DNA of 64,000 nucleotides from Candidatus Aminicenantes bacterium (GTDB lineage Bacteria; Acidobacteriota; Aminicenantia; Aminicenantales; JAFGAV01), in contig OY970122.1 in assembly GCA_963705895.1 (NCBI GenBank), positions 3,178,383 to 3,242,382 on the forward strand, read 5' to 3'. The translations under genes and the position numbers were made by a program. Position 1 is the first letter of the stretch. Every line of letters starts with the position of its first letter. The notes beneath the pieces are model-generated. The model did no database searches and was not told where the DNA came from. It worked only from the letters and a program-made list of their open reading frames with translations. Shown here piece by piece: positions 1-64,000 of the stretch.

Positions 1-1592
1 AGGACCGGCTTGTCGGCGGGAACGAAACCGGCGAATGAAGCGGTGTGCTTCCTCTCCGAATAGGCCTTCAGGGCCGCGTCCCACTTTTGGGTCGTGCCCG
101 TTTTGCCCGCGACCCGATAGCCGTCCAGCCGGGCTTCGACTCCCGTGCCCTCCTCAACGACCTGCTCCAGGATGCCGGTCAGCGTCTCCGCGGTATCCTG
201 GGGCAGGACGCGCAGGGCTTCGGTCCGTCCCTGTGTCGGCAGAGGCTCGGCCGTGTCGACGACCCGCCGGACGATCCGGGGCGGAACCATGACCCCGCGA
301 TTGGCCAGGGTGTTGATCACCTGCAAGATCTGAAGGGGCGTGGCCGCGACCTCGTAGCCCGTGGACATGGCCGCAATCGTGCGTCGGCTCCAGGCCGAGA
401 GCGGCTGAAGCCTCCCGGGCGACTCGCCGGCCAGGTCGATCCCGGACTTCCGGCCGAAGCCGAAGGCGACGGCCATCTCGCGCAGGGGCTCCGGACCGAC
501 GCGCTGTCCGATCTGGATCATGCCTTTGTTCGAGGAGTTGATGACGACCTGGGGAAAGCTAAGCCAGCCGAAATCCTTGTGATCGCGGATCGGTTTCCCG
601 GGAATGTCAAGGTCCTTTCGACTGCAATCGAAGATATCCCCCATCCCGACCGAGTGATGGGCCAGGGCGGCCGAGGCCGTCACGACCTTAAAGGTCGACC
701 CGGGCTCGTAAGAAAGCTGGATGGCCCGGTTGAACTTGGCGTTCGGCCCGGCCGCGGAAAAGGCGTTCGGGTCGTAGGTCGGAGAACTGGCCATGGCCAG
801 GATCTCCCCGGTAGCGGGAAGGCTGATGAGGACGACGCCCCAATTGGCCAACGTGGCCTGGACCATCCCTTCCAGCTCCCGCTCGGCGATGTACTGAAGG
901 GTGACGTCGATGGTGAGGACGATGTCATGGCTGGGAACGGTCGGCTTCAGCGTCTCGAAATAGTACTCCCGGCGGCGGGCGTCTTTCAGGATGACGGCCT
1001 TTCCCGTCCGGCCCTGAAGAGGCTCGTTGTACGAGTACTCGACTCCGGCCTGGCCGTTGTTATCGACCCCCACGCCGCCGAGGACGTGGGCGGCGAGCCT
1101 GCCGTTGGGATAGAAGCGCATCGTATCCGCGTGGGAATAAACGCCCGGAAGCTTGAGGGCCTCGATGGCCGCGGCCGTCTCGGGCGAGGCTTTGCGTTTG
1201 AGATAGATGAAGGGATCGCCCCTTCGGACTTTGGTCCACAGATCCTGCGCCTCTGACTCGTCCAGGTCGAGGGCTTTGGTCAGGGTCAGGATCTTCCGCC
1301 GCTGGGCCTCGACCCCCTCGCCCTTGACCGGCGTCAGGAAGAGCGAGCGGGCGGGGATGCTCTGGGCCAGGATCTGGCCGTTCCGGTCGAAAATCGTCCC
1401 GCGGTTGGGGAAGATGACCTGGGTGTTGCGGCTCTGTTCCATGACCTCGGCCTCTGAAGCCGCATGCCGGAAGATCTGGAGCTGGACCAGGCGTCCGACC
1501 AGAAGGGCGGCCCAGCCCAGGAGCAATGCCGTAAGAATGCGGACCCGGCCGTTGACCTTCTTGGCGAATGGCTCTCGAAGGGGACTCTTCAT
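1..1592 (-). CDS. ftsI: Class B penicillin-binding protein (septal transpeptidase FtsI/PBP3), runs off the window start
   Basis: Absent from the ORF track because it is truncated. Manual translation from ATG at 1592 gives MKSPLREPFAKK..., a TM helix, RGTIFDRNG and the active-site motif YEPGSTFK (~690-710). ATGA overlap with ftsL; dcw gene order. Confidence 0.92.
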   Translation of the reverse strand, partial: MKSPLREPFAKKVNGRVRILTALLLGWAALLVGRLVQLQIFRHAASEAEVMEQSRNTQVIFPNRGTIFDRNGQILAQSIPARSLFLTPVKGEGVEAQRRKILTLTKALDLDESEAQDLWTKVRRGDPFIYLKRKASPETAAAIEALKLPGVYSHADTMRFYPNGRLAAHVLGGVGVDNNGQAGVEYSYNEPLQGRTGKAVILKDARRREYYFETLKPTVPSHDIVLTIDVTLQYIAERELEGMVQATLANWGVVLISLPATGEILAMASSPTYDPNAFSAAGPNAKFNRAIQLSYEPGSTFKVVTASAALAHHSVGMGDIFDCSRKDLDIPGKPIRDHKDFGWLSFPQVVINSSNKGMIQIGQRVGPEPLREMAVAFGFGRKSGIDLAGESPGRLQPLSAWSRRTIAAMSTGYEVAATPLQILQVINTLANRGVMVPPRIVRRVVDTAEPLPTQGRTEALRVLPQDTAETLTGILEQVVEEGTGVEARLDGYRVAGKTGTTQKWDAALKAYSERKHTASFAGFVPADKPV

Positions 1593-1891
1593 TTGTGCGG
1601 CTCGACGGTGGTCTCATAGATGACCTGTCCCGGCTGAGGGTCGACGAGCTTCAGGTCTTCCCGGGCCACCTTTTCCACCCGGCCCAGCGAAAGAAGTGCG
1701 GCTCTTCTTGCTTCCAGAGTCTTGACCTCATCCCGGAGCGTGGTGAGCCGGACCTCGAGGTCGCGCTGGACCAGGCCCAGGCGGGCTGTCTCGGTCAGGT
1801 GCCGGAGGTAGAAGATCAGGATGAGGATGGTCAGCCCGAAGACCACGAGTCCCAGGACAAGCCGTCGCCGGGGGATCTTCTTCCTGACCAT
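1589..1891 (-). CDS. ftsL: Cell division protein FtsL
   Basis: 100 aa with basic N-terminus, one TM helix, heptad coiled coil and RVEKVAREDLKL; lies between rsmH and ftsI. Confidence 0.85.
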   Translation of the reverse strand: MVRKKIPRRRLVLGLVVFGLTILILIFYLRHLTETARLGLVQRDLEVRLTTLRDEVKTLEARRAALLSLGRVEKVAREDLKLVDPQPGQVIYETTVEPHK

Positions 1892-2788
1892 CTAGATCTT
1901 CTCCGCGGCCCGGAGCTTGGCCGAGTGACTGCGGGAATTGTATTCGACCTCCTCATCGCCGGGGACGACGGGTTTCTTCGTCAGGAGGTTAAGGACGGCC
2001 GGACCGGCCTCCGGATGCGCCAGCCGATGGAAGGTTTTCTTCACGATCCGGTCCTCCAGGGAATGGAAGGTAATGAGGACCAGCCGGCAGGCCGAGGGCG
2101 CGATCCCCACCAATCGCTCCAGGAACGCGGCCAGGCCCTCGAGCTCCTGGTTGACCTCGATCCGCAGCGCTTGGAAGACCTTGGCCGCCGGATGAAGCTT
2201 GCCCCTCTGCGGCCGCCATCGGCAGACGTCCTCCACCAGGCGGCGAAGCTCGACCGTGCGTTCGATCGCGTGGAGCTTACGGACGGCGACGATTCGTCGG
2301 GCCAGTGGCTTGGCCTGACGGAGTTCTCCGTGGTTGCGGAAGACGGCGGCCAGCTTGGGTTCGGAGTATCTTTCCAGGACCTTGGCCGCGGTTATCCTGT
2401 TGCGAAAGTCGAAGCGCATGTCCAGCGGACCGTCGAGGTTGTAACTGAACCCGCGCCCGGGATCGTCGAGCTGGAACGAGGACAAGCCCAGGTCAAGAAG
2501 AACCCCCCGAAGCTGGGATAGGTCGAGGTTGAGGTCCGGGATGTAGCGATAGTCGGCGTGGTAGAGGCTGACCCTGTTGCCGTAGGGCGCCAGCCGGGAT
2601 TTGGCCGCATCGAGCGTGGTTTCATCGACGTCGAATCCGATGAGTGTCGCCCGGGGGTTGGCTTGGAGGATGGCCGCGGCGTGCCCGGCCAGGCCGAGCG
2701 TGCCGTCGATATACGTCCCGGGACGGGAAGCGTCGAGGAATTCGAGCGCCTCCTTCAGGAGAACCGGGACATGTCCCTTATCGCTCAT
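1892..2788 (-). CDS. rsmH: 16S rRNA m4C1402 methyltransferase RsmH (MraW)
   Basis: HVPVLL, DGTLGLAGH, DLGLSSFQLD, GPLDMR, FQALRIEVNQE, ITFHSLEDRIVK, SAKLR motifs. Confidence 0.97.
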   Translation of the reverse strand: MSDKGHVPVLLKEALEFLDASRPGTYIDGTLGLAGHAAAILQANPRATLIGFDVDETTLDAAKSRLAPYGNRVSLYHADYRYIPDLNLDLSQLRGVLLDLGLSSFQLDDPGRGFSYNLDGPLDMRFDFRNRITAAKVLERYSEPKLAAVFRNHGELRQAKPLARRIVAVRKLHAIERTVELRRLVEDVCRWRPQRGKLHPAAKVFQALRIEVNQELEGLAAFLERLVGIAPSACRLVLITFHSLEDRIVKKTFHRLAHPEAGPAVLNLLTKKPVVPGDEEVEYNSRSHSAKLRAAEKI

Positions 2789-3252
2789 TCGTCTTTTCCG
2801 GGCGACATGATGCGAGCGATGTTTTCAAAATCCCTGTCGGTCAGGGGTTTGCCCTGGAGCTTCTGGTCGAGCTGGCCCTTGTCCCAGACCTCAAGGTGAT
2901 TGGTCATGCCGATGACCACGACTTCGTCCTGGAGCTTGGCCTGCTCGCGCAGGGTTTGGTTGATCAGGACGCGGCCCTTGGAGTCGATCTCGACGCCGTT
3001 GCCCTTGCGATTGACGTTGAGCATGAAGTGACGGACATCGGGACGGAAATGGACGGCGCCTTCTTTGGTGACGCCCGAAAGAGCGGTCCAGACCTGCAGG
3101 GGATAGACGTGAACCGAATCATCCGTGAGCGAGGTGATGAAAAGTTCCTTGCCGTATTCTTCCTCGATCGCGGACCTGAATTTTTCAGGAATCTTGAGTC
3201 TCCCGCTTTTATCGAGCTTGGCGGGGTAGCTTCCGATCAATAGATATCCCAT
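2785..3252 (-). CDS. mraZ: Division/cell wall cluster transcriptional repressor MraZ
   Basis: Two SpoVT/AbrB repeats (LDKSGRLKIP, IDSKGRVLI) and HLEVW; first gene of the dcw cluster. Start placed at ATG 3252, downstream of the promoter. Confidence 0.93.
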   Translation of the reverse strand: MGYLLIGSYPAKLDKSGRLKIPEKFRSAIEEEYGKELFITSLTDDSVHVYPLQVWTALSGVTKEGAVHFRPDVRHFMLNVNRKGNGVEIDSKGRVLINQTLREQAKLQDEVVVIGMTNHLEVWDKGQLDQKLQGKPLTDRDFENIARIMSPGKDE

Positions 3253-3311
3253 TTCGTCCCTATTTGTCCCGTTTTTAATCAAAATATAGGGGATAAAATA
3301 TTAAAAGTCAA
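3243..3311 (-). promoter_or_regulatory. Sigma70-type dcw promoter with three MraZ-box-like GGGA repeats at 10-bp period
   Basis: Minus strand TTGACT-17bp-TATATT (3311-3283), followed by ACGGGACAAA TAGGGACGAA ATGGGATATC; the last unit overlaps the mraZ ATG. Confidence 0.7.
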
Positions 3312-3421
3312 GGAAAAAAAGCTAAAATATTCCTTATTTATATAAAGGGGTTTAACAAACTGGGGCAGAAATACTGAGGTTTTAAGGGGAAGAGCTTATT
3401 TTCGAGGTCCGCAGGGAAATA

Positions 3422-3697
3422 CTACTTTCCCTCGCGCGCGTCGATCTTGAGCTTTTTGAGTAATTTCTCGGCCAGGGGTAGATCCTCTTCCAGAACGCAG
3501 ATCTTGATGGCTCCCATCCCGTCCGTTGTCTGGGGCAGGATCGATTGGGCTCCGCTGCCTTTGAACACGCTCCTGATCCCATTGCTTTCGAGGTAGCTTC
3601 GTATCACTTCAGCTTCCACAAAGCCCTGAGAGGTGTGGACTTCCTTAAGAGACTGACTCGCTTGTGCGTCCTTGGGTCTTTTCAGCTTGGGGCTCAC
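3422..3697 (-). CDS. DUF2007 / putative signal-transducing small protein
   Basis: EAEVIRSYLESNGI ... IKICVLEEDLPLAEKLL pattern is typical of DUF2007. Confidence 0.7.
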   Translation of the reverse strand: MSPKLKRPKDAQASQSLKEVHTSQGFVEAEVIRSYLESNGIRSVFKGSGAQSILPQTTDGMGAIKICVLEEDLPLAEKLLKKLKIDAREGK

Positions 3698-3734
3698 GTT
3701 ATCTTCTCCTTCATCGGCAGGGCTCGCCGGGGTC

Positions 3735-4196
3735 TTACTTGCGCACGGAAAACGGCTTTCCCGAAGCGGATTCCTTGAGCCGGAAGTAGTCGGTCAGGAT
3801 TCGTCGATGGTCGAAGGCGAGAGGGGAAACGATATCCGCGGCCGTGAACACGGCGGCCCGGAGCGCGTCGTCCCGGCCTCGCGGTTCGCCCTGGGCCGAC
3901 GCCACGAAAACAGTGGAGATCGTGTGTCCGCGGGGATCGCGGCCGGGGTCGGAATAGGTGTGGAGCTGGTACTCAAGCTTGACTTCGAGCGAGGTCTCCT
4001 CGAGGGCCTCGCGAACGGCGGCCTGTTCCAGTGTTTCCCCGTAATCGACAAAACCGCCGGGGAGGGCCCAGCCGCAGGGCGGGTTCTTCCTCTCGATGAG
4101 AACGACACCGGGCTGGCCGTCATCACGGATCACTTCGATGATGATGTCGACGGTAGGCACGGGATGCCGATGGCCTTGGCCGCTTTCTTGCTCCAT
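3735..4196 (-). CDS. NUDIX hydrolase
   Basis: Nudix box [26 protein letters not shown] plus RDPRGHTIS and LAFDH; upstream TTGACA-17-TACAAT promoter. Confidence 0.93.
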
Positions 4197-4354
4197 GAGT
4201 TTCCGCCCTGAAAAAGATTGTATTTCCGGCCCGGGGTGTTGTCAACGGCCCTCACCACCGCGGTCGGCGCGACCCTCCGTCATCGGCGTCCATTTTCCGT
4301 TGTGATAGGTCTTGAATCGTGCCTGGGGCGAGTCCGACGGGCAGGGGGCGAGGG

Positions 4355-5638
4355 TTACGACGCGGCCAAAAAGCATCGCATCTGCAGCAGGGGCAGACTC
4401 AGCAATTCCAGGAAAACCCGGGACTTGTTCTGAAAGTCAGCCAGGTATTCCTTCCGCACCGGGTCGGCCGACTTGAAGCGATACCCGAGGGGATTGATGT
4501 AGCTGCCGTGGCAGGTGATCCGGTAATCGAGGTGCGGGCCGGTGGCCTCTCCGGTTGCGCCGACATAGCCGATGATCTTGCCGCTCTCGACCTCGACGCC
4601 GGGACGGATGCCCTCCGCGAATCCGCTGAGGTGCAGGTACATCGTCTCGTAGCCTCCTTTGTGCCGGATCTGGACCATCCGTCCGGCTCCGCCGTCCCAG
4701 GCGGCGAAGATGATCGTCCCCGGGGCCGTCGCCTTGACCGGCGTGCCCACGGCGGCCGCGAAGTCCACGGCGTAGTGGGAGGTATAGATCTTGAGGATCG
4801 GGTGGAAGCGGCTGGCGGTGAAGCGTGAGGTGATGCGGCTGTACTTAAGGGGCGATTTCATGAACTCCTTGCGCATCGAGCCGCCTTCGGCATCGTAGAA
4901 ATCGGACTTGCCCGTGTCGGGATACGCATAGCGAACGGCCCGGAATAGCTTGCCGGCGTTGACGTACTCGGCGGCCAGGACATCGCCGTAGCTCACGAAC
5001 TTATCGCCCAGGTATTTCTTCTGGACGATGAGCGCGAACTGATCGCCGTGTCGCGCGTCCAGGTAGAAATCGACATCCCAGGCGAAGATCTCGGCGAAAT
5101 CCATGGCCAGGGAGTCCGCTTCGCCCGCCTTGTTGAACGCGGCGATGGCAGTGTCCTCGATCGTGCCCCAGACCAGGGCCGGCCGGATCTCGTAGGGAAA
5201 CGGATTGATCTCAGCGGCGAAACCGTTCGCCCGGCGCCGGATGGACAGGTACCCATCCTCGTCGATGTCATATTCGAGCCGCTCCGTGCGCAGGGACGAA
5301 TCGACGTAGAACCGCAGTTCGTGCCCCGCGGTGATGCGACCCGTGTCATAGACGCCTTTGACGTCATCCTTGAGCTTCTCGATTTCGCCGTCCGAGAAAT
5401 CAAAGCGCTTGAGGATCTCGGCCAGGGTTCGGCCCCTGCGGATCTTTTCCTTGTGCTCGATGAGGACCGGCCCGGCTTGGGTCCGGGCGCTCGCGGTCAG
5501 GGGGGTCAAGGGCTTGGCCTCGAGCGCGTCGGTCCGAAGCGCGGTCCCGCCGCGATGGGTCAGGTAGGCCAGCGACCCGATGATGAGGGCCAGGAGCGGC
5601 GACAGGAGGAGCACCAGCAGTGTTCGTTTCCTGTTCAT
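4355..5638 (-). CDS. M23 family peptidoglycan DD-metalloendopeptidase (MepM/Csd3-like)
   Basis: N-terminal TM; C-terminal RFHPI...HYAVDFAA, YLHLS and TGPHLDY zinc motifs. Confidence 0.9.
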   Translation of the reverse strand: MNRKRTLLVLLLSPLLALIIGSLAYLTHRGGTALRTDALEAKPLTPLTASARTQAGPVLIEHKEKIRRGRTLAEILKRFDFSDGEIEKLKDDVKGVYDTGRITAGHELRFYVDSSLRTERLEYDIDEDGYLSIRRRANGFAAEINPFPYEIRPALVWGTIEDTAIAAFNKAGEADSLAMDFAEIFAWDVDFYLDARHGDQFALIVQKKYLGDKFVSYGDVLAAEYVNAGKLFRAVRYAYPDTGKSDFYDAEGGSMRKEFMKSPLKYSRITSRFTASRFHPILKIYTSHYAVDFAAAVGTPVKATAPGTIIFAAWDGGAGRMVQIRHKGGYETMYLHLSGFAEGIRPGVEVESGKIIGYVGATGEATGPHLDYRITCHGSYINPLGYRFKSADPVRKEYLADFQNKSRVFLELLSLPLLQMRCFLAAS

Positions 5639-5724
5639 CCTCGATATCCGCCTTCTTCTCGGAAAACGCCCTCTCCCGCGCTTTGGTTGCGCCGGGCCCG
5701 AAGGGAGCCGCGAGACATCTCGCC

Positions 5725-7203
5725 TTATCTCTGGGCCCAGGCGTACCCGGCTCGGACGGCCAGCTTGGCGACGTCGGCCATGATGTCGGGGTTGATCCGG
5801 TAGATTGTATCACCCGTTTCGTGGTAGGACAAGTGCGGTCCGTTGGAGCCGAATGAGGCCGAGGGGATGCCCTTGAGGAAGAAGGGCGCGAAGTCCGAAC
5901 TGCGAACTCCGATCCCGTGGATTACACCCACGCTTTTGAGGAGCTTGGCGGCCGCGTCGGCCTCCTCGATCGTCTGCTTGAAGGCGGCCGGCTCGGCGCT
6001 GACGCCGCACCAGGCCCCGTCGCCCTCGCCCACCATGTCGAAGTTGAACATCGCCGCGATCTTGGTGAACTGCGGGGGGACGTGGTCGGCCATGTAGGTC
6101 GAACCCTGGAGTCCCATCTCCTCTCCGCCGAACAGGACGAAGACGACCGAGCGCTTGGGCTTGGGACTCATCCCGGCGAAAGCCCGGGCCATGGCCATGA
6201 CCGCCGCACTGCCGCTGGCGTTGTCGTTGGCCCCGGGGTAGATGAAGCCCATGTGCCGGCCGCAGTGATCGAAATGCGCGCCGTAGATGATGCACTCTTT
6301 TTTCAGGGATGGGTCTGAACCCTCGACATACCCGATGATGTTGTATCCGATGCTCTGGGGAAAATGCCTTGATTGAACGACGAAGCGGAGCTTCGAGCTC
6401 AGGGGGAAGGATAGGGGACGCTTGATCGAGCTCAGAGCCTTGGTCAGGTCGGCGCAGGTCGTCGCCCTCTCCTTGAGGATCATGTCGGCGATTTTCTCGC
6501 TGATCTCTCCGGGCGCGAAACCCGCGATCCAGTCGCCGTTGGGGTTGGCGCTCACTTCGGGATAGATGTAGATGATACCCAGCGCGCCCTTCTTCTTGGC
6601 GGTCGCCATGCGCGTCCGGTGCTGATCATGATCCTCGAAACGGTGTTCGGACGGGTCGGGCGTCCCGCGAAAGCAGAGGACGAACCGGCCCTGGACGTCG
6701 ACGCCGGCGTAGTCGTCGTAGGCGAGTTCGGGAGCGGAGATGCCCCAGCCGGCGAAGACCAGGCCGGCTTCGTTGCGGCCGCTATCGGCATAGAGGAGGG
6801 GCATGAACTCCCTGTTCGGCTCGAGGACGGTTTCTTTGTAGGCCGGTTTTTTGTCGCCGGCGGGGTCTCCCTCGGGGAGGAGAAGCGTCATTTCGGCCTT
6901 GTCCACGGTCGTGTAGGGGGACGAATAGGCTTGGAGATAGCCCTCCTTGGCGCTCCCCGCGCGCAGGCCCCATTCCTTGAACTTCGCGGCGGCCCACTTT
7001 GCCGCCCGGGTGTAGCCCTCGGAGCCGGTCTGCCGCCCGGCGAACTCGGGCGAGGCCATGATCCGGCAATAGAGATACGGGTCGCAGGGATTGATGGAGG
7101 CGACGGCCCGCTCCAGGTTCTTATCAAGAGCCGGGGCGGAAGCCGCCCATCCTGTCAATAACACGGAGATCACGAATACCGCAAAAACGATTCGCTGGGT
7201 CAT
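5725..7203 (-). CDS. Secreted M28 aminopeptidase with PA domain
   Basis: Signal peptide; AHFDHCG, GANDNASG, GGEEMG, NFDMVG, SDFAPF, YHETGD; PA insert YDDYAGVDVQG. Confidence 0.9.
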   Translation of the reverse strand: MTQRIVFAVFVISVLLTGWAASAPALDKNLERAVASINPCDPYLYCRIMASPEFAGRQTGSEGYTRAAKWAAAKFKEWGLRAGSAKEGYLQAYSSPYTTVDKAEMTLLLPEGDPAGDKKPAYKETVLEPNREFMPLLYADSGRNEAGLVFAGWGISAPELAYDDYAGVDVQGRFVLCFRGTPDPSEHRFEDHDQHRTRMATAKKKGALGIIYIYPEVSANPNGDWIAGFAPGEISEKIADMILKERATTCADLTKALSSIKRPLSFPLSSKLRFVVQSRHFPQSIGYNIIGYVEGSDPSLKKECIIYGAHFDHCGRHMGFIYPGANDNASGSAAVMAMARAFAGMSPKPKRSVVFVLFGGEEMGLQGSTYMADHVPPQFTKIAAMFNFDMVGEGDGAWCGVSAEPAAFKQTIEEADAAAKLLKSVGVIHGIGVRSSDFAPFFLKGIPSASFGSNGPHLSYHETGDTIYRINPDIMADVAKLAVRAGYAWAQR

Positions 7204-7213
7204 GAGGACTCCT

Positions 7214-7399
7214 TTAGGATTTTTTGCCGCGCTTTCGGGCGATCTCTTGTTTCACCTGGGGATGAAGGGCGACGAAATAATAGAAGGCCAGACAGCCCAG
7301 GATCAGGAAGCCGCGGGTCAGGTTCCCTTGAATGAGCGAAACGACGGCCCAGCCCAGGACTCCCAAGAGAAGCAGGAGATGGATAAATGCGAAAACCAC
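7214..7399 (-). CDS. Small two-TM membrane protein, function unknown
   Basis: 61 aa with two hydrophobic segments and a basic tail; fills the gap between ppiA and the peptidase on the same strand. Confidence 0.55.
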   Translation of the reverse strand: MVFAFIHLLLLLGVLGWAVVSLIQGNLTRGFLILGCLAFYYFVALHPQVKQEIARKRGKKS

Positions 7400-7407
7400 G
7401 TCCGGTG

Positions 7408-7992
7408 CTAGCTGACGATGCTACGGATGGACAGGATGGTGACGGTCTCCAGGGGCACGTCCTTCGCCCCGTGCTTGATCCCCACAGGGACCTTGGCGAT
7501 GGCGTCCACGACCTCCAGCCCGGCCACGACTTTGCCGAAGACGCAGTAACCGAAGCCGTCCAGAGTGTTGTTCTGGTGGTCCAGCCCCGGATTATCGACC
7601 GTGTTGATGAAAAACTGGCTGGTCGCGCTGTCCACCTCGGGTGTCCGGGCCATGGCGATCGTGCCCCGTGCGTTGCTGAGTCCGTTTCCGGCTTCATTCT
7701 TGATGGGGGCCATGGTCGCCTTTTCATGAAAATCCGGGGTCAGCCCGCCGCCCTGGATCATAAAATCCTGGATGACCCGGTGGAAGATCGTTCCGTCATA
7801 GGATTTCTTATCGACATAGGCCAGGAAATTCTTGACCGTGATCGGCGCTTTGGCGGGGTTGAGCTCGACGGTGATATCGCCCTTGCTCGTTGTTATGATC
7901 ACCCTGGGGTTCGCCGCGGGCTTGGCGGTGAGTGTTGCGTTCAGGGACAGGAGCAGCATCCCCATGGCAATGAAGGATATCAAGTCTCTCAT
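7408..7992 (-). CDS. ppiA: Periplasmic cyclophilin-type peptidyl-prolyl isomerase
   Basis: [45 protein letters not shown]; signal peptide from ATG 7992. Confidence 0.92.
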
Positions 7993-8242
7993 GGAAGCCT
8001 CCTCGGGAACTTCGCTATTTCGACACTTCAAGATAGCAGAAGCCCCCGGATGAATCAACTTCAGTCCGAACCTGCCGGAGGTACGTCCTCCGTCCCTGCC
8101 GGCTCAGGCTCGATTTCAGGCGGGGGAGGCCGATCCTCCGCTGAACGTCGTTCCTCAGACCCGGGCCCGGATCCCGCATTCCTTTACTTTTTCCGGCATT
8201 GCGCTATCATTGAAACCTACTCTTTCAAGGAGGATGAACGCC

Positions 8243-9802
8243 ATGCGCCGGAAGAAGACTTGCGCCCTCATATTTTCCTTCCTTTGTGTTATCGGCTTTT
8301 CGGTCTCCGCGGGTCAGGCCCTGCAGCCGCAACAGCCGTCGGTTGCGTCAGATCAGGCTCTTCTCGACGCCTTGCAGTCGATCGACGGCCGGACGCTCTA
8401 CAATTACGTCTGGGAGCTGACCTCGGACAAGTTCGGAGGCCGGCTGACGGGCACGCCCGAGTTCAACCTGTGTGCGGATTGGGTCGCCTCGCTGCTGAAG
8501 AAGTGGGGCGTTGAGCCCGCCGGCGACAAAGGGACGTACTTCCAGGCGTTTCCCAATCCCTACACCCTGGTCTTCAAGGGCTGCGAAGCGTATCTCCACA
8601 TCCCGGTCGGCGGAGCCAAGACCAAGGCGGAGATCAAGAAATATTATCGCTTTGATGATGAGTTCATCCCGGGCGGAACCTCCGGCTCGGGCGAAGTCAC
8701 GGCCGAGGTCATCTACGTCGGCTACGGCATCAGTGCTCCCGAACTCGGCTATGACGACTACAAGGGAGTGGACGTCAAGGGCAAGATCGTGCTCATGGAA
8801 CGGGAAGTCCCGGTCGATCCCGAGGCGAACCCCGAGGTCTTCATGAAGTGGCGTCCCTATTCCTTCCATCAATACAAGCTCGAAACGGCCGCGGCCAAGG
8901 GAGCCAAGGGCATGATCTATAATTATGGACCCATCGGCAACCCCAACAATTCCTTTCGCGAAGGCTTCATCTACAGCCATGTGGGCGACGTCGTCGTGGG
9001 AGACATCTTCGCCGGGACGGGTCGCAACCACGCCGATATCGTCAATAAAATCAATAAGTTACTTGTGCCGCAGTCCTTTGCCACAGGCAAGGTCATGACC
9101 CTCAAGAATATGACCGAGCACCATCCCGAGGGAATCGGATATAGCGTCCTCGGGGTCATCCGCGGAACGGACCCGGCCCTGAAGGACGAGGTCATCATCA
9201 TGGGCGGTCATCTCGACCATCTCGGCCGCGCCCCGGAGTTGATGCCTGGGGCCAATGACAACGCGGCCTCCGTGGCGGCCATGCTTGGGCAGGCCGAGGC
9301 CATGGCCAAGTGCGCGGTCAAGCCGCGGCGCTCGGTCCTGTTTTGTTTTTTCGGCGCGGAAGAGCAGGCTGTCAAGGGATCGCAATTCTACACCGAGCAT
9401 CCGGTGTTTCCCCTGGAGAAGACCATGGCCATGATCAATCTGGAGGGCGTGGGCGAGGGCAGCAAGTTTCACGTCCTGGCCGGGAAGAACTTTCCGGGCC
9501 TCTACAGGTTCTTCGAGCAGGCTGACCAGAAATACATCCACCGGGTGATCGTCGGTTCACCCTTCGCCAACATCGCCCGGCCGCGTCAAGACGTGACGTG
9601 GTTCCTGTGGAAGGGCGTCCCGGGCGTCACCCTCAGCGCCTTCGGCGCGGCCGAAACGTCCGGGCCGACCTACCACAACACCCGGGACAACCTGAGCTTG
9701 ATCCAGTCGCCGATCCTCGAGGACGCTTCGCGTCTCCTGTTCCTGACCGTCGAGAACCTGGTCAAGGCGGACAAGATCGATTTCCGGACCAAGAGCAACT
9801 GA
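8243..9802 (+). CDS. Secreted M28 aminopeptidase with PA domain (paralog of 5725-7203)
   Basis: AAGGAGG RBS; signal peptide; GHLDHLG, GANDNAAS, GAEEQ, YHNTRD; PA insert YDDYKGVDVKGK. Confidence 0.9.
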   Translation: MRRKKTCALIFSFLCVIGFSVSAGQALQPQQPSVASDQALLDALQSIDGRTLYNYVWELTSDKFGGRLTGTPEFNLCADWVASLLKKWGVEPAGDKGTYFQAFPNPYTLVFKGCEAYLHIPVGGAKTKAEIKKYYRFDDEFIPGGTSGSGEVTAEVIYVGYGISAPELGYDDYKGVDVKGKIVLMEREVPVDPEANPEVFMKWRPYSFHQYKLETAAAKGAKGMIYNYGPIGNPNNSFREGFIYSHVGDVVVGDIFAGTGRNHADIVNKINKLLVPQSFATGKVMTLKNMTEHHPEGIGYSVLGVIRGTDPALKDEVIIMGGHLDHLGRAPELMPGANDNAASVAAMLGQAEAMAKCAVKPRRSVLFCFFGAEEQAVKGSQFYTEHPVFPLEKTMAMINLEGVGEGSKFHVLAGKNFPGLYRFFEQADQKYIHRVIVGSPFANIARPRQDVTWFLWKGVPGVTLSAFGAAETSGPTYHNTRDNLSLIQSPILEDASRLLFLTVENLVKADKIDFRTKSN

Positions 9803-9805
9803 GGA

Positions 9806-10951
9806 ATGAATTTTTACAATCCGACCCGCATCGTTTTCGGCTCGGGCGCGGTGCGGCAGATCAAGGCCGAGGCGGAACGAGCCGGCGGCGATGACCGGCC
9901 CCTGCTTATCACCGATAAGGGCCTGGCGGCCGCGGGGCTGGTGGACAAGATCCTGTCCGAGTTTCCCCGGGCCCTGGTGTTCGACGAGGTCGAAAGCAAC
10001 CCCCGGCACACGACCGTCAACCGAGCGGGAGAGTTGGCCCGGTCGATGGCGCCCAAGCTGGTGATCGGGCTCGGAGGCGGGAGCGTCTTGGACGCGGCTA
10101 AAGCCGTAGCCCTGCTCGGGCGAAACCCGGGCGGCATCGAGGACTACGAAGGCCGGGCCCGATACGGGGAGACGCCTCTGCCCGTGCTGGCCGTGCCCAC
10201 CACATGCGGGACGGGGAGCGAGGTGACCTGGGTCGCGGTCATCACCCATGTCGAACGAAAATTCAAGATGAGCATCAAAGGCCCGGCCATGTATCCCGCA
10301 GCGGCGGTCGTCGACCCGGACCTCATCCGGAGCCTGCCCCCGCACCTCGTGGCGTCGACGGGAATGGACGCGTTGACCCATGCGATCGAAGCCTACACCG
10401 TCAAGCCGGCCACGATCTTCACCGACATGTTCGCCCGCGAAGCCGTGCGGCTCATCCTGAGCTCGATCACGGGCGCCTACGCCGACATCAAGGCCAACTC
10501 GGAACCTCGGGAGAGGCTGATGCTGGGGAGCCTCGTCGCCGGCCTGGCCTTCGGCAATTCGGACGTGGGCGCAGTCCATTGTCTGGCCGAATCCCTGGGT
10601 TCGCTGTTCGACACTCCCCACGGCGTGGCCAACGCGGTTTTTCTCCCTTACGTCATGGAGTTCAACCTCCCTGCGGCGGCCTCGCGGTATGCCGACCTAG
10701 CCCGTTTGGCGGGGATGGACGACGAGGACGACCGCCGGACGGCGCAAAAGCTCATCAGCCGGGTCAAGGACCTCTCCCGCCAGCTCGGGCTCCCCTCGTT
10801 CAAGAACCTTAACGTTCCCGAAGGCTCCTACCAGGAGCTCGCGGAGAAATCTTTCGCCAACAACTCGAACCCCTCGAACGCCCGCGAGGTGTCGACGCCC
10901 GACTACTTGACGATCATTCGCAAAGCGGCCCGGAACGATTCGATCAAATAG
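9806..10951 (+). CDS. Iron-containing alcohol dehydrogenase
   Basis: GLGGGSVLDAAK, PTTCGTGSEVT, GMDALTHAIE, AVHCLAE, PHGVANA. Confidence 0.93.
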   Translation: MNFYNPTRIVFGSGAVRQIKAEAERAGGDDRPLLITDKGLAAAGLVDKILSEFPRALVFDEVESNPRHTTVNRAGELARSMAPKLVIGLGGGSVLDAAKAVALLGRNPGGIEDYEGRARYGETPLPVLAVPTTCGTGSEVTWVAVITHVERKFKMSIKGPAMYPAAAVVDPDLIRSLPPHLVASTGMDALTHAIEAYTVKPATIFTDMFAREAVRLILSSITGAYADIKANSEPRERLMLGSLVAGLAFGNSDVGAVHCLAESLGSLFDTPHGVANAVFLPYVMEFNLPAAASRYADLARLAGMDDEDDRRTAQKLISRVKDLSRQLGLPSFKNLNVPEGSYQELAEKSFANNSNPSNAREVSTPDYLTIIRKAARNDSIK

Positions 10952-11006
10952 TGGACCGCCGATGGTGAATGATCCAGAGATGAGGGACGCGGCGCGAGTC
11001 CGCGAT

Positions 11007-12002
11007 CTAGAGGTGCAGCTCGACCGTGTCTTCGTCCTCGAGCGCCTGATCGCGGTTGACCATGCTGCCCTGGTATGAGCTGCTGGATTCCCGCCACAGC
11101 CGAGCGTACTTGAGGTTCTGGGCGAAATCCTTGTGCACGGCCCGGGCCATATCCTGGACGGTGCTCCCTCGCTTGAGAGTGAAGGGCTCCTGTTTGTCCG
11201 CCTTCTTGCCCGGCGCCTTGCTGTAAACGCGGATGATGTCGAGCAGGCGAAAGATCCGCCGCTTGAGATCTTCAACCCCGTCTCCGCCGGCCGCGGCAAA
11301 GGGAAGGATCTCCGATCCGCTCGGGAACAGAGTGCGCAATTCTGATAGCCGATCCTGTCCGGGGTCCAGGTCGCTCTTGTTGGCGACGATGAGGCACTTC
11401 TTATGATAGGGAGGGACGGCCTCCGGAACTTCCTTGTCCGGCGCGGCGAGCTCGACCTTCTTCTCCCGGAGCTTTAGAACGATATTCTCAAGATCCGAGG
11501 CCGCGTCCGGAGAGATAACGTCGATGACGACGATGACGGCGTCGGCGATCTTGACCGATTCGGCCAGCCCGGTTTCCATGAAATCTGCGGAAACAGGGGG
11601 CGTATCGATGAGTTGGATGCGAATGTCTTCGAATTTCATCATGAACGGGCCCGGGACCTTGGTCGTGAATGGATAATCGGCCACCTCGGGGTTGGCCCCG
11701 GTGAGAGCCTGGACGAACGAGCTTTTTCCCGAATTCGGGGGGCCAACGACGATGATCTGCCCCGCTCCCGACCGCTCGATAAGATAGGCCGATGCGTGCC
11801 GGGCGACAGCCGACTTCTTGTCCGTCGCGCTTTTTAGCTGGGAAAGCTTTGTTTTGAGCTGGGCTTGAAGCTTTTCCGAGGCCTTGTGCTTGGGGATGAT
11901 AGCCAGAAGCTCCTCATAGATCTCGATCTTTTCCTGAGAAGTCCGAGCCGTTTTGAGCTTCTTTTCGACTTCGAAATATTGAGGGGGGAGGTTGGTCGCC
12001 AT
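11007..12002 (-). CDS. DRG/Rbg-like OBG-family GTPase with C-terminal TGS domain
   Basis: IPKHKASEKL, GPPNSGKS (G1), DYPFTT (G2), DTPP (G3 variant), NKSD (G4); TGS domain IIRVYSK...HKDF...YARLW...LEDEDTVELH. Confidence 0.85.
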   Translation of the reverse strand: MATNLPPQYFEVEKKLKTARTSQEKIEIYEELLAIIPKHKASEKLQAQLKTKLSQLKSATDKKSAVARHASAYLIERSGAGQIIVVGPPNSGKSSFVQALTGANPEVADYPFTTKVPGPFMMKFEDIRIQLIDTPPVSADFMETGLAESVKIADAVIVVIDVISPDAASDLENIVLKLREKKVELAAPDKEVPEAVPPYHKKCLIVANKSDLDPGQDRLSELRTLFPSGSEILPFAAAGGDGVEDLKRRIFRLLDIIRVYSKAPGKKADKQEPFTLKRGSTVQDMARAVHKDFAQNLKYARLWRESSSSYQGSMVNRDQALEDEDTVELHL

Positions 12003-12083
12003 TCATCCTCCTTGAAGACGAATTATAGCTCAATATGTGGGGGATTGCCAAGCCTATCTCCCCTAGATATGCGGAATTTTAGC

Positions 12084-12112
12084 TTTACTCGCCGTGCATT
12101 TTTAGCTATAAT
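12084..12112 (+). promoter_or_regulatory. Sigma70-type promoter for gyrB-gyrA
   Basis: TTTACT-17bp-TATAAT upstream of gyrB. Confidence 0.6.
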
Positions 12113-12128
12113 ACGAACTGGAAATTAA

Positions 12129-14831
<2,703 letters not shown>

Positions 14832-14857
14832 TGGTCTCTGGGAAAAGGACCTGACCG

Positions 14858-17446
<2,589 letters not shown>

Positions 17447-17578
17447 CGGCGACCGACGCGATCGGGCGCGCCCCGCGGCTGACAGGAGAGGTTCCGGCGG
17501 GCTCGATCCCGATAAGCAACTTGACTATTCTCCCTGCGAATTCTAAAATTGAGCCCGCTGAAGAGGATGGAGGGCGTT

Positions 17579-19375
17579 ATGGTTGATACTCTTCCCCAGT
17601 TGTTTCTGAACACGATCAAGACCTTCCCCAAGGACGCCTTGATGCTGTCCAAGAGGGAAGGCCGCTACGTCCCCGTCTCCACCCAGGAATTCGGCGATAT
17701 GGTCCGCCACTTCTGCCTTGGGTTGAAGGAGCTGGGCTTTCAGCCGGGCGACAGGCTCATCATTCTTTCCGAGAACAGGCCGGAATGGGTCGTGGCCGAC
17801 ATGGCCGTTCAGTGCGCCGGAGGGGTCACCGTTCCGGTTTACACCTCGCTCGTCCCCGATCAGATCGCCTACATCATCGAGGATTGCGAAGCCGCCTTCG
17901 TGGTCGTGTCCAACGCCGAACAGTGGAAGAAGATCGAGGCCATCAAGCCCCGGCTGAAGAAGGTTCGTCGCTTCATCACCTTTGCCGCCGAGATGCCCGA
18001 GGACGTCTTCGCTTTTTCGGACGTCGTCCACAAGGGCCAGGAACGGGCTACCCAAAATCCTCTGATCTTCGATAAGGAGGCTCTGGCCGTCCAGCCGGGC
18101 GACGTGGCCTCCATCATCTACACTTCCGGGACCACGGGCGTGCCCAAGGGCGTCATCCTGACTCATCGCAATTTTGTGAGCAACGTCAAGGCCGCCGTGG
18201 AGATCCACTATTTATCCGTGGAGGACACCGTGCTCTCCTTCCTGCCTCTGTCCCACGTCCTGGAACGGATGATAATGTTCACTTATATCTTCAGGGGATG
18301 CACCATCGCCTTCGCCGAGAGCGTTGAGACCGTGGCCGACAACCTCATCGAGGTCCGGCCGACGATCATGGTCAGCGTGCCCCGTGTCTTTGAGAAGTTC
18401 TACTCCAAGGTGATCGATACCGTCCTGGCCGGTTCGGCCGTCAAGCGTCACATATTTTTCTGGGCCCTGAAGGTCGGCCGCGAATACGGACGTCTCACCC
18501 TGGCCAAGGAGCCGACCAGCCGCTCCCTGAGATTCCGCCATCGGCTGGCCAACAAACTCGTGTTTTCCAAGATCGTGGAAAAAACGGGCGGCCGGATCCG
18601 CTTCTTCGTCTCGGGCGGAGCGCCCCTGTCCAAGGATATCGCCGAGTTCTTCTACGCCATGGGCCTGAACATCATGGAGGGCTACGGATTGACCGAGACC
18701 TCGCCGATCATCGCCGCCAACACCTTCGAGAACCTGAGGTTCGGCACCGTGGGCAAGCCTATCCCCGGCGTCCAGGTCCAGATCGCGGCGGACGGCGAGA
18801 TCCTCAGCCGGGGGCCGAACGTCATGAAGGGGTACTACAAGAAGGAAGCCGAGACCCGAGAGGCCTTCGCCGGAGGATGGTTCCACACGGGCGATATCGG
18901 CCACTTCGACGCGGACGGCTTTCTGGTCATCACCGACCGGAAAAAGGACATCATCGTCACGGCCGGAGGGAAGAACATCGCTCCCCAGCCCATTGAAAAC
19001 GCTCTCAAGACGAGCCCTTATATCTCCAATGCCATGGTCGTGGGCGACCGCCGGAGGTTCCTCGTGGCCCTGATCGTCCCCAATTTCGAAAAGCTGGAGG
19101 TCGTGGCCCGCCAGAAGGGGATCGTCCACCAAGGCCCGTCCGACCTGGTCAGGACGGACGAGATCCAGGAGCTGATGGCGGCCGAGGTGGAGCGGGCGAC
19201 CCCCGGGTTGGCGCCCTACGAGAAGATCAAAAGGTTCTTGCTCCTCGACCGCGACTTCGAGATCGAAAAGGAAGAGATCACCCCGACCCTCAAGGTCAAG
19301 CGGAACATCATCGAGCAGAAGTACCGGGACCTGATCGACGCCCTCTACAAGGAAGACACGGAAAACAAGTTCTAG
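17579..19375 (+). CDS. Long-chain fatty acid--CoA ligase (AMP-binding)
   Basis: IYTSGTTGVPKG, EGYGLTE, TGDIG, DRKKD, TPTLKVKR; promoter TTGACT-17-TAAAAT at 17521-17549. Confidence 0.92.
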   Translation: MVDTLPQLFLNTIKTFPKDALMLSKREGRYVPVSTQEFGDMVRHFCLGLKELGFQPGDRLIILSENRPEWVVADMAVQCAGGVTVPVYTSLVPDQIAYIIEDCEAAFVVVSNAEQWKKIEAIKPRLKKVRRFITFAAEMPEDVFAFSDVVHKGQERATQNPLIFDKEALAVQPGDVASIIYTSGTTGVPKGVILTHRNFVSNVKAAVEIHYLSVEDTVLSFLPLSHVLERMIMFTYIFRGCTIAFAESVETVADNLIEVRPTIMVSVPRVFEKFYSKVIDTVLAGSAVKRHIFFWALKVGREYGRLTLAKEPTSRSLRFRHRLANKLVFSKIVEKTGGRIRFFVSGGAPLSKDIAEFFYAMGLNIMEGYGLTETSPIIAANTFENLRFGTVGKPIPGVQVQIAADGEILSRGPNVMKGYYKKEAETREAFAGGWFHTGDIGHFDADGFLVITDRKKDIIVTAGGKNIAPQPIENALKTSPYISNAMVVGDRRRFLVALIVPNFEKLEVVARQKGIVHQGPSDLVRTDEIQELMAAEVERATPGLAPYEKIKRFLLLDRDFEIEKEEITPTLKVKRNIIEQKYRDLIDALYKEDTENKF

Positions 19376-19656
19376 CCGGTCTGCGGCGTCTTGCTACGTT
19401 TCACCCCCGAGATAACATCCGGATTTCTTCGCGCGGGAGGGATTCGGACAGAACGCGGAACCCTCGAATGGTCTTGGATAAAATGATGAAGGAACGAAAC
19501 CCAAACAGGCCGGGGAAAGAGAAAGAGAACGTCCGCCGGCTGTCCTTCCGGGCCGCCGGCGGACCGAATAAGGCTGTAGAAAGAGTCCGCAACTCTCGGC
19601 GGCTTCGGCACCGCTCCCCGCGGGACTGGATTTGCGCAACATCAAGAAGGAGCGGC

Positions 19657-19877
19657 GAGATCCCCACGCTGCGCTCGGGACGACCTTCCAGGTCGGATAG
19701 CTGCGTGGAGCCCGCCACGCCTCGTCTAAATTCGAGGCTCGCGGCTTCGGCCTCGGCTTTCGCAACGCCCTGCCGGTCTACAAAGTCGCTGTCCGAGGCA
19801 GGCCGCGAATATCGGCGGCTTCGGGGAGATTGCCGCGTCGCTTCGCTCCTCGCAATGACCTGCCGGTCTACAAAGTC
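19657..19877. repeat. Cluster of REP-like palindromic units plus a 19-bp direct repeat between convergent genes
   Basis: GAGATCCCCACGCTGCGCTCGGGACGACC (19657-19685); GAGATTGCCGCGTCGCTTCGCTCCTCGCAATGAC (19826-19859); CCTGCCGGTCTACAAAGTC at 19769 and 19859. Related copies at ~21777, ~57800 and ~59733. Confidence 0.7.
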
Positions 19878-19880
19878 CTT

Positions 19881-20609
19881 TTATTTAATGTCGATCTCGC
19901 CCTTGGTCCGTTCCCGGCGCTTCTGTTCCATGGCGTCCCATTTCTTCATGCAGGAAGCGTCCTTGCCGTTGACCAGGGAGCATTCGAGATATTCCGAGAT
20001 GTAGATGATGCAGGCCCGGATAGCCTTGCCGGCCGGGGTCCTCTTATAATCACTGCCGGCGATGGAGAAGTTGCCGACGCTGACTCCGCCGCCGAGGCCC
20101 AGCCCGCCGGATTCGGCCTCGATCGTCCGGGTGTCGACGATCTCGCCGGTGTCGGTATCGACCACCTTCAGGTCGACGGCGATGTAAGTCTTGTCCTTCT
20201 TGCCGCCGAGGCTGATCCCGCCCAGGCTGATGCCGCCGCCCGTTTCGTGAACCTGCTCTTCATAGGCCGAGACCGTTCCGGCCACGAGATACTTGGCCCC
20301 CTTGATCTGGCCCATCTTGGCCTTGGTCGCGGCGCTAACCCGGCCGGTTTGCCCGAGGTCCTGTTCGCCCATGACGGCGTCAATCTCTTTTCTTTCCAGG
20401 ACCTGGAAGGCGCGCGTGCTGCTCAGCTCCGAGGCGAGCATGTCGCTCAGTTCATCGCCCACGGAGGCGCTCCACCATCCGGCCGAAGTGTGATTGGTGA
20501 ACCGCAGGACCCCCAGTCGAGGCTTCTCGTCCTCCGCCGTCCCGGCAAAGACGGACAAGGCCACGGCCAGCACTACGATTACGAATACTAAAACCCAGAT
20601 CTTTTTCAT
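19881..20609 (-). CDS. CsgG/HfaB-family exported protein
   Basis: Signal peptide; LGVLRF, FQVLERKEIDAVMGEQDL, GAKYLVAGTV, VDLKVVDTDTGEIV. Confidence 0.8.
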   Translation of the reverse strand: MKKIWVLVFVIVVLAVALSVFAGTAEDEKPRLGVLRFTNHTSAGWWSASVGDELSDMLASELSSTRAFQVLERKEIDAVMGEQDLGQTGRVSAATKAKMGQIKGAKYLVAGTVSAYEEQVHETGGGISLGGISLGGKKDKTYIAVDLKVVDTDTGEIVDTRTIEAESGGLGLGGGVSVGNFSIAGSDYKRTPAGKAIRACIIYISEYLECSLVNGKDASCMKKWDAMEQKRRERTKGEIDIK

Positions 20610-20727
20610 GGATCCTCCTTGTTTGAACCTTCATGCTAATACAACTCCCGGCAATTTTCAATGACTTCCGGAATCGGGGCCTGGGGGCAAGGGGGGGCGG
20701 CGGGGATTGAACGGCGGGAAGGAAGCC

Positions 20728-21477
20728 TCAGCCCTCGGGGGCATCGGCCTTTTGCCGACCGGCCTGGTCTTTGTCCGCGACGCGGTAAAGGATCCGGCCG
20801 CAATTCTCGCAGATGATGAGTTTGTCCTTCTCCAGGAGCTCATTGAGCATCTGGGGCCGGACTCGCATGTGGCACAGGGCGCAGAAGTCGCCCTTGATGA
20901 GCGATAAGGCGATGCCGCCTTTCTTGCGGATGATCCTTTGGTAAAGAGCCAGTTGGTCGGCCGCGATCTCGGGCAGGAGAGCGTCCTTATCCCGGTTGAG
21001 AGCCTGGAGCCGGGTCTCGGCCTCCGCCTTTTTTTGGAAAAGAGCCTCCTTTTCCGATTCCAGCACCTTTTTCTCTTTGGCCTGCACGTCCAGCGCGGCC
21101 TTAATCTCGAACTCGATGTCGTCGGCCCGGAGCATTTCCTGGATGATGGTCTCCTCGAGATCATCGATACGGTGCTGATCGTCCTCGATCTCTTTGAGCA
21201 GGGCGCCGTACTCCTTGTTACTCTTGACCTGGCTCTGCTGGGACTTGTGCTTGGTGATGCGGACTTTGATGTCTTTGACCTCGGATTCGAGCTCCCGGCG
21301 ATTCTTCTGGTTGGCGGCCAGCTTGTCCTTGGCCTGAGCCACAGTTTGGGAGCCGGAGGTGATCTTCTGGTTGATGGTTTCGGTCTGGGAGGGGATGCTG
21401 TCGAGAAGCGACTGCGCCTCGCGGATCTCCAGATCCAGCGCTTGAAGGCGTATCAGCCTCTCGAAGTCGATCTCCAC
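20728..21477 (-). CDS. Coiled-coil C4 zinc-ribbon protein (COG1579, HP0958/CT398-like)
   Basis: LIRLQALD start, long coiled coil, CALCHM...CENCGRILY; typically found downstream of rpoD. Confidence 0.88.
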   Translation of the reverse strand: MEIDFERLIRLQALDLEIREAQSLLDSIPSQTETINQKITSGSQTVAQAKDKLAANQKNRRELESEVKDIKVRITKHKSQQSQVKSNKEYGALLKEIEDDQHRIDDLEETIIQEMLRADDIEFEIKAALDVQAKEKKVLESEKEALFQKKAEAETRLQALNRDKDALLPEIAADQLALYQRIIRKKGGIALSLIKGDFCALCHMRVRPQMLNELLEKDKLIICENCGRILYRVADKDQAGRQKADAPEG

Positions 21478-21496
21478 ATCTTTCCTCCCGGTTGAA

Positions 21497-21568
21497 TGGG
21501 CCTACCAGGATTCGAACCTGGGACCTACCGGTTATGAGCCGGCGGCTCTACCGCTGAGCTATAGGCCC
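21497..21568 (-). tRNA. tRNA with CAT anticodon, most likely tRNA-Ile2 (lysidine); CCA not encoded
   Basis: GGGCCTA-TA-GCTCAGCGGTAGAGC-C-GCCGG CTCATAA CCGGT-AGGTC-CCAGG TTCGAAT CCTGG-TAGGCCC-A. The G1-C72 pair argues against fMet; Ile-like acceptor stem; upstream TTGACT-17-TATAAG. Confidence 0.92.
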
Positions 21569-21776
21569 TCACACTTATAGCAATTCCCGGCGAATAAGTC
21601 AATTAACGGGGAAGGCCGGAAGAATCATATAATGGGTGATATAGGCTCCGTTCGAATGGCCTCGAAACACGTTCGCCGTCTCAGTGAGCCGTCTCACTGC
21701 GACTCCGTCTTCGCTCTCCTTGGTCTGTGCCCGATTTCCGCGCGGCGCCAACAAGAAGAACTAAATGGGGCTGTCG

Positions 21777-21812
21777 GGAGATTGCCACGTCGCTCCGCTC
21801 CTCGCAACGCCC
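21777..21812. repeat. REP-like palindromic unit
   Basis: GGAGATTGCCACGTCGCTCCGCTCCTCGCAACGCCC is nearly identical to the copy at ~19825. Confidence 0.7.
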
Positions 21813-22063
21813 GCTCAGCCTCCGTACGCGTTTCTCAACCATCCGACCCGAGCCCATTGATGCCGGAAACAGCCGCTTACGGAAAAAGGGAAGGGAGACT
21901 GCCGGTACGATGGTGTTAAGTTTGGCTTATACGCGCTAGGGCGTTCGCTGAGCCATCGTATCCGTCCTCATAGCGGGGAATTCGATACGTGCGAGCGGGC
22001 CGAAAACAGCGATCTGGGGTTTAAACCGTCATATTCATAAATATGCCGCCTTCGCGGGCCGGA

Positions 22064-23686
22064 TCAGAAACCGTTGGTGAAGGACCGGAGCTTGCGGCTG
22101 CGGCTGGGATGCTTCAGCTTGCGGAGGGCCTTGGCCTCGATCTGCCGGATGCGCTCGCGGGTGACCTTGAACTGCTGACCGACCTCCTCCAGAGTGTGTT
22201 CGTTGCCGTCACCCAAGCCGAAGCGCATCTTGAGGACCTTGGCTTCGCGCTCGGTCAGCGACTTCAGGGCTTCTTCGATCTGCTCCCGGAGGTTGATGTG
22301 GATGACCGTGTCCGGAGGCGAGGGTATGACCTTGTCCTCGATGAAGTCGCCCAGGTGGCTGTCCTCTTCCTCGCCGATGGGGGTCTCGAGAGAGATGGGC
22401 TCCTGGGCGATCTTGATGATTTTCCGCACCTTGTTGACCGGCATGTCCATCTTCCGGGCGATCTCTTCGCTCGTCGGCTCGCGGCCGATCTCCTGGACCA
22501 GACTGCGCGAGACACGGATGAGTTTGTTGATGGTCTCGATCATGTGGACCGGGATGCGAATGGTGCGGGCCTGATCGGCGATGGCGCGGGTGATGGCCTG
22601 CCGGATCCACCAGGTCGCGTATGTTGAGAACTTGTACCCGCGGCGGTACTCGAACTTATCCACGGCCTTCATCAAGCCCATGTTGCCCTCCTGGATGAGG
22701 TCCAGGAACTGGAGGCCGCGGTTGCTGTACTTCTTGGCGATGGACACGACCAGGCGGAGGTTGGCTGCGACGAGCTCTTTCTTGGCCTGGTCCGAGACCT
22801 TCTTGCCAGCCTGGATCGTGCGCAGGATCTTCCGCAGGCTGGGCGCGTCGAGGCCGATCTCCTTCTGCTGAACACGCAGGGTCCTGTTGAGCTCCCGGAT
22901 CTTGACGTCCAGGGCGGCCCGGTTGGTCTTGCTTCGGCTGTGGGCGTGGGCCCGTCTGGCTTCGTCCAGGGCGTCCTCGAGCTTGTTGATGTCGACCAGC
23001 TTGCGCCGCAGGGTGCTGATGATCTTCTCCCGCTGGTTGCTGCGGATGTTGAGTTCGCGGATGAGGTTGCTCATGACCACGATGATCCGGCCCCGGGAGA
23101 TGAAATATTTCTGGCGGTTGGAGATCTTGGCCAGCTTGGCGCTCAGGTCGCGGATCCTCTTGATCTTGGCCAGGATCTGCTTCTTCTTCTCATCGAGCCT
23201 GCCCTCGGCGATCTCTTCTTCATTGACGTCGAACATCTCCAGGATGACGTTCGGGTTTTCCTTGATGCGGCTCTCCAGGGCCAAGACCTCGTTCAGGACG
23301 AGGCGCGTCTTGGACAGGGCTTTGATGATGGACTTTTCCCCGCGCTCGATGTCCTTGGCGATAGCGATCTCGCCCTCACGGGTGAGGAGGGAGATGTTGC
23401 CCATTTCGCGCAGGTAGAGCTTGACTGGGTCAGTGGTCCGTTCGAGGCCCTGGGTGGAGACGACGTCGGGCTTTCGCCGGGGCGCGGGTTGCTCCTTTTG
23501 CTTGGCGTCCAGGATCTTGATGCCGTAGCCGTCGATGGAGGTCAGGAATTCGTTGAAGTCCTCGCCGGAATCCATCTCGTTCTGGAACGTTTTGTCAATC
23601 TCCTCGAAGAGCAGATAGCCCTGCTTCCGGCCTTTGGAGATCAGCTCTTGATACTCGCCCTTATGGGATTTGACATCAGTTGGCAA
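22064..23686 (-). CDS. rpoD: Primary RNA polymerase sigma factor RpoD
   Basis: [63 protein letters not shown]; TTG start with AAGGAG RBS. Confidence 0.97.
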
Positions 23687-23760
23687 AGGGTTCTCCTTGG
23701 GAGGCCCGAAAGCCTCTATCGATAACGCTGCGGTCGTTCATTTCGTTCCTTGGCTCCTGC

Positions 23761-25488
23761 TCATAGAGCTTGGATCTGCCGAGCGAGGTCCTGCTTTTCG
23801 AAGAGGAGCGCGGCCAGCCTCTCCCGGTCGCCCCTTTTCTCGGCCTGGACGATCTCGGACTGGAGGGTCCTCAGCCGGTTCTGGAGAGAGATCTTCCACA
23901 GGGCGTCCAGGCAGTCATGAGCCTCGGACGGATTCGGATCGGCCGGCGCCTCGAGAAGGGCCCGGGTCAGGAACTTGGCCAGGACCGGGTCGATCCTTTG
24001 GCGCAGGTCGTGGATCAGGACATCTTGCTCCCGGCGGAAGCAGTCATGGATCAGGTTAAAAACGGGCTCGCCTTTGAGACCGGCAAAGTGGTTCTCCTTG
24101 ACCTCGGCGAAGACCTCGGAGGTGAAGTTCGGATGCCCGATCAGGATCTGGAGGAGCCGCTTTTCGGCGGGGAGGAAATATTCCGCCTCGTCGTCCTTTT
24201 TCGCGGCGGCGCCCGACGGCCGCACGAGCTGACGGCGAAGAAGTCCCTCCTCGACGCCCAGGGCTTCGGCCGCCTGGCCCAGGTACTCACTGCGGACGAC
24301 CGCGTCCGGCATCCTGGCCAGCTCGGCCAGGACCTCGCTCACCAGACGCGACTTTTCCTCGGGGACCTTGAGGTTTCGGCCGTGGCTGCGCATGGTGATG
24401 AGGAAACGCAGGGCCGGGACGGTTTTCTCCAGCCGAGCGCGGTAGGCTTCGGGGCCGTATTTTTTCATGAATCCGTCCGGGTCGAGCTTCTCGGGCAGGA
24501 CGACGACCGAGGCGGTCGCCCCTTTTTCGAAACAGATCGACAGAGCCCGCAGGGCCGCATTGAGCCCGGCCGAATCGCCGTCGTAGTTGATGATCAGGCG
24601 CGGAGCGAAGCGCTGGGCCAAGGCGACCTGGTCGGGAGTCAGACTCGTCCCCAGGGAAGCGGCCACGTTGGCGACGCCGGCCTGATACAGGGCGGAGAAG
24701 TCGGTGTAGCCCTCGACCAGGATGAGCTCGCCTTTGTCCCGGACCGCGTCCTTGGTGAGGTTGAGGCCGTAGAGAATCTTCCCCTTGGAATAGAGAGGCG
24801 TCTCGGGAGAATTCAGGTACTTGGGCTCGGCGTTGAACAAGGTCCGGCCGCCGAAAGCGACCACCTTGCCGGTCAGATTGAAGATGGGAAACATCAGCCG
24901 GCCGCGGAACCGGTCATAAAAGCCGGCTCTTTTCTGGCCGGGGACGACGAGCCCTGCCTTGAGCAGGAGGTCGGCCGCGACGCCTTTGACCTCGAAGTGC
25001 TTGGCCAGCGAATCCCAGGAGTTGGGCGCGTAGCCGATCTTCAGGGCCTTGACGGTTTCGTCCGAGATCATGCGAGTCTTCAAATATTCTAGGGCTTTCC
25101 GGCCCTCGGGTCCCTCCCTTAGGCATCTCTGAAAAAAGGCCAGGGTTTCTTCGTTGATCTTGGCCAGGTTCTCTTCGAGCTTGAGCACATGGGCGGAGAT
25201 TCTGTTCTGCTGGGGCAGGGGGATGTTGTATTTCTGAGCGAGCGATTTCAGGGCTTCGGGGAATGTCAGGTTCTCCTTTTCCATGACCAGGGTGAAAACG
25301 TCACCTCCCACGCCGCAGCCGAAGCAGTGATAGAGCTGTTTGTCCGGGTCGACCGTGAAGGAGGGCGTTTTTTCCGCGTGAAATGGGCAAAGTCCGACGA
25401 ATTTACTCCCGCGTTTTTTCAGTGACGTATATTGAGAGGCGACGTCGACGAGAGTGGCAACCTGCCTTATCTGGTCAATAATCTCCAT
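23761..25488 (-). CDS. dnaG: DNA primase
   Basis: CPFHAEKTPSF...CFGC zinc finger, YDRFRGRLMFPI, KYLNSPET, VEGYTD, YDGDSAG, DPD; upstream TTGACA-17-TATATT. Confidence 0.97.
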   Translation of the reverse strand: MEIIDQIRQVATLVDVASQYTSLKKRGSKFVGLCPFHAEKTPSFTVDPDKQLYHCFGCGVGGDVFTLVMEKENLTFPEALKSLAQKYNIPLPQQNRISAHVLKLEENLAKINEETLAFFQRCLREGPEGRKALEYLKTRMISDETVKALKIGYAPNSWDSLAKHFEVKGVAADLLLKAGLVVPGQKRAGFYDRFRGRLMFPIFNLTGKVVAFGGRTLFNAEPKYLNSPETPLYSKGKILYGLNLTKDAVRDKGELILVEGYTDFSALYQAGVANVAASLGTSLTPDQVALAQRFAPRLIINYDGDSAGLNAALRALSICFEKGATASVVVLPEKLDPDGFMKKYGPEAYRARLEKTVPALRFLITMRSHGRNLKVPEEKSRLVSEVLAELARMPDAVVRSEYLGQAAEALGVEEGLLRRQLVRPSGAAAKKDDEAEYFLPAEKRLLQILIGHPNFTSEVFAEVKENHFAGLKGEPVFNLIHDCFRREQDVLIHDLRQRIDPVLAKFLTRALLEAPADPNPSEAHDCLDALWKISLQNRLRTLQSEIVQAEKRGDRERLAALLFEKQDLARQIQAL

Positions 25489-25849
25489 TATTTACAATAG
25501 CTTATGTTCCCGAGCCGAATTTCTTGATAATATAGGAATCCAGGGCCTCTTTGTCAAGGCAAAGCCGATCAAAAACGCCATATTTTATTAATAATTAATA
25601 GAGTTGCTCTTTAATCTGGTGGTGATATCCCAACGGAACCACGGATGGCGCCTCACGCCCGATTAGACAAGATTCCGCTTTGAATGCTTTGCTTATTGAG
25701 TCTTTGACCCCAGATTTTGGATGCGCGGCTTGCCCCCGCACGGGGTCGAGCCCCGCGGTTTCCCGGATGCACGTTGTGGTTCTATTAATAAAATCCCTCT
25801 CGGATCCATGGAGCTCTGTGGCGGATGCGCCGAGAGGCCGAGCGATCGG

Positions 25850-26593
25850 TCAAAGATGATTGATAAGGCTGGCTAGACAGGCGGCGCCGAAGCCGTTGTC
25901 GATGTTGACGACGCCGATCCCTCCCGGGCAGGAGTTGAGCATGGCCAGGAGCGCGGCGACGCCCTTGAAGCTGGCTCCGTAGCCGATGCTCGTGGGCACG
26001 GCCACGACCGGGACGGCCACGAGCCCGGCCACGACGCTCGGCAGAGCGCCTTCCATGCCGGCGGCCACGATGACCACCCGGGCCCGGCGAAGCTTGTCAT
26101 ACTCGCCCAAAAGGCGATGGAGGCCGGCGACACCCACGTCATAGACGCGGTCCACCTCGTTCCCGAGCATCTCGCAGGTCACGGCCGCCTCTTCGCCCAC
26201 GGGGACATCCGAGGTGCCGGCGGTCATCACCACGATGAGGCCCTTTCCCGGGTCAGCCTTTTTTTGCCTGAGGATCGCGGCCTTGGCTTGACGGTTATAG
26301 ACGGTTTTGGGCAGGGTCTTTTTGAGCTTCCTGAACGTCTTTTCCTCGATGCGCGTCACGAGCAGATTGCCGCCTTTTTTCACGATCTCGCGGGCGATGC
26401 CGATGATCTGTTCGTCGGATTTCCCCCCGCCGTAGACGACTTCGGGAAACCCCTTGCGCAGTTCCCGGTGGTGGTCAATCTTGGCGTAGCCCAGGTCCTG
26501 ATAGGGAAAATGCTTGAGCGCCTCGCCTGCCTCCTCGGGGCTGAGCTCGCCCTTTCCGACCCTGGCCAGTATGTCTTCGAGCTTGGGCTTCAT
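25850..26593 (-). CDS. larB: Nickel-pincer cofactor biosynthesis protein LarB (PurE-like)
   Basis: KIDHHRELRKGFPEV, AGTSDVPV, DVGVAGLHR, AGMEGAL, PTSIGYG, VVNIDNGFGA. Confidence 0.92.
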   Translation of the reverse strand: MKPKLEDILARVGKGELSPEEAGEALKHFPYQDLGYAKIDHHRELRKGFPEVVYGGGKSDEQIIGIAREIVKKGGNLLVTRIEEKTFRKLKKTLPKTVYNRQAKAAILRQKKADPGKGLIVVMTAGTSDVPVGEEAAVTCEMLGNEVDRVYDVGVAGLHRLLGEYDKLRRARVVIVAAGMEGALPSVVAGLVAVPVVAVPTSIGYGASFKGVAALLAMLNSCPGGIGVVNIDNGFGAACLASLINHL

Positions 26594-26690
26594 GGGGGTA
26601 TTCTAGCACAAACCAACTCTTTCGGGCTGCGCCCCGCGCCGCGGCTTTTCTTTGGGGCCCGGATAGAATAAACTGGATCCGGTGCCGGAC

Positions 26691-27536
26691 ATGAACAAAC
26701 AGACACTCGCCCGCGAGGCGGATCTTTCGGGAAGGGGCGTCCATTCCGGACGGCCTGTGAACCTGAGGCTGAAACCCTCGACCGCGGGCAAGCTCGTTTT
26801 TCGCCGCACTGACCTCGACGGTCTGGAGATCAAGCTCGACCCCATGGCGGCCGGCGCCCGGCATTGCACCTTCGTCAGGACCGGCGACGCGGTTGTCCAA
26901 ACGATCGAGCATCTGCTGGCCGCGCTCCGCATGTCGGATATCGACAGCGCTCTCGTCGAGCTTGATGCCGAGGAAGTCCCCATTCTTGACGGAAGCGCCG
27001 CGCCGTTCCTCAAGGCCGTCTCGGCCGCGGGCGTTTCGTCCCTTCCCGCGAAACGAAGAACGCTCAAGGTTCTAAAACCCTTCCGCTTTCAAGACAACGA
27101 CACGGACGCCTACGTATCCTTCGAGCCCGGTCCGGATTTCAGGATTTCCTACGGGATCGAATTTGCCCATCCTTTGATCGCGCGTCAGGAGCTGAGCCTG
27201 TCCCTCACCCGGGAATCCTTCGCTTCCGCCGTCGCCCCGGCCCGGACCTTCGGTTTTCTGAAGGACGTGGACAAGCTCCGCAGCCTGGGCCTGGCCCTGG
27301 GCGCCTCGTTCGAAAACACGGTCGTCCTCGACGATGAAAAGGTCCTCAACCCGCCCTTGCGCTTCCCGGACGAATTCGTCCGACACAAGATCCTTGACTT
27401 CGTGGGCGACCTGGCCGTGGCCGGCGCCCCCATCCTCGGCCACGTCCGCGCCGAAAAAGCCGGGCACGCCCTCCACCTCCGGGCCCTTCAATCCTTCCTC
27501 CAAACTCCGGATCATTGGGTCTGGGTGGACGGATAG
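26691..27536 (+). CDS. lpxC: UDP-3-O-acyl-GlcNAc deacetylase
   Basis: GVHSG, TIEHLLAAL, EVPILDGSA, ARTFGF, EFVRHKILD, GHALH. Confidence 0.95.
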   Translation: MNKQTLAREADLSGRGVHSGRPVNLRLKPSTAGKLVFRRTDLDGLEIKLDPMAAGARHCTFVRTGDAVVQTIEHLLAALRMSDIDSALVELDAEEVPILDGSAAPFLKAVSAAGVSSLPAKRRTLKVLKPFRFQDNDTDAYVSFEPGPDFRISYGIEFAHPLIARQELSLSLTRESFASAVAPARTFGFLKDVDKLRSLGLALGASFENTVVLDDEKVLNPPLRFPDEFVRHKILDFVGDLAVAGAPILGHVRAEKAGHALHLRALQSFLQTPDHWVWVDG

Positions 27537-27673
27537 GGTTCGGGAACGATCTTCGGCCGGGAACCGTCCCGCGACCGAGACGCCGAGGACGTCCGCGGAT
27601 GCAACCGGACGTCGGAAGAATCGGTCGGTCCCGGCCGGCCTGGATCTGTCGCTCGGGCGATGAGGAGCACGAT

Positions 27674-28021
27674 ATGAAACGACATGGCTGGATCGGGCAA
27701 TTCCCGGCGGCCATCACGGTTTGCGACACCGCCGGCCGTATTCTTGAAATGAATGACCGCGCGGCCGAGGTCTTCGCCGACGACGGGGGCCTGGCGCTCA
27801 TCGGCCGGAACGTCCTCGATTGCCACCCCGAGCCCGCCCGGTCCAAGCTCGCGGACATGCTGAAGGCCGGCCGGTCGAACGTCTACACCATCCAAAAAAA
27901 AGGGAAGAAAAAACTCGTCTTTCAATCGCCCTGGTTCGCTCGGGGTCGCTACACCGGGTTCGTCGAGATCACCTTCGAGATCCCGGAGGACATGCCGCGC
28001 TTCAACCGAGACGCCCCCTAG
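27674..28021 (+). CDS. Stand-alone PAS-domain protein
   Basis: GAGGAG RBS; AITVCDTAGRILEMN, LIGRNVLDCHP, YTIQKKGKKKL. Confidence 0.75.
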   Translation: MKRHGWIGQFPAAITVCDTAGRILEMNDRAAEVFADDGGLALIGRNVLDCHPEPARSKLADMLKAGRSNVYTIQKKGKKKLVFQSPWFARGRYTGFVEITFEIPEDMPRFNRDAP

Positions 28022-28167
28022 GGTGCCGGGCCCGGGGCCCCGGCATTCGATCTTCCCCATCCTCCCCCAGGATCCGTTGACCGTCCATGTTGCGCATGAT
28101 AACCTATGCTCCGGCCGGTGAAAGCGGCAAGCTCAAGCCAAGGATCGCCAAAGGGGAGGCCGGATCG

Positions 28168-29373
28168 ATGCCGGAACAGGCTTTTCGCTATATCGTGGTG
28201 GGAGGAGGATTAGCCGGAGCTTCGGCCGCCCAGGGGATCCGCGAGAGGGACCAAAAAGGGAGCGTTCTCCTCGTCGGAGAGGAAAAGCATTTGCCCTATG
28301 ACCGGCCCCCACTCTCCAAAAAGCTCTGGTTCGGCAAGAAGAAGGTCGAAGAGATTTTCGTCAAGGACCGGGATTTCTACGACCGGAACGGAGTCAGCCT
28401 GATCCTGGGCGCGCGCGTCGTCGGACTGGACGCGGCCCGGCAGACGATCGTCGACGACCGCCGGCGGACCTACCGATTCGAAAAGTTGCTGCTGGCCACG
28501 GGCGGCGTTCCCCGGCGGCTACCCATCCCCGGCGCTGACCTCGAGGGGGTCTGCTACTACCGTTACCTCGACGATTATCTGCGGCTGAGGGCGGAGGCGG
28601 AGGCGGGACGGACGGCGATCGTCATCGGCGGCGGGTTCATCGGGTCGGAGATCGCCGCGGCCCTGACCATCCAGGGCCTTTCGGTGACGATGATCTTTCT
28701 TGACCCCTATCTCTGCAATCGCGTCTTTCCCGAATCGTTGGGAAAAGCCGTGGGCCGCCGCTTCCTTGAGCGCGGGATCGCCGTCCTCGCCGGCGAAAGC
28801 CCGGCCTCGATCGAGCGCGCTGCGGGGGGCTTCCGCGTCCGGACCGCGGGCGGGCGATCGCTCGAGGCGAACATGGTGATCGTGGGCGTCGGCATCCGAC
28901 CCGAAACCGAGCTGGCCGAAGCGGCGGGCCTTGCGACCGGCAACGGGATCGTCGTTGATGAGCATCTCCGGACGTCGCACCCGAGCATCTTCGCCGCAGG
29001 GGACAACGCCAATTTTCCCTATTCCGCCATCGGCCGGAAGACCCGGGTCGAGCACTGGGACAATGCCCTGAACCAGGGACGATGGGCCGGACGGAACATG
29101 GCCGGAGCCGGGGAAGCCTATACCTACATGCCATATTTTTTCTCCGACCTGTTCGAGTTCGGGTACGAAGCCGTGGGCGACGTCAGCACGGACCTCGAGA
29201 TCTTTGCCGATTGGAAGACCGAGAACGACACAGGAGTGATCTATTATCTTCGGGACGGCCGGGTCAGGGGGGCGATGATGTGCAACGTTTGGGACAAGGT
29301 CGAGGCGGCCCGGGAGTTGATCCGGCGTGAAGGCCGGGTCGCGCCCCAGGATCTCCGCGGGGCGATAGGCTGA
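28168..29373 (+). CDS. FAD/NADH-dependent ferredoxin reductase-like (AIF/MDAR-type) oxidoreductase
   Basis: GGGLAG, PYDRPPLSK, LLLATG, GGGFIGSE, FAAGD, RVEHWDNA, PYFFSD. Confidence 0.88.
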   Translation: MPEQAFRYIVVGGGLAGASAAQGIRERDQKGSVLLVGEEKHLPYDRPPLSKKLWFGKKKVEEIFVKDRDFYDRNGVSLILGARVVGLDAARQTIVDDRRRTYRFEKLLLATGGVPRRLPIPGADLEGVCYYRYLDDYLRLRAEAEAGRTAIVIGGGFIGSEIAAALTIQGLSVTMIFLDPYLCNRVFPESLGKAVGRRFLERGIAVLAGESPASIERAAGGFRVRTAGGRSLEANMVIVGVGIRPETELAEAAGLATGNGIVVDEHLRTSHPSIFAAGDNANFPYSAIGRKTRVEHWDNALNQGRWAGRNMAGAGEAYTYMPYFFSDLFEFGYEAVGDVSTDLEIFADWKTENDTGVIYYLRDGRVRGAMMCNVWDKVEAARELIRREGRVAPQDLRGAIG

Positions 29374-29390
29374 CCGGCGAGGAGGGTGCG

Positions 29391-29747
29391 GTGAAGGCGA
29401 AGGGGGAAGAGGTCGCGGCGGGGGGAATGCCCTACCGGCTCCTAGCGAGAGAGGAAGCCCGAAAGTTGTCCCTAAGCGTTCCCCTGTGGACGCTCCGGGA
29501 CAAGGACATCAGGCGGGAATTCCGGTTCAAGGGTTTCCGGGAGGCCATGGCCTTCGTCAACGGCGTGGCCGACCTGGCCGAGAACGAAGACCATCATCCG
29601 GACATCTTCGTCTCCTACAACCGCGTCGTCCTGACCTTGTCGACCCACAAGGTCGGCGGACTTTCAGCCCGGGACTTTCTCCTGGCGGCCAAGATCGATG
29701 AGACGGATCAAGATCCCCGGATGCGGGGAGGGAGCGGAGCCCCATGA
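29391..29747 (+). CDS. phhB: Pterin-4a-carbinolamine dehydratase
   Basis: AENEDHHPD, LSTHKVGGLS, DFLLAAKID. Confidence 0.9.
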   Translation: MKAKGEEVAAGGMPYRLLAREEARKLSLSVPLWTLRDKDIRREFRFKGFREAMAFVNGVADLAENEDHHPDIFVSYNRVVLTLSTHKVGGLSARDFLLAAKIDETDQDPRMRGGSGAP

Positions 29748-30538
29748 CTCCCGGCCGCCTCTCGGGCCAGACGGCCCTCGTCACCGGTGCGGCCCGGCGT
29801 CTCGGCCGCGAAGTTTCCCTGGCCCTGGCTGAGCGGGGAGTCAACATCGTCGTCCATTATCGGCATTCCCAGAGAGAGGCAGAACGTCTGTGCCGGAAGC
29901 TCGAGAGCCGTAAGGTCAAGGCCTGGCCGATCCCGGCCAATTTCGAAGGCGCCGACGAAACCGAGACGCTGATCGAGCGCGCCAGGGCGGCGGCGGGTCG
30001 GCTCGACATCCTCGTCAACAGCGCCTCGACCTTTCCCGTCGGGACGCTGGCCGACATGAAGTTTTCCGAACTCATGACCTGCGTGCGGGTCAACGCCTGG
30101 ACGCCCTTCATCCTCAGCCGCGACTTCGCCCGGCGGGCCGGCCGGGGGAAGATCGTCAACCTCCTTGACACGCGGCTCGACGGGAGCGACCCCCGGCATG
30201 CCGCCTACATCCTGAGCAAGCAGATGCTTCACGACTTGACTTTGATGACGGCCGCCGAGCTCGGGCCGTCCTTCACCGTCAACGCCGTCGCTCCGGGACT
30301 CATCCTTCCCCCTCCCGGGAAGGATGAGGGCTACCTCCGGGCCCTGGCCCGATCAGTTCCGCTCGCGCGTCACGGCGCGCCGGCCGACGTGGCCCAGGCG
30401 GTGATCTATCTCCTGGAAGCCGATTATGTCACCGGACAGGTGATCTATGTGGATGGAGGTCGACATGTCAAAGAACTCAGCCCCCGATCGCATCTTGATC
30501 GAGGACCTCGCCGCCCGGTGCGTCATCGGCGTCGATGA
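29744..30538 (+). CDS. Pteridine reductase-type SDR (FolM/PTR1-like)
   Basis: TGAARRLG, VHYRHS, LVNSAS, YILSK, VNAVAPGLIL, VDGGRH; located in a pterin gene cluster. Confidence 0.82.
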   Translation: MTPGRLSGQTALVTGAARRLGREVSLALAERGVNIVVHYRHSQREAERLCRKLESRKVKAWPIPANFEGADETETLIERARAAAGRLDILVNSASTFPVGTLADMKFSELMTCVRVNAWTPFILSRDFARRAGRGKIVNLLDTRLDGSDPRHAAYILSKQMLHDLTLMTAAELGPSFTVNAVAPGLILPPPGKDEGYLRALARSVPLARHGAPADVAQAVIYLLEADYVTGQVIYVDGGRHVKELSPRSHLDRGPRRPVRHRRR

Positions 30539-30839
30539 CGAGGAGCGCCGGGAAAAGCAGGAGGTGCTGATCAGCCTCGTCCTCTGGACGGACCTTTCCT
30601 CGGCCGGACGGGGCGACCGGTTCGAAGAGACGGTCGATTATCGCCATCTGAAGAAGCTTATCCTGCATTTGGTGGAGGATTCCCGCTACCATCTGATCGA
30701 AGCCCTGGCCGAAGCGGTGGCCCAGGTCTGCCTGTCCCAGCCGAAAGTGGCCCGGGTCCGCGTGCGCGTGGACAAGCCCTCGGCCCTGCGCTTTGCCCGG
30801 ACGGTCGGCGTGGAGATCACCCGGCCGCCCGAAGAGTGA
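30465..30839 (+). CDS. folB: Dihydroneopterin aldolase/epimerase (FolB/FolX family)
   Basis: IGVDDEER...Q, TVDY, LIEALAE, DKPSALRFA; GGAGG RBS lies inside the upstream SDR. Confidence 0.8.
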   Translation: MSKNSAPDRILIEDLAARCVIGVDDEERREKQEVLISLVLWTDLSSAGRGDRFEETVDYRHLKKLILHLVEDSRYHLIEALAEAVAQVCLSQPKVARVRVRVDKPSALRFARTVGVEITRPPEE

Positions 30840-30845
30840 TGAGTC

Positions 30846-31361
30846 ATGTCCGTCCTCGTGGCCGTCGGGTCGAACATCGAGCCGGAGCGGAACCTGCCCA
30901 AGGCCATCGCCCTCCTGGACGACCGGGCGCGCGTCCTCGACCTGTCGACGATCTTCCTGAGCGCGGCCGAAGGCCCGGCCGGCCAACCCCAGTTCCTGAA
31001 CGGCATCGTCAAGGTCGCGACCCGGATCCCGCCCCGCGACTTCAAGTTTGATGTCCTGCGGGCGATCGAGGCCGAACTCGGCCGCCGGCGAACCGGGGAC
31101 AAGTATGCCCCGAGGACGATCGACCTCGACCTCATTCTCTATGATGAGCTGGTCGTCAACGCACCGGACCTGACCCTTCCCGACCCCGAGATCTTCGTCC
31201 GGACTTACCTGGCCTTTCCTCTTTACGAACTCGAACCGGGACTGCGACTGCCGGGTTCGGCCTTGACCATCGAGGATGTGGTCGGAGGCATGCGGCGCAA
31301 AGGGCTGCAGCCCCTGGCCGATTTCACCCGATCTCTCAAGGAGACCTACCATGACCGTTGA
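30846..31361 (+). CDS. folK: 6-hydroxymethyl-7,8-dihydropterin pyrophosphokinase
   Basis: [29 protein letters not shown]. Confidence 0.88.
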
Positions 31362-31929
31362 CATGGAACGCATTGAACACCTGGTGAGGGAGCTCTTGAT
31401 CGCGATCGGGGAAGACCCCGACCGGGCGGGCCTTGTCGACACTCCGCGGCGCGTGGCCCAGGCTCTCGATCAGCTGACCATCGGATACAGGGTGGACGGC
31501 GCGGGACTCATCGGCCGAGCCTGTTTTCCCCAGACCGTCGACAGCATGATCCTGCTCAAGGATATCGAGCTCTACAGCCTCTGCGAACATCACCTGCTTC
31601 CGTTCTTCGGCCGGTGTCACGTGGCCTACTTCCCCCGGGAGGGCCTGGTCCCAGGAGCGAGCAAGATCATCCGCATCGTCGACATGTTCGCCCGGAGGCT
31701 CCAGATCCAGGAGCGCTTGACCGAACAGATCGCCCATACCGTCCAGGACGCGCTCCAGGCAACGGGTGTGGCGGTTATGATCGAAGCCCGGCACCTGTGC
31801 ATGATGATGCGGGGCGTTGAGAAGCAGAACTCGATGCTCGTGACGTCTTGTCTCCTGGGGTCCTTTCGCGAATCGGCCCAGACTCGGGAGGAGTTTCTGG
31901 CCCTGGTCGGCAAGGTCAAACCGGCTTGA
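31351..31929 (+). CDS. folE: GTP cyclohydrolase I
   Basis: [46 protein letters not shown]. Confidence 0.95.
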
Positions 31930-32036
31930 TAGCGGCCCGTCGAGCGAAGGGCGCGCCTTCTCTGCACAAGAGGGGCGACATCCGGGCCGGGCCGAAGTCC
32001 GAGACCGAACGGCACTCGAGCCGCCCGAGGGAATGA

Positions 32037-33583
32037 TCATCGACAGGAACGGGCCGTCGTAAACCGTGGCGTGGAGGAACTGGGCGGTCTCCCTCGCTTC
32101 TGAGCGAAGATCGAAATCAATTTTTCCCTGAACCATAGTCCCGCCGTTCTTTGGAATCTCTGCCCGAAGGCGTCCTGGAGACGGTCGATGCCGGGGTACC
32201 ATTTCGCGTCCGGCTGGGAGACAAGAAAAACGCGGGATTGGGAGTTCTTGAGGTGCGCCGCGGCTTCGGCCGCGATCTCTTCCGGCATCCGGCCTTTGAG
32301 ATAGGACAAGTGTTCAATCGAAGAGCGGAGGTAATAATCAACCGGGAGGGAGATGGCGCCGGGGAAAAAGACGAGCACGTCATCCTTTGTCGCGCTGGCG
32401 TCAAGGAAAGCGGCCGCGTCCCGGTCCATCGATTTGAGCCATCCGTGGTGGTACCAATACAGCGACACCGACGACAGGAAAAGGAAAAATGCGAGCCCGG
32501 CGACCGCGACCCAACGGCTCTTGATCTTGGATGCGCCGAATCCCGCGAGCAGGACAAAGGCCGGCCAGGCGGAGATCGAATACCGTTCCGGGAGAAAAAT
32601 GGGCTTTCCGATGGAGATCGTCATCGGAATGGCCAGGGTCACCACGAGATAACAAAGCGCCAGGACGAGCGGGGATTGTCTTGCCGCGGGGGACGCGTCG
32701 ATCTGGCGGTCCTTGATCAGGGACAGCACCGCGGCCAGCAGGCAAGCCGCAAACATCAACAGCCCCGCGAGAACAAGGCCATTATTGACGACCGGCGGAA
32801 AGATATGAAAAACAAATCCGGTGAAGACCCGGAACGTTTCCAGGATATGGAATGGACGAAACCTGGGGATCCAGCCTATGTAAGTCGGACTGGGCAGGTT
32901 TTTCAAAACAAGGACGGGAAGCCAGGGAAGGTAGAGCAACCCGATGAGGCCCAGGGAGATCGTCCATCGCTTCAGGCTCCGTCCGCGGGCGGCCCGCTGG
33001 ACGATGACGTACACGACCCCTGAGGCGGCGATGAACAGGCCGTAGTTGTGGGAGTAGATGGTCAAAACCGTGAACAGGACGTATCCGACCCAATATCTCG
33101 GCCGGTCCTCGGCGAGGGACTTGTAGAGGAAATAGATGGACAGCAGGCCGAGAAGAATGAGCATGGAATACATCCGGACTTCCTGGCTGTACCGGACGTG
33201 AAATTCGCCGAGAGCCGCGATGAGGGCGCTCGCCAAGCCGGTCTTCCTACCGAAAAGCGAGGCCCCCACGAAAAAGATCGCGGGAATGAACAAGATCCCG
33301 AACAGGCAGGGAAGGGCCCTGAGCGAGACCTCCCCCGAGCCGAAAGCCTTGATCCAGAGATGAAGCAGCAAATAATGGACAGGGGGGAAACGTCGTTCTT
33401 GAGCGCGGGGATGATCTCCCCAAAGCTCTTGCTCGCGATGTTGATCCCGATGACCTCGTCGAGCCACAGGGATTGGTGGGTAAGTCCGTAGATCCTCAGG
33501 AATGAGCCCAGGAGAACGATGGCCCCCAGGAGGAGGATCGTGGTTTGAGAGCCGGGCTTCGCGGCCCCGGCGTTCTTACCCAC
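32037..33583 (-). pseudogene. GT-C/GT39 (PMT-like) membrane glycosyltransferase split by a 1-bp frameshift at a G6 run (33382-33387)
   Basis: The 5' frame gives LRIYGLTHQSLWLDE...KNDVSP and the 3' frame gives PPVHYLLLHLW...EVSLR...YSQEVRMYS. One extra C restores DVSPPVHY. Confidence 0.8.
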
Positions 33584-33906
33584 GAATCACTCCGTTCGCG
33601 GAATGCCGGCCGTCGATGCGGGTCATGCCCGGGATCATGTTCCGACTCCTGTGCCGGTTCGGCGCCGGCCTCATTTCAGGGCGAGAATATCCGATGTGCG
33701 CGGGGGTGTCAAGAACCCCTATCCTAGACGGGGATGGACGAGAATGCCTTACTCCACCCTCCGGCGGCGCCGCTTGACTTCATTCCTGAGGCCGGAATAC
33801 TATTTTTGCTGACGCGCCCGCGCCGTCGGCGGCTTGAGGATCAGAGGGAAGAAAATGAGTGCGACCGGAGCGACATGAGGGGAAAGACCCGAGGCGGCGA
33901 AATACC

Positions 33907-35889
33907 ATGAACGACCGGGCGGGCACTCCTCGGCGCATCCCCTGGCCCGTCCTGGCCGCTGCCGGTTTTGTATTCGTCTTCTGCGCCGCCTACAATTATT
34001 TCGTCTTCGAACACGTCCCTCACGTTCACGATGAGATCGCCTATCTCTTCCAGGCTCGGATCTTCCTGACAGGGCACTTCTCGGCGCCCGTGCCCTGTGC
34101 GCCCGATTCGTTCGACTTTCCTCATATGGTCAATATCGGGCGATGGTTCAGCGTCTATCCTCCTGGTTTTCCGGCCCTCCTGGCCCTGGGCCTTCTTCTG
34201 GGCGTTCCCTGGCTGGTCAACCCGCTCCTGGGAGGGCTGGCCGTCATTTTGATCTTCCTTATCGGCGCCGAGGTCTATTCCCGATGGGTCGGGGTCCTGG
34301 CGGCGGTCCTGGCCGCGGCTTCGCTCTGGATGCTGCTCACGTCCTCAAGCATGATGTCGCATACGGCCAGCATGGCCGCCGGGGCGCTCTTCGTCCTGTT
34401 CGCCTTCCGGTCGCTCCGGGCCCCCACGATCGGCAACGGCCTCGCTGCCGGGCTCGGGTTGGGCGCCGCGATCCTCATCCGGCCTATCAACGCCGCGCTC
34501 CTGGCAGTCGCCTTCTTTCTCGTCCTCGCCGTTCGGACGCTCAAGGAGTTCAAAGTCCGATGGAAGAACTTCCTGGCCCTCATCCTCACAACGGGGCTGG
34601 CCGTTGGCTTTTATCTTTATTACAACGCGGCCACGACGGGAGATCCCTTCAAGCCGGGCTACATCGCCCGCTACGGCTCGGCCTATTCCGTGATCTTCGG
34701 CCGGGCGGCGACGCTCGACTATGATTTCACCCCTCTCTACTCCTTTATGCAGACCGGCGAGAACCTGGGGTCCATCAACCGCTATCTCTTCGGCTGGCCG
34801 CTGACTTCACTCTGGCCTCTCCTCTTCGTCGTCTGGGCCTGGGTCAGGAGGCGGGAGGGACGGGACCGCGACCTGCTCCTCCTGTCCGGTTTCCTGGCGA
34901 TGCTCGTCGGCTTCTTTTTCTTCTGGGGCGCCTTCATCGCCTTCGGGGCGCGCATGTACTTTGAGGCCTTCCCCCTCCTCATTCTCCTCACGGCCCGAGG
35001 CTTGGACGAGGCTCCGGGGCTCCTGGGGGCCGCTTTCCGGCGCGTCGGGGTCCGGACGTGGGCCAAGATCCGGACCGGATGCCTGTTGGTCTTCACCGTT
35101 TACGCCTTCGCAATCACCTGGCCCGGCTGGGTCGCGCCGTCCGACACGGAATGGTTCTACGACCGCTACGACTATAACCTGGCCGGATCCTCGGCCCGTG
35201 TCGGAAATGCGGTTCGCGCGGCCGGGCTCCACAAAGCTCTGGTCGTGGTCAAGTTTCTCTATGCGCCGATCCGCGGATTTCCCACCGGATCGTGGGGCTC
35301 GGGGTTCATGCACGATACGCCCGCTCTCGACGGCGATGTGATCTATGCCAATGATCGAGGGCCGGCGGCTGACCTCGACCTGGCCCGGTGTTTTCCGGGC
35401 CGCAGTCTGTTCGTCTATTGGGGCACGCTGGACAGGGGAGTCCTTGCTCCGCTTCGAACCGAGGCGGGAACGGGCGCGCTCCGGCCGGGCGAGCCGGTCG
35501 CGGTCAGAATACGGGGAAAGCGTGAGGTCGAGCTTTTATCGAAGCCCGAGCTTGTCTTCAAGGTCTATTCTCCCGAATTCGGCACCTTCCTCGAAGAGAC
35601 GATGCGGACCGAGGCGGGGGGCTGGATGGGCCTGGATTCTCCCCGGCTGATGAGGATCGGGCTCGACGGCGCGGCGCGCGGCGATTTCCGCAGGGCGTCC
35701 TTCGCCTTCGAGGCGGCCCTCCAGGTGGAAAAGTATCCCAAACAGCGCTTTGAACTTCTCGGGCAGTTGACGCGATGCTACGCCAAGACGGGTCAGCGGG
35801 CGGAAGCCAAGAGGATCATGCAAAAGATCGCGGAGCTTGAGTTCTATCAGGACAAGCTCTTTTCGATCTTTCCCGAGCGCGGGTTTTAG
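33907..35889 (+). CDS. GT-C/GT39-like polytopic membrane glycosyltransferase with C-terminal TPR-like segment
   Basis: HDEIAYLFQA, SVYPPGFP, many TM helices, helical C-terminus. Confidence 0.72.
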   Translation: MNDRAGTPRRIPWPVLAAAGFVFVFCAAYNYFVFEHVPHVHDEIAYLFQARIFLTGHFSAPVPCAPDSFDFPHMVNIGRWFSVYPPGFPALLALGLLLGVPWLVNPLLGGLAVILIFLIGAEVYSRWVGVLAAVLAAASLWMLLTSSSMMSHTASMAAGALFVLFAFRSLRAPTIGNGLAAGLGLGAAILIRPINAALLAVAFFLVLAVRTLKEFKVRWKNFLALILTTGLAVGFYLYYNAATTGDPFKPGYIARYGSAYSVIFGRAATLDYDFTPLYSFMQTGENLGSINRYLFGWPLTSLWPLLFVVWAWVRRREGRDRDLLLLSGFLAMLVGFFFFWGAFIAFGARMYFEAFPLLILLTARGLDEAPGLLGAAFRRVGVRTWAKIRTGCLLVFTVYAFAITWPGWVAPSDTEWFYDRYDYNLAGSSARVGNAVRAAGLHKALVVVKFLYAPIRGFPTGSWGSGFMHDTPALDGDVIYANDRGPAADLDLARCFPGRSLFVYWGTLDRGVLAPLRTEAGTGALRPGEPVAVRIRGKREVELLSKPELVFKVYSPEFGTFLEETMRTEAGGWMGLDSPRLMRIGLDGAARGDFRRASFAFEAALQVEKYPKQRFELLGQLTRCYAKTGQRAEAKRIMQKIAELEFYQDKLFSIFPERGF

Positions 35890-35983
35890 AAGGCACAGGG
35901 CATCGAGCTCGACCCTTGTCAAAACAGGGGTTCTGGGCTAGAATAAACACCTTCCCAAACTAGTCAAAGATGGAGATTCAGCA

Positions 35984-36490
35984 GTGAAAGAAGAGCGACG
36001 CGACGAATACCAGAAAGCCCTGAACGCCTTCGGCGATGCCATGAAGCACTTCCACCAGGGCAAGAGCGACCGGGCCGAAGAACAGCTGCTGGCCTTCCTG
36101 GAAAAATATCCCCAGGAGAGGGAACTGGCCGACCGGGCCAGGCTCTACGTCAAGATCTGCCAGGAGCGCATCGGCAAATCCAAGGAACGGATCAGCCTCA
36201 AGACCGAGGAGGATTATTTCTACTACAGCGTTTATCGGATGAACCAGGGCGACCATGAGGGCGCGGCCAAGCTCCTGGAGAAGGCCCGCGAGCTCGCACC
36301 CAAGGACGCCCGGACCTTCTACCTGTCCGCGGACCTGGCCTGCGTCATGGGCCAGACCGAGGAGTGCCTGGAGTACCTGAAAAAGGCCGTCCACATGGAC
36401 AAGCTGTACGCCGTCCTGGCCCAGAACGAAGCCGATTTTCAGCCCGTGTGGGATGACAAGAAGTTCAAGGTCATCGTCAAGCTCGCATGA
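35984..36490 (+). CDS. Tetratricopeptide repeat protein
   Basis: Repeated TPR-like helices (AAKLLEKARELAP, CLEYLKKAV); overlaps the glmU start; promoter TTGTCA-17-TAGAAT. Confidence 0.75.
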   Translation: MKEERRDEYQKALNAFGDAMKHFHQGKSDRAEEQLLAFLEKYPQERELADRARLYVKICQERIGKSKERISLKTEEDYFYYSVYRMNQGDHEGAAKLLEKARELAPKDARTFYLSADLACVMGQTEECLEYLKKAVHMDKLYAVLAQNEADFQPVWDDKKFKVIVKLA

Positions 36491-37890
36491 AAAAAGGCCT
36501 GTGCGCCCTTGTCTTGGCTGCCGGACAGGGGACCCGTTTCAAATCGGCCACGAACAAGGTCCTCCACCCCATCCTGGGCAAGCCCATGATCCGGCTTGTC
36601 ATCGATAGCCTGCTCGAGCTCAAGCCGGACAGGATCGTGGTCGTCGTCGGCCATCAGAAGGACGATGTCGCCCGCGCCTCGGCCCATCCCAAGGTCGAGT
36701 GCGTGGTCCAAAAGCGGCAGCTCGGCACGGCCGACGCCGTCCTGGCGGCGAAAGCCGTCCTGGCCCGCCGCCCCGCGGATGATGTCCTCATCATCAACTC
36801 CGACCTGCCCCTGTTCAGGGCCGCGACCATCAAGCCCGCCCTCGGCCTCCATCGCCGGCGCGGGAACGCCCTGACCGTTCTCAGCGCCGAGCCGGAAAAT
36901 CCCTCGGGTTTCGGCCGCCTGGTGCGGGAAGGCAAGGGCCGCTTCCGGGTCGCTGAAGAGAAGGACGCCTCGCCCCGCGAAAAAAAGATTCGGGAAGTGA
37001 ACACCGGCATCTATGTCTTCCGGGCGAGCGACCTGCTCCGTGTCCTGCCCCAGATCTCGAACGCTAACCGCAAGGGCGAGTTCTACTTGACCGACGCCGT
37101 CGCCCTGCTCTCGAGCCGCGGCCAGAAGGTCTCGGTGGTTAAGACCGGGAACGCGGCCGAGGTCGTGGGCGTCAACACGCGCTTCGAGCTGGCCCAGGCC
37201 GCTGACGCCCTGCGCCTGAGGAAGATCAAAACCTTGGCCGAGTCCGGGGTCACGGTCCTCGACCCCCGCTCGACCTGGATCGACCTCGAGGTCTCGATCG
37301 GACCGGACACGGTCATCTATCCCTCGGTCACGATCGAGGGCGCGACCCGCATCGGCCGCCGCGTGCTCGTCCATCCCTCGGCCCATCTGGTCAACGCCGA
37401 GGTCGGGGATGACGTCCAGGTCCTGACCGGCGCGGTCATCAAGGACAGCCGGCTGGGGAACGGCGTCGCGGTCGGCCCCTATTGTCATCTTCGCGGCAGG
37501 ACGGTCATCAAGCCCGGGGCCAAGGTCGGCGATTTCGTCGAGATGAAGAACTCCGTCTTCGGCGAGGGGTCGAAGGCCATGCACCTGTCCTATGTCGGAG
37601 ACGCGAAGGTCGGACGGGCGGTCAACATCGGCGCGGGCACGATCACCTGCAATTACGACGGCGTGTGCAAGAACCCGACGACAATCGGCGACGAGGTTTT
37701 TATCGGCTCGGGCACTGAGCTTGTGGCACCGGTCAAGGTCGGCCGGGGCGCCTATGTCGGCGCCGGCTCGACCATCACCAAGGATGTCCCCCCGGATGCT
37801 TTGGCCGTCGCCCGCGCCCGACAGATCGAGAGACGCGGCTGGGCCAAGAAGAGAAAAGAAAAAAACGCTACTCTCCTCAAGAAACGCTGA
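36487..37890 (+). CDS. glmU: Bifunctional UDP-GlcNAc pyrophosphorylase / GlcN-1-P acetyltransferase
   Basis: LAAGQGTRFKS, KVLH, EVNTGIY, EFYLTD, hexapeptide repeats, HLSYVGDA, TCNYDG. Confidence 0.96.
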   Translation: MKKGLCALVLAAGQGTRFKSATNKVLHPILGKPMIRLVIDSLLELKPDRIVVVVGHQKDDVARASAHPKVECVVQKRQLGTADAVLAAKAVLARRPADDVLIINSDLPLFRAATIKPALGLHRRRGNALTVLSAEPENPSGFGRLVREGKGRFRVAEEKDASPREKKIREVNTGIYVFRASDLLRVLPQISNANRKGEFYLTDAVALLSSRGQKVSVVKTGNAAEVVGVNTRFELAQAADALRLRKIKTLAESGVTVLDPRSTWIDLEVSIGPDTVIYPSVTIEGATRIGRRVLVHPSAHLVNAEVGDDVQVLTGAVIKDSRLGNGVAVGPYCHLRGRTVIKPGAKVGDFVEMKNSVFGEGSKAMHLSYVGDAKVGRAVNIGAGTITCNYDGVCKNPTTIGDEVFIGSGTELVAPVKVGRGAYVGAGSTITKDVPPDALAVARARQIERRGWAKKRKEKNATLLKKR

Positions 37891-37932
37891 GGCGCCTTCC
37901 CGCTTAAGTTCGCGCCAGCCTGCCCGCTCGTC

Positions 37933-40734
37933 CTACCACAAGAACCGAATCGAGGCCCGCATCAGGCGCGGCTGTTGGCGTCCCCAGATCGAGCCGAACG
38001 AGGGAATGTCCTCCTGGACGTAAGAGATGGGAATCTGGCTGTTGAACACGTTTAGGATATCCAGGCGCAGGCTGAGCGTCATCAGCCCGGGAAGGGCGAT
38101 GCTCTTTTGCAGACCCAGGTCCAGGTAGGAATGGGCTGGTGTTTCGCGCGCTCCCCGTCCCTCGGGAAAGCGGAAATAGACCCCGAAGTAGGGCACGTAA
38201 CCCAGTTTTTGCCAAAAATACCCGGACAGGTACTCGAAGGCCAGAGAGACCGTAACATCCCAGGGGGCGAGGTAGACCGCGTTCACTTTGAGGTCATGGT
38301 CCACGGCGTAGGGAAGCTTGCCGTACCAGCCCTCGTCGCCGTACCCCCGTCCGCCGAGCCCGCCCAGCTGATAATCATAGTAGGCCTTGATATCCTCGAG
38401 CCCGGGCAAGGCCGGGATGAAGATGTGCTTGCCGAAGAGGCTGATATAGTTCGTCCCCGCTTCCGACTGGGACCAGGCGCCGGTCTCGGTCTGTCCGGGG
38501 TTCGTGCCCTTGGAGGAGGAAAAGGCATACGAGGCGTTGAGGAAGAATCGCTGACCGATCTTGCCGTCGAGCTCGACCTCCAGGCCGCGATAATTCCTCC
38601 GCTTATCCTCGTAATTATCGAAGAGGAAGTTGTAGCTCGTCACCGGGTCGTAGACGAGAAGCACTTCGAGAAGATGCGTGGCGTCAGTCCGGACGTAGCG
38701 GGCCTTGATCGCCCAGCCGGGCCCCAGGCGGCGGTCGAACTCGATGAGCCAGCGGTTGAGAAAGTTGGGCTTGAGGTTCGGGGCCACGCTGAACGGCTGG
38801 GATTTCTGCTCGGTCTCGAACTTCCAGTTGGCCGGGTCGTGGAGCTCGGCCTCGGACGGATCGGCCGGCCCCTGCCAGTCGTAGGTCCGGAAGGACAGGC
38901 CGGCCACTGAGTTGAAGAAGCCGAGGGGCATGGTCGAGATCATGTCCGAGAACCGTCCCCATCCGAGCTTGAGCACGTTCGCCCCGTCCCCGGTCAGGTC
39001 CACGGCCAGGGACAGCCGAGGCGAGAGGAAATCGCCCAAGCCCCAGGTCCAGAGCACGCCCTTCTTGTCGTCGTAGCAGGTCTGGGTTTGGGACCTCAAC
39101 CCGACCATGACCGTGAACCGTCCCCAGGTGACCTTGTCTTTGAAGAAGAGCCCGAGGCCGGCCGAGGAATTGATGAAGTCGAACCGACCGTATTCGCGGA
39201 ATACGGTCGGGGTGCGCTGGCCCTCGCGCCAGGAGGTGAAATAGTACTTCGTCCCGATGTCGAACCCGTCATCGGGGAAAAGGTCCTCGTCCTGGCCGGT
39301 GAACCGCGTCTCGAAGTCCGAGGAAAAGCGGTAGTATTCGAGACCGCTGCTGAGCTCGTGATGCCCGAAGGAGGGGATGTCGATATATTTCGTCAGCTTG
39401 AGGCTGAAGTCGAACCGGTCCTCGTTGTCCGTGATCTGGCCGTAGGTGTTGTGGATGTTCTGGGCCAGGTCCGCAACGAAATACTGGGCCGGTCCGAGGT
39501 CCCGGCTGAGGGGCTGTTTGAGGTCGTCGCGCGCGACCAGGCCGACCCCCGCTTCGATGAAGGTCGTGGCGTTGAGCAGGCCCTTGTAGTTCAGGCGGAA
39601 GGCGAGGTCGGTGAATTTCTCGGTCTCGTAGAGCTCGGGGATCCCCGTGCCGCCCTTCTGGCCTAAGGACGTGTTGAAGATCGAGGTTAGGGACAGGGTG
39701 TGATTGGCCGCGAGGGCGTAGGTGAGCTTGGCGAACAGCTGATTCGTTTGACTGCTGTGCGTGCCGCCGGGCACGGACAGATAATCCAGCAGGCCGTCCT
39801 CGGTCTCCTCGGCGTTGGTATAGACGTTATCCGAAACGAAGAACCACAGCTTATCCTTGACGATCGGCCCACCGACGTTCAAGTAGGCGTTGTATTTCGA
39901 GAAGTAGGCCGGCTCGCGCATGATCGACAGCTGGGGGAGGGGGGCCGCCTGGAAGTTCTTGTCGGCGAAGACAAGGGAGGCTTCACCGTGAAGCTCGTTC
40001 CCGCCGCTCTTCGTGACCATGTTGATGATCCCGCCGTAGGCCGACCCGAACTCCGGGCTGAAGGAATCGGAGATGATCTGCATCTCGTCGATGGCGTCGA
40101 AGTTGAGCCGGATCCCCGAATCCTTGAGCCGGACGCCGCTGATCGAAAGTCCGTCCACGATCCAGGTGTTGCCCTCCTCGCCCTCGCCCCGGAAGCTCGG
40201 CTGTCCCTCGACGGCCTGGCCGTTCCGAGTGTTGACTCGGACCCCGGTGACGCCCGGCGTGAACTTGGTCATGTCCACGACATCCCGGTTCTGGACGGGC
40301 GTCTGAGCCAGGTCTGCGGCCGTCACATAGTAGCTCGTGTCGGTCGATGTCTTATCGATCAAGGGCGTCGGGGCCGTGACCACGACCTCCTTCTGAATCT
40401 CGGAGAACTTCATGACCACGGTCAGGGTCGTCACCATGCCCAGCCGGATCACGACGTCCTGCTGGACGACCGTCCCGAACCCCTGGAGGCTGAAGGTCAG
40501 GGTGTAGGTCCCGACGGGCAGGATGGGCAGGTTGAAGGAGCCGTCCTTAGCGGAGGAGGCTGCGCGCGCCCCCTGGAGGTTGGGGCTGGCGGCGATGATG
40601 GCCACGCCCGGCAAGCCGGTCCCGTTTTCGTCCTGGACGCGGCCTTTGACCTCTCCGGTTTCGATGGCCCTCAGGCTCGCGGTGAGGCCGGCGACGAGAA
40701 GAATGCCCAAGGCGAACGCTTTCAGGTTTTTCAT
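37933..40734 (-). CDS. TonB-dependent receptor (Oar-like, carboxypeptidase-regulatory-like N-domain)
   Basis: Signal peptide from ATG 40734 (MKNLKAF), LPGV...GTYTLTFSLQGF, plug end PEFGSAYGGIINMVTKSG, C-terminal beta strand ASIRFLW. Confidence 0.9.
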   Translation of the reverse strand: MKNLKAFALGILLVAGLTASLRAIETGEVKGRVQDENGTGLPGVAIIAASPNLQGARAASSAKDGSFNLPILPVGTYTLTFSLQGFGTVVQQDVVIRLGMVTTLTVVMKFSEIQKEVVVTAPTPLIDKTSTDTSYYVTAADLAQTPVQNRDVVDMTKFTPGVTGVRVNTRNGQAVEGQPSFRGEGEEGNTWIVDGLSISGVRLKDSGIRLNFDAIDEMQIISDSFSPEFGSAYGGIINMVTKSGGNELHGEASLVFADKNFQAAPLPQLSIMREPAYFSKYNAYLNVGGPIVKDKLWFFVSDNVYTNAEETEDGLLDYLSVPGGTHSSQTNQLFAKLTYALAANHTLSLTSIFNTSLGQKGGTGIPELYETEKFTDLAFRLNYKGLLNATTFIEAGVGLVARDDLKQPLSRDLGPAQYFVADLAQNIHNTYGQITDNEDRFDFSLKLTKYIDIPSFGHHELSSGLEYYRFSSDFETRFTGQDEDLFPDDGFDIGTKYYFTSWREGQRTPTVFREYGRFDFINSSAGLGLFFKDKVTWGRFTVMVGLRSQTQTCYDDKKGVLWTWGLGDFLSPRLSLAVDLTGDGANVLKLGWGRFSDMISTMPLGFFNSVAGLSFRTYDWQGPADPSEAELHDPANWKFETEQKSQPFSVAPNLKPNFLNRWLIEFDRRLGPGWAIKARYVRTDATHLLEVLLVYDPVTSYNFLFDNYEDKRRNYRGLEVELDGKIGQRFFLNASYAFSSSKGTNPGQTETGAWSQSEAGTNYISLFGKHIFIPALPGLEDIKAYYDYQLGGLGGRGYGDEGWYGKLPYAVDHDLKVNAVYLAPWDVTVSLAFEYLSGYFWQKLGYVPYFGVYFRFPEGRGARETPAHSYLDLGLQKSIALPGLMTLSLRLDILNVFNSQIPISYVQEDIPSFGSIWGRQQPRLMRASIRFLW

Positions 40735-40828
40735 GGTTACACTCACTCGGTGCTTATGGGAGTTGGGCTCATTATCAGCCCAATTCCCGCCGAAAATCAA
40801 GGAGCGAGGGGAAGAATCGTCCCCTCCC

Positions 40829-41005
40829 TCACTGGACCTTGATCCTTTTGTTCTTGGTTTCCCTCGCTTCGCCTCCTTTTTTTCGAGAGCGGCGATCCCG
40901 GCCTCGATGACCGCCCGCCCTGCGCCGGGCACAGGAGAGGACCGTGGCCGCGGCCAGGGTCGTCTGGCCCACGCCGCCTTTCCCGGTGAAGAGAATGATC
41001 CGCAG
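40829..41005 (-). pseudogene. Deletion remnant of an ArsA/GET3-type ATPase N-terminus joined to a short basic C-terminal fragment
   Basis: Manual translation gives (CTG)RIILFTGKGGVGQTTLAAATVLSCARR after a purine-rich RBS, then out-of-frame AVIEAGIAALEKKEAK... and a further shift to RIKVQ-stop. Confidence 0.7.
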
Positions 41006-41088
41006 GAAATTGCCCTCTCCCTCTCCGATCTCATCTTAGCACCGGGCCGCGAAAATTCCTATTGCGGAGCGGGGTCCGAATCACTACA

Positions 41089-41922
41089 ATGAAGAAAAAG
41101 AAGACCATGCGACATTTCCTGTTCGACGCCTACAACGGCTACCGGTCGCGGCTGGACGACATCCCCTTCATCCACGAGTTCCTGGAGGAGGCGCCGCTCA
41201 AGTTGGGGCTGCGGCCGACCATGCCGCCCTTCGTCCTTCCCTATTACAACGGCATCGTCCCCGAGGACTGCGGCATCAGCTCCTTTGTTTTCCTCGAAGG
41301 CGGGCACTTCACCCTGCACACGTTCTCCTACCGGGGCGCTTTTTTCATCGACCTCCTCGACCCGAAGGGGGTCAACCGGAAGAAGCTCCATGACCTCATC
41401 GACGACGCCTTCCCCTCGGAGAAGAACCTCGAGAACTATATCGATAGGACCGAGGGCGAGCGGCTGAGCCGGCCGGCCATCGACACAGAGAAGGATTTCG
41501 GACCGCACCTCTTCCTCGATTTCGAGGACTTTGAGGGGCCTGGCACGATGGACGCGATCTTCGCCTACTTCGACGGCCTGCCGCGGAAGGTCGGGATGAC
41601 GCCCATCATCCGGCCCTACGTGATTCGAAACCGGGTGGGCGCGGAGGACGTCCTGTCGGGAATGACCATGATCGCCGAGAGCCATATCAGCCTCCACGTC
41701 TTCCTCGGCAGCCGGAAGGCTTACTTCGACCTGTTCAGCTGCAGCTTCTTCGACGCGGCCAAGGTCGTGCGCGAGCTCAAGCGGGGCCTCAAGGGCAAGG
41801 TTCTCCACGAGACGCTTATCTCCCGGGGGAGCAAGTACAAGAAATTCCGGGAAGCAGCCCCCCAAAAAGCCAAGTTCTCACGGGTGTGGCTGGGCCACGT
41901 CCTCCGCAAAGACAAGTCTTGA
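41089..41922 (+). CDS. Tandem two-domain pyruvoyl-dependent decarboxylase of the AdoMetDC/SpeD family
   Basis: Domain 1: HFLFD...GISSFVFLEGGHFTLHTF...IDLLD. Domain 2: HLFLD...SGMTMIAESHISLHVF...FDLFSC. Confidence 0.82.
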   Translation: MKKKKTMRHFLFDAYNGYRSRLDDIPFIHEFLEEAPLKLGLRPTMPPFVLPYYNGIVPEDCGISSFVFLEGGHFTLHTFSYRGAFFIDLLDPKGVNRKKLHDLIDDAFPSEKNLENYIDRTEGERLSRPAIDTEKDFGPHLFLDFEDFEGPGTMDAIFAYFDGLPRKVGMTPIIRPYVIRNRVGAEDVLSGMTMIAESHISLHVFLGSRKAYFDLFSCSFFDAAKVVRELKRGLKGKVLHETLISRGSKYKKFREAAPQKAKFSRVWLGHVLRKDKS

Positions 41923-42620
41923 TAACCCGATCTTCATTTTCCCTCGCCTCCCCGTCCTTCTCGACTCTCATCCTGGGGCTCGACCTGGCCGGGGCTCCCC
42001 TGAGGCGGACGGGTGCCTGCCTGCTCCGGGGAAGGCGGGCCGCGACGTGCGTCCTCAACACGGACAAAGAGATCCTCGAATTTTGCCGGAAGGCGAGGCC
42101 GGCCCTGGTCGCCATGGACGCGCCTCTCCACCTTCCGCCGGGACGAAAGTCAATCAACGACCGGAATGGGAGGCACCTGCGCGGGTGCGATGAGGAGCTG
42201 CGGCGGAGGCACATCCCGTTCTTTCCGATCACCCTGGGTCCGATGCGGATGTTGACCGTGCGGGGGATGCGTCTCGAGAGAATGATCCAAGCGATGCACA
42301 TCCGCGTCGTCGAGATCTACCCCGGCGGCGCCCAGGATGTCTGGGGGATTCCGAGGGCCAAGAGGGATATCGCCGGACTCCTTGGGGGATTGAGGCGATT
42401 GGGATTGCTTGGATTGAGCTCGAAGGCGACGGCCGACGAGTTGGATGCGGCCTCAGGGGCGCTCGTCGGACAGCTTTTTTTGCGCGGCAAGGCCGAGGTG
42501 CTGGGGAATTTCAGGACAGGGGCGATCATCCTTCCCAGGGCGAAGAGGAAGAGCGGCGGAAAAGCAAGGAAGGGGAGTGCGCGCACCTCAACACGCAGAA
42601 GGACGAGTCATGAACGGTAG
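41919..42620 (+). CDS. DUF429-like predicted RNase H-fold nuclease
   Basis: LGLDLAG...TG, VAMDAPL, RGCDEEL, VEIYP, DELDA. Confidence 0.72.
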   Translation: MITRSSFSLASPSFSTLILGLDLAGAPLRRTGACLLRGRRAATCVLNTDKEILEFCRKARPALVAMDAPLHLPPGRKSINDRNGRHLRGCDEELRRRHIPFFPITLGPMRMLTVRGMRLERMIQAMHIRVVEIYPGGAQDVWGIPRAKRDIAGLLGGLRRLGLLGLSSKATADELDAASGALVGQLFLRGKAEVLGNFRTGAIILPRAKRKSGGKARKGSARTSTRRRTSHER

Positions 42621-43287
42621 CGAACGGACCTCGGTCGTCTTTGATATCGATGGGACACTCATCGACAGCGACGGCTTTGATGTCGAGTGCTTTGTCGAAG
42701 CCGTCAGGGATGTCCTCGGGAACGTCGTCTTACAGGATGATTGGCGACACTACAAACATGCCACGGATGCCGGCATCCTGGACCAGATCCTTGCGGAGAA
42801 CCAATTGGCGCCCTCTCCGGAGCTCGTGGCCGAAGTCAGGGAAGCTTTCGGCGTCAGGATCAAGAGGTATCTCACTGCGGGCGGCGTGTGCGCGGCCGCG
42901 CCGGGGGCCGGAGAGGCGATAGCCCGGCTGAAAGAGCAAGGTTTCCTGGTCGGCATCGCTACGGGAGGCTGGGGCCACACGGCGCGGATGAAGCTTGAGC
43001 GGGCTGGGATCGTGTTCGACAGCCTGCCCCTGACGTCGAGCGATCATTCCCTGGTTCGCGTCGAGATCATGGCCGAATGCCTCCGGCAACTTGGAGGCGA
43101 TCCCGGCCGGGCGGTCTACGTCGGCAATGGAGATTGGGACCGGAGGGCGAGTCTTGAAGCGGGCTGGGGATTCATCGGCGTCGGCCCCGGGCTCAAGGGC
43201 CGATGCGAAACATGGGTCGCCGATTTTCTCGATCCGGCGTGGCCCGCCGCGTCCCGGAATGCTCTGCTCAAGTTGCGCGGGGGTTGA
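42610..43287 (+). CDS. HAD-superfamily hydrolase
   Basis: VFDIDGTLID, GIATG, VYVGNGDWD (motif IV variant). Confidence 0.82.
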   Translation: MNGSERTSVVFDIDGTLIDSDGFDVECFVEAVRDVLGNVVLQDDWRHYKHATDAGILDQILAENQLAPSPELVAEVREAFGVRIKRYLTAGGVCAAAPGAGEAIARLKEQGFLVGIATGGWGHTARMKLERAGIVFDSLPLTSSDHSLVRVEIMAECLRQLGGDPGRAVYVGNGDWDRRASLEAGWGFIGVGPGLKGRCETWVADFLDPAWPAASRNALLKLRGG

Positions 43288-43315
43288 AGGTCAGGCGGGG
43301 TTCGATGTCTTGCCC

Positions 43316-43738
43316 TCAGACGGCTTTGAAGCTCTGAGCCACCCAGTCGCGGATCTCGTTCCTGATCCGGCGGACGCAGGCCAGGATCTCGGCTTCCGAT
43401 CCCACGCATGATGAGGGGTCGTCGAAGCTTTCATGAAGATACTTTCGCGCCCCGGGGAAGAACGGGCATGTCTCCTGAGCCTGGTCGCAGAGCGTCACCA
43501 CGAGGTCGATTTGCTCTCCCAGGAACACGTCCACGCTCTTCGTCCGGTTATTTGATAAGTCATGGCCGATTTCCTTCATGACGGTAACAACGTGCGGATT
43601 GATCTTTCCCGGCTCTGTTCCCGCGCTTGAAGCCTTGTAGCGATCGCCGTAGAGCGAATTCAAAAAAGCCTCGGCCATCTGCGACCGGGCCGAGTTGTGG
43701 GTGCAAACGAACAGCACTTTTTTCTTTTCCGGGGTCAT
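43316..43738 (-). CDS. arsC: Thioredoxin-coupled arsenate reductase (LMW-PTP fold)
   Basis: CTHNSARSQMAE, TLCDQAQETCPFFPG, FDDP. Confidence 0.88.
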   Translation of the reverse strand: MTPEKKKVLFVCTHNSARSQMAEAFLNSLYGDRYKASSAGTEPGKINPHVVTVMKEIGHDLSNNRTKSVDVFLGEQIDLVVTLCDQAQETCPFFPGARKYLHESFDDPSSCVGSEAEILACVRRIRNEIRDWVAQSFKAV

Positions 43739-43809
43739 ATCATTATTTTAACAGATTGCGATTTTTGTTCAATTTTCGTGCAGGGGAAGCGCCTCCGGCC
43801 GCGATCTCC

Positions 43810-44841
43810 TTAAAAAACAAGGTTGAACAGAAACCCGACGATCATGATCCCGACGGCGACGATCCCGACGAAGATCAGGATGAGGGGGAGCCTTAACACC
43901 TTCTTTAATATGATGGTTTCGGGGAGCGAAAGTCCGATGATGGACATCATGAAGGCTAGGGCTGTTCCCAGGGAAGCCCCTTTTTCCAGGAGAGACTGGA
44001 TAATGGGGATGATGCCTGCCGCGTTTGAATAGAGGGGCACTCCGATAAGCACCGCCAGCGGAACGGACCACCAGGCCGACTTGCCCATGAACGAGGCCAT
44101 GAAGTTCTCGGGCACGTAGCCATGGACTGCGGCGCCGACGCCGATCCCGGCGATGATGTAGGGCCAGACCCGTCCCACGATGCTCCTGACGGCCTCCAGC
44201 CCGGCAGCCACCCGGACCGCCCAGGACTGCCCGCTTTCCTCTATGGTTCCGCCCTGAGCCTTGGTTTCATAAACCCAGGGTTCGACGAATCTTTCCAGCT
44301 TGAGGCGGCCGATCGTCCATCCCGCCGCGATGGCGATGATGAGTCCCGTCGAAACATAGAGAAAGGCCGTTTTCCAACCGAACAGACCGAAAAGGAGGAC
44401 CAGGGCCACTTCGTTGATCATGGGCGCCGAGATCAGGAAGGAGAAGGTGACGCCCAGCGGGATTCCGCTCTCGACGAACCCCAGGAAGAGGGGAATAGCC
44501 GAGCAGGAGCAAAAGGGGGTCACGATTCCCAGGCCGGCGGCCAGGACGTTCCCGGTGAAAAGCGATTTTCCCTCGAGCGCCCGCCGCGTTCGTTCCGGCG
44601 AAAAAAATGTGCGGATGATCCCGACCACGAACACAATGAGCACCAGCAGCATGAGAACCTTGGGCACTTCATAAAGGAAGAACCGAAGGGCTTCGGTCAG
44701 CGGCGCGCCGGCCGGGAGTTTGATCAACCGCAGGACGATCCCGTCCGCCGCTCTTTTTAGGAGGGCAAAGACGGCGGCCCACAGGGGCAGAAGTAGAACA
44801 AGCCATATTCTCTTAGACAATTGATTTCTCCGCGTAGCCAT
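43810..44841 (-). CDS. arsP: ArsP/DUF318 permease (organoarsenical efflux family)
   Basis: TPFCSCSAIP, APMINEV, GVPLYSNAAG, LSLPE; divergent from arsR. Confidence 0.85.
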   Translation of the reverse strand: MATRRNQLSKRIWLVLLLPLWAAVFALLKRAADGIVLRLIKLPAGAPLTEALRFFLYEVPKVLMLLVLIVFVVGIIRTFFSPERTRRALEGKSLFTGNVLAAGLGIVTPFCSCSAIPLFLGFVESGIPLGVTFSFLISAPMINEVALVLLFGLFGWKTAFLYVSTGLIIAIAAGWTIGRLKLERFVEPWVYETKAQGGTIEESGQSWAVRVAAGLEAVRSIVGRVWPYIIAGIGVGAAVHGYVPENFMASFMGKSAWWSVPLAVLIGVPLYSNAAGIIPIIQSLLEKGASLGTALAFMMSIIGLSLPETIILKKVLRLPLILIFVGIVAVGIMIVGFLFNLVF

Positions 44842-44850
44842 AGAATGTCC

Positions 44851-44894
44851 TTGACACGGTCATAATTATATATGAAAATATGTTCATATTACAA
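44851..44894. promoter_or_regulatory. Overlapping divergent promoters with an ArsR/SmtB-type operator palindrome
   Basis: ATATGAA-N6-TTCATAT at 44870-44889; plus-strand TTGACA at 44851; minus-strand TTGTAA-18-TATAAT toward arsP. Confidence 0.75.
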
Positions 44895-44896
44895 CA

Positions 44897-45274
44897 ATGA
44901 AAAACGCCCTGAGAATATTTAACGCCTTGTCGGATTCGACCCGATTGAGAATCATCCTCCTTCTTCTGGAGCGGGATCTTTGCGTTTGCGAACTGTTGTT
45001 CGTCCTGAAGATGTCCCAATCCCGTATATCGCATCAGCTCCGGATTCTCCGCGACGCCGGCCTCGTCGAAGACAAGCGCGACGGCCAGTGGATGGTCTAC
45101 GGCATTCCCGCTCAAACTAAGAAGAGCCTTAGACTCGTCCTGGGGGCTTTCCGTCTGAATGACCCGTCGGCGGCGGATGAAGTCGAGGCCGACCGGGACA
45201 ATCTGCGGGTATGCCTAAAACGTGGCATTCGTCCCTGCCAAAATAAGGCGAGCCCCTCGGCCAAGGAGATATAG
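44897..45274 (+). CDS. arsR: ArsR/SmtB metalloregulator
   Basis: FNALSDSTRLRI, DLCVCEL As(III)-binding motif, SQSRISHQLRILRDAGLV; two extra C-terminal Cys. Confidence 0.92.
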   Translation: MKNALRIFNALSDSTRLRIILLLLERDLCVCELLFVLKMSQSRISHQLRILRDAGLVEDKRDGQWMVYGIPAQTKKSLRLVLGAFRLNDPSAADEVEADRDNLRVCLKRGIRPCQNKASPSAKEI

Positions 45275-45275
45275 A

Positions 45276-45521
45276 ATGGAAATCAAGATCCTCGGGCCCG
45301 GATGTCCCCGCTGCCGGGACCTGGAAAAGCGGACGATCAACGTACTGGCCGAACTCGGCGTCGCAGCCGACGTCCAAAAAGTTTCGGACATAAAAAGAAT
45401 CATGGAATTCGGAATCTTGGCCACGCCCGGCCTGGTTATCAACGGTAAGGTCAAATGCTCCGGCCGAATCCCTTCCGGAGTGGAAATTAAACGGTGGGTT
45501 CAGGAGGAAAAATCAAGTTGA
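45276..45521 (+). CDS. Small redox-active disulfide protein (MTH895/TM0996-type thioredoxin)
   Basis: MEIKILGPGCPRC...TPGLVING...GRIP; AAGGAG RBS. Confidence 0.88.
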   Translation: MEIKILGPGCPRCRDLEKRTINVLAELGVAADVQKVSDIKRIMEFGILATPGLVINGKVKCSGRIPSGVEIKRWVQEEKSS

Positions 45522-45722
45522 GCGATATCCGCCAAGGCCGATGACATTCTCGAGGTCAAGCTGCTCTCTCAATTCCGGTTCAAAGCCGACGACTTTTAAG
45601 AGAAAAGGGAAACATCATCAATAAGGCCATGCCGGAGCGAAAATAAGGAAGCCCTAGCTTTTAAGAGATTCAACTGTGAAAGAAGAGTCAAAAGGAACTC
45701 GACTCAGAAGAAGGGAAGAACG

Positions 45723-46031
45723 ATGGAAGCCCACCTTTTAGACAACCTAATTGCATTTTCCCCGGAATCCCACACGAAACGCATCTTTTTCGATTCCGGG
45801 CCGGTCAAAGCACAGGTCATGGGTTTTGAGCCCGGGCAGCAGATCCCGCCCTGCCGTATGGAGCATGACGTCATTTTTGTCGTTTTAGAAGGCCAAGGGG
45901 AAATCATCATTGACGAAGAAAAGGAAACCATTGCCAAGTCTTCCTGGGTCTTTGTCCCGAAAGAAAAAGAGTCCCGCTCCCTGAAAGCTGAGACACGAAT
46001 GGCCGTCTTGGCGATCCAGCTCAGAGGCTAA
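45723..46031 (+). CDS. Cupin domain protein
   Basis: FEPGQQIPPC, FVVLEGQG, VFVP. The usual metal-binding His residues appear replaced. Confidence 0.75.
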   Translation: MEAHLLDNLIAFSPESHTKRIFFDSGPVKAQVMGFEPGQQIPPCRMEHDVIFVVLEGQGEIIIDEEKETIAKSSWVFVPKEKESRSLKAETRMAVLAIQLRG

Positions 46032-46032
46032 A

Positions 46033-46515
46033 GTGATTTTCAGCTTGGTCATCTGGGCGCTGGGTCTGGCCCTGCTCCTTCTCTCCTTCTCCAAGGACAG
46101 AGAGAAATCGCTGGCCGCCCTGAAAGTCGCCTGGAAATCCTTCCAGTCTATGGCCCTCCCCGTCCTGGCCACCCTCTGGGCGATCGGATTCCTCCTGACC
46201 TTTCTTTCGCCCCAAACCATAGCGAAGATGATGGGGCATGAGGCGGGCTGGCGGGGGATGATCCTTTCGGCTCTGGTCGGCTCCGTCGTCCTCATCCAGG
46301 CTTTCATCGCCTTTCCCCTGGCGGGGTCTTTGCTTCGGCAAGGGGCAAGTGTCGGCGCCATCGCGGCTTTTGTCACGACGCTGGTCATGGTCGGCGTTAT
46401 GACCGCGCCCCTGGAAATCAAATACTATGGGAAGAAGTTCGCCCTCTGGCGAAACACCCTCAGTTTCTTCTTCGCCTTGATCATCGCCCTTCTCATGGGA
46501 GCCGTTCTCGGATGA
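46033..46515 (+). CDS. Half-size DUF318-like permease subunit A
   Basis: Hydrophobic; AFIAFPLAGSLLRQGAS, TTLVMVG, PLEIKYYG...RN. Confidence 0.75.
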   Translation: MIFSLVIWALGLALLLLSFSKDREKSLAALKVAWKSFQSMALPVLATLWAIGFLLTFLSPQTIAKMMGHEAGWRGMILSALVGSVVLIQAFIAFPLAGSLLRQGASVGAIAAFVTTLVMVGVMTAPLEIKYYGKKFALWRNTLSFFFALIIALLMGAVLG

Positions 46516-47024
46516 AAAAAAGCGCCATCTTCAAAGTGCTTCTCCTTCTTGTCTTAGGCAACATCCTCGTTTTCCTTTTGAGCCGGGACAAAGGCTTTTC
46601 CGTCGTTTCCACAACCAAAGACTATCTCCTCGAAATGCTCACCGTGCTGCCGCCGATTCTCATTCTCGTGGGGCTTCTCGAGGTCTGGGTGCCCAAAAAA
46701 TTCATCGAAGCGGCCATGGGCAGCAAGTCAGGGATCAAGGGCATTCTCTTCTCCTTTCTCGTGGGGACAGCGGCCATGGGCCCCCTCTATGTCGCCTTTC
46801 CCATCGGCCTCTCGCTCCTAAAGAAAAAAGCCAGCCTGTTCCATGTCGCGATTTTTCTGGGCGCCTGGGCATCAATTAAGATTCCGATGATTCTTTTTGA
46901 AATTCAGTTCCTCGGAAGCCGCTTTGCCTTCCTGAGATTGGCCTTGACCATTCCCAGCATCATTGCCATCGGCTGGATTCTCGATTTGATTTTGAAGAGG
47001 AGTCAAACATATGAGGCTGCCTAG
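46512..47024 (+). CDS. Half-size DUF318-like permease subunit B
   Basis: Hydrophobic; GLLEVWVP, GPLYVAFPI, KIPMILFE; ATGA-coupled to subunit A. Confidence 0.75.
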   Translation: MKKSAIFKVLLLLVLGNILVFLLSRDKGFSVVSTTKDYLLEMLTVLPPILILVGLLEVWVPKKFIEAAMGSKSGIKGILFSFLVGTAAMGPLYVAFPIGLSLLKKKASLFHVAIFLGAWASIKIPMILFEIQFLGSRFAFLRLALTIPSIIAIGWILDLILKRSQTYEAA

Positions 47025-47460
47025 GGTCCGTCTGATCCTCATTCTGTTTCTTTTAGTTTTTATTTACTTTGCTTGCGGTCAGGATTCTGGCCATCCGTCG
47101 AGCGCTAACCGAGCCGTGAAATCCGGCAGCTCTTCGCCAGGAGAAGTCCTTGTCACGAACGAGGTCAATCTTGACTTTTCCAAATACAAAGTCACGTTTA
47201 TTGAGCTGGGCGCCGATCGATGCATCCCCTGCCGGAAGATGCAGCCGATCATGAAGGAGATCGCGGAGGAATACGCCGGCAGGGTTCAGGTCGTTTTCTA
47301 CGACGTCTGGAAAAACGCGACCCCGGCCGAATATTACAGGATCCAGCTTATTCCAACCCAGGTATTTATCGACCAGAAGGGGAAAGAAATATTCCGGCAC
47401 GTCGGACTCTTCCCCAAGGAAGAGATTTTAGGAATGCTCAAGGAAAAGGGAATCCTTTAG
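47011..47460 (+). CDS. Exported thioredoxin-family protein
   Basis: Signal/lipobox-like FAC; ELGADRCIPC, IPTQVF...GKE. Confidence 0.85.
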   Translation: MRLPRVRLILILFLLVFIYFACGQDSGHPSSANRAVKSGSSSPGEVLVTNEVNLDFSKYKVTFIELGADRCIPCRKMQPIMKEIAEEYAGRVQVVFYDVWKNATPAEYYRIQLIPTQVFIDQKGKEIFRHVGLFPKEEILGMLKEKGIL

Positions 47461-47472
47461 GCCCATAAAAAG

Positions 47473-48171
47473 ATGGAACACTTATTTGGAGACATTTCTC
47501 AGCTCCTCCAGCAAAGCCCCTGGCTGGCCATAATCGCGGTTTTCGTCGGAGGAGTTACGACCGCCTCCAACCCCTGCGTCCTAGCCATGATCCCGCTGCT
47601 GATGAGTGTCGTCGCCGGAAACAGGGAGACCACGACCCTGAGGCGGTCGCTCGTCTTTTCCCTGTTTTTCGTCCTAGGATTATCTGTCACATTCACGGTC
47701 CTGGGCCTTATATCGGCCCTGATGGGCCGGATGTTCGGCAACATCGGGAGTTTCTGGAAGTATGCCGTCGCGGCGGTCTGCCTCGTCATGGGACTCCAGC
47801 TTCTCGGGGTGTTTAAGCTCGAGCTCCGCCTCCCTCAGATGTTCAATGTCAGAAAAGAAGGAAGGCTGGGGGCCTTTCTCCTCGGCCTCCTGTTCGGGGT
47901 TGTCTCGACCCCCTGCGCCGTTCCCATTCTGGCCGTCCTCCTGGCCTTTGTTGCCCAAAAAGGAAACGTTCTCTATGGCGGGCTTCTGCTTCTTGTCTAC
48001 GCCCTGGGCCACTCCGCGTTGGTTCTTGTCGCCGGGACGTCCATGGGGGCCGCGAAACGGCTGATCGAGTCGAGGGGACTCCGCCGGGCAAACTTCATTC
48101 TGCAGAAGGCGGCGGGCGTGATCGTCATCCTCGTTGGCGCCTATTTCGTATTCGGCTGGCCTAAGTTATAG
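47473..48171 (+). CDS. ccdA: CcdA/DsbD-type transmembrane disulfide transfer protein
   Basis: NPCVLAMIP and TPCAVPIL Pro-Cys motifs; about six TM helices. Confidence 0.85.
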   Translation: MEHLFGDISQLLQQSPWLAIIAVFVGGVTTASNPCVLAMIPLLMSVVAGNRETTTLRRSLVFSLFFVLGLSVTFTVLGLISALMGRMFGNIGSFWKYAVAAVCLVMGLQLLGVFKLELRLPQMFNVRKEGRLGAFLLGLLFGVVSTPCAVPILAVLLAFVAQKGNVLYGGLLLLVYALGHSALVLVAGTSMGAAKRLIESRGLRRANFILQKAAGVIVILVGAYFVFGWPKL

Positions 48172-48219
48172 AGGAAGGGAAAAAACTCCCCAAACCGTTC
48201 AAACAAGGAGGTTGAGGAA

Positions 48220-48864
48220 ATGGCAAAAGACCTAAGCAAACAGCTGTGGCATGGTCTTCCACGGACTGAAATTCCCTGGCATCCGACCATAAACGTCGAT
48301 AAGTGCATCGGCTGTGAACTCTGCTACGTGACATGCGGCCGGGAGGTTTTTGAATTCAACGACGAGAAGCGGAAAGCCAATGTCGCCCGGCCTTTCAATT
48401 GTATGGTCGGCTGCTCGACGTGTGCCATGGTCTGCCCTACCGAAGCGATAAGTTTTCCGGGCAGGGAGTTGATATGGAAAACCGAGCGGGAACACAAGAT
48501 TTTTCAGGAGGTCCGACGGGAAGCGAAAACAAAAAGAGAAAAAGACGAGATCGGAAAGGCACGGGCCGATGCCGGACAAAAACTGGCTGCGGCCACAACG
48601 CAGATGCGACTTCAAATCGCGGGGGAGTTCGGAGAAAAACAGTTTCTCGTCCAATTATGGAAATTCCTTGAAGGCCGCCCGTTCGACATCGTCAATTTGA
48701 AACTCGAAGTCCCCACAGTCATGGGAGCTAAAGAGAAAGCCCCATCTTTCATGCAATTTGACGTCGTTTCGACCACCGATGAGGACATCCTGGGATTCTT
48801 GAAGGAATTGCGGGAACTCATCCTGAAGAATGGCCTCGTCATTGCTGCCGAACACAAGCTGTGA
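48220..48864 (+). CDS. 2[4Fe-4S] ferredoxin fused to a C-terminal domain of unknown function
   Basis: CIGCELCYVTC and CMVGCSTCAMVCP; WHGLPRTEIPW N-terminus; about 130 extra C-terminal residues. Confidence 0.82.
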   Translation: MAKDLSKQLWHGLPRTEIPWHPTINVDKCIGCELCYVTCGREVFEFNDEKRKANVARPFNCMVGCSTCAMVCPTEAISFPGRELIWKTEREHKIFQEVRREAKTKREKDEIGKARADAGQKLAAATTQMRLQIAGEFGEKQFLVQLWKFLEGRPFDIVNLKLEVPTVMGAKEKAPSFMQFDVVSTTDEDILGFLKELRELILKNGLVIAAEHKL

Positions 48865-48925
48865 ACAAGCGACGACCGATCGAAACCCCTAGGTTGGACC
48901 TGAGGAGCGCTGCCGCCCAAGGAGG

Positions 48926-49033
48926 GAATATTATATGTACGACTCGACCATGATCGGGCCGGTCAAGGCGGCCCTGTATTTCCAGCGCAGGCGCTATTCC
49001 GCCGAGATTCGGGGGGAAGCGAACAACGGATGA
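48926..49033 (+). pseudogene. Internally deleted acr3 remnant
   Basis: Reads EYYMYDSTMIGPVKAALYFQRRRY, matching a join of the Acr3 mid segment ([11 protein letters not shown]) and C-terminus ([15 protein letters not shown]) of the intact gene at 51026. Confidence 0.68.
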
Positions 49034-49086
49034 GCGAAGGGCGCCGAATCTATAGCGAGAAGGGCGAAATCAACGTGGAACCCTGC

Positions 49087-49231
49087 GCGGGCGATCGCTT
49101 CGAGCCTTGCAAGAAAGCCTGCCGGGCCAAGGTTGGAAAGGACGGCGGCTTGCCGGGGCACGGACGAGGAGATCCTTGCCTGCTTCCGGCGCAGCCGCGA
49201 CGCGATCCGGGATCGGATCGAAGCAGAGCTG
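49087..49231 (+). pseudogene. Decayed arsC remnant
   Basis: An alternative frame reads AACRGTDEEILACFRRSRDAIRDRIEAEL, matching the C-terminus of the arsC at 43316 (SSCVGSEAEILACVRRIRNEIRD); upstream AGDRFE fragment. Confidence 0.7.
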
Positions 49232-49250
49232 ATGAAAAAGGAGCAAAGGC

Positions 49251-49700
49251 ATGAACGGAAAGAATCTCGAACTGCGTGTCGATAAGTTCATCTTCCGTTT
49301 TCCCGAAGGCCTCTATTACAGCGATGCGGGAATCTGGGTGAAGATCGAGGAACGACGAGTTCGGATCGGCCTTTCCGACTTCACCCAGCAGAGGAATGGG
49401 GACGTGGCTTTTGCCGAAGTTAAAGAGGCCGGGACAACGGTCCTGGCAGGAGACGAGGTGGCCGTGGTCGAGACGATCAAGGTCAACTTGAGCATACCGT
49501 CGCCCGTCAGTGGGACGGTCGTCGAAGTCAACGGCGACCTTTTGGCCTCTCCCGAGCTTGTTAACCAGGATCCCTACGGGAAAGGTTGGCTGGCCGTCAT
49601 CGAGGTTGAGGATGTCGCCGCGGCGAAAGCCTCCCTGAAGACCGCGACGCAGTACTTAGCCCTGGCCAAGGTCCAGGCGGAAGCGGAGGTAGCGCGGTGA
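49251..49700 (+). CDS. Glycine-cleavage H-like lipoyl carrier protein
   Basis: IGLSDFTQ, VETIKV (lipoyl Lys), SPVSGTVVEVN, PELVNQDPYGKGWL. No gcvT or gcvP nearby. Confidence 0.88.
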   Translation: MNGKNLELRVDKFIFRFPEGLYYSDAGIWVKIEERRVRIGLSDFTQQRNGDVAFAEVKEAGTTVLAGDEVAVVETIKVNLSIPSPVSGTVVEVNGDLLASPELVNQDPYGKGWLAVIEVEDVAAAKASLKTATQYLALAKVQAEAEVAR

Positions 49701-50098
49701 GACGCAAAGTGGTCGTGGTCCCCTGCAGCGGGATAGGGAAAGCCCTTGGTGCTGCGGCCCGGGAGGCGGCTTATGTCCTGACCGAGGACCTCCGGCCCGA
49801 ATGCACGAAGATTACCGCCCTGGGGCTTCTGGTTTTGGGCGACCCTGAAACACGCCGAGAAGTGGCAGGCAGCGCGGCCGTCGCGATTGACGGTTGTAAA
49901 CTCGAGTGCGCCGCCAAGGGGCTTGAGGCCTCCGGGGCCGGCCGAGTCCAAAAGATTGCCGTCTTCGATGTCATCCGGCGTCACCGCGGGCTCAAGCCGG
50001 AAGGTGTGATCGACCTCAACGAAGACGGACTGCGGCTGGCCCGGGCTGCGGCCGAGGAAGCACTGAAATTTGTCGACGAGGAGGCCGCCGATGCCTGA
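49697..50098 (+). CDS. DGC-domain putative zinc-binding protein 1
   Basis: VPCSG...AIDGCKLECA; GTGA-coupled to the H-like gene. Confidence 0.8.
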   Translation: MRRKVVVVPCSGIGKALGAAAREAAYVLTEDLRPECTKITALGLLVLGDPETRREVAGSAAVAIDGCKLECAAKGLEASGAGRVQKIAVFDVIRRHRGLKPEGVIDLNEDGLRLARAAAEEALKFVDEEAADA

Positions 50099-50549
50099 CC
50101 TGCCGAAAAAGAAAGTTGGTCTGATCGCCTGCTCCGGGGAAGAAATGGCCGAGGGCACTGTCACACGGCGGGCCGTCCGCAAAGTGATCGAAACACTAAG
50201 GCCCGATGACACCGTGACTCTCTGTCTGCCGCTGTTTCTAGCGGGCGGAGAGGGTGAACGGGCTTTTGCCCGGTATTATCCGACGATCGCGGTTGACGGA
50301 TGCGAAAAACGGTGCGCCGCCCTCGCCACCGAGAAGTACAGCGCGAGACCGGCCGCATCGATCATCGTGACTGATATCGCGAAGGAAAAGGGCTGCGGGG
50401 CGATCGGTACGGCGCGGAAACTGAATGAGGCCGGGCTGCGGCTGACCGATTCAGTCGCCGAGAAGATCGTGGCGGAAACGGACCAGCTCTTGAAGAGGAA
50501 ACCCAAGGGCACGACCCGCAAGGCGGCCGGGAGGGGCGCTGATGGCTAA
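50091..50549 (+). CDS. DGC-domain putative zinc-binding protein 2
   Basis: IACSG...TLCLP...AVDGCEKRCA; GAGGAGG RBS; overlaps the upstream stop. Confidence 0.8.
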   Translation: MPDLPKKKVGLIACSGEEMAEGTVTRRAVRKVIETLRPDDTVTLCLPLFLAGGEGERAFARYYPTIAVDGCEKRCAALATEKYSARPAASIIVTDIAKEKGCGAIGTARKLNEAGLRLTDSVAEKIVAETDQLLKRKPKGTTRKAAGRGADG

Positions 50550-50991
50550 AACCGAACTCTACGAAACCTCCGTGAGTTGGACGGGTGGGCACCGGGGAAG
50601 CCTGAAGCTCGGCAACGGGCCCGAGATGGACTTCTCCGCGCCGCCGGCTTCACACGGTGAACCGGGCGTCCTGACGCCGGAGGATGCTTTCGTCGGCGCC
50701 GTCAACACCTGCATCATGTTGATGTTCATCTGGGCGGCCCAACGGTTCCGCCTGGACCTGGGGTCTTATGATTGCCGGGCGGAAGGCACGAAACTCATCG
50801 AGCTCGACCGGACGGAAATATTCACCCGGGTTGTTTTAAAACCCCGAATCACCGTCCGGGCCGGCCGTGAAGCGCCCGCGGCCATTAACCAACGGGCGCG
50901 TCGCGCGCTGGACTCCGCGCGGAAATACAGCCTCGTCGCAAATTCCATCAAGAGCGAACTCGTTATCGAACCGGAGATCATCGTCCAATGA
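50542..50991 (+). CDS. OsmC/Ohr-family protein lacking the C-terminal conserved Cys
   Basis: FSAPP...[13 protein letters not shown]; [12 protein letters not shown] has Ser where the family usually has Cys. Confidence 0.8.
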
Positions 50992-51025
50992 TGAACGGGT
51001 CGCGCGGGGGAGAAAGGAGAAGCAC

Positions 51026-52093
51026 ATGACGCCTGGAAACACGAGACTTAAGTTCCTCGATCGCTACCTGACCCTGTGGATATTTCTGGCCATGGCCGTC
51101 GGTGTCGGGCTGGGTTACCTCGTTCCGGCTGTCGTCGGCTTTATCAACAAGTTCCAGTCGGGGACGACGAACATCCCCATCGCCATCGGCCTCATCCTGA
51201 TGATGTACCCACCCCTGGCCAAGGTGAAATATGAGGAGCTCGGGGACGTCTTCAAGAACGTCAAGGTCCTGGCCTTGTCCCTCGTCCAGAACTGGGTCAT
51301 CGGACCGCTCCTGATGTTCGCCCTGGCCGTCCTTTTTCTCCGCGACAAGCCCGAATACATGTACGGCCTGATCATGATCGGCTTGGCCCGCTGCATCGCC
51401 ATGGTCATTGTCTGGAACGACCTGGCCCAGGGGGACAGGGAGTACGCGGCCGGCCTCGTCGCCTTCAATTCGATCTTCCAGGTCCTGTTCTTCTCGGTCT
51501 ACGCCTATATCTTCATCACCGTCTTCCCGACCTGGCTCGGCCTCAAGGGGACCGCCGTCAACGTCACCATCCGCCAGATCGCCGGGAGCGTCTTCATCTA
51601 CCTCGGCATTCCGTTCCTGGCCGGGATGCTTACCCGGTTCGCGCTTCTCCGGCTCAAGGGCCGGACGTGGTACGAAACGAAGTTCATCCCGCGGATCAGC
51701 CCCATCACGCTCATCGCCCTGCTCTTTACGATCGTCGTCATGTTTTCGCTCAAAGGCGAGTACATCGTCAAGATCCCGCTCGACGTCCTGCGCATCGCCA
51801 TCCCACTCCTGATCTACTTTGTCGTCATGTTCCTGGTCTCGTTCTTCCTCAGCCGCAAGGCGGGGGCGGACTATCCCAAGGCGGCCACGCTCTCCTTCAC
51901 GGCGGCCAGCAACAACTTCGAGCTCGCGATCGCGGTGGCCGTGGCTGTCTTCGGGATCAACTCGGGCGAGGCGTTCGCCGCGGTCATCGGGCCGCTCGTC
52001 GAGGTCCCGGTCATGATCGGCTTGGTCAACGTGGCCTTATTTTTCAAGCGCAGGTATTTTAGGACGCCCGAGGAGACGGCGGTCGGTCAGTGA
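51026..52093 (+). CDS. acr3: ACR3-family arsenite efflux transporter
   Basis: [54 protein letters not shown]. Confidence 0.96.
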
Positions 52094-52221
52094 GGGAGAA
52101 GCCCGTGCAACCTTGGCCTTTATCAAATCTTAACAATTCTCCCCTATCATAATTAGGGGCGGAAAGCCCCCCGCGCGGTTGGGCTCCTCGCCGGAGCCGC
52201 AGGCCGCGGAAGGAGAGAGAG

Positions 52222-52713
52222 ATGGAAACGAGCATGAACAAAATCCGCGTCTTGTTTGTCTGCGTCCACAACAGCGCCCGCAGCCAGATAGCCGAAGCGT
52301 TCCTCAACGCCCTGGCTGGGGACACGTTCTCCGCCTCGAGCGCGGGGCTCGAGCCGGGCGCGCTCAACCCGCTTGCCATCGAGGTCATGAAGGAAGTCGG
52401 AATCGACATTTCGAGAAACGTTGCCAAGAGCGTGTTCGAACTCTACAAGAGCGGCGCCCTTTTCGCTTACGTCATCGCGGTCTGTGATGCCAAAGCCGCC
52501 CAGCGCTGTCCAACCTTCCCGGGGATCACGCGGACACTTGTCTGGAGTTTTCCGGACCCCGCCTCGTTTACCGGGTCATGGGAAGAGCAGCTGGCCGAGA
52601 GCCGACAGGTTCGCGACGCCATCCGGGCAAAGGTTGAGGAATTTATCAAGGTCGCCGCGGCGGGAAGGCTCGCGACCCTCGATTGGACCCGAAAAGCCGA
52701 CACTGACGAATAG
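52222..52713 (+). CDS. arsC: Second thioredoxin-coupled arsenate reductase (LMW-PTP fold)
   Basis: [13 protein letters not shown]...RCPTFPG, FPDP. Confidence 0.86.
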
Positions 52714-53014
52714 GAAGATTTTCGCCCTGCGCCCGCCGAGTCAACGTCTCCCTTCGGCTCCGGAGAAAATTCGCGGCTTGAGCGTGTTCAGCCGCTTCGC
52801 AGCAGACGAAAAAGCATATCAGGCCCCGGCCCTTAAGGTGCATGTCCATCCTCGCCATGTCATCCTCCACAGACTGGGGTTCGGAATGCATTCTTATATG
52901 ATTCAACAACCCCCCTTCGGTGATATTTGAGAGGATTCAATGCGGCGGTTATGATTTTTCTCGCCAAAAGGGTATAATTTGACTTCATTTTTTGGTATAA
53001 AAAATCCTGGTGCC

Positions 53015-53818
53015 ATGAAGCGTTGGGTTTCTGCCCTGAGTTTTCTCCTGCTCGTAGGGGCGGCCTGCTCACGCGGCGGGGCGGGCAAGCAGGTCGTCGT
53101 CGCCGGATCGACCAGCATCCAACCGTTTGCCGACCGCTGGGCCAAGGTTTTTATGGGCAAGCACCCCGGCCTGGCAGTGAACGTTCAGGGCGGCGGGTCG
53201 AGCGCCGGCATCCAGGCAGCCAAATCCGGCGCGGCCGCGATCGGCATGTCCTCTCGCGAGCTCAAACCCGACGAAAAGGACCTGACCGAGATCGTCATTG
53301 CCCGGGACGGGCTGGCCATCATCGTCCATCCCGGCCTGCCTCTTCGCGGCCTCACCCTCCAGGAAGTGAAGAGCATTTTCGCCGGCGAGATCCGGAACTG
53401 GAAAGGTCTCACGGGTCAAGACAAAGAGATTGACGTCGTGACGCGCGAGGAAGGCTCCGGCACTCGAGGCGCGTTCCAGGAACTGGTCATGGGCAAGAAC
53501 ACCAGGATCACCCGTAGCGCCATCGTCGAAGATTCCAACGGCACGGTGAGGGAGATCGTGGCCAGTGACCCGTTCTCGATAGGCTACATCTCGCTCGGCC
53601 TGGTCAGCGACAGGGTCAAGGCCCTGGACCTGGACGGCATCAAGGCCAGTGAAGAAAATATCCTCACCAAGCAATACAGGCTCGTCCGGCCGTTCCTCTT
53701 CCTGACCAAGGGCCCGGCCTCTGGCCCGGTCAAGGACTTCATCGACTTCGTCCTGTCGCCCGAAGGCCAGGGACTGATCAAGAAAGAAGGACTGATCGCC
53801 GCCTCCGAGGGCCGCTGA
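53015..53818 (+). CDS. pstS: Phosphate ABC transporter substrate-binding lipoprotein
   Basis: Lipobox GAAC; AGSTSI, GGGSSAG, IGMSSR, REEGSGTRGAF. Confidence 0.94.
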   Translation: MKRWVSALSFLLLVGAACSRGGAGKQVVVAGSTSIQPFADRWAKVFMGKHPGLAVNVQGGGSSAGIQAAKSGAAAIGMSSRELKPDEKDLTEIVIARDGLAIIVHPGLPLRGLTLQEVKSIFAGEIRNWKGLTGQDKEIDVVTREEGSGTRGAFQELVMGKNTRITRSAIVEDSNGTVREIVASDPFSIGYISLGLVSDRVKALDLDGIKASEENILTKQYRLVRPFLFLTKGPASGPVKDFIDFVLSPEGQGLIKKEGLIAASEGR

Positions 53819-53834
53819 TGAGGGTGAGCCGCCC

Positions 53835-54710
53835 GTGACCAAGCTCGAACGCAACGACCGCTTGATTCGGCTGGCGCTTCTTGTCCTGGCCTTTTCGGCC
53901 GTGGCCATCCTTGTCGTCATCACCGTCTTCATCTTCGAAGAGGGCACGCCGATCATGTTCAAGCACGGCTTGGGCAAGTTCCTCCTCGGACAAGATTGGT
54001 ATCCCACCGAGAAGAGCTTCGGCCTTCTGCCCATGATCATCGGATCCCTGTTCGTGACGTTCGGGGCCCTCGTCATCGGCGTCCCGCTCGGCCTGGCCTG
54101 CGCGATATTCCTGACCGAGTTCTCCTCGCCGCGCCTGCGCCGGGTCCTGAAGCCCGTCATCGAGCTCCTGGCCGGCATTCCCTCCGTGGTCTACGGCTTC
54201 ATCGGGGTCGTCATCCTGGTGCCTTTCATCCGGACGACGCTGGGAGGGCCGGGGCTATCGGTGCTGGCGGCCTCGATCATCCTGGGCATCATGATCCTGC
54301 CTACGATCATCAGCATCTCCATCGATTCCCTGCAAGCCGTCCCGCGTTCCTACCGCGAAGGGTCGATCGCCCTGGGGACGACGCGCTGGCAGACGACCCG
54401 CATGGTCATGATCCCAGCCGCCCGCTCGGGTATCATCGCCAGCATCGTCCTGGGTATGGGCCGGGCCATCGGCGAGACCATGGCCGTCATCATGGTCGCG
54501 GGCAACGCGGTCAGCATCCCCGGTTCGCCGCTCGACCCGGTGCGCACCCTGACCTCTAACATTGCCCTGGAGATGGGCTATGCCAGCGGCGAGCACCGCC
54601 AGGCCCTATTCGCCACGGGCGTCATCCTGTTCATCATCATCATGATCCTCAACACCATCGCCACGGTCACGTCACGGCGGAGGCTGGGCAAGAGGAGGCC
54701 GGCGCCGTGA
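53835..54710 (+). CDS. pstC: Phosphate ABC permease PstC
   Basis: LAGIPSVVYG, EAA loop, GRAIGETMAV, ALFATG. Confidence 0.93.
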   Translation: MTKLERNDRLIRLALLVLAFSAVAILVVITVFIFEEGTPIMFKHGLGKFLLGQDWYPTEKSFGLLPMIIGSLFVTFGALVIGVPLGLACAIFLTEFSSPRLRRVLKPVIELLAGIPSVVYGFIGVVILVPFIRTTLGGPGLSVLAASIILGIMILPTIISISIDSLQAVPRSYREGSIALGTTRWQTTRMVMIPAARSGIIASIVLGMGRAIGETMAVIMVAGNAVSIPGSPLDPVRTLTSNIALEMGYASGEHRQALFATGVILFIIIMILNTIATVTSRRRLGKRRPAP

Positions 54711-55537
54711 ACCCCCGCCGCGAGCAGAAGATCGTCAGCGTGTTCCTGGGCTTCTTCGTCCTCATCACGCTCTTCATCCTGCTGTTCATCATCGTCTTCA
54801 TCCTGCGCAAGGGGCTGCCCGTCCTGGGCTGGAAGTTCCTTGCCTCCAACCCTGCGGACATGGGCCGGTCGGGAGGGATCTTCTCGACCATCATCGGGAC
54901 CCTCGTCCTGACCCTGGCGGCCATCATCATCGCCACGCCCCTGGGCGTGGGCACGGCCATCTACCTCACCGAGTACACCTGGGAGAACAGGGTAACGCGG
55001 ATCATCCGTTTCGGGGCAGAGTGCCTGGCCGGGATCCCGTCCATTATCTTCGGCTTGTTCGGGTTCATCCTGTTCGTGACCAAGCTGGGATTCGGCTGGT
55101 CGATCCTGAGCGGCAGCCTGACCCTGTCGTTCATGCTCCTGCCGACCATCATCCGGACGAGCGAGGAAGCCATCCGCAGCGTGCCAGGCTCCTTCCGCGA
55201 GGTCAGCTTCTCGCTCGGGAGCACCAAGTGGCAGATGGTCACCCGTGTCGTCCTGCCCTCGGCCGTGCCGGGGATCGTGACCGGGATCATCCTCAGCATC
55301 GGCCGGGCCATCGGCGAGACGGCGGCGGTGATCTTCACCGCGGGCAGCGCCCTTCGCCTCCCGACGTCGCTCTTCTCCTCGTCGCGGACCATGGCCGTCC
55401 ATTTCTACATCCTGGCCCGGGAGGGCATCTCCCTGGATAACGCTTACGGGACGGCGGCCGTGCTGATCATCGCCATTCTGCTCATCAACATCCTGACCTA
55501 CTATCTCATGAACAAATACATCCGGAAGTACTCGTGA
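54707..55537 (+). CDS. pstA: Phosphate ABC permease PstA
   Basis: AIYLTEY, LAGIPSIIFGLFG, GRAIGETAAV. Confidence 0.93.
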   Translation: MNPRREQKIVSVFLGFFVLITLFILLFIIVFILRKGLPVLGWKFLASNPADMGRSGGIFSTIIGTLVLTLAAIIIATPLGVGTAIYLTEYTWENRVTRIIRFGAECLAGIPSIIFGLFGFILFVTKLGFGWSILSGSLTLSFMLLPTIIRTSEEAIRSVPGSFREVSFSLGSTKWQMVTRVVLPSAVPGIVTGIILSIGRAIGETAAVIFTAGSALRLPTSLFSSSRTMAVHFYILAREGISLDNAYGTAAVLIIAILLINILTYYLMNKYIRKYS

Positions 55538-55559
55538 GCCGCGCATGGAGGGACCCCCA

Positions 55560-56318
55560 ATGACATCGGCGGCCATCAGGGCCAGGGACTTCTGCCATTA
55601 TATCGGGCCGGAGACGACCCTGAAGGGGATCACCCTGGACGTCTTTCCCCATGAGATCTTCAGCATCATCGGCCCGGCCAGCGCCGGCAAATCGACCTTC
55701 CTCCGCGCCCTGAACCGCCTGAACGACCTCATCCACGGCTCACGGGTAAGCGGCACTCTGGAGATCGAGGGTCAGGATATCTATCTCCCCGAGGTCAACG
55801 TTGTCGAGCTGAGGCGCAAACTGGGCATGGTCTTCGCCACACCCGTGCCTTTGCCCCGGTCGGTCTTCGAGAACATCGTATTCGGCTCCCGGCTGGCCGG
55901 CACGCGCAAGACCGTGGCCCTGGACGAGATCGTCCGGGATTGTCTGGAGAAGACCAGCCTCTGGGAGGAGGTCAAAGACCGCCTGGATTCGAGCGCCCTG
56001 AAGCTCTCGGGCGGCCAGCAGCAGCGGCTGTGCATCGCCCGGATCCTGGCCCTGCGGCCGGACTTCATCCTCCTCGACGAGCCGACTTCCGGCCTGGACC
56101 CGATCTCGACGATGAAGATCGAAGAGACTCTCCGCCAGCTCAAGAAGGACTACACCATCATCCTCGTGACCAACAACACCAAGCAAGCCGCCCGGGTCGC
56201 CGACCGCACGGCCTTCTTCCTCAACGGCGAGCTCGTCGAGGTGGGCCCCACGGACCGGCTGTTCACCGCGCCCGCGGACCAGCGCACGGATGATTACCTG
56301 CGGGGGAGGTTCGGGTAA
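55560..56318 (+). CDS. pstB: Phosphate ABC ATPase PstB, degenerate copy
   Basis: [23 protein letters not shown]-loop (VFATP) and H-loop (VTNN) are altered. Confidence 0.88.
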
Positions 56319-56323
56319 GGGCC

Positions 56324-57076
56324 ATGAACATCATCGAAGTCCGGGACCTCTGCCTTTTCTACGGCGAATTCCAGGCGCTCAAGAACATCACCCTGAACAT
56401 CGAGTCCTGCAAGATCACGGCGCTCATCGGGCCCTCGGGCTGCGGCAAGAGCACCTTCCTCCGTACGCTCAACCGGATGAACGACCTGATCGACGGCGTC
56501 CGGACCGTCGGCCAGGTCATGATCGACGGCCAGGACATCTATCGTTCCGCAACCGACCTCCTCGAGCTCCGCCAGCGCGTGGGCATGGTCTTCCAGCGGC
56601 CGAATCCCTTTCCTTTGAGCATCGCCGCTAACGTGATCTACGGATTGCGGGCTCACGGCCTCAAGGACCCGGCCGCGCTCGAGGAGAAGCTCCGGCGAAG
56701 CCTGGAGCGCGTCCACCTTTGGAACGAAATCAAGGACAAACTCCACACGAGCGCCCTGCTTCTCTCGGGCGAGCAGCAGCAGCGGCTGTGCATCGCCCGG
56801 CTGGTGGCCGTCGAGCCCGAGATCGTGCTCATGGATGAACCGTGCTCGGCCCTCGACCCGGTGGCCACGGCCCGCATCGAGGACCTGATGTACGAGCTCA
56901 AGAAGCGCTACACGATCGTCATCGTCACCCACAACATGCAGCAGGCGGCCCGGGTTTCCGACAGGACCGGCTATTTTTTGCTGGGTGAGCTGGTCGAGTT
57001 CGATGAGACCCGGAAGGTTTTCACCAATCCCCGGGATTCCCGGACGGAGGATTACGTCACGGGCCGTTTCGGCTAA
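56324..57076 (+). CDS. pstB: Phosphate ABC ATPase PstB, second copy
   Basis: [34 protein letters not shown]; signature is LSGEQ. Confidence 0.92.
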
Positions 57077-57108
57077 GGAAGCCCGGGCGTCTGGCAAGGA
57101 GAAGGACC

Positions 57109-57774
57109 ATGAAAAGACATTTTGACGAGGAATTGACCGACCTCCACAAGCTCATCTTGAGGATGTCCGGCCTGACCGAGGAGTCGATCGCGCGCTCTCT
57201 CGACGCCCTCCAAACGCTCGACAAGGACAAAGCCCAAGGGGTCATCAGCGAGGACATCAAGGTCAACGAGCTCGAGGTGTCGATCGACGACAAGTGCCTG
57301 CACCTCATCGCCCTCTACCAGCCGGCGGCCATGGACCTGCGCTTCATCGCCATGGCCATGAAAATGTGCACCGACCTGGAGCGGATCGCCGACCTGGCGG
57401 TGAACATCTGCCAGAGAGTCCTCGAGATCGCCGACACGCCCCAGCTCAAGCCGCTCATCGACATCCCCAAGCTGGCCGGCCTGGCCCAGATCATGCTTCG
57501 TGACGCCGTGGACGCCTTCGTCAATCGCGATGCCGACCTGGCCCGGAGGGTCATCCGGCGGGACGACGAGGCCGACCACATGAGGGACCTCGTCCAGTCC
57601 GAGCTCATCAATGATTATTTGAGCAAGGATCCCTCGACGGCGACGCGGGCCGTGGCCCTGGTCCTTGTCGCGCGCCACCTCGAGCGGATCTGTGACCACA
57701 CGACGAACATCGCCGAGGACGTCATCTACATGGTCAAGGCCGAGTTTGTTAAGCACCATCCTGAAGTGCTGTAA
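57109..57774 (+). CDS. phoU: Phosphate signalling protein PhoU
   Basis: QPAAMDLR, DLERIADLA, LERICDHTTNIAE. Confidence 0.95.
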   Translation: MKRHFDEELTDLHKLILRMSGLTEESIARSLDALQTLDKDKAQGVISEDIKVNELEVSIDDKCLHLIALYQPAAMDLRFIAMAMKMCTDLERIADLAVNICQRVLEIADTPQLKPLIDIPKLAGLAQIMLRDAVDAFVNRDADLARRVIRRDDEADHMRDLVQSELINDYLSKDPSTATRAVALVLVARHLERICDHTTNIAEDVIYMVKAEFVKHHPEVL

Positions 57775-57790
57775 AGCCCCCGTCGCCCGC

Positions 57791-57935
57791 CGTTTCCTTT
57801 GTCATTGCGAGCGACCGAAGGGAGCGCGGCAATCTGACCCAAAGGGTCGCCCCGAGCGGAGCGTGGGGGTCTCCTTGAATGATGTAAAAAGCGGTGAGAT
57901 CGCCACGCTTTGCTCGCGATGACAAGGAAAGGACG
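57791..57935. repeat. Composite REP-like hairpin between convergent phoU and pit (may also act as a terminator)
   Basis: TTTCCTTTGTCATTGCGAGC...GGCAATCT pairs with GAGATCGCCACGC...GCTCGCGATGACAAGGAAA. The internal unit 57845-57873 is a reverse-complement relative of 19657-19685. Confidence 0.75.
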
Positions 57936-58010
57936 CCTGACATTATGAACAGGCCTGCACCACAAGCGGACGCGGCAATCCGACCCGAAGGGTCGGCTTT
58001 GCCCGGACGA

Positions 58011-59018
58011 TCACGGTTTTTTAAGAAAGAGTCGGCAGATCTGATAGACGAGGCCCGCGCACAAGGCAGACATGGGTATGGTCAGGATCCAGGCCCAAAC
58101 GATTTGGATGGTCACCTGCCATTTGACCGCGGCCGCGTTCTTGACCATGCCCACTCCGGTCACGGCGCCGGTGATCACGTGAGTCGTCGAGACCGGCACG
58201 CCCAAGTGAGTGGCGGTGAAAATGCTGATGGCGCTGGCCGTCTCAGCGCAGAAGCCGTCGATAGGCTTGAGCTTGACGATCTTTTGGCCCATGGTCTTGA
58301 CAATCCGCCAGCCTCCCGAAAGCGTCCCGAGGGCGATGGCCGAATGGGCGGCCAGGACTACGTAAAGGGGGATGTAGAACTGCTTCAGGATCTTCGCCGA
58401 GAAAAGCAGGCTGGCCATGATGCCCATAGTCTTCTGGGCGTCGTTGCCTCCATGGCCCAGGCTGTAAAGGGCGGCCGAGACGAGTTGCATCCGCTTCGAC
58501 CAGAGGTTGATCTTGGTCAGGGGCTTCTTGTGCACCACCCAGGTCGTGATCACCATGAGGATATTGCCCAGGACCATGCCCAGGATGGGCGCCAGGGCGA
58601 TGAAGATGACGATCTTAACCCAGCCGCTGACAATGACCACGCCGAAGCCCGCTTTGGAGACGGCCGCGCCCAGTAATCCCCCCACGAGGGAGTGGGAGGA
58701 GCTCGAGGGCAGGCCCCAATACCAGGTCAGGATGTTCCAGCCGATGGCCCCGACAAGGGCTCCGAAGATCACGAAGGTGTCCACGATGTTGATGTCGATC
58801 AGCCCGCTGCCGATGGTCCTGGCCACCGCCGTGCCGAAGATCAGGAAGGCGACGAAGTTGAAGAAAGCGGCCCAGACGACCGCCTGCTTGGGGCTCAGGA
58901 CGCGGGTCGAGACGATGGTGGCCACGGAGTTGGCCGCGTCGTGAAGGCCGTTGGTGAAATCGAACGCCAGAGCCAGGAAAACGACGAAGAAGACGAAGGG
59001 GAGGAAGGCGCTGGCCAT
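58011..59018 (-). CDS. pit: PiT-family inorganic phosphate transporter
   Basis: NGLHDAAN, GLPSSSSH, HGGNDAQK, PVSTTH. Confidence 0.94.
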   Translation of the reverse strand: MASAFLPFVFFVVFLALAFDFTNGLHDAANSVATIVSTRVLSPKQAVVWAAFFNFVAFLIFGTAVARTIGSGLIDINIVDTFVIFGALVGAIGWNILTWYWGLPSSSSHSLVGGLLGAAVSKAGFGVVIVSGWVKIVIFIALAPILGMVLGNILMVITTWVVHKKPLTKINLWSKRMQLVSAALYSLGHGGNDAQKTMGIMASLLFSAKILKQFYIPLYVVLAAHSAIALGTLSGGWRIVKTMGQKIVKLKPIDGFCAETASAISIFTATHLGVPVSTTHVITGAVTGVGMVKNAAAVKWQVTIQIVWAWILTIPMSALCAGLVYQICRLFLKKP

Positions 59019-59020
59019 CC

Positions 59021-59647
59021 CTAGCCGCTCTTGACGACCATGCCCTCGATGGTGTTGCTCACCTTCTGATAGACGTCCATGATGTACTCGAGCGTGTCAA
59101 GGACGTCCTTCCATTTGATGACCTGGACCGGATCTCGTTCCTCGGCGAACAGCCGGCGAAGGGACTTCTCGTAGGCCAGGTCGCCCTTGTCCTCGAGGTC
59201 ATGGATGTTGCAGATGAGCTTCCAGATCGAGTCCGTGTATTTCTGATACTCGAACGTCTCCTTGATGAGGGTGTTGAGGCTTACCGTGGCCTCTTTGATC
59301 AACGGAGCGAACTGGGTGATGAAATCCCGCTTTTGACCCATGTCGTAGATGAAGATGTTGTGGATGGCGTTCTCGACGAGGTCGATGATGTCGTCAAGCT
59401 CATGGATCAGGCGGTAGATGTCCTCGCGGTCAAAGGGCGTGATGAAGCTCTGGTTGAGGAGGTTGATGATGCGGTGGGCGATGCTGTCGGCTTGATGCTC
59501 CACGTCCTTGGCCCGCTGGGAATAGGCCTCGAAATCGCGGAAGTTCGCGGCGAAGTCCTGGAAGATGTCGGTGATGCTCGTGAGGCAGACCGACATTTCC
59601 TTGAAGTGCTCATAGAAAGCCGGTTCTTTGGGTAGAAAAAACTTCAT
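59021..59647 (-). CDS. DUF47 PhoU-like PiT accessory protein
   Basis: EHQAD, FITPFDREDI, LEDKGD; directly upstream of pit. Confidence 0.9.
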   Translation of the reverse strand: MKFFLPKEPAFYEHFKEMSVCLTSITDIFQDFAANFRDFEAYSQRAKDVEHQADSIAHRIINLLNQSFITPFDREDIYRLIHELDDIIDLVENAIHNIFIYDMGQKRDFITQFAPLIKEATVSLNTLIKETFEYQKYTDSIWKLICNIHDLEDKGDLAYEKSLRRLFAEERDPVQVIKWKDVLDTLEYIMDVYQKVSNTIEGMVVKSG

Positions 59648-59779
59648 GTCTTACCTTGGGAACAAACAAAATATATCAAAAAACCTCCGTTTGCAAGCCG
59701 AAAAGAATGATGGAATCGAGCCAAGGCCTCCCGCCGCATCGCTTTGCTCCTCGCGGCTCCGCCTTGTGGCTTCGGCTGT

Positions 59780-60218
59780 GAGATTCAATCTCGCCCGGCC
59801 ATTTTTTTCGGCGGATCAAAACTCGCCTTCCTGCAGTCCGCCTTTTTTCCCCGAAAGCCGCTCAGATTCTTGCCTCCCCGCAGGGCGAGACGTGGATGGG
59901 ATTCGCCAAAGACGCCCTTATCTCTTCAGTATTTCTTATCCCCCGCAGTTCCCCTTTGAACAAGGGTGACCCAAGGATGGCGTTCTTGGAAAGGTGCGAA
60001 GGACGAACGGGTCCGGCGCCGCTTCGCAAAGGGATCGGGCGAAGGGTGAAGCGACCATGAGGAGATTTAGCCTGACCATGAGGTTTTTGAGGGCAGCCGG
60101 CTCGGAAGAAGCCGGCCGGCGAAGATGTCTGAGCGGCAGCCGGTCTCCGTCAAATCAAGGGCGGACGCGAGTTCTGAGCCGCCGAAAAAACCGAAGTGGG
60201 CAGGCGTGAAAAATCTCC
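59780..60218. repeat. Long imperfect inverted repeat flanking a ~260-bp core (MITE/REPIN-like or structured RNA)
   Basis: TTTTTTCGGCGGATCAAAACTCGC (59803-59826) versus the reverse complement of 60167-60190 matches 22/24. GTCCGCC and GCCGCTCAGA blocks are also mirrored. Confidence 0.62.
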
Positions 60219-60355
60219 GTGGGAGAGAGGCCTTTGCCCGATCCCCAGTTTCCTCGCGGGGACAAAGAGAATGCTTCGAGGCCCTTCAGCACGAGCCCAA
60301 GTCCCACGCCGAGAGCCGTTTTCGCCCATCTTCGCCGGCGTGTGTCCCCGAATCT

Positions 60356-61450
60356 TCAAAACAAGAACAGGATGACGAAGTAAATGACCATGATGACGAG
60401 ACCCATCGGCACTCCCAGCCGGGCCCATTCCTTCATCCGGATCTTCAACCGTCCGGCGGCTACGATGTTCGGAATGTTGCCGGGAATGAGCATCCCCCCG
60501 GCGATGGACAGGCCCATGATGATGGCGATGATCTGAGACAGGGCCATGGCCGGTCCGATCTCGACCGCTGTCAGGGTGGCGTTGTCGAGCACGGCCGAGA
60601 TCGAGTTGAACCAGTAGAGCGCCGGCGCCGGGACCTTGGTGATGTACCAGACGATGAGCGGCCGGAAGCCCTCGCCGAGAAGGACCAGGGCGGCCACGAA
60701 AATGTAAACCTTGACCGCCCGGAGGGCGACCGACAGCACCGTTTCCTTGTATTCGTGGACATGCCCCTCGGTCCTGAGGGTTATCTTGGAACCGACCCAC
60801 ACCCCGCCGAAGAGGGCGATGGCCGCTACGCCCGGGATCACGTACCATCCGAAATGCCTCAGGGGGAAGGAGAACCCGGCGTGGAAGGGGGCGCTGGAGA
60901 GCTTGGCCACGAGGATCGTGGACAGCGGCTCGCCCAGAGGGGTGAGGCACGCACCCAGGCCCATGGCGAAACAGGCCACGATGATGAGCTTGATCCGATC
61001 GTGCCGGTGCATAGGCAGGGAGGCGGCGATTTCGGCCAGCAGGCTGGCGGTCACGATGACGGAGATGACGCTCGAAAAAAGGCCCAGAACAAAGACGAGG
61101 GAGAAGACAAAAAGGAAGGGCCCGAGCCGATGAGCGATCTTGAGGATGACCCGAGTAAAGGCCACGTTGAAATAATGAACGAGCAGGCCCACGACAAGCA
61201 CCACCTGGAAAATGCCCAGGGGTAAACGGCCGATCATTACCGGCGAGCGCAACGCCAGGAAGATGAGGTCGTGATGCCACAGGCCCGATACCGTCACGGC
61301 CAGGAGGCCCATGATCAGGAAAAAGGGCTCAAGGTTCTCTTCGATCTTCTTGACTATGAAAGGCAGGACCAGGACGCACACCGCGACGAGCGACAGGCCC
61401 AGGACGATCCCCGGTACGGGATGGGAAGGGATGAGCGGCGCCATCGTCAT
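60356..61450 (-). CDS. DUF1646-family membrane protein (ion-transporter superfamily-like)
   Basis: EENLEPF, LTPLGEPLSTI, SAVLDNATL, GGMLIPGNIPN. Confidence 0.75.
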   Translation of the reverse strand: MTMAPLIPSHPVPGIVLGLSLVAVCVLVLPFIVKKIEENLEPFFLIMGLLAVTVSGLWHHDLIFLALRSPVMIGRLPLGIFQVVLVVGLLVHYFNVAFTRVILKIAHRLGPFLFVFSLVFVLGLFSSVISVIVTASLLAEIAASLPMHRHDRIKLIIVACFAMGLGACLTPLGEPLSTILVAKLSSAPFHAGFSFPLRHFGWYVIPGVAAIALFGGVWVGSKITLRTEGHVHEYKETVLSVALRAVKVYIFVAALVLLGEGFRPLIVWYITKVPAPALYWFNSISAVLDNATLTAVEIGPAMALSQIIAIIMGLSIAGGMLIPGNIPNIVAAGRLKIRMKEWARLGVPMGLVIMVIYFVILFLF

Positions 61451-61636
61451 TTCCTTTCTTATTTTTCCGTTTATATCATTCCGCCGGAAAACCGTCAATA
61501 AAGCCGCCGGAAGCCGTCATCGCGGGGCACTCGTCATCGGTTATGCGGTATTGATTACTTGACACTCAGAAAATGCGGGACACACGACTTTTTCCTTTTT
61601 CAAAAAAGGGCTGAAGGAATATTGTGTCTCCGATCT

Positions 61637-64000
61637 TCAGGCTGCGGGGCGGATCTCCAAGGTCAGGGGCTGGCCGGGCTTGACCACCCGCTCAGTCTTC
61701 GACGCGACCGAGCCGGCCCCTGTCAGAACAAAGGTTTGGAACCCGAGGTCGCCCTTGAGCGAGGTGAGGACGACCGTATATTTATCCTCTTCCTTCTTGA
61801 TCCGGACCGTGCCGTAGGCCCAACCGTTCGACCAGAAGAAATTCCCCTCCCGCGGAGCGAATTCCAAACGCCGCTCGACGGCCGAATAGTGGAACCCGGT
61901 CAGGGCCAGGCTGGCCGCCCAGCTGGCCATGGCTCGGGCGTAGTGGTGTCCGCACTCCGCTTCGTCGAACGGGTTCCGCTTGAGGCCGTCGTAGCGACTC
62001 CTTGCTGCGACCACGCAGCGAACGCCGTTGTCCTCCTGTCCCTCGTAGAGCATCCCCACGGCCGCGGTGTACTCGAGTCCGGTCCAGACCTCGGTAAAGT
62101 AGGGGAAGGGATTGGCCGGCCGGCCGTCAGGATAGGCGGCTATGACCAAGCCCGGCTCGTCGTTCAGGGCGAAGCTGCGGAAGGAATTGAAATGGTCGGC
62201 CAGTGATCCCTTGAAGTTGTAGCGCATGATGCTCTGGAGTGTGGCCCGGACGTTGGCCGCCTTGACGAGATAGCCCAGCCCGCAGATATGGGCCATGTAC
62301 TGTCCCACGAGCTGATCGACGAGACATCCGTTCGCCAGCTGGTAGTCGGGAAGGAACCAGTTGGTCGAACCCATGCCCACCAGGAGGCCGGGGGCGATCG
62401 TGGACTTGTCCAGGGGCGGGACGATCCTCTGGATGTAATACCGGCCGTTAAAGAGGCGGGCGTCGATCCAGGCGCTGCCGCTCTGGAACAGCTTGCGGCA
62501 GGTCCCGGCGAAGCTCTTGTCGCCGACGTGACGGGCCATCTCCTCGGCCGCGCGCAAGGCGCCCAGGTACCACAGGCCCATTTGAGGGTTCGGGCCGTAG
62601 TATTCTACGTCCATAGTGTTGTGCTGGCAGCCCTCCATGACCCCGTCCTTGTTCTCGTCCCAGCCGCCGGGGATCCAGCAGAACTCAAGGGCCTTCCTCA
62701 CTTTCGGCCAGAGCTTCTTGAGCAAGGCGTCGTTCCCCGAGAGCTGCCAATCCCGATACATCTTCATGATGCAGCCCATCTGGCCGTCTGCCGCGGCCCT
62801 GCCCCAGGGCTTCTCGTCCAGGGGGAGCTTGACTCGGAAGCTCATCAGCCCCGCCTCATCCGTGGCCTCGCCGAACTCGGTCTGCCGCATGGACAGGGCC
62901 AGAGAGCCGAAGAGAAAGGCCGTGGCCTGCTCGTAGTTCCAGACATGGGTGCAGGAGCCCCAGCAGCAGCCGTCCTTGTCGCCGCAGCCCTCCCAGGCGA
63001 AGAACCGGCCGTCCTCCGTCCGGAAGCAGGTCTGGGTTCGAAGGGTGGAGAGGTTGAAGAGCGCGGCTTCCTTGACCGCGGCCGGAAGGTCGCTCCGGCC
63101 GAAGGCCTGGACAAAGGCCAGGCTGTCATCGGTCAGGCCGTCGAGACGGGCCACGCTTTTTTCCGCGGCGTCCCAGGCGTCCGTGAAGCGCGTCGCATAA
63201 TAGTTGCCCACGCGCCGCGTGGCCCAGGACTTGCGGTTCGGAAAATGCCAGGTGATGAGAAAAGTGAATTCCTTCTTTCCGCCGGGGACGAGAGTGGCTC
63301 GCGCGGCCAGGGAGGCCATGGGCGTTTTGTCTTCCGAGGCCCGATTCTCGAGGCGGCCGTCGTCCGCCAGGTCGTCCCAGAAATCGAGCAGGGGCGTGCC
63401 CCACTGGTCGGGGAGCCATGACGTCCTGAAGGAGACATCCTCTGAGGCGAACGTCGCGAGGGCCATGGTGCCCCACGTTTCGGCGTCCTTGGCCACGCCT
63501 TCCGATGAGAGAAAGATGCCCTGGAGAGCGTCCGTGCGGCGGGATACGTTCTTGTTTTGGGCGGCCAGGGTCAGGGTCCCGTCGTTCCCGATGAAATTCT
63601 GGATCGACCCGACCACGGTCACTGTCACATCCGCATTGACCCGGTTCGTGACCTCGAAGGTCAGCACAGCCAGAGGAAGGCCGCTGGCCTCGGGGTCGGT
63701 CGGGACGAGGGGATTGAAAGCCTGAACGCGGACCGTGATCGGCATGTCGGGGTCGGACAGGTTGACCCGTCCGAACGGATAGCCGGCGTCGAAACTGCAC
63801 TCCTGGAAGCAGGGCAAGCCGGGGTTGGTCGCCGAATCGACGCCCGAGGCCCCGCTGTAGCGGAAGGGCTCGACAGGCCCCTGAAGAGCGCGCATGTAGG
63901 ACCGACCGCCCGGATACTTGGCCCGGACGGCGAAGAAGGAGCGGGCCGGGTTGAAACCCTTGGCCGGCCGGTTCATCACTTCCCAGTCGCGAAGGTCGCC
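61637..64000 (-). CDS. GH116 (non-lysosomal glucosylceramidase-like) glycoside hydrolase, N-terminus outside the window
   Basis: Frame is open to the window edge (GDLRDWE..); AWEG, CTHVWNY, AADGQ, QHNTMD, DQLVGQ, EVWTG, ECGHHYAR. Confidence 0.88.
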   Translation of the reverse strand, partial: GDLRDWEVMNRPAKGFNPARSFFAVRAKYPGGRSYMRALQGPVEPFRYSGASGVDSATNPGLPCFQECSFDAGYPFGRVNLSDPDMPITVRVQAFNPLVPTDPEASGLPLAVLTFEVTNRVNADVTVTVVGSIQNFIGNDGTLTLAAQNKNVSRRTDALQGIFLSSEGVAKDAETWGTMALATFASEDVSFRTSWLPDQWGTPLLDFWDDLADDGRLENRASEDKTPMASLAARATLVPGGKKEFTFLITWHFPNRKSWATRRVGNYYATRFTDAWDAAEKSVARLDGLTDDSLAFVQAFGRSDLPAAVKEAALFNLSTLRTQTCFRTEDGRFFAWEGCGDKDGCCWGSCTHVWNYEQATAFLFGSLALSMRQTEFGEATDEAGLMSFRVKLPLDEKPWGRAAADGQMGCIMKMYRDWQLSGNDALLKKLWPKVRKALEFCWIPGGWDENKDGVMEGCQHNTMDVEYYGPNPQMGLWYLGALRAAEEMARHVGDKSFAGTCRKLFQSGSAWIDARLFNGRYYIQRIVPPLDKSTIAPGLLVGMGSTNWFLPDYQLANGCLVDQLVGQYMAHICGLGYLVKAANVRATLQSIMRYNFKGSLADHFNSFRSFALNDEPGLVIAAYPDGRPANPFPYFTEVWTGLEYTAAVGMLYEGQEDNGVRCVVAARSRYDGLKRNPFDEAECGHHYARAMASWAASLALTGFHYSAVERRLEFAPREGNFFWSNGWAYGTVRIKKEEDKYTVVLTSLKGDLGFQTFVLTGAGSVASKTERVVKPGQPLTLEIRPAA

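Follow-up and report, generated by a model that had tools for sequence, protein, structure and literature searches.

The gene at 41089..41922 on the forward strand of the window, a 64,000-nucleotide stretch of a Candidatus Aminicenantes genome, encodes a single protein of 277 aa (ATG start, followed by a stop codon) in which two SpeD-fold domains stand in tandem. The first domain lacks the pyruvoyl-forming Ser and the catalytic Cys, and the second retains all self-processing and catalytic residues. The protein belongs to a conserved and widespread bacterial family that is distributed over several phyla. From the genome context, we propose with moderate confidence that it is a SpeD-derived pyruvoyl arginine decarboxylase (ADC) and that its substrate is L-arginine. 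The pyruvoyl enzymes with a SpeD fold are a textbook example of how an old enzyme can give rise to new activities. To our knowledge, the origin of the two-halved eukaryotic S-adenosylmethionine decarboxylase (AdoMetDC) has been argued from a few bacterial fusions, all of which place the live half first; the tandem family indicates that the opposite arrangement, too, became fixed in bacteria, that this happened long ago and that it extends over several phyla.

Two SpeD domains, the second with the catalytic residues

The longest open reading frame, 41062..41922 (+), begins with TTG and would encode 286 aa. The coding sequence adopted here begins at the ATG at 41089, and the true start may instead be the ATG at 41107 (Met7), the position at which 14 of the 17 aligned homologues (alignment A1) begin. 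The antisense frame at 41059..41865 (−) belongs to the shadow frames that are frequent in GC-rich DNA. A promoter scan found no promoter-like site, and the number of terminator-like sites in the corresponding terminator scan was no higher than expected by chance.

The initial annotation, which was made from the letters of the DNA, had proposed two consecutive SpeD-like domains and had predicted that a profile scan would return two AdoMet_dc matches. Both were obtained. The Pfam profile AdoMet_dc (PF02675; cut-off of 25 bits) matches the protein in two stretches, with 79.3 bits for the whole, and each half exceeds the cut-off when searched alone: residues 1–135 score 39.1 bits (E 1.1e-9, profile positions 1–106 of 107), and the C-terminal half (139 aa from nucleotide 41503) scores 44.3 bits (E 2.5e-11). 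BLASTP also aligns the one half with the other (E 5e-6). On the basis of Pfam, VIA-align and a phylogenetic tree, the N-terminal ‘scaffolding’ half, which is catalytically dead, was assigned to residues 7–125 (41107..41463, +), and Pfam, phmmer and VIA-align place the C-terminal ‘pyruvoyl’ half at residues 136–250 (41494..41838, +). The linker between them (residues 126–135; 41464..41493, +) is variable in alignment A1 and has low predicted confidence. The C-terminal half matches Thermotoga maritima SpeD (1tlu_A) with a phmmer E of 1.1e-5, and BLASTP against the canonical SpeD of the host genome gives 32% identity over 60 residues for the C-terminal half and 22% over 114 residues for the N-terminal half.

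The motifs on which the initial annotation had based its distinction between a dead and an active domain are all present. The C-terminal half carries I195-A-E197-S198-H199 and D214-L-F-S-C218, and the N-terminal half carries L69-E70-G71-G72-H73 and D88-L-L-D-P92, without the Ser and the Cys. Residue equivalences were established by alignment to T. maritima SpeD and to the host genome's own canonical SpeD. Ser198, His203 and Cys218 (41740..41742, +) align with the T. maritima pyruvoyl Ser (Ser63), His68 and Cys83, and Glu197-Ser198 (41677..41682, +), the predicted autocleavage site, aligns with Glu62-Ser63. In the N-terminal half, the alignment to the host's canonical SpeD places Gly71-Gly72 (41299..41304, +) at the Glu-Ser self-cleavage site and Pro92 (41362..41364, +) at the position of the catalytic Cys. 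In the same half, Ser64 (41278..41280, +) corresponds to T. maritima Ser55 and to the Ser of ‘VSGVV’ in the host's canonical SpeD, and His77 (41317..41319, +) corresponds to His68.

Several features set the protein apart from AdoMetDCs. Against TIGR03330, the NCBIfam equivalog model for AdoMetDC, it scores 49.4 bits, below the cut-off of 75.65, and the host's canonical SpeD scores 132. According to the section of Li et al. (2023; PMC10407285) on these residues, a Pro that follows His-Thr-Trp is invariant among true AdoMetDCs, and the arginine-active homologue SpeDA has lost it. With this position placed by means of the motif in the host's own SpeD, the residue following His-x-Phe is Leu206 in the C-terminal half and Ser80 in the N-terminal half; across the 44 intact representatives of the family, Pro occurs there in seven C-terminal and 14 N-terminal halves. 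Because the TIGR03330 cut-off is missed, the AdoMetDC Pro is absent and a canonical SpeD co-occurs, the protein is likely not a plain AdoMetDC but an enzyme with an altered substrate, a possibility that the initial annotation had raised. The current label ‘S-adenosylmethionine decarboxylase’ for members of the family is probably wrong. The ESM Atlas returned only generic clusters under that same name.

Conservation of the tandem family

A homologue search recovered 632 relatives of the tandem protein, and 167 matching stretches were found in species-representative genomes. The initial annotation had allowed that the architecture might already be characterised as an ordinary family; the family is large, and literature searches (including portions of PMC10407285, PMC13625781, PMC11999265, PMC11107197 and PMC9992855) returned no paper describing it or its architecture. 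The carrier names Rokubacteria, Aminicenantes, Thermincola, Methylomirabil-, Myxococc- and Deinococc- are absent from the main text of PMC10407285.

Every one of the 44 intact two-domain representatives, the most distant of which has 27% identity, shares the polarity of the protein, dead half first and live half second, and none of 46 two-domain representatives has an N-terminal half with the processing Ser and the Cys together. In the live half, Ser198, His199 and Cys218 are each present in 44/44 representatives and Glu197 in 39/44. In the dead half, the pyruvoyl Ser is absent from 42 of the 44, its position being occupied by Gly in 37 and by Ser in two, and Cys is never found at the Cys position (0/44). 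The dead half is under about the same constraint as its partner, with a mean pairwise identity of 29.9% compared with 32.8% for the live half. Its near-invariant residues include Asp13, Pro51, Tyr52, Asp60, Gly62 and Asp88. The Ser/His pair is distributed unequally between the halves: Ser or Thr occupies the Ser64 position of the dead half in 43/44 representatives and the Ser190 position of the live half in 34/44, and His77 is kept in 44/44 compared with 38/44 for His203. Since the dead half keeps this pair better than the live half does, the pattern fits a single composite active site. The Ser/His pair is the best-conserved part of the dead half, which makes it likelier that this half complements the live one structurally and catalytically than that its role is purely regulatory.

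In a tree of 123 alignment columns, built from uncharacterised sequences only, the N-terminal halves form one clade (SH-aLRT 98); each half is grouped as one unit, and the relation of the two to each other is not resolved. The nearest single-domain relatives found with HMMER carry ‘HTFP’, a motif typical of true SpeDs. Stand-alone dead halves, which would constitute a bacterial prozyme, were not convincingly found: the tails of the matches confined to the N-terminal half (P0152 through P0249) are junk-like or truncated, which suggests fragments or frameshifts, and 12 short proteins matching the C-terminal half may be of the same kind. The tandem form was not found in a phage collection, in which the match in each of three records spans approximately 350–430 bases and so fits a single domain. 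Neither this collection nor a search for shorter homologues yielded a SpeDA or SpeDC of proven activity. The family offers a natural test of which residues of the SpeD dimer act across the interface.

Predicted architecture and its known counterparts

An AlphaFold model of the protein was obtained with a pLDDT of 82 and a pTM of 0.83. Mean pLDDT falls to 58 and 65 around the linker (residues 121–130 and 131–140, respectively). The C-terminal tail (residues 251–277; 41839..41919, +) is modelled with low confidence and includes one helix (261–276), with pLDDT values of 41–46 in the last three 10-residue blocks, and contains Trp267, which is invariant among the 17 sequences of alignment A1. The N-terminal half of the model (residues 3–125) aligns with T. 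maritima SpeD 1vr7_B (Z 10.6, rmsd 2.4, 113 residues aligned by VIA-align), which supports the SpeD-like fold that the initial annotation had ascribed to it, and the C-terminal half (residues 134–255) aligns with the Aquifex aeolicus structure 2iii (Z 9.8, rmsd 2.8, 117 aligned). Over nearly the full length, residues 2–249 of the model align with residues 5–289 of human AdoMetDC (1jl0_B) with a Z of 15.6, an rmsd of 3.5 and 212 aligned residues, at 8% sequence identity in the structural alignment. Foldseek returned a modest match to the human enzyme (TM 0.45), whereas the VIA-align match was clear and full-length. This human structure is a single-chain proenzyme, and the predicted model lends support to the intramolecular pseudo-dimer that had been suggested. 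When the model is aligned to the alpha chains of the processed human enzyme, its residue 73 falls opposite human residue 69, so that Gly72 falls at the position of human Ser68. The model also aligns with the trypanosomatid structure 5tvf_E (Z 13.1). According to the model, the halves would pack like the two subunits of a SpeD dimer or the two sheets of eukaryotic AdoMetDC.

We propose that the tandem protein forms, within a single chain, a pseudo-heterodimer with the class 1b AdoMetDC (SpeD) fold, in which only one of the two possible interface active sites is live. In this scheme, Ser198 of the C-terminal half would be cleaved from Glu197 to generate the pyruvoyl cofactor, Cys218 would serve as the proton donor and the dead N-terminal half would provide Ser64 and His77 across the interface. 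These trans roles of Ser64 and His77 are assumed by us from the human and T. maritima structures, together with the predicted model. The mirror site, composed of Gly72 and Pro92 from the N-terminal half and Ser190 and His203 from the C-terminal half, would be defunct. One cleavage would yield two chains: a long beta chain of approximately 197 aa, which runs from the dead half through the linker into the beginning of the live half, and a short alpha chain of approximately 80 aa, which bears the pyruvoyl group.

Each half has the fold of the class 1b SpeD homodimer (T. maritima 1tlu and 1vr7; the host's SpeD), and the C-terminal half shares its processing and catalytic motif; the homodimer, however, has two equivalent sites, whereas the tandem protein is predicted to have a single site in a fused heterodimer. 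Eukaryotic class 2 AdoMetDC (human; PDB 1jl0, 1msv) likewise combines two SpeD-like halves and one pyruvoyl site in one chain, and its four-layer sandwich is matched by the predicted model. The substrate of the tandem protein is probably a different one. The order of the halves is reversed, as the initial annotation had noted: in the description of the eukaryotic enzyme given in an eLife 2016 paper (PMC5201418), the pyruvoyl sheet is N-terminal and the scaffolding sheet C-terminal. An origin independent of the eukaryotic enzyme is plausible. The AdoMetDC–prozyme heterodimer of trypanosomatids (PDB 5tvf; PMC5201418) also joins a dead paralogue to a live partner, but the prozyme is a protein of its own, class 2 and full-length, and serves as an allosteric activator of its partner. 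In the tandem protein the dead unit is fused, has the size of a class 1b domain and probably completes the active site.

The order is reversed also with respect to the SpeD1–SpeD2 fusions of Desulfotignum phosphitoxidans, Candidatus Omnitrophica OLB16 and Victivallis vadensis, for which the comparison relies on the passages of PMC10407285 devoted to them. These fusions comprise two SpeD-homologous domains in approximately 270–320 aa, and the V. vadensis fusion has one degraded domain and undergoes a single cleavage. Their N-terminal domain is a true AdoMetDC and their C-terminal domain a live or degraded ornithine decarboxylase (ODC), whereas the tandem protein's N-terminal domain is dead. The Ser positions are 150 residues apart in the fusions (Ser79 and Ser229) and 126 apart here (72 and 198), and the C-terminal motif differs. 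As reported in the same passages, the fusion gene lies immediately upstream of speE in a genome with no other polyamine genes; the present host differs on both counts.

Genome context and the candidate substrate

The host genome is a single contig (C1) with an estimated completeness of 92.4%. It encodes a canonical SpeD at C1:1803103-1803423 and an agmatinase (TIGR01230, 208 bits, above the cut-off of 174), and SpeE-like matches lie at C1:620060, 891307, 720590 and 2474410, with two SpeE among its proteins. All of these SpeE-like matches are outside the window (C1:3178383-3242382), in which no speE is found, as had been stated. Profile searches gave no match to PF02784, PF01276, PF01862, PF04371 or PF01916 in the host genome, which has no recognised arginine or ornithine decarboxylase. 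The genome designated G007, titled as a single chromosome, shows the same gene pattern. This context, namely agmatinase, SpeE and canonical SpeD in the absence of any known ADC or ODC, together with the neighbours of the gene in relatives, is the basis for proposing L-arginine as the substrate. The agmatine produced would feed the host's route through agmatinase, SpeE and canonical SpeD to spermidine, and in relatives would also feed a SpeY route to homospermidine. If the proposal is correct, the tandem protein supplies the first step that polyamine synthesis otherwise lacks in genomes like the host's, which encode agmatinase, SpeD and SpeE but no known ADC or ODC, and represents one more origin of arginine decarboxylase activity.

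The closest functional parallel would be SpeDA (Li, Liang, Phillips and Michael, J Biol Chem 2023; PMC10407285). In the parts of that paper concerned with SpeDA, it shares with the tandem protein the class 1b SpeD fold and the Ser/His/Cys set, the loss of the AdoMetDC-specific Pro, the occurrence as a second SpeD homologue alongside a true SpeD and, in some genomes, an adjoining speY or speB. It differs in that the tandem protein has 277 aa with a dead first domain; SpeDA is handled there separately from the fusions.

Neighbouring genes in relatives point in the same direction where they are informative: they are then polyamine or arginine genes, in four different arrangements. In nine of the ten sampled Rokubacteria/Methylomirabilota genomes, the tandem gene lies directly upstream of, and on the same strand as, a gene for a deoxyhypusine-synthase homologue (Pfam DS, 219 bits), which is presumed to be SpeY. 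SpeY enzymes couple two agmatines, in the description given in an excerpt of PMC13625781. At locus L018, the tandem gene is followed by speE and an agmatinase gene (TIGR01230, 320.8 bits), and the canonical SpeD of that genome is encoded at another site. At L070, a class 1a speD (TIGR03331, 438 bits) and speE precede the tandem gene, and the ORFs at L086 follow in the same order and fall into the same clusters. The speE adjacency in L018 and L070 is equally compatible with an AdoMetDC. At L055, the tandem gene is followed by argininosuccinate synthase, an ORF of the same cluster lying two ORFs downstream of the tandem gene at L065. Of the genes for agmatine-using enzymes (speY, speB, aguA), a presumed speY (the nine genomes) or an agmatinase gene (L018) is linked to the tandem gene in relatives, and none is linked to it in the window.

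Co-occurrence was profiled in 50 tandem-bearing genomes. A match to PF00491 or PF04371 is present in 49 of them, although both families also take in enzymes that do not act on agmatine. TIGR01273 scores above its cut-off in 1/50. PF02784 was rejected as a marker of an alternative ADC or ODC: it matches in 44/50 genomes, mostly once per genome, and the matches are probably LysA, so the profile does not discriminate; they could hide an ODC or ADC. An AAT-fold PF01276 decarboxylase is encoded in all 19 sampled Bacillota-titled genomes and in G201, and a PvlArgDC lies within a separate speB-speD-speE cluster in four of ten Rokubacteria-type genomes. Because of these enzymes, and of those that PF02784 may conceal, the missing-enzyme argument covers part of the family.

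An alternative, which we consider unlikely, is that the tandem protein is a second, specialised AdoMetDC feeding an additional aminopropyltransferase, in which the dead half would serve as an activator within the same chain, in the manner of a fused prozyme. The AdoMet_dc fold with its intact Glu-Ser/His/Cys set would suit such a role, as would the ‘HTFP’ of the nearest single-domain relatives, the speE that adjoins the tandem gene in L018 and L070 (and, by ORF cluster, in L086) and the presence of two or more SpeE-like proteins in the host and most tandem-bearing genomes. The TIGR03330 score under the cut-off argues against it, as does the lack of conservation, in either half, of the Pro that is invariant in true AdoMetDCs. 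The activity would moreover be redundant with a canonical SpeD that is encoded separately and at full length (at least 95 bits) in 41 of the 50 tandem-bearing genomes, as in the host, and with the class 1a SpeD of the L070 operon, and the presumed SpeY in nine genomes needs no decarboxylated AdoMet.

It is similarly doubtful that the protein acts on another amino-acid-like substrate or has a non-catalytic, regulatory role outside polyamine metabolism. Most tandem loci have no polyamine neighbour; conserved instead are DUF429 or, in Bacillota, genes for peptidase S8, NlpC/P60, polysaccharide deacetylase and HD_5 or NrdR. The gene is also rare and patchy, being found in one of 151 genomes sampled from the host phylum (the host's own, at E ≤ 1e-20), and the near-invariant residues of the dead half listed above could form a new pocket. 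The informative neighbours, however, are polyamine and arginine genes in four arrangements, and the conservation of the catalytic set, including Ser198 and Cys218, in all 44 representatives argues for catalysis. Nor was any lysine-active SpeD homologue found in the work of Li et al., as far as the portion of PMC10407285 on substrates goes.

A pyruvoyl ODC that produces putrescine directly, with an origin apart from the SpeDC clade, seems improbable. ODCs have evolved from SpeD homologues on earlier occasions (Li et al. 2023; PMC10407285, in its treatment of SpeDC), the host genome has no known ODC and the L070 operon of class 1a speD, speE and tandem gene would complete a route from ornithine to spermidine; at E ≤ 1e-20, PF00491 finds no match in G028, the genome containing L070. 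G028 nevertheless has an AguA-type match of 405.7 bits, so an agmatine route is present there, and agmatine rather than putrescine is indicated by the association with agmatinase and the presumed SpeY. An ODC would also leave the host agmatinase without a source of substrate. The processing site itself reads Ala-Glu-Ser-His, as in SpeD and SpeDA, rather than the Glu-Thr-Ser-Leu of the ODC halves of the published fusions; in the stretch shown in Fig. S5 of PMC10407285, those halves have Gln-Leu-Ile-Glu-Thr-Ser where the tandem protein has Thr-Met-Ile-Ala-Glu-Ser. Of the four diagnostic central residues of SpeDC given in that paper's account of the clade (Gln, Thr, Phe and Tyr), the Gln and Thr appear to be absent, and Phe205 and Tyr212 may correspond to the other two, the positions being approximate.

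Human AdoMetDC is switched by putrescine. A further and equally improbable reading is that bacteria re-invented the eukaryotic design independently in the tandem family, in mirror order, and that the dead half does more than provide a scaffold, its near-invariant residues forming a substrate pocket or an allosteric site. The substrate would then be neither AdoMet nor arginine nor ornithine, or the enzyme would respond to a metabolite switch as the human enzyme does.

An anti-correlation was sought in relatives and dropped, the 12 same-class genomes without the tandem gene giving no clean pattern: SpeA is above its cut-off in none of them, five have no SpeD and three have two canonical-type SpeDs.

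In the window, the tandem gene is flanked upstream by a gene for a TonB-type outer-membrane protein and downstream by DUF429, HAD hydrolase and arsenic-type cluster genes, and no polyamine gene is in its neighbourhood. DUF429 has no known connection to polyamines. The DUF429 ORF (41886..42620, +; Pfam DUF429, 31.6 bits) overlaps the 3′ end of the tandem gene, and the same order is found at L011, L012, L015 and L033, the loci of the closest relatives.

Fold and domain order of the tandem protein

The tandem SpeD-fold open reading frame (ORF) occupies positions 41062..41922 of the forward strand, opens with TTG and encodes 277 aa if counted from the ATG at 41089, from which residues are numbered here. 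Because 14 of 17 aligned homologues begin at the equivalent of Met7, the ATG at 41107, translation probably starts at 41089 or 41107. In a Pfam scan, the whole protein matches AdoMet_dc (PF02675) with 79.3 bits over two stretches. The initial annotation had read the ORF as two fused SpeD-like domains that should give two such matches, and both points held: the quoted motifs are present, both halves align to SpeD, and each half exceeds the 25-bit Pfam cut-off unaided, with residues 1–135 scoring 39.1 bits (E = 1.1e-9; profile positions 1–106 of 107) and the final 139 residues scoring 44.3 bits (E = 2.5e-11). The N and C halves match each other by BLASTP (E = 5e-6); against the canonical SpeD of the same genome, the C half gives E = 1e-6 and the N half E = 1e-4. 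In the alignment, Glu197-Ser198, His203 and Cys218 of the C half pair with Glu62-Ser63, His68 and Cys83 of T. maritima SpeD. The N half has Ser64 and His77 at the positions of T. maritima Ser55 and His68, and Gly71-Gly72 and Pro92 occupy its Glu-Ser and Cys positions, in agreement with the earlier description of a domain that lacks both the pyruvoyl Ser and the Cys.

An AlphaFold2 model built from a 17-sequence alignment (mean pLDDT 82, pTM 0.83) contains two alike strand-helix units, with a poorly modelled linker (residues 121–140) and tail (251–277). A sequence search for solved structures found none nearer than single-domain SpeD. Top chains from Foldseek were aligned to the model with VIA-align. 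The single-chain human AdoMetDC proenzyme (1jl0_B and 1msv_B) spans model residues 1/2–249/250 (Z 15.6, rmsd 3.4–3.5, 212 aligned), and each half matches a class 1b SpeD: T. maritima 1vr7_B aligns with the N half only (Z 10.6, residues 3–125) and A. aeolicus 2iii with the C half only (Z 9.8, residues 134–255). The predicted model is consistent with the proposed pseudo-dimer and with an AdoMetDC fold for the N half. Processed human alpha chains, whose first residue is 69, align from model residue 73 on, so that Gly72 in the model coincides with the human pyruvoyl Ser68. The eukaryotic enzyme, as described in PMC5201418, has its pyruvoyl group on the N-terminal sheet and uses the C-terminal one as a scaffold; by contrast, the order of the sheets in the tandem protein is predicted to be reversed, as had been suggested.

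Conservation and spread of the family

A word-indexed protein search returned 632 relatives at E ≤ 0.001; among the 120 matches listed, lengths are 234–298 aa and identities 52–99%. Exhaustive HMMER searching of 50%-identity representatives gave 649 matches with E up to 0.001, of which 139 reach 1e-10 or lower and 36 reach 1e-30 or lower. A search of a single genome for each species found 167 stretches that code for a relative, and the titles of the 80 kept name Aminicenantes, Bacillota (Thermincola, Phosphitispora, Alkalibaculum), Rokubacteria/Methylomirabilota, Myxococcota, Deinococcus and others. The distribution is patchy: at E ≤ 1e-20, the window's own genome is the only one of 151 sampled from its phylum to carry the protein.

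Residues were counted in an alignment of 46 representatives of 225–320 aa, leaving out P0178 and P0227, which have a broken C half (n = 44). Ser198, His199 and Cys218 of the C half are each present in 44/44, and Glu197 in 39, with Gln in the other five. At the N-half Ser position, 37 have Gly and two have Ser; none has Cys at the N-half Cys position. In these sequences the family is conserved and fixed in polarity, with a dead N half and a live C half. A tree of 123 columns was built by quick search from 169 domain sequences. All N halves group together in it (SH-aLRT 98). So do the C halves, except that six short sequences lie within their group or next to it; five of the six look like C-half fragments. 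Canonical SpeDs from tandem-bearing genomes make up a third group (SH-aLRT 99); the mutual relation of the N-half and C-half groups was not resolved in this tree. The separation of the three groups places both the fusion and the death of its first half before the spread of the family.

Two conversions of SpeD homologues, to arginine (SpeDA) and ornithine (SpeDC) decarboxylases, are described in PMC10407285, together with SpeD1–SpeD2 fusions of an N-terminal true AdoMetDC and a C-terminal ornithine decarboxylase, live or degraded. Compared with those fusions as described there, the tandem family has the opposite polarity, a spacing between the two Ser positions of 126 rather than 150 residues, and a canonical Ala-Glu-Ser-His processing site, whereas the ornithine decarboxylase halves have Glu-Thr-Ser-Leu (Fig. 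S5 of that paper). The main text of PMC10407285 names none of the host taxa, and our literature search found no description of a dead-N, live-C SpeD tandem, although figures and further papers could alter that. The initial interpretation is essentially right, and in the literature searched the architecture is not an ordinary family already characterised: the tandem proteins, currently annotated as S-adenosylmethionine decarboxylase, are a widespread and as yet uncharacterised variant of the SpeD-fold pyruvoyl decarboxylases, in tandem form and with reversed polarity.

Several longer predicted proteins of 355–1216 aa hold the tandem unit (P0169, P0186, P0197, P0209, P0247 and L055:3202-6852); in the last, the Pfam match is confined to the final part, residues 1081–1174. 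They may be genuine fusions, or open frames that read through in GC-rich DNA. Short proteins match the C half only (P0272, P0275, P0273) or the N half only (P0152–P0249); some come from long contigs (11.7, 69.0 and 10.4 kb), and most of the N-half-only proteins look like fragments or frameshifts. Two unfused, single-domain homologues of SpeD (speH_2 and speH_1 in the annotation) lie next to each other in Microcystis phage MaAM05 (MW495066.1, 248237-249060, reverse strand); one is nearer canonical SpeD and the other nearer the tandem family.

A probable single composite active site

Human AdoMetDC draws the pyruvoyl group and Cys82 from its first half, and Ser229 and His243 from its second. By homology, Ser55 and His68 in either site of a class 1b dimer would come from the partner subunit. 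In the tandem protein, the C half would give the live site its pyruvoyl group (from Ser198) and Cys218, and the N half would add Ser64 and His77; His203 and Ser/Thr190 of the C half would serve the dead site. Conservation among the 44 representatives fits one live composite site: the N-half pair is tighter (His77 in 44/44, Ser or Thr64 in 43/44) than its C-half equivalents (His203 in 38/44, Ser or Thr190 in 34/44). The initial annotation had allowed for a regulatory dead half. Mean pairwise identity, however, is 29.9% in the dead half and 32.8% in the live half, which is about equal constraint, and the dead half has near-invariant residues of its own (Asp13, Pro51, Tyr52, Asp60, Gly62, His73, Thr75, His77, Phe79 and Asp88); it is more likely to be needed to complete the active site than to be a regulatory add-on. 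One cleavage would leave a beta chain of unusual length (~197 aa) and a short alpha chain (~80 aa) that bears the pyruvoyl group. Sequence and predicted model lend good support to the architecture and to the putative single composite site.

Candidate substrates and genomic neighbourhoods

Genome content and gene order point to arginine as the most likely substrate, with the protein supplying agmatine; that it is an arginine decarboxylase has about an even chance. In the window's genome, a single contig of 3.31 Mb rated 92.4% complete, nothing matched the profiles PF02784 (AR-fold), PF01276 (AAT-fold), PF01862 (PvlArgDC), PF04371 (AguA) or PF01916 (deoxyhypusine synthase, DHS). The genome encodes an agmatinase (TIGR01230, 208 bits against a cut-off of 174) and a canonical SpeD, and it has two SpeE genes, each of which adjoins an amino-acid permease. 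The same decarboxylase-absent, agmatinase/SpeD/SpeE pattern occurs in G007, a tandem-bearing genome titled as a single chromosome, and 49/50 tandem-bearing genomes match PF00491 or PF04371. In nine of ten genomes titled Rokubacteria or Methylomirabilota, a DHS homologue, presumably SpeY, directly follows the tandem gene on the same strand (Pfam DS, 219 bits); SpeY enzymes of diverse phyla couple two agmatines, as described in PMC13625781. One Bacillota genome has the tandem gene, then speE, then agmatinase (TIGR01230, 320.8 bits), with canonical SpeD elsewhere. The Alkalibaculum locus L070 has a class 1a speD (TIGR03331, 438 bits), then speE, then the tandem gene, an order shared, as judged by cluster, by L086. 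Argininosuccinate synthase is the next gene in the Myxococcales locus L055, and an ORF of the same cluster lies two ORFs downstream in L065. In the window, no polyamine gene lies beside the tandem gene.

The adjacency to speE would fit an AdoMetDC as well, but that assignment is unlikely. The protein scores 49.4 bits against the NCBIfam equivalog TIGR03330, under the cut-off of 75.65 (132 bits for the single-domain SpeD of the same genome), and a separate full-length canonical SpeD (≥ 95 bits) is already present in 41/50 sampled tandem-bearing genomes, with SpeE in 49/50. A central-motif Pro that, according to Li et al. 2023 (PMC10407285), every true AdoMetDC keeps and the derived arginine decarboxylases have lost is present in the genome's own SpeD (His-Thr-Trp-Pro) but replaced in the tandem protein by Leu206 and, in the N half, Ser80; only 7/44 and 14/44 representatives have Pro there. 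The arginine reading is weakened by the lack of a polyamine neighbour in the window, by PF02784 matches in tandem-bearing genomes, which could hide other decarboxylases, by a PF01276 decarboxylase in 19/19 sampled Bacillota-type genomes and in G201, and by PvlArgDC, which lies in a separate speB-speD-speE cluster in 4/10 Rokubacteria-type genomes. Another substrate or role is improbable, and ornithine decarboxylation, the activity of SpeDC, quite improbable.

In Rokubacteria-type genomes, a compact arginase-family, PvlArgDC, SpeD and SpeE cluster (G035:C14:55475-58229, with counterparts in G031, G032 and G034) lies apart from the tandem/DHS locus; since it exists besides that locus, these genomes may use two arginine decarboxylases, each feeding its own polyamine route. 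Three genomes of one genus in the window's class (G076, G092 and G189) have no tandem gene and two full-length canonical-type SpeD genes each (127–135 bits), one of which might be a single-domain neofunctionalised enzyme. With zero PF02784 matches, no AR-fold diaminopimelate decarboxylase (LysA) was detected in the window's genome.

Downstream, a DUF429 ORF (41886-42620, forward strand) overlaps the 3′ end of the tandem gene. No functional link between them is evident; the order recurs in the closest relatives (L011, L012, L015 and L033), so the two may be co-transcribed. Shortly beyond lies an arsenic-type resistance cluster (43316-52090), comprising an LMWPc/ArsC-like phosphatase (43316-43738, reverse), an ArsP permease (43810-44841, reverse), ArsR (44897-45271, forward), a second, short ArsP-like ORF (46512-47021) and genes for a thioredoxin, a DsbD-type membrane protein and a 4Fe-4S protein; its last member is an SBF-family transporter that may be of the ACR3 type (50867-52090).
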